Part shown: in pieces, positions 1-32,000 of the stretch | Numbering within the stretch: the stretch's first letter is position 1 | Layout of the letters: the number at the start of each line of letters is the position of its first letter | Assembly (NCBI RefSeq): GCF_018398935.1 | Contig: NZ_CP074694.1 | Location: forward strand, 5,430,001-5,462,000 | Reading direction: 5' to 3' | DNA: 32,000 nucleotides | Source of the DNA: Telmatocola sphagniphila | GTDB lineage: Bacteria; Planctomycetota; Planctomycetia; Gemmatales; Gemmataceae | Position numbers and translations under genes: made by a program | Notes under the pieces: generated by a model | Database searches by the model: none | Seen by the model: only the letters and a program-made list of their open reading frames with translations | What the model was told of the DNA's origin: nothing

Positions 1-2
1 AT

Positions 3-1073
3 TTGGACGAGAACCTGGAAGCTTTGGAGCGGACTTTACGGGACGGAACCTACCGTCCTTCGGCGATCCGGCGAGCGGTAATTCCGAAGCCGGGGAGTGA
101 AGAAGGCCGTCCTCTAGGAATTCCGACGGTTCGAGACCGGGTGGTTCAAGGCGCGATTCGTCAGGTGCTGGAACCGATTTTCGAGAAGGATTTCGCCTCG
201 AATAGTTACGGCTTTCGTCCGGGCCGGGGCTGCAAAAATGCCTTGCGAGAGGTGGACAGACTTCTGAAAGAAGGAGGCACGCATCTGGTGGATGTCGACA
301 TCAAGGGCTACTTCGACGCGATCAATCACGATCAATTAATGGATTTATTGAAGCGAAAGGTCGCGGACGGAACGCTACTAGGTCTGGTGGAACAATTTCT
401 GAAAGCCGAGATATTCTCGTCGATGGGGAGTTGGGAACCGGAATCGGGAGCCCCGCAAGGGGCAGTTTTGAGTCCGTTGTTGAGTAACGCCTATCTGGAT
501 CCTTTGGACCATTTGATGGAATCCCTAGGTTTTCGGATGGTGCGATACGCGGATGACATGGTGATCGTCTGCCGCAGTCGAGCGGAAGCGGAAGAAGCCC
601 TGGCGACGTTGAGCCGCTGGTGCGAATCGGCCAAGCTACAACTGCATCCGGAAAAGACGAGAGTGGTGGACACGCAGATCGAGAGTTTCGAATTTCTAGG
701 CTATTGCTTTGGAGTTTATAAAGGACAACGTCTGATATATCCTCGGAAGCGAAGTCTGGAGAAACTTCGGGATGCGATTCGCGCGAAAACGAAGCGGAAA
801 AGAGGCGATAGCCTATCGCAGATCGTCCGAGACGTGAGCGTAACGCTACGAGGCTGGTACGGATACTTCAAGCACAGCAAAAAGGGGATCTTTCGGGACG
901 TGGATAAATGGACTCGAATGCGGCTGCGGTGCATACTGCGTCGTCGTCTGGGTCACGATTGCAGAAGCCGAAAGAGAGATAACTTCAAGTGGCCCAAAGC
1001 TTACTTTGCCGAGGCGGGACTGTTCTCCCTGGAACAGGCACATCGTCTGGAATCTCAATCCCTCAAGGGGTAA
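3..1073 (+). CDS. Group II intron reverse transcriptase/maturase (5'-truncated by the window edge)
   Basis: RT blocks 'RPLGIPTVRDRVVQ', 'SYGFRPGRG', 'GAPQGAVLSPLLSNAYL' and the catalytic 'RYADDMVIVC' (YADD). Maturase/X-like 'LRGWYGYFKHS'. No HNH/endonuclease tail. Intron RNA domains V/VI lie immediately downstream. Confidence 0.92.
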   Translation: MDENLEALERTLRDGTYRPSAIRRAVIPKPGSEEGRPLGIPTVRDRVVQGAIRQVLEPIFEKDFASNSYGFRPGRGCKNALREVDRLLKEGGTHLVDVDIKGYFDAINHDQLMDLLKRKVADGTLLGLVEQFLKAEIFSSMGSWEPESGAPQGAVLSPLLSNAYLDPLDHLMESLGFRMVRYADDMVIVCRSRAEAEEALATLSRWCESAKLQLHPEKTRVVDTQIESFEFLGYCFGVYKGQRLIYPRKRSLEKLRDAIRAKTKRKRGDSLSQIVRDVSVTLRGWYGYFKHSKKGIFRDVDKWTRMRLRCILRRRLGHDCRSRKRDNFKWPKAYFAEAGLFSLEQAHRLESQSLKG

Positions 1074-1088
1074 GACTACTGACCGGAA

Positions 1089-1149
1089 AGCCGGATGCGG
1101 GAGATCCGCCCGTCCGGTTTGGAGGGAAGGGGGAGCCCTATACTCCTCC
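1089..1149 (+). ncRNA. Group II intron catalytic domain V (1089-1119) and putative domain VI (1121-1149)
   Basis: 1089-1119 reads AGCCGGAUGCGGG-AGAU-CCGCCCGUCCGGUU: a basal AGC paired to GUU, a two-part helix with a 2-nt bulge on the 3' strand and a small terminal loop, the classic domain V shape. 1121-1149 reads GGAGGG..GGG-GGAG-CCC..CUCCUCC, with unpaired A residues (1140/1142) on the 3' strand as branch-point candidates. Confidence 0.75.
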
Positions 1150-1272
1150 TAGCCCTATCCAAGATGAATCAGAGTAAAGAGTTAGGATCAAACGGTTAAT
1201 CTGACCAGTGCCACCCGGCCGCAAAATGTTCTGCAGAAATGGGAATGAGGGCGATTTTGGATCTTAAACCAC

Positions 1273-2277
1273 CTACCAACCCTTGGTCTTCGTCTTCACT
1301 CGGACCAGGTTGTCATTGGCCGTGATATACAGGGTGCTGCCGTCGTCGCCCCAGTTGCAATTCGCGGTCGGAACGCCCGTCGCCAAAGTTCCTAGATGCT
1401 CGCCCTTCGAATTAAACACCCACAGGCCGCCGGGGCCGGTCGCCCAGAGATTGCCCGATTTGTCGATCTTCATGCCATCGGGTAAGCCGGGGTTGCTATT
1501 CTTGACCCATTTTGTGGAATCGAAAAAGACTTTTCCTTTGCCCAGCGTTCCGTCTTCTTTCACCGGGAACGCCATCCAAACGGCGACTTCCGGATCGGAG
1601 TTCGCCACATAAAGAGTCTTTTCATCCGGGGAAAGGCAAATGCCGTTGGGGCGGGTCAATTCCTTGGTCAAAAGAGTTAGCTCTCCCTTGGCCGACAGAC
1701 GGTAGACGCCCTGGAAATCGAGTTCCTTGGCCGGATCGTCCATACCCTTGGGAAGACCATAGGGCGGATCGGTGAAGTAAATGTCGCCGTTGGACATAAT
1801 GGTCAGGTCGTTCGGGCTGTTGAAGCGTTTGCCCATGTATTTATCGACCAGGTTTTCGACTTTTTTGCCGTCGTACGTCGCAAGCCGTCGTTCGCCATGC
1901 TGGCACATAATCAGCTTGCCCTTGGCATCGATGGCGAGGCCGTTCGAACCCGGTTCTTTGCCGGTAAAAGGGGCTGAGCCGGTGTAACCGGAGTTTTCGA
2001 GATAGGTTTCCAGGCCTTTACTTTCGCACCAGCACCAGATTTTGTTGCGGGGAATATCGGAGAAAAGTACAGCCTTGTGTTCTTTGGACCAGACCGGTCC
2101 TTCCGCCCACTTGAACTTCCCTTCAGCGAGCATCTCGATGACAGTTCCCTTGGGCACCAGGGCATCGAATTCGGGGCCATTGCTAACGATTTTTCCAAGG
2201 GTCTTCGACTGCCCGTAAGCGGAAGCGCCCGGCACAAAGATCACGGCAAGAAGGAGCAGAATTCTGCAAAATCTCAT
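1273..2277 (-). CDS. Secreted SMP-30/gluconolactonase/LRE-family beta-propeller protein
   Basis: Signal peptide 'MRFCRILLLLAVIFVPGASA'. Family-typical blocks 'FNSPNDLTIMSNGDIYFTDPPYG', 'PNGICLSPDEKTLYVANS' and 'NCNWGDDGSTLYITA'. Confidence 0.85.
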   Translation of the reverse strand: MRFCRILLLLAVIFVPGASAYGQSKTLGKIVSNGPEFDALVPKGTVIEMLAEGKFKWAEGPVWSKEHKAVLFSDIPRNKIWCWCESKGLETYLENSGYTGSAPFTGKEPGSNGLAIDAKGKLIMCQHGERRLATYDGKKVENLVDKYMGKRFNSPNDLTIMSNGDIYFTDPPYGLPKGMDDPAKELDFQGVYRLSAKGELTLLTKELTRPNGICLSPDEKTLYVANSDPEVAVWMAFPVKEDGTLGKGKVFFDSTKWVKNSNPGLPDGMKIDKSGNLWATGPGGLWVFNSKGEHLGTLATGVPTANCNWGDDGSTLYITANDNLVRVKTKTKGW

Positions 2278-2495
2278 GGAAACTCCTGGAGAGTAAGGAT
2301 CGGAAAATCTTCAACCGAGGAAGGTAAGGCCATCGTACTTCGGAGTGAGCGAGATACAAGCAAAAAATACGGGAGGGATTTACCGGACTATGATCCGCTC
2401 GCCGAGGAAACGCGAATTGCTAAACTGGCATAGCTGAGATAATTTGGAAAGTGCCGGCACGAAGTCGGCACGGCACGTATTTTCAGGAAGCTACC

Positions 2496-4049
2496 ATGTC
2501 TGCCGCTTTGCCGCCGCTTCAGGTGTACAGCACGCTGACCCGCAAAAAAGAGATCTTCCCCAAGATTCCCGGCGAAGCAGTCACCATGTACGTCTGCGGA
2601 CCCACCGTTTACAAGCCGAGCCACATCGGCCATATGGTCGGGCCGATCATCTTCGATACCGTCAAACGCTATCTCAATTATCTGGGCTACGACGTGAAGT
2701 GGGTCGTCAACATCACCGATGTCGACGATAAGCTGATTGCCCGGGCCGCCGAGAGCAAGACCACGGTCGCCGAGCTGGCCCAGAAGATGACGGCCGATTA
2801 TTTCGATTGCCTTAAGAAGCTGAATGTTACGGGCATTGATCATTTCCCTAAGGCCACCGAATATATCCCGGCCATGATCGACACGATCAGCAAATTGATC
2901 GAAAAAGGGGTCGCTTACGATGCCGGGGGCGATGTCTATTTCAACGTATCCCAGTTCAAGGATTACGGGAAACTGTGCGGCTTCGATCCCGATGCTTTGG
3001 AAGCGGGCAGCCGGATCGAAGTGAGCGGTAAGAAGAAGAATCCGGGCGATTTTGCCCTCTGGAAAGCGGCCAAACCGGGCGAACCCGCCTGGAAATCCCC
3101 CTGGGGTGAAGGCCGGCCCGGCTGGCACATCGAATGCACCTGCATGGCCATGGATCAACTGGGTGAAACCATCGATATCCACGGTGGCGGGCTGGATCTC
3201 CGCTTCCCGCACCACGAAAACGAACTGGCCCAGAGCGAAGCCTACTCCGGCAAACCGTTTGCCAAGATCTGGATGCACAACGGCCTCTTGAAGCTCGGCT
3301 CGGGCAAGATGGCCGGTTCCATCGGCAACGTGCTGAATGTGGCCGATGCATTGAAACATGTGGGTGGTGAGGTGTTGCGGTTCTTCATGCTCAACACGCA
3401 CTATCGCAGCCCGATCGACCTGGGGGAATGGGACCCTCGCGATAAAGATGCTTCCCCGATTCCATCGGGACTGGAGGCCGTCAAAAAATCGTATGAGAAC
3501 TTCTCGCGTTTCGCCGAGCGGTATCAGCGGATCACCGGCAAGAGTTTTTATGCTCTGGAAGCGCCCACGAAGGCTCGCGAAAAGACCTTCCTCAACGCTC
3601 AATTCGGTGAACTTTATAGCCGGTTCCGCGAGTTGATGAACGACGACTTCAACACCGGCGGTGCCTGCGGGGTACTCTTCGAATTGATCACGGCGTTGAA
3701 TAAACTGGCCGATTCCGCGAAACTGGAAGATCCCAAAGCGGATGAAACTCAAAAGCCCGCATTCCTCGAAGGGGCGCTGCTTCTCAAAGAGTTATCGCAG
3801 ATTTTGGGACTATTCTTTGAAGAGCCCAAGGCGGCGACGCTGGGGGGCGACGACAAACTGGTCGCCGGATTGATGCAACTGTTGATCGAACTCCGGGGTA
3901 ATCTGCGCACTGAAGCCAAGAAGCTGGAAAAGGGCAACCCGGCCGTGAAGGTGATGTTCGATCAGACCGACCTGATTCGCAAGAAACTGGCGGAACTAGG
4001 CGTGGTGATGGAGGATCGCGCCGGCGGGACGACATGGAAGGTGGGCTAG
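2496..4049 (+). CDS. cysS: Cysteine--tRNA ligase
   Basis: 'CGPTVYKPSHIGHMVGP' (HIGH), 'GWHIECTCM', 'HGGGLDLRFPHHENE', and the KMSKS-position loop 'GKMAGSIGN'. Start placed at ATG 2496 (MSAALPPLQVYSTL...) rather than the upstream in-frame ATG 2451. Confidence 0.97.
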   Translation: MSAALPPLQVYSTLTRKKEIFPKIPGEAVTMYVCGPTVYKPSHIGHMVGPIIFDTVKRYLNYLGYDVKWVVNITDVDDKLIARAAESKTTVAELAQKMTADYFDCLKKLNVTGIDHFPKATEYIPAMIDTISKLIEKGVAYDAGGDVYFNVSQFKDYGKLCGFDPDALEAGSRIEVSGKKKNPGDFALWKAAKPGEPAWKSPWGEGRPGWHIECTCMAMDQLGETIDIHGGGLDLRFPHHENELAQSEAYSGKPFAKIWMHNGLLKLGSGKMAGSIGNVLNVADALKHVGGEVLRFFMLNTHYRSPIDLGEWDPRDKDASPIPSGLEAVKKSYENFSRFAERYQRITGKSFYALEAPTKAREKTFLNAQFGELYSRFRELMNDDFNTGGACGVLFELITALNKLADSAKLEDPKADETQKPAFLEGALLLKELSQILGLFFEEPKAATLGGDDKLVAGLMQLLIELRGNLRTEAKKLEKGNPAVKVMFDQTDLIRKKLAELGVVMEDRAGGTTWKVG

Positions 4050-4114
4050 GAACCTGGATTGAGTTGGCACTGTCGCTGAGATAAGATAATTAAATCGGCA
4101 TTTGAGCTAGTACT

Positions 4115-4399
4115 ATGAGTATCACAATCCATTTACCCGAGGGCACGGAAACCAAACTCCGCCAGAAAGCGGAGCTAGCGGGCGTGTCTATTGAACGCTA
4201 TTTGACGAATTTGGCCGAACTCGATCTGTCTGGCGAAAGCAGAACCTTCACTAGAAAATCCTTCGATGAAATTCTGGCACCGGCTCGGCAAAGTTTTGTC
4301 GAATCTGGTGATTCGGAAGCCGAGTTGACTCGCGTTTTTGAGGCAGCTCGTAACGAAGTCTGGTCCGAGAAACAAAAGACTGGCCTACCCACGGAATGA
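4115..4399 (+). CDS. Ribbon-helix-helix-type antitoxin-like protein
   Basis: The N-terminus 'MSITIHLPEGTETKLRQKAELAGVSIERYLTNL' has a strand-helix-helix pattern. Its stop overlaps the start of the PIN ORF (ATGA at 4396-4399). Confidence 0.65.
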   Translation: MSITIHLPEGTETKLRQKAELAGVSIERYLTNLAELDLSGESRTFTRKSFDEILAPARQSFVESGDSEAELTRVFEAARNEVWSEKQKTGLPTE

Positions 4400-4899
4400 T
4401 TTCGAAAAGCCCAAAAGTCGTTTTCGATTGCATGATGTTTTTGCAAGCCGCCTTGAATCCTTCAGGGCCAGCTGCCGCGTGTCTCCGTGTATTGGAAAAT
4501 CAGCTGATTCGAGTCCTTGTCACACGGGAAATTCTCGAAGAAATTGAGCAGACGCTACGCAAGCCCCTCATTCAGACAAGATACCCAAGACTAACGGAAA
4601 CTGTCATCCTGGAATTCATCGAACGAATTATCGAACTAGTCGAAATTCGACCTCCGGTTGCAAAACGATTCACTTATATACGGGATCCCAAAGATGAGCC
4701 TTACATAAATTTGGCGATAGCGGAGGACGCCAACTATCTCGTCAGTCGCGATCGAGATCTTTTGGACTTGGCAAAAATCGATTATCCCGATGCGGCGCTT
4801 CTCAGAAGAGAAGCGCCTAATTTGAATATCCTCGAGCCCATTGAGTTTTTGAATACTATTCGGGACAACTTGCGACTCCGCGAACAATTCGGACAATAA
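4396..4899 (+). CDS. PIN-domain toxin-like protein (PIN_3-type putative TA toxin)
   Basis: 'VVFDCMMFLQAAL...' at the N-terminus and 'DPKDEPYINLAIAEDANYLVSRDRDLLDL' match the acidic-residue layout of PIN_3-family toxins. 4-nt translational coupling with the upstream RHH ORF. Confidence 0.7.
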   Translation: MISKSPKVVFDCMMFLQAALNPSGPAAACLRVLENQLIRVLVTREILEEIEQTLRKPLIQTRYPRLTETVILEFIERIIELVEIRPPVAKRFTYIRDPKDEPYINLAIAEDANYLVSRDRDLLDLAKIDYPDAALLRREAPNLNILEPIEFLNTIRDNLRLREQFGQ

Positions 4900-4906
4900 A
4901 GCATTA

Positions 4907-5422
4907 ATGCTCATCCTCGGCATCGATCCCGGTCTGAATACCACCGGCTATGGTCTGCTCGAATACTCCACCGGGAAAATCCGACTGGTGGAAGCCGGGG
5001 TGGTGCGCTCGCTCCCCTCCAAAAAACAGTCCGATCTGGGTCTTCGGCTCAAAAGTCTGTTCGAGGGAATTTCGGAAATTGTCGATCAGTACAAACCGGA
5101 AGCCATGGCCATCGAACAACTTTACTCCCACTATGCCCATCCGCGCACGGCCATCATCATGGGCCATGCCCGGGGGGCCCTGCTGCTGGCCGCCGGGATG
5201 AAAAATATTCCCGTTCACCACTTCAAGGCGACGCAGATAAAAAAGACCATCACTGGTCACGGCCACGCCAGCAAGGAGCAGATTCAGGCGACCGTTACCC
5301 GGGAACTGGGACTGCTGAAAGCACCCGAACCCTACGATGTCACCGATGCCCTCGCGGTAGCGCTGTGCTTCGTATTTTCCCGAAAAATGACTGAACAGAC
5401 CTCTCGAAAGCGGGCGATATGA
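4907..5422 (+). CDS. ruvC: Crossover junction endodeoxyribonuclease RuvC
   Basis: 'MLILGIDPGLNTTGYGLLE', 'AMAIEQLY' and 'DVTDALAVALC' are RuvC RNase-H-fold catalytic blocks. Followed by ruvA and ruvB. Confidence 0.95.
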   Translation: MLILGIDPGLNTTGYGLLEYSTGKIRLVEAGVVRSLPSKKQSDLGLRLKSLFEGISEIVDQYKPEAMAIEQLYSHYAHPRTAIIMGHARGALLLAAGMKNIPVHHFKATQIKKTITGHGHASKEQIQATVTRELGLLKAPEPYDVTDALAVALCFVFSRKMTEQTSRKRAI

Positions 5423-6060
5423 TAACCAAGATGACGGGCATTCTGACCCGGGTCCTCGACGATGAGTGCCGGGTGCAAATCGGCCCGTTCGAATATCAGG
5501 TGATGATTCCGGAGTATCTCCGCCGCAACATTCAAACCAAGACGGATGAGGAAATCACGCTGCACATCAGCGAATACCTGGAAGGTTCGCAGATGTCCAA
5601 CCGGCTGATCCCTCGACGCATCGGCTTTTTGAGCGAACTCGAACTGGAGTTTTTCGATCTCTTCTGCACCGTGGACAAAATCGGCGCACGCAAGGCATTA
5701 AAAGCTCTCGGCCGGCCGATCCGCGAAATTGCCGAGGCGATCCAGCGCAGCGATGCCAAATGGCTGACCACGCTGGCGGGCATCGGCAAAACCTCCGCCG
5801 AGCAGATCATCGCCACGCTCAAAAGTAAGGTGACCAAGTTCACGCTATTTTCGGAGGGTACTTTCGGCTCAGCCCCCGAACCGCTGGGCGCCGGGATTGA
5901 TCCTCAGGTGGTCGATGATTCGTACGCCGCGCTGACCAATCTGGGGATGAATCCCTCCGAAGCGCGGGATCGGATCGATCAGGTATTGAAATCGGGGCAG
6001 AAACCGGCTACGGTACAAGAGTTCATTAGTTTGGCGTTTGCGGTGGGGAAGAAGGGATGA
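5419..6060 (+). CDS. ruvA: Holliday junction DNA helicase subunit RuvA
   Basis: 'MITKMTGILTRV...' OB-fold N-terminus. HhH region 'LCTVDKIGARKALKAL' and 'LAGIGKTSAEQII'. C-terminal domain III 'ALTNLGMNPSEARDRIDQV'. ATGA overlap with the ruvC stop. Confidence 0.92.
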   Translation: MITKMTGILTRVLDDECRVQIGPFEYQVMIPEYLRRNIQTKTDEEITLHISEYLEGSQMSNRLIPRRIGFLSELELEFFDLFCTVDKIGARKALKALGRPIREIAEAIQRSDAKWLTTLAGIGKTSAEQIIATLKSKVTKFTLFSEGTFGSAPEPLGAGIDPQVVDDSYAALTNLGMNPSEARDRIDQVLKSGQKPATVQEFISLAFAVGKKG

Positions 6061-6338
6061 CTTTAAACATTGAACTGAGCGAAGAGAAGCTATTAGCTCT
6101 TCAGAATTTGGCTGCGGAACAAAACACGACGATAGAGCACTTACTGGAAACGATGATTGAACGAGTTCTCGTTCACAAAAGCCAAGTTCAAAAAGTGGGT
6201 GAAAGCTTGGAAGCGAAGAACTCGGAACTTTATAAGCGGCTTGCGGTGAATGACGTCAGTCAGGAAGTGTTTGAAAAATTTAAGGACAGAGCGTTTAAAG
6301 ACCATACCGAGACATTAAAACGTTTGGCCGATAGCTAG
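6057..6338 (+). CDS. Small RHH-like hypothetical protein inserted between ruvA and ruvB
   Basis: 93 aa. The start overlaps the ruvA stop (ATGA 6057-6060) after the purine-rich 'GGGGAAGAAGGG'. The N-terminus 'MTLNIELSEEKLLALQNLAAEQNTTIEHLLETMIERVL' resembles an RHH fold. The gene is AT-richer than its neighbours. No partner toxin ORF is visible. Confidence 0.5.
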   Translation: MTLNIELSEEKLLALQNLAAEQNTTIEHLLETMIERVLVHKSQVQKVGESLEAKNSELYKRLAVNDVSQEVFEKFKDRAFKDHTETLKRLADS

Positions 6339-6377
6339 TCCGCTGAGCTCTGAAATTGCACCTTTTTTGAAAGCCGC

Positions 6378-7400
6378 ATGCCACGCGAAACCATTATCTC
6401 CGGCACTACTGAACCCGACGACCGCAAGCGCGATGCGGCCCTGCGTCCGAAGCTCCTGCGCGAAGTCATCGGCCAGAAAAAAGTGGCTCAGCGATTGGGC
6501 ATTGCCGTCAACGCTTCTCGCAAAACCAAGGAACCCCTCGGTCATATTCTGTTTGACGGTCCACCCGGGCTGGGCAAAACGACTTTTGCCACCGTGCTGC
6601 CCAACGAGTTGGGAACCAGCATTCAAATGACTTCCGGCCCGGCCCTCTCCAAACAGGCCGATCTGCTGCCCTATCTGACCAATCTTGAAGAAGGTTCGAT
6701 TCTCTTCATCGATGAAATCCACCGGATGCCGCGGGTCGTCGAAGAGTTCATCTACCCGGCCATGGAAGATTTCCGCATCGATCTGGTGCTCGGTGATGGT
6801 GTGAATGCCCGTACGATTTCGATGAATCTCAAGCGATTCACGCTGATCGGGGCCACCACCCGCAGCGGCATGCTCTCATCGCCGATGCGTGATCGCTTCA
6901 AGATGCAGGAGCATCTCGATTTTTACACGATCAACGAACTGGCGGAGATCGTCCGAGTGAATGCCCGAAAGTTGGATACGAAAATCAGCGAGGAAGCGGC
7001 TCTGGAACTCGCCCGCCGCAGCCGGGGTACGCCGCGCATCGCCAACAGTCGATTGTCGTGGGTCAGAAATTTTGCCATCAGCGAAGCGGACGGCTCGATA
7101 TCCATGGAGATTGCCAGACGGGCGCTCGATATGGCCGAGGTCGATTCGGAAGGGTTGGACAAGCAGGATCGCCGGTATCTGGAAACCCTCATCGATGTGT
7201 TCGGGGGCGGACCTACGGGCGTGGAAGCGATGGCCGCGACAATGAATATTCCGAGCGATACACTCAGCGATGAAGTCGAGCCCTTTCTGCTCCGAGAGCA
7301 GTACATTGTCCGCACCCCTCGGGGCCGGCTGGCCACGCAAAAAGGGTTTCTGGTCGTCGGCCGCAAGCAATCGACGGACGGCAGCAGCCTGTTCGAATAG
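6378..7400 (+). CDS. ruvB: Holliday junction DNA helicase RuvB
   Basis: Walker A 'GPPGLGKTT', Walker B 'ILFIDEIHR', 'LIGATTRSGMLSSPMRDRF', and a winged-helix C-terminus 'EPFLLREQYIVRTPRGR'. Confidence 0.97.
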   Translation: MPRETIISGTTEPDDRKRDAALRPKLLREVIGQKKVAQRLGIAVNASRKTKEPLGHILFDGPPGLGKTTFATVLPNELGTSIQMTSGPALSKQADLLPYLTNLEEGSILFIDEIHRMPRVVEEFIYPAMEDFRIDLVLGDGVNARTISMNLKRFTLIGATTRSGMLSSPMRDRFKMQEHLDFYTINELAEIVRVNARKLDTKISEEAALELARRSRGTPRIANSRLSWVRNFAISEADGSISMEIARRALDMAEVDSEGLDKQDRRYLETLIDVFGGGPTGVEAMAATMNIPSDTLSDEVEPFLLREQYIVRTPRGRLATQKGFLVVGRKQSTDGSSLFE

Positions 7401-7506
7401 ATTCCCCGCAACTCTTTCGGCTTTCCGTCTCGCATCGCCGAAGTTGGGCGGTCGGCAGTGCCATAGATAAATACAATCTGAATTATACTTTCGATAGGCA
7501 CTGAAT

Positions 7507-8388
7507 ATGGAAATCCAGCAACTTCGATACTTCGCCCGCGCGGCGGAGTTGTCCAGTTTCACGCGCGCCGCCGAGGCTTGCTTCATAACGCAGCCGACGC
7601 TTAGTCAGCAGATTCTCAAATTGGAACAGGAACTGGGCCAGCCGCTCTTCGAGCGCCTGGGGCGAAGTGTGAAACTCACCGAAGCGGGCAAGATCCTCAA
7701 AGAAAGAGCCGATCAGATTCTTGCTCTCATGGAGGATGCCGCGGCCCGCATTACCGATCAGCCCGACGCGGGCCGACTGGTGATCGGGGCGATTCCCACC
7801 ATTGCTCCCTATTTATTGCCCCGGCTGATCGACCGCTTTTCCAAACTGGTGCCCAAGGCCGATTTGGAAATCGTCGAAGATGTTACGCCGGTATTGCTGA
7901 AGAAGTGCCAGTCCGGCGAAGTCGATCTGGCTTTCATGGCCTTGCCGCTGGAAGCAAGTGGTCTGAAAATCAAAAAACTCTTTACCGAGAAGCTCCGTTT
8001 AGTCATGAAGCGCGGTCATCCTCTGGCCGCGAAAGCGTGCGTCTCGCTCGACGCGGCGATCCAGGAGCCGTTTCTATTACTGCACGATGCGCATTGTCTG
8101 GCCGAGAGTACGATCAGTTACTGCCGGCAGAAAAATGTGATACCGCTGGGTACTTCCCGGCTGAGTCAATTGAGTACGATTATCGAGTTGGTGGCCTTGG
8201 GGCAGGGGGTGACGTTGGTGCCCGAAATGGCGGTACCCAGGCATATTAACAATGGCTGCGCATACCGACAGCTCGATGGCGAGCAGCCGATGCGGACCGT
8301 AGTCCTGATCTGGAATGATTATCGGTTCGCCACGAAGTTGTTCACGCGATTTGTCAAATGGGCGGAACAGGAGCTTGCGAAAAAATGA
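7507..8388 (+). CDS. LysR-family transcriptional regulator, OxyR-like
   Basis: LysR HTH 'LRYFARAAELSSFTRAAEACFITQPTLSQQILKLEQELG'. 'HDAHCLAESTISYC' places two Cys residues (197 and 206) nine residues apart after a His, the same spacing as the OxyR redox pair. Confidence 0.88.
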   Translation: MEIQQLRYFARAAELSSFTRAAEACFITQPTLSQQILKLEQELGQPLFERLGRSVKLTEAGKILKERADQILALMEDAAARITDQPDAGRLVIGAIPTIAPYLLPRLIDRFSKLVPKADLEIVEDVTPVLLKKCQSGEVDLAFMALPLEASGLKIKKLFTEKLRLVMKRGHPLAAKACVSLDAAIQEPFLLLHDAHCLAESTISYCRQKNVIPLGTSRLSQLSTIIELVALGQGVTLVPEMAVPRHINNGCAYRQLDGEQPMRTVVLIWNDYRFATKLFTRFVKWAEQELAKK

Positions 8389-8464
8389 GCCGTATATCCG
8401 GATGGCTGCATTGCATCGGGGATTAGCGGATCACAGGAAAAGCTGCCTCCGGCATAGTCGTTAA

Positions 8465-9604
8465 CTATGCCAGGATTTCCTTCAACGCCCCGGCCAGCAG
8501 ATCGATATCGGCTTCGGTGTTAAATGGTCCGGGGCTGACCCGCACCAGACCATCCGGATAGGATTTGAACGCTTTGTGAATGTACGGCGCGCAGTGGAGA
8601 CCGGGCCGGATGGCGATATCGAAGGCCTGATCCAGAATGCCACCGATCTCCGCGGCCGGTAACGCTTCGGTAAAGAAGCTGAGGGTGCCCACCCGCCGCG
8701 ACATATCCCGATGGCCGACGATCGTGAACTGGCCGATTTCATCCAGGTGTTTCCAGAGCCGTTCGACCAGTTCGACTTCGTGCTGGTGAATCTTCTTCAG
8801 GCCCTGTTCCTGCACCCACTGCAGCCCGGCGATCAGCCCAGCCACACCGAGCACGTTCGGCGTGCCGCCTTCGAGGAAATAGGGATAATCTTTCGGCTGA
8901 GTCTCGCTCGAGGAGTCGCCGCCGGTACCCCCTTCGCGCCAGGGATTCACATGCACCCCGGGAGCGACATAGAGCACCCCGACGCCCGTGGGGGCAAACA
9001 AACCTTTGTGTCCCGGCAGGGCCATTAGATCGATGTTCGCGGCCTGAACGTCGATCGGTAGCACACCAGCGGTCTGAGCGGCATCGACCAGAAATAAGAC
9101 GTTCTTTTCCCGGGTAATCTTGCCGATCTCCTCGATGGGTTGGGTAGTCCCCACCACATTGCTGCCATGCGAAATTCCGACCAGTCGCGTCTTCGGAGTG
9201 ATGGCCTTCGCAACCGTTTGCGGATCAATGGACCCCTGCCCATCGGACGGGATACGGGTCCACTCGATAACCCCGGCCAGTTCCAACGCGCGTAACGGCC
9301 GGCTCATGGAATTGTGTTCCATGTCGCTGGTGATCACATGATCACCCGGCTTAAGCACCCCCTTGATGGCCATGTTCAGGGCATCGGTGCAGTTCAGAGT
9401 GAAGATGAAGCGTTCCGGACCTTTGCCGTTGAAGAACTGATTCAGACGATGCCGGCCATCCGCGAGTGTATGTTCGGAAGCGAGAGCCATTTTGTGGCCT
9501 GCCCGTCCCGGATTGGCGAGCGAGTTGCGCGCGTAGCTGTCGAGAGCCTTGTAAACCGACTCGGGTTTGGGGAATGTTGTCGCAGCGTTATCGAGGTAGA
9601 TCAT
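8465..9604 (-). CDS. Class V aminotransferase-fold cysteine desulfurase family protein
   Basis: 'MIYLDNAATTFPKP' N-terminus, PLP-lysine block 'LPGHKGLFAPTGVGVLYV', and an active-site Cys loop 'IRPGLHCAPYIH'. Confidence 0.85.
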   Translation of the reverse strand: MIYLDNAATTFPKPESVYKALDSYARNSLANPGRAGHKMALASEHTLADGRHRLNQFFNGKGPERFIFTLNCTDALNMAIKGVLKPGDHVITSDMEHNSMSRPLRALELAGVIEWTRIPSDGQGSIDPQTVAKAITPKTRLVGISHGSNVVGTTQPIEEIGKITREKNVLFLVDAAQTAGVLPIDVQAANIDLMALPGHKGLFAPTGVGVLYVAPGVHVNPWREGGTGGDSSSETQPKDYPYFLEGGTPNVLGVAGLIAGLQWVQEQGLKKIHQHEVELVERLWKHLDEIGQFTIVGHRDMSRRVGTLSFFTEALPAAEIGGILDQAFDIAIRPGLHCAPYIHKAFKSYPDGLVRVSPGPFNTEADIDLLAGALKEILA

Positions 9605-9652
9605 TGAAGGAGTTCAGGGGAACTTAACGAGTAATTGGGTCGTTCATTGGGA

Positions 9653-9931
9653 TCAAATATTCTCTTCATCCCAGCTTATTTGAATAATTTCGAGTATGTA
9701 TACTGCCCGATGGGTGAAGTCGATGTGGTAGCAAAACCTCAGTAAGCCGAAATCATGCGTGTACAAGCCTTCAGAATGGTACTTACCAATCGAATCGGGA
9801 TGTCTCGAGAGAGCTTTATTAGCTATGTTTTCACAGCGGGTAATTTCATTTTTATCTGCTGCCGCATTATAGATTCTTGCCAAATCGAGATCGGCTCTTT
9901 TTTCCCAGTGGACGATAAAAGGGGGGTTCAC
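9653..9931 (-). CDS. RelE/ParE-superfamily toxin-like protein
   Basis: 'FIVHWEKRADLDLARIYN...' and the C-terminal '...HRAVYILEI' follow the ParE-like pattern. The preferred start is GTG 9931, which overlaps the upstream ORF's stop (GTGA). The track's ATG 9949 would give a 22-nt overlap. Confidence 0.5.
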   Translation of the reverse strand: MNPPFIVHWEKRADLDLARIYNAAADKNEITRCENIANKALSRHPDSIGKYHSEGLYTHDFGLLRFCYHIDFTHRAVYILEIIQISWDEENI

Positions 9932-10221
9932 TTTTCGTCCTCGGCCCAAAGTTTTTCCATAAACGCGAGAAGCTCTCCATCGGACATTGGAGTTCCTCGC
10001 TTCTCCAACTCTGCTTTCAGCAATGTCTGATGCTTGCGTACTTTCTCCGTGCTGATACCTTTAGTGGGAGCCAGCCGGTGCTGACGAAGCCGTTCCAGGG
10101 CGCGGTGAATTGAAGCGTCCGCTTTCACAATTTCCTGACCGTTGGCATCGACGACGCGCAACTGATCATTGGAATTCCGAAACTGCTCGGTTTGCTCTTC
10201 TGTTAATCGGATGGTAATCAT
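9928..10221 (-). CDS. Putative antitoxin partner (family not recognised)
   Basis: 97-aa ORF directly upstream of, and translationally coupled to, the ParE-like ORF. Begins 'MITIRLTEEQTEQF'. AT-richer than flanking genes. A TATAAT-like hexamer lies about 45 nt upstream on the minus strand. Confidence 0.45.
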   Translation of the reverse strand: MITIRLTEEQTEQFRNSNDQLRVVDANGQEIVKADASIHRALERLRQHRLAPTKGISTEKVRKHQTLLKAELEKRGTPMSDGELLAFMEKLWAEDEK

Positions 10222-10289
10222 AGGCTGTGCCCTTTCGGGTGCTACAAGAAATCCCTTCCTAATTATTATAACTGATCCGCACTTCCCTG

Positions 10290-11339
10290 TTAATGCCCGA
10301 TGTACTTCGAGTACAAGATACGTGCTTTTTCGATGTCATCGGTTCCCTTGATGATCGCCCGGCCATCGGGGAACACCGTGAAGTTGTAACTCTCCACATC
10401 GAACTTCAGCAAGAACTTATTGAAACTGACATTCCCGGATGAAACGAGGTTCTTGGAAAGATCCTCGAAATTCAGTTTCACGCCGTTGCGGTTGCTCACC
10501 TGCACGCTGTTGCGGCCGCATAGGCTCACGGCCTGGGAGCCCTGCATGCCTTCCAGCCATTCGAAGCGGCGATGCTTACAGCAGGGGCAATCGACCTTGC
10601 CCTTCAGTGGGGCGATCTTAATCCGGCGATTGGTGTTTTCCCACATGTCGAGATAGATCAACTCGCGATTGATCGCGGCGGTCTTTCCGGCCAGAATTTT
10701 GAAGGCTTCCAGCGCCTGATAGCTGGCGATCACGCTGACCACCGGGCCGAGTACGCCGGCCGTTTCGCAGGTGCCGACATCGCCTGGACCGGGGGCCGCT
10801 TCGAAAACGCAGCGCAGACACGGGGTTTCCCCCGGCAGAATAGTCATGCTTTGGCCGTGCGAGCCGATCACGCCGCCGAAGACCCACGGTTTGTTCAACT
10901 TCACCGATGTATCGTTGATCAGATAGCGGATCTCGAAATTATCGGTGCCATCGAGTATGACATCGACGTCCCGGCAGAGCTCTTCGATATTGGTTCGATC
11001 GATATCGGCGACCACCGGTTCGATGGTGACATTCGAATTGACTGCTCGTAACTTATTTGCGGCGGCGACCGCCTTGGGAAGGTTGGCGGCCACATCGGCT
11101 TCGTCGAAGAGTACCTGCCGCTGCAGATTCGAAGGTTCTATGAAATCGCGATCGATAATGCGAACGAACCCGACTCCGCCACGAACCAGGTGATTGGCGA
11201 GAACGGTGCCGAGTGCACCGCAGCCGCACAGGGTGACGCGGCCGTTGATCAGTTTTTCCTGACCCGCTTTGCCAATGGGGCCAAAGCGCATCTGCCGGCT
11301 GTAGCGTTCGGTCAGGTTTTCATCGAGTTTACGTTGCAT
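10290..11339 (-). CDS. ThiF/MoeB/HesA-family adenylyltransferase (E1-like), no rhodanese domain
   Basis: 'RYSRQMRFGPIGKAGQEKL', nucleotide loop 'LCGCGALGTVLANHLVRGGVG', 'DRDFIEPSNLQRQVLF', and zinc motifs 'CLRC' and 'CPCC'. The C-terminal ~90-aa domain ending 'FPDGRAIIKGTDDIEKARILYSKYIG' is as in Bacillus-type MoeB. Confidence 0.9.
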   Translation of the reverse strand: MQRKLDENLTERYSRQMRFGPIGKAGQEKLINGRVTLCGCGALGTVLANHLVRGGVGFVRIIDRDFIEPSNLQRQVLFDEADVAANLPKAVAAANKLRAVNSNVTIEPVVADIDRTNIEELCRDVDVILDGTDNFEIRYLINDTSVKLNKPWVFGGVIGSHGQSMTILPGETPCLRCVFEAAPGPGDVGTCETAGVLGPVVSVIASYQALEAFKILAGKTAAINRELIYLDMWENTNRRIKIAPLKGKVDCPCCKHRRFEWLEGMQGSQAVSLCGRNSVQVSNRNGVKLNFEDLSKNLVSSGNVSFNKFLLKFDVESYNFTVFPDGRAIIKGTDDIEKARILYSKYIGH

Positions 11340-11381
11340 CAGTAGTTCCGAATCTGAAATCGGCCGGCAGGGCGGCTGGGG

Positions 11382-11699
11382 TTATTTCACCCCGTTGGTT
11401 TCCAAAAAGTCTTCGAGGAATTCCACCACTTCGCTGGGCCACTTTTCCTGCTTAGCAAAACCTACCAGCGTAATTACATCTTCTTTCGCGCGGACCAGGT
11501 CGGGCCCTTTAAGCCGTTGCAGATAAGTGGCCATGTATTCCAGAGATTCCGTGGCCGCGACATCGTTGATGATGTCCTCGGCCGAACCTTCCAGGAGTAC
11601 GTAGCCGTGCAGCATGGCCAGGAACATCGGCGAGATGCCAAGTTCCTCCGGGATCAAGGGCAACAGTGCGACGCCTTCGGGGACTTCTTCCTCGGACAT
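11382..11699 (-). CDS. Hypothetical acidic 105-aa protein (no Cys) within the sulfur-carrier operon
   Basis: An ORF with normal GC sits between the carrier and E1 genes on the same strand. No motif recognised. Confidence 0.55.
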   Translation of the reverse strand: MSEEEVPEGVALLPLIPEELGISPMFLAMLHGYVLLEGSAEDIINDVAATESLEYMATYLQRLKGPDLVRAKEDVITLVGFAKQEKWPSEVVEFLEDFLETNGVK

Positions 11700-11728
11700 G
11701 ACAAGCTCTCTCGGGCCGTCCGAATTTT

Positions 11729-11775
11729 CGTACCTTCGCCGGGAACGATCCCGGCGAAACCTGAAATCAGGTACG
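11729..11775 (-). other. Strong intercistronic stem-loop between the carrier gene and the 105-aa ORF
   Basis: Minus strand: CGUACC-[11 nt]-UUCGCCGGGA-UCGU-UCCCGGCGAA-GGUACG. This gives a perfect 10-bp inner helix (11735-11744 / 11749-11758) plus a 6-bp outer helix (11729-11734 / 11770-11775). No U-tract follows on either strand. Confidence 0.6.
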
Positions 11776-11811
11776 AAGTCGGCAGACTATGCAGTTGATT
11801 TTATTCGGACT

Positions 11812-12084
11812 TCAGCCGCCCGCGACGGCAGGGATCAAAGCGACGAGGTCGCCCTCCTTCACCGGGCTTTGCAAGTCGTCCAGAAAGCGAATATCTTCAT
11901 CGTTCAGATAGATATTCACATGCATCTGAAGCTTGCCCTCTTTGAAGAGCTTCGGACCGATCGCCGGATGCTTGACGATCAGGTCTTTGAGAACGGCCTC
12001 AATGGTGCCGCCGCTGGTTTCCACATCGGACAGCCCGCCGGTGGCTTCTCGCATCGGCGGGGGGATCTGGACTTTCACAGACAT
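11812..12084 (-). CDS. MoaD/ThiS-family ubiquitin-like sulfur-carrier protein, CysO-like, ending in Gly-Gly
   Basis: 90 aa ending '...LVALIPAVAGG'. 'MHVNIYLNDEDIRF' closely parallels the 'VNIYVNDEDVRF' block, and the 'PAVAGG' terminus, that I recall for Mycobacterium tuberculosis CysO. Confidence 0.85.
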   Translation of the reverse strand: MSVKVQIPPPMREATGGLSDVETSGGTIEAVLKDLIVKHPAIGPKLFKEGKLQMHVNIYLNDEDIRFLDDLQSPVKEGDLVALIPAVAGG

Positions 12085-12118
12085 GAGACTAATTCCGTTT
12101 CTTTCTAAAGCTTCGCTT

Positions 12119-13378
12119 TTACGACAGCACCGGTACCGAATCGACCAGCGGGATGAAATCGTCCAGCGTCGGACGGATCACAACTGGCTGCTCGACCGCT
12201 TCGAAGATGGCGTCCTGCGTCTTCAAACCGTTGCCGGTGATGCAGATGACGATTTCTTCGTTACGGGGAATTCGGCCCTGTTCAATTAGTTTACGGCAAA
12301 CGGCCAGAGTGGTGCCGCCGGCTGTCTCGGCGAAGATCCCTTCGGTCTGTGCCAGCAGCTGCATGGCTTCCACAATTTCCGTATCGCTCACATCTTCGGC
12401 CCAGCCGCCGGTTTCCCGAATCAGCTTGGCGGAGAACGGTCCATCGGCCGGGTCGCCGATCGCCAGACTCTTGCAAATGGTGTTCGGCTTGCGGATCGGC
12501 TTGTGCCGGTCGCGATTGCTTTTCACGCAGTCGGAAATCGGATTGCAGCCGGTGGCCTGCGCGCCGTACATCTTGGTGGTTGGCGCTTTGTCGATCAGGC
12601 CGACACGATAGAGTTCGTGAAAAGCTTTGTGCAGCTTGCCGATGAGACTTCCCCCGGCCATCGGTGCGACAACGTGCTGCGGCACGCGCCAGCCGAGGTC
12701 TTCGGCGATTTCGAAGCCCATGCTCTTGGAGCCTTCGGCGTAGAAGGGCCGCAGGTTGATGTTCACGAAGCCCCAGCCGTATTTGAAGGCCACCTGAGTG
12801 CAGAGGCGATTGACTTCGTCGTAGGTGCCCTGCACGGCAATCACTTTCGCGCCGTAGATACTAGTGCCCAGAATCTTGGCACGTTCGAGATCGGCGGGAA
12901 CCAGAATATAGGCTTCCAGTCCGGCGGCGGCGGCGTTAGCGGCCACACTGTTAGCCAGGTTGCCGGTCGAAGCGCAGCCGACGGTTCGGAAGCCGAATTC
13001 GCGGGCTTTGCTCAGCGCGACCGAAACCACCCGATCCTTGAAGGAAAGAGTGGGGAAATTCACGGCGTCGTTCTTGATCCAGAGTTTTTCCACGCCCAAG
13101 GCATCGGCCAGCCGGTCAGCCCGAATCAGCGGGGTGCCACCGACCTGCGGTCCCACGGTCGGTTCGCCGTCCAGAGGTAAGAGTTCCCGATAGCGCCACA
13201 TGTTGCGCGGCCGCATCTCGATTTTCTCCCGGCTGATGCAGGGCTGGATGGCGTCGTAATCGTACACGACTTCCAGAGGTCCGAAATCATCCGAGCAGAA
13301 ATTGACGGGGGATTTGGGGTAGAGCTTGCCGCAGACTTTACACTGCAGGCCCTTCACGAAATCGGGAACAAACGGCAC
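12119..13378 (-). CDS. Threonine synthase-family PLP enzyme (ThrC-like, possible homocysteine-forming MetM-type enzyme)
   Basis: N-terminal zinc-ribbon-like 'CKVCGKLYPKSPVNFC', PLP-lysine block 'FPTLSFKDRVVSVALS', 'GCASTGNLANSVAANAAAAG', and a glycine-rich loop 'APMAGGSLIGK'. GTG start at 13378 preceded by GAGAGGA. A SAM-I riboswitch lies upstream. Confidence 0.85.
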   Translation of the reverse strand: MPFVPDFVKGLQCKVCGKLYPKSPVNFCSDDFGPLEVVYDYDAIQPCISREKIEMRPRNMWRYRELLPLDGEPTVGPQVGGTPLIRADRLADALGVEKLWIKNDAVNFPTLSFKDRVVSVALSKAREFGFRTVGCASTGNLANSVAANAAAAGLEAYILVPADLERAKILGTSIYGAKVIAVQGTYDEVNRLCTQVAFKYGWGFVNINLRPFYAEGSKSMGFEIAEDLGWRVPQHVVAPMAGGSLIGKLHKAFHELYRVGLIDKAPTTKMYGAQATGCNPISDCVKSNRDRHKPIRKPNTICKSLAIGDPADGPFSAKLIRETGGWAEDVSDTEIVEAMQLLAQTEGIFAETAGGTTLAVCRKLIEQGRIPRNEEIVICITGNGLKTQDAIFEAVEQPVVIRPTLDDFIPLVDSVPVLS

Positions 13379-13383
13379 GGTAA

Positions 13384-13519
13384 TTCCTCTCTCTCACGGA
13401 GTTCATCGATAACAAGAGAGAGTATCAACCAGATAGAGCTTCAGTAACTTCCACTGAAACTACTCAGAGATAAGAAGATGGTGCAGAACGATCCGAAAGG
13501 TTTTCGAAGGTCTGGCACG
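13384..13519 (-). promoter_or_regulatory. Riboswitch expression platform with an SD-occluding helix
   Basis: Minus-strand CUCUCUCU (13422-13415) can pair with AGAGAGAG (13394-13387), which overlaps the GAGAGAGAGGAA Shine-Dalgarno region just upstream of GTG 13378. GCACCAUCUUCUUAUCUC (13484-13467) is largely complementary to the 3' P1 strand and its flank (13533-13515), giving an alternative anti-P1 helix. Confidence 0.55.
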
Positions 13520-13649
13520 ATCTTATCTTCCCCGGTCGCCCGGGCAGGAATTAGCACCAGCATCGAAAGCCAGAATTGAAATCTGGGGAGTTTTCGACCG
13601 GTTGCTGTGGCATCAAAGGGCCTGCGCCCTCCGCCACTCTGGATAAGAT
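13520..13649 (-). promoter_or_regulatory. SAM-I (S-box) riboswitch aptamer
   Basis: The minus strand reads AUCUUAUCCAGAGUGGCGGAGGGCGCAGGCCCUUUGAUGCCACAGCAACC...GGUGCUAAUUCCUGCCCGGGCGACCGGGGAAGAUAAGAU. P1 is AUCUUAUC/GAUAAGAU. P2 (UGGC/GCCA) carries a GGAGGG...UGAU kink-turn signature. P3 is extended (CCGG.UCGAAA / UUUCGA..CUGG with inner CCAGA/UCUGG). The conserved J3/4 is 'GGUGCUAAUUCCUGC'. P4 is CCCGG-GCGA-CCGGG. This aligns nearly position for position with the Thermoanaerobacter SAM-I aptamer sequence as I recall it. Confidence 0.9.
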
Positions 13650-13684
13650 ACTCTGGCGCGATGTTTACACATCACGATTTCACC

Positions 13685-13713
13685 ATATTACATTGCCCGT
13701 ACGAACTTGGCAA
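13685..13713 (-). promoter_or_regulatory. Putative sigma70-type promoter for the riboswitch operon
   Basis: Minus strand TTGCCA (13713-13708), a 17-nt spacer, then TAATAT (13690-13685), about 36 nt upstream of riboswitch P1. The promoter consensus in this lineage is uncertain. Confidence 0.4.
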
Positions 13714-13827
13714 CAGCGCAGTTAAAAAAACCAACATCCGGTAGCGAAAAGACTTCCATCCGGAACAGCTTGCCCGGATTAACGGGAGCAAATCGCGAAT
13801 CGGAGGTCATTTCCGATCGGCCGCTAG

Positions 13828-14892
13828 TCATTTCCCGGCCGACTCTTCCGGGGCTTCATTCGCCTGCAGCACCCAACCGGCAAACAGATGCTGCACCAAG
13901 TTGTAGAAGATCACCGGCAACAGCACCCGGGGGTGAGAAGAGACGGTCATCGAAGCAATCACCAGGGCCGTGCCGTTGTTGCTCATGCCCAGGCCGTACA
14001 TCAGGGCCAAGCGTTGCTCGCGCGGCGATTTCAGGAGCCTCGACAATCCGTAGCCGGTGCCGAAACCGATGCCGCACATGCCGCAAACAAACAATAGCGT
14101 GATCAACAGGAAATCCCAATCGGGCTCGGCGATAGTCTGAGGTAACGAAATCGCGGCATTCGAATAGCACAGAGTCAGCAGAATGGCCGTGTTCAGAAGT
14201 TTCAGCCGGGGAAGGACGTTTGCCAGCCGAGCCGCACCGGCCAGCATCCGCACGCTAATTCCCAATAGCGTCGGCAGCAGAACGAAAGTGAGCATAAACA
14301 ACATGGTCTCGGAGCCGCAGAACGAATTGAGTAAATCGAGATACTCCCCCTCGGCCATGGGGCGAGTGAAGTAGAGCGAGATCGGCGTGGTGATCGGACT
14401 AAGTAAAGTTGAACCGAGAATCAGTCCCAACCCGAGCGCCAGATCACCATCGGCCGATTGCGTCCAGGCGGCGGAAGAACCGGCGATCGGCATCGAAGCC
14501 ACCAGAGCCAATCCCAGCAGAATGCACTGAACTTCCGAAGGGTTGTGCCAGTCGCTCATGGAAAGCGAGATCAGGGTCAAAAAGAGTAAGGGCACAAACA
14601 AATTGGCCAGCAGGCCCAGCACCAGAACGTGCGGCGCATAGACCAGCCGGGCTATTTGATCGACTCGAAGTCCCAGGCCCGCGTTGAAGAGCAACAGAGC
14701 CAGGAGCGTCGAGGTCAACGACAGCGGAATATGTTGCTCGCCGAGCCAGGCATGGCCGAGTTTCTGCGTGCGAATCCAACTTCCCAGGGCAGGGAAAAAG
14801 GCGGCAAGAACATAACTGAGTATCAGCAAATGCAGAAAGTGATGGTGCACGAATTCCGCAAGCTTAAACTTCCTGAGAGATAACGGGATCAC
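13828..14892 (-). CDS. Polytopic membrane transporter, bile acid:sodium symporter (BASS/ACR3-fold)-like
   Basis: 354 aa with about 9-10 hydrophobic segments. The N-terminus 'FVHHHFLHLLILSYVLAAFFPALG' and the 'MYGLGMSNNGTALVIA' block resemble SBF-family proteins. The start overlaps the kinase gene's stop by 29 nt, so an internal GTG start is possible. Confidence 0.55.
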   Translation of the reverse strand: MIPLSLRKFKLAEFVHHHFLHLLILSYVLAAFFPALGSWIRTQKLGHAWLGEQHIPLSLTSTLLALLLFNAGLGLRVDQIARLVYAPHVLVLGLLANLFVPLLFLTLISLSMSDWHNPSEVQCILLGLALVASMPIAGSSAAWTQSADGDLALGLGLILGSTLLSPITTPISLYFTRPMAEGEYLDLLNSFCGSETMLFMLTFVLLPTLLGISVRMLAGAARLANVLPRLKLLNTAILLTLCYSNAAISLPQTIAEPDWDFLLITLLFVCGMCGIGFGTGYGLSRLLKSPREQRLALMYGLGMSNNGTALVIASMTVSSHPRVLLPVIFYNLVQHLFAGWVLQANEAPEESAGK

Positions 14893-16321
14893 AGGTTCCT
14901 TCCTCCTGAACGATCAACAACGGGAACAGAATCTGAAAGCGACTTCCCTGTCCGGGCGTGCTAGTGACCGACAACTGAGCGCCCATCGTTTTCGCAAGGC
15001 GTTGAGCGACGGCCAGTCCGAGCCCGACGCCGGGCAGACCGGCATTCCGGCTCTCTTCGGAGCGGTAAAACGGTTCGAAAATTCTGGACAGATCGTGGGC
15101 GGCGATCCCAGGCCCACGGTCGATGACGGCAATCGTCGCGGCTGAGTCGCTCGCCGCCACTTCCAGACGAATCGGAAATTCCAGCGGGGAATGTTTATTG
15201 GCGTTGTCGATCAGGTTGCCCAGCAACTGGCCCAAAAGACCGGCATGGGCCGAGACCACGACCGACTTCTCGTCGCGGAACGATAATTCCAATTTTCGTT
15301 GCGAGTAATGTTCCCGGGTCTCCTCGAGAAAAACCGGCAGCCAGACGGCGAGGTCGATCTCTGACATCATGATCGCCTGCTTCTCCGAGTCGGAACGAGC
15401 CAGAAATAACAGCATCTCCGTAATCGATTGCAGATTTTCCACTTTCTGGCCGAGCAGACGCAGGACGCGCTGATACTCTTCCACGGGGCGCTCGCGGCGC
15501 AGGGCGACATCAATCGAACCTTTCAGCACGGTTAACGGCGTGCGTAACTGATGCGAAGCTTCGCCGGCAAATTGCTTCTGGCGTTCATAGGCATCGTGCA
15601 CCCGGCTCAAAAGATCGTTGAAGCTCGTACCCAGCTCTTCCAGTTCATCCCGGGTTTGCGGATGCGGCAGGCGATCCGCCAGATCTTCCGTGGAAATTTC
15701 TCGGGCCACCGCGGCCATCCGGCTCAGAGGGCGTAAGGCCCGTCGACAGATCCAGCGGTTCACAAAAAAGGTCGCCAGCCAGACCGACAACGAAATGCCG
15801 CTCAACAGCGACGCGAGATTGCGGAGACTCTCGTGAATGGCATTTTTCGACAGCCCGGCATAGATCATCAGCGAATAGTGATGCCGGCGCGCATCGGCGA
15901 TGGGCGTAGTGGCCGAGATATTTTTCGATTGCAGGTGACGACCGGTCAAAATTCGATCCGCTCGTTCCAACTCGGTCAAATCCTGCCCGTTCCAGGTCAG
16001 CCGATTTCGATCTTTTCGCATTTGCTCTGCGCTGGGCAGATCGGAAGAATCGACGAGAGCGTCGTTCTCATCCCAGATGGCCCAATGGATCTGCTCGCCA
16101 TCAGCGAAGAAATGCAGATCGTGCGCGGCCCGATCCCATTCCAGTCCTTCCGGTTCATCTTCCACTGCGGCGGCCAGCGTATTGATGGCGGCCGAGAGCC
16201 GTTCGCTCGCATGGGAAAATTCGTGGTTCTGCTTGAGAAAATAAAGCAGTAAAGAAAAGCCGATCAGAATCAGCGCCAGGGTGATTTGAAAGAAAACCGA
16301 AACGCGGTTGGTGATGGTCAT
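14864..16321 (-). CDS. Sensor histidine kinase (two TM helices, periplasmic loop, HAMP, HisKA, HATPase_c)
   Basis: H-box 'FAGEASHQLRTPLTVL', N-box 'LLGNLIDNANKHS', G-boxes 'VIDRGPGI' and 'GVGLGLAVAQRLA'. TM segments 'VFFQITLALILIGFSLLLYFL' and 'LLSGISLSVWLATFFV'. Confidence 0.92.
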   Translation of the reverse strand: MTITNRVSVFFQITLALILIGFSLLLYFLKQNHEFSHASERLSAAINTLAAAVEDEPEGLEWDRAAHDLHFFADGEQIHWAIWDENDALVDSSDLPSAEQMRKDRNRLTWNGQDLTELERADRILTGRHLQSKNISATTPIADARRHHYSLMIYAGLSKNAIHESLRNLASLLSGISLSVWLATFFVNRWICRRALRPLSRMAAVAREISTEDLADRLPHPQTRDELEELGTSFNDLLSRVHDAYERQKQFAGEASHQLRTPLTVLKGSIDVALRRERPVEEYQRVLRLLGQKVENLQSITEMLLFLARSDSEKQAIMMSEIDLAVWLPVFLEETREHYSQRKLELSFRDEKSVVVSAHAGLLGQLLGNLIDNANKHSPLEFPIRLEVAASDSAATIAVIDRGPGIAAHDLSRIFEPFYRSEESRNAGLPGVGLGLAVAQRLAKTMGAQLSVTSTPGQGSRFQILFPLLIVQEEGTCDPVISQEV

Positions 16322-16324
16322 GCT

Positions 16325-17005
16325 CTAGCCCCCGGAATCCGCTTTTCCGAGGTAGTAGCCGCGGCCGCGTACGGTGAAGAGAATGCGCGGACCGTGCGCT
16401 TCCAGCTTGCGACGCAGTTCAGCGATGTGGACTTCCAGCGAGTTCGAAACGCCGTCGTAGCGGTCGTCCCAGACTTGTTCGTAGATTCGGGTGCGTGTCA
16501 ACACTTCGCCGACATGCCGGAGGAAATAAGCGAGCAGGGAATATTCCTTGGTCGTCAGCACCAACCGTTTCCCCGCCCGTTCGGCGTAGTGGGTGCGCGG
16601 ATCGAGCGTTAAATCTTCGAACTGCAGGACCGGTTTGGCCTGCCGTTCGTGGCGTCGGCTCAGGGCCAGGACACGGGCCAGCAATTCTTCGAAGGAAAAG
16701 GGCTTGCAAAGGTAATCGTCGGCCCCCTGATTTAGACCGGTCACCCGGTCGGCCACGGTGTCGCGGGCCGTCAGGAACAGAATCGGAGTGGTACCACTTT
16801 CTTCGCGGTAGTTTTTGAGAATCTCCAGCCCGGTCATCTTGGGAAGAGCCCAGTCGAGGATCACGACATCCCATTTTTCGTGGCGCAGCCGGTACCAGCC
16901 TTCGGCTCCGTCGGGAGCATGCTCCACGACGAAGCCTTCATCGCGCAGGCCGATTTGCAGAAACTCTGCAATCCCCGGATCGTCTTCCACGATCAGTATT
17001 CGCAT
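16325..17005 (-). CDS. OmpR/PhoB-family response regulator
   Basis: Receiver domain 'MRILIVEDDPGIAEFL...DVVILDWALPKMTG'. Winged-helix output 'LTTKEYSLLAYFLRHVGEVLTRTRIYEQVW...LEVHIAELRRKL'. 3-nt gap to the kinase start. Confidence 0.95.
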   Translation of the reverse strand: MRILIVEDDPGIAEFLQIGLRDEGFVVEHAPDGAEGWYRLRHEKWDVVILDWALPKMTGLEILKNYREESGTTPILFLTARDTVADRVTGLNQGADDYLCKPFSFEELLARVLALSRRHERQAKPVLQFEDLTLDPRTHYAERAGKRLVLTTKEYSLLAYFLRHVGEVLTRTRIYEQVWDDRYDGVSNSLEVHIAELRRKLEAHGPRILFTVRGRGYYLGKADSGG

Positions 17006-17034
17006 GGCCTCGCTCTCACCCGGAGTGGGATGGA

Positions 17035-17505
17035 CTACTTTTCTTCTTTGGCTTCGGTAATTTTGCCATCCTTGCCGATGGTCAGTTCCACTTTCTTATC
17101 GCCCTTCTTGACGAGGATTTCGTAAGTGACGGTCTCTCCCTTGGTGACTTCTTCCACTTTGCTGATCGTGTAGCCGTCGTACTTGGCTTTGATGCTGTCC
17201 GAAACAGCTTTCGGGAGATCCTTGGCTTCCATTTCCCGTTCCACGGCTTCGATTTTACCATCGGAGGTCAGGGTCACTTCCAGCTTTTCGCCCTTGAATT
17301 TGATGATCACTTCATAACTGGTCACATTTTTCTCAACTTCCTTGGAAGCTTCCACCAGTTCCGCGCCCTTGTACTTCGCTTTCACCGCTTCCAACACGGC
17401 TTTGGGCAGCTTGTCGAGGGGAATTTTGTCATCGTCGGCCTGCAAGCCTGCGACTTGCAGGAGGATGGCCAGCACGGCTACCAGACTGAGTTTGAATGTA
17501 CGCAT
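17035..17505 (-). CDS. Secreted PepSY-like (beta-lactamase-inhibitor-like) two-repeat protein
   Basis: Start moved to ATG 17505, which has a GGGAGA SD and a signal peptide 'MRTFKLSLVAVLAILLQVAGLQA'. Two repeats, 'LPKAVLEAVKAKYKGAELVEA...YEVIIKF...' and 'LPKAVSDSIKAKYDGYTISKV...YEILVKK...'. Confidence 0.7.
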   Translation of the reverse strand: MRTFKLSLVAVLAILLQVAGLQADDDKIPLDKLPKAVLEAVKAKYKGAELVEASKEVEKNVTSYEVIIKFKGEKLEVTLTSDGKIEAVEREMEAKDLPKAVSDSIKAKYDGYTISKVEEVTKGETVTYEILVKKGDKKVELTIGKDGKITEAKEEK

Positions 17506-17780
17506 CGCGATTCTCCCGATTTCGGTCGCCGGTCTTTTTAATCTCCAGGGCCAGCGACCCTGTAGTAGAAGATATCCGAACCCACTGAAATCTCCGTTAA
17601 CCAAAGATAAGAAATTCTCTTAGGAAGGAACATGCAAATTGCTCTGTAACGCCGGACATTCTTGGTGATTTTACCGATCCCGCTTTCGGAATGGCGGCAG
17701 ATCGTAACGGGTTGAGGCGATAGCGTTTTCTTTTTTTTGCCGACTCTGCTAAGATAATTTCCAGAGTTTGGATGCAGGAT

Positions 17781-17793
17781 CGACAACTTGTCG
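17781..17793. promoter_or_regulatory. Perfect 6-1-6 palindrome CGACAA-C-TTGTCG just upstream of the M50 protease start
   Basis: It shares the core GACAA-N-TTGTC with the dyad AAGACAA-T-TTGTCTT at 31183-31197 in front of the blaI-like gene. It lies 12 nt upstream of ATG 17805. Confidence 0.35.
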
Positions 17794-17804
17794 GGTAGGA
17801 TGAG

Positions 17805-18986
17805 ATGCGGGAACCGATGAATTGGTCGTTACCGCTGTTCCGCGTATTTGGGATCAGTGTCAACGTCCATGTCTTTTACATTGTCATGACGCTCGGCCTG
17901 CTCCTGCGCGCCTGCTCCCAGTCTCCTGATCGCTGGCTCGATTTTCTGCTCGTCTCCGTCGTCATGTTGTTCGTGATCATCCTGATGCACGAATTCGGAC
18001 ACTGCTTCGCCGCCCGTTACGTTAAAGGGGAAGCGGATGAAATTCTGATGTGGCCTCTGGGCGGGCTGGCGTTCTGCCGTCCCCCGATGACCCCGTTGGC
18101 CCATTTCATCACGGCTATCGGCGGGCCGCTGGTAAATTTTGTCTTTTGCTTGATCGCCGGTACCGCATTGCTGATTGGCGGCTTCACCGCGCCGATGAAT
18201 CCCATCCGAACGCTCTCCGCCTACGATCCGCTGCTTTACAACTTCCACGATGGCCGGACTTACACCACGGCCAATGTTCCGGTTCTGGTGCGCAGCGATA
18301 CCGAACGGGAAGTGAACCCCGTGGCCTACAATTTTTACCCGAACGGCAAAATCCAAGTCAAGAACCGGCTGAGTGACCGCGAATGGGTCGACGCGAAATA
18401 TCTGACTACCGAGCCACTGCCAACCTGGGCTTTGTGGACGGCCAGATTCTTCTGGTTAAACCTTTTCCTGTTCTGCTTCAACGTCTTTTTGCCGGCTTTC
18501 CCTCTAGACGGTGGCCGTATTCTGCAAACGATCGTCTGGGGGAGATCGGATTACGAAAAAGGAACGCTCATTGCCTGCTATGCGGGTCAAATCGTGGGCA
18601 TGGCGATGATCATTCTTTCCATCTGGCTGGATTACCCGATCTCGCTCCTGGCGATTTTCATCTGGTACTGCAGCTACATGGAGATGAAGAAGATTTATCA
18701 GCCCGAGGGCGACGGCATCTACGACACCTCCAAGGGCTATCTGGCCTTCGAGGAAGGGGATGTGCCCGTCCGCCGTGCTCCCAAGCAAAGCTTCATTAAG
18801 CGCTGGTTGCAGGCCCGGGCCGCGAAGCGGATTCAACGGGAGATTGAAGAGCAGCAGGCGGATGATGCCCGCATGGATCAGCTTCTGGAAAAACTGCATC
18901 GCGTTGGCGGCCGTACGGGTTTAACCGCTGAGGAAAACCGCTTTTTGGATCGCATGGCCCAACGCCTCCGCAAGAAGGACGAGTAG
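17805..18986 (+). CDS. Site-2 protease family (peptidase M50) intramembrane metalloprotease
   Basis: 'LMHEFGHCFAARY' (HExxH within a TM segment) and 'NVFLPAFPLDGGRIL' (NxxPxxxLDG). Multiple TM helices, no PDZ domain, and a charged C-terminal tail. An alternative start exists at ATG 17817. Confidence 0.87.
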   Translation: MREPMNWSLPLFRVFGISVNVHVFYIVMTLGLLLRACSQSPDRWLDFLLVSVVMLFVIILMHEFGHCFAARYVKGEADEILMWPLGGLAFCRPPMTPLAHFITAIGGPLVNFVFCLIAGTALLIGGFTAPMNPIRTLSAYDPLLYNFHDGRTYTTANVPVLVRSDTEREVNPVAYNFYPNGKIQVKNRLSDREWVDAKYLTTEPLPTWALWTARFFWLNLFLFCFNVFLPAFPLDGGRILQTIVWGRSDYEKGTLIACYAGQIVGMAMIILSIWLDYPISLLAIFIWYCSYMEMKKIYQPEGDGIYDTSKGYLAFEEGDVPVRRAPKQSFIKRWLQARAAKRIQREIEEQQADDARMDQLLEKLHRVGGRTGLTAEENRFLDRMAQRLRKKDE

Positions 18987-19105
18987 TTCGAAGACGGAAG
19001 GTTAATAGTGGAAAGTGGATAAACGCGACTAACAATTTATAGCAATTTAAAAGAATCGACCTCAACAAGCTAGAGATCAATTCAGTCGTAGATTTTAAAT
19101 GAAAT

Positions 19106-19303
19106 CTAGGGCGTAGAATCTCCAGCATGGGGTGATATTGGAACAAATTTCCTCAAGTCTACTAATGGATTGTTGGCAGAAAGTGGTTCTGGTGGAGTGG
19201 AATGCGATTCATTCCAAGAATGCGAAATACTCTCGGCCAGATTTTCGCAGCCAGAACAGAACAAAAATAGCACTGTGGCGAGTCGGGCAAAGATTTTCAC
19301 CAT
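19106..19303 (-). CDS. Small ORF with a signal/lipoprotein-like N-terminus (doubtful)
   Basis: 'MVKIFARLATVLFLFCSGC...' is hydrophobic with a non-canonical lipobox. It lies in an AT-rich intergenic patch and has a weak SD. Confidence 0.25.
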   Translation of the reverse strand: MVKIFARLATVLFLFCSGCENLAESISHSWNESHSTPPEPLSANNPLVDLRKFVPISPHAGDSTP

Positions 19304-19575
19304 ATTAGGCAGCTTCCCCAGTTGGGAAATTAATCGAGTACATGATTAAATTTTCTAGCCATACTGCAAAGTCAGTGAAATAGCGTTCATATGAGAATCA
19401 ATCAAGTCCAACCCGGCTGTCAATAACTTCGCCGTTGCACCACTCAATATCTCCTTCCCCGTCTCATTTTGCCTTCATGATTTTCCAACAGAATTTTTCC
19501 CCGTCCCTCAAAAATTGATCGCAGATATCCCTTCCCTCGGCGACTATATAGCGGAAAGCGACAGGAGGGCTTGGG

Positions 19576-22500
19576 ATGTCGAACATGCGAGTAGGCGCGA
19601 TCGTCCAGCATTTGCGTCAGCTGATGGAAGAGGATCGTTATCGTCAGGCGAGCGACGGCCAGTTGCTGCAGGGGATACTGGTCCTGTCCGATCCCGGGGC
19701 GTTTGAAGAGCTGATTCGCCGTCATGGTCCGATGGTGAGTGCGGTGCTGAATCGTTCGCTGGGGAATATCCAGGATGCCGAGGATGGTTTTCAGGCGACG
19801 TTTTTGATTTTGGCCCGCAAGGCTCATTCCCTTCGACAGCAGTCTTCGCTGGGGAGTTTTCTGCACGGCATCGCCTTGAGAGTCGCCTTGCAGACGCACC
19901 GCGCCCGAATCCGCCGGGAAAAGCACGAGAAGAATGCCGTTCGAGAAATAAGTTCTTCCAGTCCTCCGCAGGACGCGATTCGCAACGAGATAAAGACTCT
20001 CCTGGATGAGGAAATTCAGAAGCTGCCGGAGAAGTATCGAGAGGCTTTCTGTCTTTGCATTTTAGAGCAGAAGACGATAAGCGAAACGGCCGCTCGTCTC
20101 GGGATTAAGGAAGCCACGGTCAGCAGCCGTTTAACTTGGGCCCGGCAGCGACTGGGGCTACGATTGAAGAAGCGCGGCGTCGATTTGAGCGCCCTCCTAG
20201 CCTCCGCAACTTTGGCTGGCTCGGCTTCGGCAACGCTAATTCAATCCACAGTTCAAATCGGTTTAGCCTTTGCCATTCGCAAGGTGGCTCTAAGCAGTGT
20301 GACCTCGGCTTCGGTGGCCGGGCTGGTGCAAGGAGTTACCAAGATGGTTATTCTTCAACGGATTATGTCCGTCAGTGCGGCGGTGGTGTTGCTGGGTGTG
20401 CTGGGCTACGGCGTGCAGGCCGGGCTAAGTTCGGTGCCTGGAAAACCGGAGTCCGACAAAGTACCAGAACCGCTGGTGGTGAATGAGCCCCAGGACGATG
20501 CAAAAGATCAGAAGGTAACTTTGAAGGGCACAGTAAGTCTGCCCAATGGTCAACCCGCGCGGGGAGTGAAGCTGCTTTGCGATCCGAAGGTGGTAACGCT
20601 GGTGAATCCGCAGAAGGAAGGGGCTGCCGAAATCGAGTTGCCCGAAGGGAAGTTTGAAATTCGGGCGGATGCGGGTAGCGGAGAGTTTTTAGTCTTCCGT
20701 CTGTCGAATTATGGATTCATGCATGTGGCGATTAATTCTCTAGATACGACTCAGGAAGCGAAGATTGTAATGCCGAAGGAGGAGATCATCCGCGGGACGG
20801 TGCAATTTGAGAACAACCGTTTTGCCGAGGGTGCAAAGCTGATTCCGGTGCGGATATCGAAGTTCAGCAAGGGGAGAAAGGAGTTTCTGAATTTATTGAT
20901 TCAGTCAAATAACATTCGGGATTCAGAGGATAACACTCAGGGTATCAATCAGACTTTAGACATTTCGAAAAACCCAGAACTTTTGAAGAGTATCGGAGAG
21001 ATCGTCAGCGATTCGCAAGGGAATTTCACAATTCGAGGAATTGCGGAAGATCGAGTTGTCGAGTTTCGGTTAGCAGGCGATAAGATTGTTGAGAAGGAAC
21101 TCAAGATTGTAACGACAAAATATCTGGATGTCGCGAGACTCAATCGCCTGAAATCATTCTATAACCCATTCTTATCCGTGATCGTTGAAACACCTCGTCA
21201 AATTCGCGGACGTATTATGAGTCAAAATAAACATGGATTATCGCATATAGAAGTATCATTATGGAAGGAACAAATTCTAGGTCGGAGTGGCATCAAACCG
21301 GTTTCTACCCCTACAGAATTGATGGTTAGTTCCATTACGGATCGGGATGGAAAGTTTGCTTTAAAAGTACCTGAAGGGCAACCGTCAGAAAATTATTTCC
21401 TCCTACTACGTATGTCGTCTGATTATCCTATTGATCTCGAGTATGGAATTATTCCCACTTGGTCCAAACTGGAGGCTCAAGTGATTCCTCAATACTTCGA
21501 GAAAGAATTGTCGACAACAACTCTCATCGCTGGAAGCGTAAAAGATGAGATTACTGGAAAAAAACTCCCTGGCTTTATCCAGATCGAACCTTTATTTGGC
21601 AGTAAAACGGAAGAAAAAAATGACATTCCTATTCATTTAACGAATCTCCAATTGTCGAATTATATTTCACGCATCGATAACGAAGGGAAATATCGATTGG
21701 CTTTGGAGCCCGGATTGTACCTTCTTACCGCGCACATTCAGTCTAATTCTTCCAATATAGCAGCTTTTGCCCAGCCCTATCCTCTCGCAACACCAGATCC
21801 TCGCTATCCCGATTATTTTACTCAGGAGGCGGAAGGATGGAGTTTTTTTAAAGCCCAAGGGGGTATCGCGAAGCTTCGCGGCCATTTCGCAAAAGTTATA
21901 GAGGTTAAAAAAGATACGAAGAAAATTAATCAAAACATCTTGCTCGAACCTGCGAAAGCAAAAACTCTTTCTTTTCTCGACGAGAATGGACAACCTATTT
22001 CAGGCGTGAAAGCCATCAGTTCTGGTCCAGCACTCCGATATATCGATCCAGACGCTAATAGGGGGACTTTGCGAACATTTGAAATAGATGTAAGCGCCTT
22101 AAGTGTAAAACCCGATCAGGCTCTCGAAGGAAATCGGTGTAAACTCTACAATCTTGGGAAAATTCCGCAAACCGTTATTGCAATACAAACAGAAAAAAAA
22201 TTGGCTGGTATTTTTAAGATATCTGATAAAGACCCCGAGATCATCAACCTAAAGCTGCTGCCATTAACAACGGTCAAGCTTCAGCCGCAATACAATATAG
22301 ACTCCACCAAATATCAACTCGAACCAAATATATCGTTAATCTATACGCATGAACTATTATCTAGTTTTCTATCAAACAAAGATCTTCAGACTCTGATATT
22401 ACCGCCTAGCAAAAAGCAAAATGGTCAGATAATGATTGCAGACGTAATACCCGGAACGGAATTTTTCATTACGATCGCCAAAAAAGATCCGACATATATT

Positions 22501-22815
22501 CTTGCACCATATGTATTCGGAGAATTGGCCGCAGGATCTTTTGGTGGAGCACGAGGTGGACCTGGGGGACCACTCATTGGGCGTAGAAGAGGTCCTACGG
22601 GTGGATTTGGAGGGGGTTTTCGTGAGGACGAAGAAGATCGCGAAAAGAAGAGTTATGGATACGGGCAGTCCCGTTACCTGAGCAAAATGCGAATGGAAAA
22701 CGATAAAACCTCGCCTCCCCTCTTCACCGCCCAACCCGGCAAGACGCTCGATCTCGGCGAGATGAGCTACAACCTCGAGAAGGGCTACTTCGAGCCCGTG
22801 GCCAAGAAGAAGTAA
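19576..22815 (+). CDS. ECF (sigma-70 family) sigma factor fused via one TM helix to a large extracytoplasmic region with carboxypeptidase-regulatory-like repeats
   Basis: Sigma region 2 'RHGPMVSAVLNRSLGNIQDAEDGFQATFLILARKA'. Region 4 HTH 'LPEKYREAFCLCILEQKTISETAARLGIKEATVSSRLTWARQRL'. TM 'IMSVSAAVVLLGVLGYGVQAGL' (about nt 20350-20430). Repeated 'L/I-K/R-G-T/R-V...' transthyretin-like starts: 'LKGTVSLPNGQPARGVKL', 'IRGTVQFENNRFAEGAKL', 'IRGRIMSQNKHGLSHIEV', 'IAGSVKDEITGKKLPGF'. Gly/Arg-rich tail. Confidence 0.8.
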   Translation: MSNMRVGAIVQHLRQLMEEDRYRQASDGQLLQGILVLSDPGAFEELIRRHGPMVSAVLNRSLGNIQDAEDGFQATFLILARKAHSLRQQSSLGSFLHGIALRVALQTHRARIRREKHEKNAVREISSSSPPQDAIRNEIKTLLDEEIQKLPEKYREAFCLCILEQKTISETAARLGIKEATVSSRLTWARQRLGLRLKKRGVDLSALLASATLAGSASATLIQSTVQIGLAFAIRKVALSSVTSASVAGLVQGVTKMVILQRIMSVSAAVVLLGVLGYGVQAGLSSVPGKPESDKVPEPLVVNEPQDDAKDQKVTLKGTVSLPNGQPARGVKLLCDPKVVTLVNPQKEGAAEIELPEGKFEIRADAGSGEFLVFRLSNYGFMHVAINSLDTTQEAKIVMPKEEIIRGTVQFENNRFAEGAKLIPVRISKFSKGRKEFLNLLIQSNNIRDSEDNTQGINQTLDISKNPELLKSIGEIVSDSQGNFTIRGIAEDRVVEFRLAGDKIVEKELKIVTTKYLDVARLNRLKSFYNPFLSVIVETPRQIRGRIMSQNKHGLSHIEVSLWKEQILGRSGIKPVSTPTELMVSSITDRDGKFALKVPEGQPSENYFLLLRMSSDYPIDLEYGIIPTWSKLEAQVIPQYFEKELSTTTLIAGSVKDEITGKKLPGFIQIEPLFGSKTEEKNDIPIHLTNLQLSNYISRIDNEGKYRLALEPGLYLLTAHIQSNSSNIAAFAQPYPLATPDPRYPDYFTQEAEGWSFFKAQGGIAKLRGHFAKVIEVKKDTKKINQNILLEPAKAKTLSFLDENGQPISGVKAISSGPALRYIDPDANRGTLRTFEIDVSALSVKPDQALEGNRCKLYNLGKIPQTVIAIQTEKKLAGIFKISDKDPEIINLKLLPLTTVKLQPQYNIDSTKYQLEPNISLIYTHELLSSFLSNKDLQTLILPPSKKQNGQIMIADVIPGTEFFITIAKKDPTYILAPYVFGELAAGSFGGARGGPGGPLIGRRRGPTGGFGGGFREDEEDREKKSYGYGQSRYLSKMRMENDKTSPPLFTAQPGKTLDLGEMSYNLEKGYFEPVAKKK

Positions 22816-22879
22816 TCCCAGAACGCTGGCTTGTTCGCCCCCCATGCGTAATATGACACTCTTACCCGGAGTGTCTATC

Positions 22880-23791
22880 ATGCGCTTTACTCTCTCCTGT
22901 TTTTTGTTACTGGGACTTGGGAACTGGTTAACAACTCCCACCCGCGGCGAAGAGCCCGCGAAAATCACCCATTCTTTCCTGGCCACCGGAGGCGAGACCT
23001 ATCTGCTCGATGGTTCGGGCAAGGAACTCTGGAAATATCCCGGTTCCACTCGCGATGGCTGGGTACTGCCCAACGGCCATATCCTATTGGCCCTTTCCAA
23101 ATCGAAAGAGCATCCGCACGGGGCGATTGTCGAAGTGACCCGTGAAAACAAGGTCGTTTTTCAATTCGAAGGTTCCCAATCGGAAGTGAATACCGCGCAG
23201 GCTCTGGAAAACGGCAATTACCTGCTCACTGAAGCGGGCGACAAGCCCCGCTTGATGGAAGTAAATCCTCAAGGAAAAGTTGTCGTGGATGTGCCGTTGA
23301 AGGCTCAGACCAAGGACCACCATTTGCAAACCCGCATGGCCCGCAAACTGCCCAACGGAAACTATTTGGTGCCTCAGCTTCTGGATCAGGTGGTGCGCGA
23401 ATACAACGCGAAGGGCGAGGTGGTCTGGGAAGCCAAGACCCCTAATTGGGCCTTTACGGCCATTCGTCTCCCCGATGGTCATACGCTCATCGGCTGCACG
23501 CACGGCAATCAGATTGTCGAAGTGGATGCCAAGGGACAGAAGGTTTGGGAACTCAATAACGATGACCTTCCGAATAAGCCGATCAAGGATGCCTGCGGTG
23601 TGCAACGGTTACCCAACGGCCATACGGTTTTCACCAGCTACGCCGCCCGGCCGGGGGAATTGAAGCTGCTGGAAGTTACACCTGACAAGAAAATCGTGTG
23701 GACCTACACGGACAAACGCGGCGCAGGCATTCACACGTTTCAGATCCTGGATACTAACGGGAAAGTGCTGGACGGCCCGGCGATGAAATAG
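22880..23791 (+). CDS. Secreted beta-propeller repeat protein (PQQ-/ASST-like repeats), function unknown
   Basis: Start moved to ATG 22880 (GGAG 8 nt upstream, signal 'MRFTLSCFLLLGLG'). Repeated 'LPNGH/NGNYL...V.E.d..GkvVW' units suggest propeller blades. Confidence 0.5.
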   Translation: MRFTLSCFLLLGLGNWLTTPTRGEEPAKITHSFLATGGETYLLDGSGKELWKYPGSTRDGWVLPNGHILLALSKSKEHPHGAIVEVTRENKVVFQFEGSQSEVNTAQALENGNYLLTEAGDKPRLMEVNPQGKVVVDVPLKAQTKDHHLQTRMARKLPNGNYLVPQLLDQVVREYNAKGEVVWEAKTPNWAFTAIRLPDGHTLIGCTHGNQIVEVDAKGQKVWELNNDDLPNKPIKDACGVQRLPNGHTVFTSYAARPGELKLLEVTPDKKIVWTYTDKRGAGIHTFQILDTNGKVLDGPAMK

Positions 23792-23865
23792 GCTTGCGAC
23801 CTGATCCGTCGGGAATTAATCGGAAGATTGTCCTTTTCGCACACAAACTCGCTCAAGAGGTCGGT

Positions 23866-24387
23866 ATGAAAATCCGAATCATCAGCCTGATTGTTGTCGT
23901 TGGAATTCTTCTGACTTTAATTGCTATTCCTCTGGTGCAGAATCATTTGCAGGCTGCGAATCGTTTGAAAGTGGAGCATCGCTATTTGCTTGTGACTGTC
24001 GATGGCCCAGCAGATTGGCAAAATCAACACGCTGTCAGTTTGATTTGGAAGGAGAAGAAGATTTTCCTGCCGATTTTGATAAAAGTCGCACATGACAATG
24101 AGATTAGGATGGGAGCGGAAGCCAATAGTATCGTTGTAAAATCGGAGAAGTTCGAAGTTCAGATCCAGCCGGAGAGTACTTTTCTGGCGTCAAATAGGCC
24201 AGTCGTTACGTTTATTCCCGAAGGGCGATTGGACACGAACGCCTTTTCCATTGCGACTTGGGTAGTCATTTCACCCCAGAGGATGCCGCTCGAGAGGAAT
24301 TCTAAAAATCTCGAGGACGAACTCGCGCAAAAGGTGCAGAAATTGATCGCGGATGGAAATATTCTCGATTTGAGTTCCACCAAGTGA
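23866..24387 (+). CDS. Hypothetical membrane-anchored protein (AT-rich gene)
   Basis: Start moved to ATG 23866 (AGAGG upstream). N-terminal anchor 'MKIRIISLIVVVGILLTLIAIPLV'. No recognisable motif. Confidence 0.45.
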   Translation: MKIRIISLIVVVGILLTLIAIPLVQNHLQAANRLKVEHRYLLVTVDGPADWQNQHAVSLIWKEKKIFLPILIKVAHDNEIRMGAEANSIVVKSEKFEVQIQPESTFLASNRPVVTFIPEGRLDTNAFSIATWVVISPQRMPLERNSKNLEDELAQKVQKLIADGNILDLSSTK

Positions 24388-24451
24388 GTCTATCACAAGC
24401 GAATATTCATTCTCGAACAGCCTATTCAAGGAGTTTGACCAACGCGTTTCT

Positions 24452-25006
24452 TCAGCGATTCGCCGCAAGCAGATTGCAGAAGAGAATTCCTTGACCAATA
24501 GCATCCTCAAGGGCCTTGTGGTTGTGCGGCTGGTTCTCGAACCAATGTTTGGGCATATTTTTCTTTACTGCTTTCTTATAGTCGCATTTGAGCACGGCCA
24601 TCGCGTAACTCTTGATATCCAGTGCTGAAAAGGAGAAGGGCGATTCTCCGGCGAATCGAATCATGTACCAATACATGAACAGAAAATCGAAGCCCGCTGG
24701 GTAAGCCACGAAAACCGGCTTGCCAGGAAGGCTTTTCACCCAATTCACGTAGGATTTCATCGCCGCGTCGGGTTCTTGCAGATTGGTATGACAGGCGGCC
24801 CAGGCTTCCGGCTGAGTATTCCACCATTCTTTTGTGGTGGGATCCTCGACGGCTCCCGGAAGTGTCGCCAGGTTCGCTTCAAAAGTACCCAGGAGGGTCT
24901 TATCCGCTGCAAAAGCCGCCGAGCCGAAACTGAGCATGGAATTGGGACCCGGGATGGGCCCATCGGTTTCAATGTCCGTGCTAATGTAAATTTCTGTTTG
25001 AGGCAC
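24452..25006 (-). CDS. DEDDh-type 3'-5' exonuclease family protein (DnaQ-like fold)
   Basis: '[15 protein letters not shown]' (DxE), '[17 protein letters not shown]' (D), '[13 protein letters not shown]' (H-x4-D). Confidence 0.7.
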
Positions 25007-25048
25007 TCAAGGACTCCATGTGTCTCCTAGACTGAAGTTAAACCGGTG

Positions 25049-25606
25049 CTAGGCACTAGGCGAGATCTTTTCGCTCTGAATTGCAGGTTTTGAATCAGGC
25101 ACAAGGTTGGAGATGGCTTTCTGCAAACACCATTTTTCAGTAAGTACAGAAAGGACAAAAATAAAAATACAAATTGGAACGAAGATCAAACCAAATATCC
25201 AGATGCGATCCAAAGATAAAATCAGCAGAGACCCTAGACAAAAAGTAAATGTGTTCCAGAAAAAGTACAAATAAAATAAATTAATTCCAATCGAATAATA
25301 TATCCTCGTTCCACCTTCGATCGATTCAAATTGACCAGTCAGTTTCAGACTAAGACTAAAACTAGTCCTTAATTCATGATACGCTATCTTTCTATAAATC
25401 TGAAAGCCGGTCTCACTAACGTTACCGCGTATTAGTGCTGAATAGTTTGGATTCAAATAGGGGTTGTCGAAGATGAAACCCGGAATACCTGAGGCGGGAG
25501 ATTCCTCAAATTTCTTCTGGAACCGCTCGATCAGAACGGGGATCGGCTCTTTAGTGAATAATTCGTAGTGAAAGGGCATGGATTTCTCGAAAAATGGCGC
25601 CGACAA
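25049..25606 (-). CDS. Hypothetical membrane protein (very AT-rich gene)
   Basis: 185 aa: a soluble N-terminal half, then two or three hydrophobic helices ('LFYLYFFWNTFTFCLGSLLILSL', 'IWIFGLIFVPICIFIFVLSVL'). Sampled 60-nt lines in this gene have 27-38% GC, against about 60% in ruvB. Confidence 0.45.
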   Translation of the reverse strand: MSAPFFEKSMPFHYELFTKEPIPVLIERFQKKFEESPASGIPGFIFDNPYLNPNYSALIRGNVSETGFQIYRKIAYHELRTSFSLSLKLTGQFESIEGGTRIYYSIGINLFYLYFFWNTFTFCLGSLLILSLDRIWIFGLIFVPICIFIFVLSVLTEKWCLQKAISNLVPDSKPAIQSEKISPSA

Positions 25607-25647
25607 GCTCTTCGTCCACCAAAGAGCTTGCCTCGCAAAATCAACTT

Positions 25648-26943
25648 CTAGTTCGTCCCACTAATGTCGTAGCAGTAAATCAGATCGTAGTTGCGTACGA
25701 ACAGTTTTCCATTAGCCACTACCGGATGCGGCCAGTTCTTGCCACCCTTGTGGGCCAGAGAAGTCAATTGCGGCAATTCAAAGCGCCCCTTCTCAATCCA
25801 GCCTTTCGGTGAGGCCTCGATCATCACAATCGTTCCTTTATCCTCGGCCTGCAGAATGAAATTTCCATTGGCGTAAGTGATGCAACCCTTACCGAGTTTC
25901 TTCGAACTCCAGACCGGCTCTTCAGATTCCTTCAGGAAATCCAGGCACTCCCAGATGCCTCCTTTATCGTTGAAACCGTAGATCTTGTCATTCACTCGAA
26001 CCACGCCGCCATGATGGTTGATCATCGCTTTGTTGGCGTAGACCTTCTCGGCCTTGGTACCGTCGCCGTCCTTGCTGAGCTTGATCAATTCACAACCGAC
26101 CTGGTAACCGGTCGTGCAGAAGACGTGATGATCGTAATACACCGGTGTGGGGATCACGGCGGTCCGCCGTCCGAGATTCTTCTGCTGCCAGAGTAGCTTG
26201 CCGTCCGAGGCACGGACGCCGAAGGAGCTTTCCATCGACTGCTGAATGTACTGTTTCACACCATCCACATCGGCGATGATGATCGAAGAGTAGCCCGCAC
26301 CGTCCTTGAGTTCCTTGCAGGCCCAGATCGTCTCCCCGGTCGTTTTGTTCAAGGCAACTACCGCGCCTTTGCCGCCGCCGGGGGTAAGGACCACTTTATC
26401 GCCATCGATCAGCGGCGATTCCGCGTAGCCCCAAGTTGGTATGCCGCCGCCAAAATCCTTCACCAGGTTCTTATTCCAAACCGGGCTGCCGTCTTTGGTG
26501 TTCAGGCAGACCAGGTCTCCCTTGGCACCCAGCACGTAGAGTTTATCGCCGTCAACCGTGGGGGTGCCGCGCGGGCCGTTGCCGTAACCGAAGTTATACT
26601 TCCCGTCGGTGGTGCCCAGCGCGTGCTTCCAGACTTCCTTGCCGGTTTTTTCATTCAGGCAAAGGACGTATTCATCTTTGCCGGTATCGACATCGTCGCT
26701 GCCCATCAGGTAAACGAACCCTTTGGCGACCGAAACGCTGCCATGCCCGGTGCCGGCTTTATCGAATTTCCACAGCAGCTTCGGGCCGGCTTTGGGCCAT
26801 TCTTTCAGCAGATGCTTTTCTTCGGAAATGCCATCGCGGTTGGGGCCGCGCCACTGCGGCCAGTCGGCCGCTAGCGCAAGACCCGTGATTCCCAGCGTAC
26901 TTGCCAGACTGACTACTAATCGACCCAGTTTCATGAATGTCAC
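25648..26943 (-). CDS. Secreted PQQ-like beta-propeller repeat protein
   Basis: Signal 'MKLGRLVVSLASTLGITGLALA', then 'DWPQWRGPNRDGISEE', the typical opening of this family. Repeated 'G..vW..' blades to the C-terminus. Confidence 0.8.
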   Translation of the reverse strand: MTFMKLGRLVVSLASTLGITGLALAADWPQWRGPNRDGISEEKHLLKEWPKAGPKLLWKFDKAGTGHGSVSVAKGFVYLMGSDDVDTGKDEYVLCLNEKTGKEVWKHALGTTDGKYNFGYGNGPRGTPTVDGDKLYVLGAKGDLVCLNTKDGSPVWNKNLVKDFGGGIPTWGYAESPLIDGDKVVLTPGGGKGAVVALNKTTGETIWACKELKDGAGYSSIIIADVDGVKQYIQQSMESSFGVRASDGKLLWQQKNLGRRTAVIPTPVYYDHHVFCTTGYQVGCELIKLSKDGDGTKAEKVYANKAMINHHGGVVRVNDKIYGFNDKGGIWECLDFLKESEEPVWSSKKLGKGCITYANGNFILQAEDKGTIVMIEASPKGWIEKGRFELPQLTSLAHKGGKNWPHPVVANGKLFVRNYDLIYCYDISGTN

Positions 26944-27155
26944 CCAGTTCCGAATGGAAATTATGGAAGGAAGTTTCGGCCCCTAGGCCGTCAAGCCTTG
27001 GGAGAGATGTTGTGATTTTAGCTGGCGGTGAAAAGTAGTAAAAGAAAATAAACTACTCAATCTGGCCCGGATGCCGTTCGTTTGCGCTGTATTCCGCTGC
27101 CTTTTCCGATTAAAATAAAAGCGATTTCCTCCGTGCCGCCACTGAGTTTTGAACC

Positions 27156-28970
27156 ATGAAAAAAGCCTCTCTCTGTCTGGTCCTGTTATGCTGCTTGGGA
27201 TTTTTCTGCCCGCTACCGGCTCAGAGTCCGGCGGCGGACTCCGCCAAGAAAAGCGATAGCAATGCGTTCGACGCCAAATCGGTCTACCTGGAGCTGTTCA
27301 AGAGCGGCAAACTGTTCGATAAGCGTGAGTACAAGACGGTGCGCGCGGCCGTCTGCAAGGCGTTCGAGCAGGCCCACCGCGTCGATATCAAGGAAGGGCT
27401 GGGAAAGGACGCCGAGGCGATGAACGAATGGTTCGCCAAGAACGTCGATATCAAGGAAGAGTTTTACACTGCTCTGGATGAAAACTACGACGATCTGATC
27501 CAGGCCATCAGCCTGTTTCGCAATATGTGGAAGGCCAATCCGGAAGCGGTGAAGAACTATCCCAATCTGGCGATTGCCGTGGCCGTGGTGTGGGATAAGC
27601 CCGGCGAAGATCTCTACGATTATCGCGGCCATCAGGTGCGAACGCATAGCCTGTTGCCGGCGGGCGTCAACAAGATTACCGCCCTGGAAAATTTTAAATA
27701 TTTCGTCGATCAGGCCAAGGCAATTCAAGCCAAGGAACCGGCCATCCGCATTCAATTTCTGCCCTGGGAGTTTCAGGTCTATCTGGTGGATACCCGCACG
27801 CCGATCCAGGAGCGGGAATGGGCCGTGCAGAACTATCTGCCCAAAAGACAGCTGATTGGCAAAGCCTATTTCGATTGCAAGTACGATACGGAAATGCTGC
27901 AGAGTGGCGGCGAAGTCTGCAAACTGGCCGGGAAGCCCTACACGCTGGAAAGCCTCAAAAATTACGGCGGAGTTTGTGCCATGCAGGCCGACTTTGCGGC
28001 TCGGGTGGCGAAAAGTCTGGCCGTACCCGCAGCGTACGTCGGCGGCGAATCGGCCACGCTCGATCTGCACGCCTGGGTGATGTACGTACAGGTGACCGGA
28101 GTGCAGAAGGATAAAGTGAACTTCCTCCTCGAATCGGAAGGGCGCTACGGTACCGACAATTACTACACCGGTAACTTGAAAGATCCCCAGACCGGCCAGC
28201 AGATTCTCGATCGCGACATGGAACGCCGGCTCAGTGCCGTGGCGCAGGATCGCGTCGGTAAACGGCTCTCCGACCTTAACATGCGCATCTATCAGGTACT
28301 TCTGGACGAATTGAAGGCGCAAAAGAAACGCATCGCATTTCTCGACGCGAATCTGAAACTCTGCCACTACAACGAAGGGGCCTGGCTGGAATTCGCGGAG
28401 ATGGTCAAAAGCGGCGATCTTTCAAATTCCTCCGATTTGAAGTCGGCTGTGCTCAGCCACTGGAATTCGATGCTGGTGAACTTTGCGAAATATCCTGACT
28501 TCACCTGGAAAGTCTCGCCCGATCTCGCTTTGATCAACAAGGAAACCAAGCCGGAGCGCAATTCGATGTACAAGCGGTTGATCGATCTCTACGAGAAAGG
28601 CAACCGGCCCGACCTGGCTTGCGATGCCCGGTTGAAGCTGGCCGAGTTTCAGCAGGAAGACAAGCAGTACTCCCAGGCGGCTGTCGGGTTGAATCAGACC
28701 ATTCAAAAATTCCCGAACGAAGGGCGCTACATACCGAAATTGATGAAGGCCCTCAACGAAGCGTGCGGAAAATATCCCGAGGGCAAAGCCTATCTCACCA
28801 AGGCCTACATCAATCTGGTCACGAACATCAAGCCCAAGCGCGGCGCGGAACCGACCAAGTATGCCCTGGCGATGTACAAGGAAGCGGTTGAATTTTTGGA
28901 GAAGGATAAGAAGAACGACCAGATCGTGAAGCAGATCCGCAATCAGATGAATCAATTATCTGGCCGCTAA
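27156..28970 (+). CDS. Secreted transglutaminase-like (Cys-His-Asp fold) domain protein with a helical-repeat C-terminus
   Basis: Signal 'MKKASLCLVLLCCLGFFCPLPAQ'. 'YGGVCAMQADFAARVAKSLAVPAAYVGG...LHAWVMYV' matches the transglutaminase-core Cys...His spacing. The C-terminal third is helical and TPR-like. Confidence 0.5.
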   Translation: MKKASLCLVLLCCLGFFCPLPAQSPAADSAKKSDSNAFDAKSVYLELFKSGKLFDKREYKTVRAAVCKAFEQAHRVDIKEGLGKDAEAMNEWFAKNVDIKEEFYTALDENYDDLIQAISLFRNMWKANPEAVKNYPNLAIAVAVVWDKPGEDLYDYRGHQVRTHSLLPAGVNKITALENFKYFVDQAKAIQAKEPAIRIQFLPWEFQVYLVDTRTPIQEREWAVQNYLPKRQLIGKAYFDCKYDTEMLQSGGEVCKLAGKPYTLESLKNYGGVCAMQADFAARVAKSLAVPAAYVGGESATLDLHAWVMYVQVTGVQKDKVNFLLESEGRYGTDNYYTGNLKDPQTGQQILDRDMERRLSAVAQDRVGKRLSDLNMRIYQVLLDELKAQKKRIAFLDANLKLCHYNEGAWLEFAEMVKSGDLSNSSDLKSAVLSHWNSMLVNFAKYPDFTWKVSPDLALINKETKPERNSMYKRLIDLYEKGNRPDLACDARLKLAEFQQEDKQYSQAAVGLNQTIQKFPNEGRYIPKLMKALNEACGKYPEGKAYLTKAYINLVTNIKPKRGAEPTKYALAMYKEAVEFLEKDKKNDQIVKQIRNQMNQLSGR

Positions 28971-28987
28971 AAAAAAGGAGCCTGCTG

Positions 28988-29248
28988 TTGAAGGAAACCC
29001 TCGTCAACGCTGCAAATGTGCTTGTGCCAGCATACTTGGCTCTCATCAAAAAAGGTTATTCAGTGAAACGCTTGAGTCCCTCCAAGCACGGGAAGCCAGA
29101 GGAATGGTGTGCAACGAAGGGTCGGGATCGCTTCCTTGCAGAAGATACTTTGAGTTTACTGGGAATTGTGTCGCTATACGAGCTAAGAGGTCATCCGTGG
29201 CAGGCTTCGGACATTGAGATTGAGTCTTTCTTCGAGCAGTTCCCTTAG
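28988..29248 (+). CDS. Small hypothetical protein (TTG start)
   Basis: AAGGAG at 28974-28979, 8 nt before TTG 28988. 86-aa ORF with no recognised motif. Confidence 0.35.
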   Translation: MKETLVNAANVLVPAYLALIKKGYSVKRLSPSKHGKPEEWCATKGRDRFLAEDTLSLLGIVSLYELRGHPWQASDIEIESFFEQFP

Positions 29249-29538
29249 TTCCGCCGACATTCCCAACGAAAAGAGAATTTTTGACCCGATAATACAAACC
29301 GATTTACGCAAAATACAGCCGGCTCTTCAGTTCATCTTCTGAGCCGAACCTCTCCAAAGTTTCGTTGAGACTAAACCAAATACTTTTTCGGGATTTCTCA
29401 GAATCCTTGAGTTAACACCAACCCATGAGAAATCACATTGAAATACATGGGTCGTTCCGGTTCGTTTATTTGCAATTATCTCGAATTCTAATGCAACCCC
29501 GGTTCGACCACCTGTTGTTGGATACTTTTGGCCGTCGC

Positions 29539-30873
29539 TCAATTGGTCGCGATGAGCTTGACTTCGAAGATGAGGTCCGAATTCGGAGGAATCGAAGTTC
29601 CCGAACCGGTCGAACCGTAAGCGATGGCGGCCGGCAGATACATGAAGCGGATGCCGCCCAGTTGCATGCCTTGCAGACCTTCCTTGAAGCCCTGAATCAA
29701 CCCGGAAGGGCTGAACACAGCCGGTGAACCACTGGTGAGCGAGGAATCGAATACCGTTCCATTGCTGACCAGCCAGCCGGTGTAGAAGACCGAGACCGAA
29801 GTCGTGTTCGCGTTCACCGCAGCGCCCGAGCCCACGGAGACATCCCAAATCTTCAGGCCGTCGGTACCCAAAGCTTGGAAGCTCGAGGAGTTGGCGGCTG
29901 GCATGGTGCTGGAAATGCCCTGCGCGGTTCGCAGCGACTGGATCGAGGTTGAAGCCGAAGTATTGCCGATCCCCGAGCTGTTCTGAGCGGCGCCCGTCGC
30001 CACCGATACCGAAACCACACCATCGGCCGTCGGGATGACACCGAAGGTATAGGTGGTCGAGTTCACGGCGGTGAAATTCGTGACCGTGCCATTGGTGGCC
30101 GTGATGCCCGAAGCGCTAAATCCGGTGACCGGTTGCGAGAACGTTGCGGTGTAGGTGATTGGCGAGAGCAGGGTTGGGTTACCGGTCGTGGTAGAGAGTA
30201 CCACCGTCGGGGCAACGTTACTCGGCGGCGTGACAGGCGTGGTCGACGAAGGTGGGGAACCCGGACCGAAGCTGTTCACCAGATAGCCTTGTTCGAAATT
30301 ATTGCCGACACTGCCGTAGCTGTTGCTGCCGCTACCGCCGTGGATCAGGACTTCGCCGCCGAAGTCATTCCCGGCCAGGGCCATGTAGTTGTTGCCGTTA
30401 CCAGTTACCAGGGAGAACATCTGGTTGATCGTGGTATCGGTCAAAGTAATCGTGTTGTTGCCCGCCCCGACGGCGATCACGGCTCCTTCATTGGCCGAGA
30501 CACCCAGCAATTGAACCGAGTTGTTACCATCGCCGGTCATCAGCATGATCGTGTCTTGAGCGTTCAGGCCCTTGAGGACGATCGCATTATCGCCGCCGCC
30601 GTCGACGATGTGATAGCCCTTGCGAATGCCCGACACCGTTACGGAGCTGGTGCCGTTGATGGTCGTATTGGAGTTCAGAGCGGTAATCGTGGCGTCGGTG
30701 CCCCCGTAGCTCGCGATCTGGAATTGGTTCGATTGCGAATCCCCCAGAACGTAGAGGACGCCGTCGAAAACCTGTGCGGCGACGTTGCTCGAAAGTACCC
30801 GACGGTCTTCGAGAGCTTCCACGCTCGGGCGAAAGCGGAACGGGACGGAATTGACAATTTTCTTAGAACTCAT
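29539..30873 (-). CDS. Secreted multidomain protein: N-terminal 'ALEDRRVLSS' motif, beta-helix-like repeats, Ig-like domain, C-terminal FKBP-type peptidyl-prolyl isomerase domain
   Basis: Start moved to ATG 30873 (GGAGAGG upstream). 'FRFRPSVEALEDRRVLSS'. Gly/Asn-rich repeats 'GDGNNSVQL...GAGNNTITL...GNGNNYMAL...GSGSNSYG'. 'TATFSQPVTGFSASGITATNGTVTNFTAV' is Ig-like. The FKBP block is 'VSVFYTGWLVSNGTVFDSS...GLIQGFKEGLQGMQLGGIRFMYLPAAIAYG...IPPNSDLIFEVKL'. Confidence 0.8.
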   Translation of the reverse strand: MSSKKIVNSVPFRFRPSVEALEDRRVLSSNVAAQVFDGVLYVLGDSQSNQFQIASYGGTDATITALNSNTTINGTSSVTVSGIRKGYHIVDGGGDNAIVLKGLNAQDTIMLMTGDGNNSVQLLGVSANEGAVIAVGAGNNTITLTDTTINQMFSLVTGNGNNYMALAGNDFGGEVLIHGGSGSNSYGSVGNNFEQGYLVNSFGPGSPPSSTTPVTPPSNVAPTVVLSTTTGNPTLLSPITYTATFSQPVTGFSASGITATNGTVTNFTAVNSTTYTFGVIPTADGVVSVSVATGAAQNSSGIGNTSASTSIQSLRTAQGISSTMPAANSSSFQALGTDGLKIWDVSVGSGAAVNANTTSVSVFYTGWLVSNGTVFDSSLTSGSPAVFSPSGLIQGFKEGLQGMQLGGIRFMYLPAAIAYGSTGSGTSIPPNSDLIFEVKLIATN

Positions 30874-31158
30874 GAGCCTCTCCACGGATGACACAGCACC
30901 AAGATAATCGGAAGATCTGGGATCGGAAATCACTCCGCAATACCGGTAAAAGATCCCAATTCAGTAAGCCAAGCAAACCGTAACACTTATGACGATGTTG
31001 CCGGTAGGGCCGTTTGGGTTTTTCGCCCGTTTTTTCTACGCGATCGGTACATTTTACCCATACGAGTGTCCTAATCCAATTTTGACCGATATCCACCTGT
31101 TAAAACCGGCTTATTTAGCCAATCGAAAATTCTCATCAATTTCTCCCTTGACCTGAAT

Positions 31159-31197
31159 AGACATTCTGTCTTATGATGCTCGAAGACAATTTGTCTT
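31159..31197. promoter_or_regulatory. Tandem dyad operators (AGACA-N3-TGTCT, twice) upstream of the blaI-like gene
   Basis: AGACA-TTC-TGTCT at 31159-31171 and AAGACAA-T-TTGTCTT (a perfect 15-bp palindrome) at 31183-31197, with centres 25 bp apart. The second abuts the AAGGAG SD (31199-31204). The ACA/TGT core resembles BlaI/MecI/CopY boxes. Confidence 0.6.
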
Positions 31198-31211
31198 AAA
31201 GGAGTTTGGCC

Positions 31212-31607
31212 ATGGCTCGGACGGCTCGGGATGTGACGGATGCGGAACTGGCAATCCTGGAACTGTTGTGGGCGAACGGCCCGTGCAGCGTTCGCCAACT
31301 GGCGGAAATCCAACAGCAGGCGGGAGCCCCGACGCAGGCCGCCACCGTGCAGAAGTTGCTGGAACGACTGGAAAGCAAGGAGTGGGTGGAGCGCCGGCGG
31401 GACGAACCGGTGATGCGATTCTCTGCCCTGGGAAATCGCGACGATCTGATCGGCCAACGGCTGCAGTCGATCGCCGAGCAGCTTTGTGAAGGATCGCTGA
31501 CACCTTTGCTGACTCATCTGGTGAAACAAGAACGGCTCACCAATAAGGACCGCCAGCAGCTCAAGCAGTTGATCGAAGATCTCGACAGCAAGAAGAAGGG
31601 GGTGTGA
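31212..31607 (+). CDS. BlaI/MecI/CopY-family transcriptional repressor
   Basis: 'LTDAELAILELLWANGPCSVRQLAE...AATVQKLLERLESKEWVERRRD' is a winged helix, followed by a C-terminal dimerisation helix. ATG 31212 is 7 nt after AAGGAG (the track ORF begins at TTG 31206). Followed by a BlaR1-like gene with a 1-nt gap. Confidence 0.85.
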   Translation: MARTARDVTDAELAILELLWANGPCSVRQLAEIQQQAGAPTQAATVQKLLERLESKEWVERRRDEPVMRFSALGNRDDLIGQRLQSIAEQLCEGSLTPLLTHLVKQERLTNKDRQQLKQLIEDLDSKKKGV

Positions 31608-31608
31608 G

Positions 31609-32000
31609 ATGAACTCGCTCATCGAACTTCAGCTTCGTAATGCCCTGGCGGCCAGCCTCCTGGCTGTGATTGTCTGGGGGGTCTGCCGGTTCGTCAAGCG
31701 ACCGGCGGTACAGCACACACTCTGGATGCTGGTGCTGTTGCGCTTATTCATGCCTCCGATCTGGGCGGTGGAACTGCCGCACTGGCCGACTCGCGAACCG
31801 GAGGTGTTGGCGAAAGTGAAACCGCCGGAAATTCCGGTGGAGAAGCCGGTTCAGAATACGGAACCCGATCCCAGGGATCTGATCGAACCGAACTTGGCCG
31901 CGAACACCAATATTCCCACGCTCCCGGAAACGGCCTTCGATCAACAAGAATCGATACTCCCCGACGTTACGGCTGCCACGTCGGTGCCCCAGGTGGCCGA
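31609..32000 (+). CDS. BlaR1/M56-family membrane sensor-peptidase, N-terminal part (3'-truncated by the window edge)
   Basis: My own translation from ATG 31609 is open to the window end: MNSLIELQLRNALAASLLAVIVWGVCRFVKRPAVQHTLWMLVLLRLFMPPIWAVELP... This is the typical N-terminal TM pair of BlaR1-like proteins and sits directly after blaI. The HExxH motif would lie beyond the window. Confidence 0.65.
   Translation, partial: MNSLIELQLRNALAASLLAVIVWGVCRFVKRPAVQHTLWMLVLLRLFMPPIWAVELPHWPTREPEVLAKVKPPEIPVEKPVQNTEPDPRDLIEPNLAANTNIPTLPETAFDQQESILPDVTAATSVPQVA

Follow-up and report, generated by a model that had tools for sequence, protein, structure and literature searches.

We report that a probably SAM-repressed operon of the planctomycete Telmatocola sphagniphila (Gemmataceae), located on the minus strand of a 32,000-nt stretch of DNA (hereafter, the window), probably makes homocysteine with sulfur delivered as a protein thiocarboxylate, as in the MetM/MetO pathway. 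This pathway type is itself already known, being published and built into GapMind: in Streptomyces albulus, O-phosphohomoserine and MetO-thiocarboxylate are reported to yield homocysteine through MetM, a ThrC homologue described as “often misannotated”, whose gene is associated with a SAM riboswitch (Hasebe, Adachi, Maruyama, Hamano 2024, Appl Environ Microbiol 90:e01247-24). An earlier note made on this DNA from its letters had correctly stated that the Streptomyces pair uses O-phosphohomoserine; its claim of novelty went too far for the pathway type and holds for the planctomycete phylum and for the E1 and desulfurase encoded in the cluster. Also new here are the lack of a nearby Mec/JAMM gene and a lineage-specific four-helix accessory protein.

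The operon and its signals comprise, in minus-strand order:

13685-13713, minus strand: promoter-like site TTGCCA-17-TAATAT (consensus scan, 9/12 matches)
13520-13649, minus strand: SAM-I riboswitch aptamer (RF00162, full model 1-108)
13379-13519, minus strand: expression platform (folding)
12119-13378, minus strand: ThrC-family PLP enzyme, MetM-like, 419 aa (PALP, TIGR00260)
11812-12084, minus strand: CysO/MetO-type sulfur carrier, 90 aa, ending PAVAGG (ThiS family)
11382-11699, minus strand: Unk105, an acidic four-helix protein of 105 aa (no family match)
10290-11339, minus strand: ThiF/MoeB-type E1, PRK12475-like, 349 aa (ThiF family)
10265-10293, minus strand: sigma-70-like promoter match TTAACA-17-TATAAT (consensus scan, 11/12 matches)
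9928-10221 and 9653-9949, minus strand: overlapping pair of small ORFs, 97 and 98 aa (ORF calls)
8465-9604, minus strand: class-V cysteine desulfurase, SufS/CsdA-like, 379 aa (Aminotran_5, TIGR01977)

ORF calls together with Rfam, Pfam, and NCBIfam searches bore out the full list of features given in the earlier note, including the aptamer at exactly these coordinates, the CysO-like carrier of MoaD/ThiS fold with its GG end, the ThiF/MoeB-type E1 with two CxxC motifs and without rhodanese, and the class V desulfurase. Neighboring genes of the operon lie 34-112 nt apart in the window, and a scan for terminator-like sites on the minus strand found none inside the operon; both points speak for the homocysteine reading. 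The same one-strand order (ThrC-like enzyme, carrier, in some loci Unk105, E1, and desulfurase) recurs in 80 genomes of Gemmatales and Isosphaerales, and of the 77 loci with enough upstream sequence, 74 carry the SAM-I core motif ahead of the ThrC-like gene (core-motif scan), so that the arrangement is far beyond chance. The closest 120 database relatives, from Gemmataceae and other planctomycetes, share ~80% identity, which looks like a housekeeping function.

The leader carries the regulatory part of the argument. Scanned with Rfam, as the earlier note had proposed, the aptamer scored 80.2 bits against RF00162 (gathering score 44.4, E 1.4e-17), and a homologous aptamer was matched before the orthologous gene in 22/23 loci scanned; this leader is kept in two planctomycete orders, Gemmatales and Isosphaerales, and in the actinomycete Nonomuraea. 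TTGCCA-17-TAATAT, which precedes the aptamer by about 35 nt, is an only plausible promoter candidate, as promoter-like matches in the leader region overall were not above those in shuffles. The expression platform, as folded, holds an anti-P1 segment, CUUCUUAUCU, with complementarity to the 3' strand of P1, two hairpins, and a CUCUCUC/GAGAGAG hairpin over the Shine-Dalgarno sequence. Because this platform has no U-tract terminator, SAM probably acts on translation or through Rho. In folding, the P1 and anti-P1 conformers differ little in energy (-110.5 vs -111.4 kcal/mol), and thermodynamic modelling gave no SAM-dependent exposure of the Shine-Dalgarno sequence, which counts against the homocysteine reading.

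The sulfur supply would rest on the E1 and the desulfurase, whose catalytic residues are conserved across orthologues, again in favor of homocysteine formation. The E1 matches the ThiF family at 241.4 bits and PRK12475 at 385.8 bits (below the cutoff of 510), has no rhodanese match in Pfam or NCBIfam, and aligns to E. coli ThiF through residue 254, including a cysteine at the position of the ThiF NCRTAGV motif. MoeZ, by comparison, is a rhodanese-fused E1. The two CxxC pairs of the planctomycete E1 (C174/C177 and C251/C254), along with C191 and C274, are invariant in 64/64 orthologues, and Cys274 sits in a C-terminal extension of ~95 aa common to Firmicutes MoeB/ThiF proteins of the PRK12475 type, with C274 and a DGR motif also found in Bacillus MoeB and in Cytobacillus and Staphylococcus ThiF. 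The desulfurase scores 298.7 bits against Aminotran_5 and 413.7 bits against TIGR01977 (cutoff 377 passed), and its PLP-lysine motif PGHK and active-site motif RPGLHCAP are conserved among 46 orthologues. In 45 other loci (of 80, in two orders) its gene comes after the E1 gene in the same orientation, and the two are directly adjacent in 19/46 loci having both, window included. An E1 and a desulfurase in one cluster imply cysteine-derived sulfur, and we predict that the desulfurase is the sulfur donor, as had been proposed before; the conserved linkage supports that proposal, while the argument first offered for it, that an E1 lacking rhodanese draws on the desulfurase, was sound in its premise and overstated in its inference, since the E1 has a conserved, cysteine-bearing C-terminal domain.

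This same linkage is what stands against the alternative in which a MetM/MetO-type route takes sulfur from free sulfide or an unlinked sulfurtransferase and leaves the desulfurase to general Fe-S or thio-cofactor supply, which we regard as unlikely. In its favor, about ten loci have no desulfurase despite >3 kb of sequence after the E1 (a point against the homocysteine reading as we state it), and variable insertions and an internal promoter part the desulfurase from the E1 in many genomes. In the window, the TTAACA-17-TATAAT match is strong, lies before the small-ORF pair, and may allow SAM-independent transcription of the small ORFs and desulfurase; it may thus uncouple the desulfurase from the riboswitch, which also weighs against our reading. 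Moreover, Krishnamoorthy and Begley reportedly found in 2011 that in Wolinella sulfide attacks the acyl-adenylate directly.

The small ORFs themselves have no family match of their own in Pfam or NCBIfam and are ~30% identical to pairs of small genes that occupy this site elsewhere, of which the toxin-like members match ParE weakly (E 0.007 and 0.13, below the Pfam cutoff). They were earlier called an inserted toxin-antitoxin pair; as E1 and desulfurase are directly adjacent in many of the loci, the pair is an insertion outside the core operon, and its identity as antitoxin and ParE-like toxin is weaker and stays putative. By contrast with this insertion, Unk105 is, by its occurrence, a conserved operon member in Gemmatales only: of the ~60 loci having it, nearly all place it between carrier and E1, and it is absent from Isosphaerales-type loci (L071-L082). 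It belongs to no Pfam or NCBIfam family and, in a set of 1.84 billion proteins, has only 185 cluster representatives; its AF2 model (pLDDT 86.5) has four helices, and no PDB structure matched this fold at E <= 0.001, the best E being 0.84.

The relationship of the 419-aa enzyme to threonine synthases bears on what it makes. A genuine threonine synthase, with the riboswitch balancing the O-phosphohomoserine branch point and carrier, E1, and desulfurase forming a separate adjacent pathway, would account for the passing of the TIGR00260 thrC cutoff (284.6 bits, cutoff 167.1), itself a point against homocysteine formation, and for the “threonine synthase” label that the protein bears in every annotation source; a Microcystis homologue beside a MetO-like gene also reportedly had ThrC and deaminase activities in vitro. 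The protein further matches PALP (245.7 bits) and PRK08197 (287.3 bits, below the cutoff of 303), holds LSFKDRV, has a Cys-rich N-terminal extension of ~55 aa, and is 34-40% identical to solved bacterial ThrCs and 28.7% to the plant enzyme. It is 50.9% identical to a Nonomuraea paralogue that is linked to a SAM-I riboswitch and lies beside a carrier gene; the Nonomuraea genome also has a canonical thrC at another place. Five motifs are constant in the canonical ThrCs compared (five solved enzymes plus the canonical one of Nonomuraea). The 419-aa protein and the Nonomuraea paralogue depart from all five and share the variant forms, and planctomycete orthologues keep the variants PTLSFKDRVV, STGNL, VNINLRPFYAEGSK, AGGSL, and KSLAIGDPADG with minor variation. 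A phylogeny of the kind called for earlier set the two apart from all canonical ThrCs tested in an NJ split with 100/100 bootstrap support, and a CysO-type carrier adjoins the ThrC-like gene in 71 loci. A SAM OFF-switch would suit a methionine-pathway gene, favoring a homocysteine role, and would be ill-suited to a threonine synthase because such an enzyme competes for O-phosphohomoserine: repressing it at high SAM would send more of this substrate to methionine, the opposite of sensible feedback. We thus consider a genuine threonine synthase very unlikely; judged by its sequence, the 419-aa protein is not a canonical one, and the earlier suggestion that it makes homocysteine rather than threonine fits tree, carrier, and conserved SAM-I leader best.

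The carrier, a ThiS-family protein (53.9 bits in Pfam) whose orthologues end in GG without extension in 68/71 cases, bears on the product as well. Among solved structures it comes nearest to CysO from Amycolatopsis (4n6e_B, 1.5e-20) and from M. tuberculosis (3dwg_C, 6.7e-18), proteins solved in complex with partner enzymes and acting in a 2-thiosugar pathway and in cysteine synthesis, and the nearest relatives of the E1 are Firmicutes ThiF/MoeB enzymes for thiamin and Moco, so that the cluster might produce cysteine, in the manner of CysM/CysO, or some other thiol or thio-metabolite, such as a cofactor or natural product, instead of homocysteine. Against this very improbable outcome, cysteine would be a futile product if sulfur comes from the linked cysteine desulfurase, the PLP partner is of the ThrC rather than the CysK/CysM family, ThiG, MoaE, or natural-product genes are not conserved near the loci, SAM-I control points to methionine/SAM metabolism, and the close identity among relatives looks housekeeping. 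Two points would suit a ubiquitin-like (SAMP/Urm1-type) conjugation system formed by carrier and E1: the carrier’s best NCBIfam match is SAMP1 (55 bits), and the Fimbriiglobus orthologue goes by “ubiquitin-like small modifier protein 1” at NCBI. Such a system is extremely improbable, as the SAMP1 score falls below the cutoff of 60, the carrier matches CysO much better, genes for a JAMM isopeptidase or an E2-like protein are not conserved near the loci, and the operon carries a PLP enzyme and a SAM riboswitch.

In the homocysteine route that we favor, the E1 would, by homology, adenylate the C-terminal Gly-Gly of the carrier. The desulfurase would take up sulfur from L-cysteine as an enzyme persulfide and pass it to the carrier acyl-adenylate, directly or via the conserved E1 cysteine C191 or C274, with reduction giving carrier-COSH; MoaD, ThiS, and TtuB are precedents for such a transfer, which the conserved linkage also suggests. 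The ThrC-like enzyme would then act on an activated homoserine, in all likelihood the O-phosphohomoserine that Streptomyces MetM uses, eliminate its leaving group, and add the carrier thiocarboxylate at C-gamma in place of water at C-beta. Homocysteine would be released and methylated to methionine, and plentiful SAM, binding the aptamer, would lower expression. The net reaction would be a cysteine-to-homocysteine transsulfuration on proteins without free sulfide, with Unk105 as a putative Gemmatales-specific accessory protein and the two small ORFs as an insertion. One point against this route is that no JAMM/Mec-type hydrolase gene is conserved within 10 kb in any of the 80 loci; the CysO and HcyS pathways are said, from work of the Begley laboratory, to need such a hydrolase to free the amino acid from the carrier.

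Among known systems, the cluster most resembles MetM/MetO of S. albulus as reported, with a ThrC-homologous PLP enzyme beside a ThiS/MoaD-fold carrier and a SAM riboswitch upstream, a minimal layout (SAM-I, ThrC-like enzyme, GG-terminal carrier) that Nonomuraea shares. The 419-aa protein is only ~51% identical to this actinobacterial proxy, the Nonomuraea gene standing in for S. albulus MetM in the proposed orthology. In GapMind’s description, Streptomyces relies on MoeZ as carrier-sulfur ligase and on Mec, whereas the planctomycete cluster encodes its own rhodanese-less PRK12475-type E1, adds a TIGR01977 cysteine desulfurase and, in Gemmatales, the 105-aa four-helix protein, lacks a Mec/JAMM gene within 10 kb, and has a carrier that would need no C-terminal trimming.

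The CysO/CysM/MoeZ/Mec system of Mycobacterium tuberculosis likewise pairs a GG-terminal CysO-type carrier with a phosphorylated amino-acid substrate and uses the thiocarboxylate as a sulfide equivalent, but its PLP enzyme, CysM, is of the CysK rather than the ThrC family, its product is cysteine, its E1 is rhodanese-fused, and it depends on a Mec hydrolase whose gene is part of the cluster. HcyS/HcyF/HcyD/MetY of Wolinella succinogenes, in which carrier and dedicated E1 are encoded with a homocysteine-forming PLP enzyme, shares the product, yet differs in using MetY (O-acetylhomoserine sulfhydrylase fold), sulfur from sulfite reduction, and the JAMM protease HcyD for carrier trimming and product release; we know of no SAM-I riboswitch or desulfurase in that system. 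Finally, Firmicutes MoeB/ThiF proteins of the PRK12475 type show 41-47% full-length similarity to the E1, including the C-terminal domain with its invariant LCGR cysteine and DGR motif; those enzymes are encoded alongside MoaD or ThiS in operons for Moco or thiazole, whereas the planctomycete E1, with its sub-cutoff PRK12475 score, appears to have been recruited to a methionine operon, where its partner is a CysO-type carrier.

All of the features that the earlier note had listed for this operon were recovered in place by Rfam matches, Pfam/NCBIfam family matches and ORFs. The genes lie on one strand with gaps of 34–112 nt between them, in the order SAM-I riboswitch, ThrC-like, carrier, Unk105, E1, two overlapping small ORFs, and desulfurase:

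About 35 nt upstream of the aptamer, same strand: promoter-like site, from a scan for such sites
13520-13649, minus strand: SAM-I aptamer (Rfam RF00162, 80.2 bits, gathering score 44.4, E 1.4e-17, model positions 1-108 of 108)
12119-13378, minus strand: ThrC-like, PLP enzyme of the threonine-synthase family
11812-12084, minus strand: carrier, CysO/MetO-type protein
11382-11699, minus strand: Unk105, 105-aa protein
10290-11339, minus strand: E1, ThiF/MoeB-type protein
9653-10221, minus strand: small ORFs
8465-9604, minus strand: desulfurase, class-V cysteine desulfurase

A scan of one genome per species, whose returns did not include the Telmatocola genome itself, yielded 80 loci from Gemmatales and Isosphaerales, and the order and strand of ThrC-like, carrier, Unk105, E1, and desulfurase are kept in them wherever the contig is long enough. 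Counting the window, the carrier was found at 71 loci, E1 at 65, Unk105 at 60, and the desulfurase at 46. Conserved genes within 10 kb of the cluster include neither a JAMM/Mec-type hydrolase nor a rhodanese protein at any of the 80 loci, and scanning every flanking ORF for JAMM and rhodanese motifs gave only scattered, non-conserved matches.

Elsewhere in the window, plus-strand positions 2451-7400 carry a housekeeping neighborhood of cysS (cysteinyl-tRNA synthetase), a PIN-domain gene, and then ruvC, ruvA, and ruvB, and a LysR-family regulator (7507-8388, plus strand) converges on the desulfurase; in other genomes, none of these neighbors is kept beside the operon. Plus-strand positions 3-1158 hold a reverse transcriptase/maturase ORF (RVT_1 4.1e-39, GIIM 1.5e-12) with a group II intron domain V/VI match in Rfam directly after it (1086-1158, 46 bits); together they represent the 3′ portion of a group II intron that the window start truncates.

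The SAM-I aptamer claimed in the earlier note, which had proposed an Rfam check, passed the RF00162 gathering threshold over its full length by covariance-model score. Orthologous leaders scored 47.7-87.6 bits against the same model, and the riboswitch lies immediately 5′ of the ThrC-like gene in 22 of 23 loci scanned with Rfam, the one miss having only 238 nt of upstream sequence. A search for the invariant core of the aptamer placed it ahead of the ThrC-like gene in 74 of the 77 loci whose upstream sequence reaches 350 nt or more, with a single match elsewhere. At one of the numbered loci from other genomes (L027, a MAG), the core (~8913) and the ThrC-like gene (at 10001) stand ~1.1 kb apart, the usual distance being 180-440 nt, and an insertion may separate them. 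The leader contains no U-tract terminator, and no terminator-like site was found on the minus strand inside the operon. In folding, a leader segment 3′ of the aptamer, CUUCUUAUCU, is able to pair with the P1 3′ strand, so that P1 and anti-P1 helices compete in two nearly isoenergetic conformers; the Shine-Dalgarno sequence is covered by a CUCUCUC/GAGAGAG hairpin in both, and state-specific folding of the leader gave no SAM-dependent unmasking of it. We predict a SAM-I control element of the OFF type; the folding gives no clear read-out. Automated start-codon calls in the other loci are unreliable. In Nonomuraea, a Shine-Dalgarno-like sequence lies within or adjoining the P1 3′ strand and the start codon follows 13 nt after the aptamer, which suggests direct translational control of the SAM-I-linked gene there.

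Family models assign the 419-aa ThrC-like protein to the threonine-synthase family of PLP enzymes (PALP 245.7 bits). It exceeds the cutoff of the TIGR00260 equivalog (284.6 bits, cutoff 167.1), falls just under that of PRK08197 (287.3 bits, cutoff 303), and is 100% identical to a Telmatocola sphagniphila protein annotated "threonine synthase"; its closest 120 database relatives are 77-93% identical, and those with names come from Gemmataceae or other planctomycetes. Membership of the CysK/CysM family was rejected (cysKM 43.7 bits vs a cutoff of 344), the protein belonging to the ThrC family. Cysteate synthase and threonine dehydratase were likewise rejected as identities, their scores of 61.6 and 84.7 bits falling far short of cutoffs of 325-379. 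Alignment to six canonical ThrCs (the solved Aquifex, Bacillus, Thermus, Mycobacterium, and Arabidopsis enzymes plus the canonical ThrC of Nonomuraea) identified five canonical motifs that are essentially identical in the five bacterial proteins, with slight deviations in the plant enzyme. None of the five active-site motifs is retained in the window protein, where all are replaced.

Active-site motifs in canonical ThrC, the planctomycete proteins, and the SAM-I-linked protein of Nonomuraea
Motif 1: canonical PTGSFKDRGM; planctomycete PTLSFKDRVV; Nonomuraea PTHSFKDRVV
Motif 2: canonical STGNT; planctomycete STGNL; Nonomuraea STGNL
Motif 3: canonical VN-SVNPxRxEGQKT; planctomycete VN[IV]NLRP[FY]YAEGSK; Nonomuraea same form as planctomycete
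Motif 4: canonical GNAGN; planctomycete AGGSL; Nonomuraea ASGSQ
Motif 5: canonical TAIRIGNPxSW; planctomycete KSLAIGDPADG; Nonomuraea KSLAIGNPADG

In the window protein, motif 3 reads NINLRPFYAEGSK in place of the canonical N-SVNPxRxEGQKT. Several positions within these motifs probably form part of the pocket for phosphate and substrate in Thermus ThrC. The five changes are candidate determinants of a shift from threonine synthase (water at C-beta) to homocysteine synthase (protein thiocarboxylate at C-gamma).

The comparison with Nonomuraea gerenzanensis, made on a chromosome filed among plasmid records, provided a stand-in for the Streptomyces albulus enzyme MetM. There, a SAM-I aptamer precedes a ThrC-like gene, whose product shares 50.9% identity with the window protein, and a 91-aa GG-terminal carrier comes next; a separate canonical thrC (54.8% identical to B. 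subtilis ThrC) lies elsewhere. A neighbor-joining tree that included this paralogue set the planctomycete and SAM-I-linked Nonomuraea proteins apart from everything else in the tree in 100 of 100 bootstraps, and this split, together with the five variant motifs, bears out the earlier view that the ThrC-like protein is not a canonical threonine synthase. No second ThrC homologue was found in any of the locus flanks. A haloarchaeal "thrC" on a Haladaptatus plasmid (L085, 3998-5236) shares a similar N-terminal Cys-rich extension and has neither motif set, so the extension is not diagnostic. That protein has a third set (PTGVLKDRAT, STGNA, GDGCT) and neighbors encoding D-aminoacylase, Zn-hydrolase, and serine/threonine dehydratase, and is possibly a further ThrC paralogue that has neofunctionalised.

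The 90-aa carrier, encoded 34 nt downstream of the ThrC-like gene, has a ThiS/MoaD fold and the C-terminus PAVAGG. Among solved structures it is closest to CysO from Amycolatopsis (4n6e_B, 1.5e-20) and CysO from M. tuberculosis (3dwg_C, 6.7e-18), with MoaD and SAMP proteins scoring far lower; the terminal residues are GG in 68 of 71 orthologues, and therefore C-terminal trimming is not needed.

E1 is a 349-aa ThiF-family protein with two CxxC pairs that aligns with E. coli ThiF through residue 254, including a cysteine at the ThiF NCRTAGV position. The earlier observation that it lacks a rhodanese domain held, in that no rhodanese match was obtained (MoeZ, by comparison, is a rhodanese-fused E1), but it left out a conserved extension bearing Cys274, a candidate sulfur-relay site. 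Across 64 orthologues C174, C177, C191, C251, and C254 are invariant, as is C274, which lies in an LCGRNxVQ motif within this ~95-aa C-terminal domain (residues 255-349; window 10290-10577, minus strand); an FxxDGRxxIxG motif is also present. No Pfam family matched residues 249-349 even at E ≤ 1, no solved homologue of the domain was found, and the fold of the domain is not readable from a single-sequence AF2 model (pLDDT 30). The PRK12475 MoeB/ThiF subfamily model aligned end to end at 385.8 bits, under its cutoff of 510. Bacillus MoeB and the ThiF proteins of Cytobacillus and Staphylococcus, which are located in Moco and thiazole operons, have the same extension with its Cys and DGR motif. 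Because these Firmicutes proteins share it, E1 is, judged by its sequence, a recruited member of a known, poorly understood E1 subfamily, whose C-terminal domain could be an unrecognised sulfur-relay domain.

Unk105 matched no Pfam or NCBIfam family. Its AF2 model, built with 14 homologues, is a confident four-helix bundle (pLDDT 86.5) with no meaningful PDB match, and a profile search of 1.84 billion representatives recovered only 185 relatives, nearly all of them stand-alone proteins of ~100-125 aa. It is absent from the Isosphaerales-type loci (L071-L082, including Singulisphaera and Tautonia) and is thus a Gemmatales-specific addition. Fusion to ankyrin repeats or a WGR domain occurs in a small number of homologues, and one gene call includes part of a ThiF domain; among distant homologues, P0289, P0385, P0360, and P0371 are fusions to ankyrin repeats, WGR, or a 220-aa C-terminal region of unknown type. 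Such fusions suggest a helical module of general protein interaction rather than one specific to sulfur, and what ties Unk105 to the pathway is solely its conserved place between carrier and E1.

The 379-aa desulfurase is of class V (TIGR01977 413.7 bits, above the cutoff of 377), with the PLP-lysine motif PGHK and the active-site motif RPGLHCAP conserved in orthologues. It directly adjoins E1 in 19 of 46 loci. Uma2-family endonuclease genes (22 loci; PF05685, 9.6e-28) and small ParE-like/antitoxin-like gene pairs (10-16 loci) have landed repeatedly in the operon gaps, above all in that between E1 and desulfurase; L003, L012, L024, L031, L050, and L059 are among the loci with insertions between E1 and desulfurase. 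The small ORFs of the window are ~30% identical to such pairs, have no Pfam or NCBIfam family match of their own, and are preceded by a near-consensus sigma-70 promoter match (TTAACA-17-TATAAT, 10293-10265, minus strand). Pfam does not place them in the type II toxin-antitoxin (ParDE-like) class; even in related pairs the toxin-like member stayed below the ParE_toxin gathering score (E 0.007 and 0.13; 17.3 and 13.3 bits, cutoff 23). In a Gemmataceae MAG (L008), the gap between Unk105 and E1 holds an inverted pair of Acido-Lenti-1 RNA matches (RF01687; 4614-4660, plus strand, and 4680-4726, minus strand; 45.4 bits each).

Comparative evidence supports the interpretation, put forward in the earlier note, that the ThrC-like enzyme would make homocysteine via a carrier thiocarboxylate. 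The presence of E1 and a cysteine desulfurase in the cluster suggests cysteine rather than sulfide as the source of sulfur. A fuller scheme, which we put forward tentatively and regard as rather doubtful in its entirety, is that Gemmatales and Isosphaerales carry out a self-contained, protein-mediated transsulfuration, with sulfur passing from cysteine to a desulfurase persulfide, to an E1-bound carrier acyl-adenylate, to carrier-COSH, and to homocysteine on the ThrC-like enzyme. It would operate without free sulfide, a rhodanese domain, or Mec/JAMM, the E1 Cys274 domain would be a persulfide relay, Unk105, none of whose known relatives has an assigned function, a new adaptor or specificity factor, and the route the main or only one to methionine. 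MetM/MetO was described only in 2024, in one genus, and the finding would extend it to a distant phylum, as a conserved version under riboswitch control. Annotations in that phylum uniformly call the enzyme "threonine synthase", a systematic error that the finding would correct, and the reconstruction of methionine biosynthesis in Planctomycetes would likely change. The in-cluster E1 and cysteine desulfurase offer a complete, testable parts list for carrier loading, and the absent Mec/JAMM hydrolase and conserved Unk105 raise directly testable mechanistic questions.

In the part of GapMind 2026 that describes MetM/MetO of S. albulus (Hasebe et al. 2024), O-phosphohomoserine and MetO-thiocarboxylate yield homocysteine, MoeZ and Mec are helper enzymes, and MetM, a homologue of ThrC, often carries a wrong annotation. 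A Microcystis paper places a SAM riboswitch upstream of S. albulus metM and homologues in cyanobacteria, with Microcystis ThrC reported as 51.6% identical to MetM. The planctomycete cluster resembles this system in its ThrC-family PLP enzyme from a clade apart from canonical threonine synthases, in the adjoining ThiS/MoaD-fold carrier with C-terminal Gly-Gly, and in the SAM riboswitch upstream of the ThrC-like gene. Unlike the S. albulus system with its MoeZ and Mec, it has an E1 without a rhodanese match and, over 80 loci, no conserved JAMM or rhodanese gene within 10 kb. It also differs from the CysO/CysM pathway, which has a CysK/CysM-family partner and Mec in the cluster, whereas the PLP partner here is of the ThrC family and no JAMM gene is nearby. 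Of the three papers mentioning MetM that full-text searches turned up, none describes a planctomycete version. Since GapMind 2026 and the Microcystis paper, in the parts concerned, describe MetM/MetO with a SAM riboswitch, the hypothesis of the earlier note is essentially this published pathway, and the planctomycete cluster is a new version of it.
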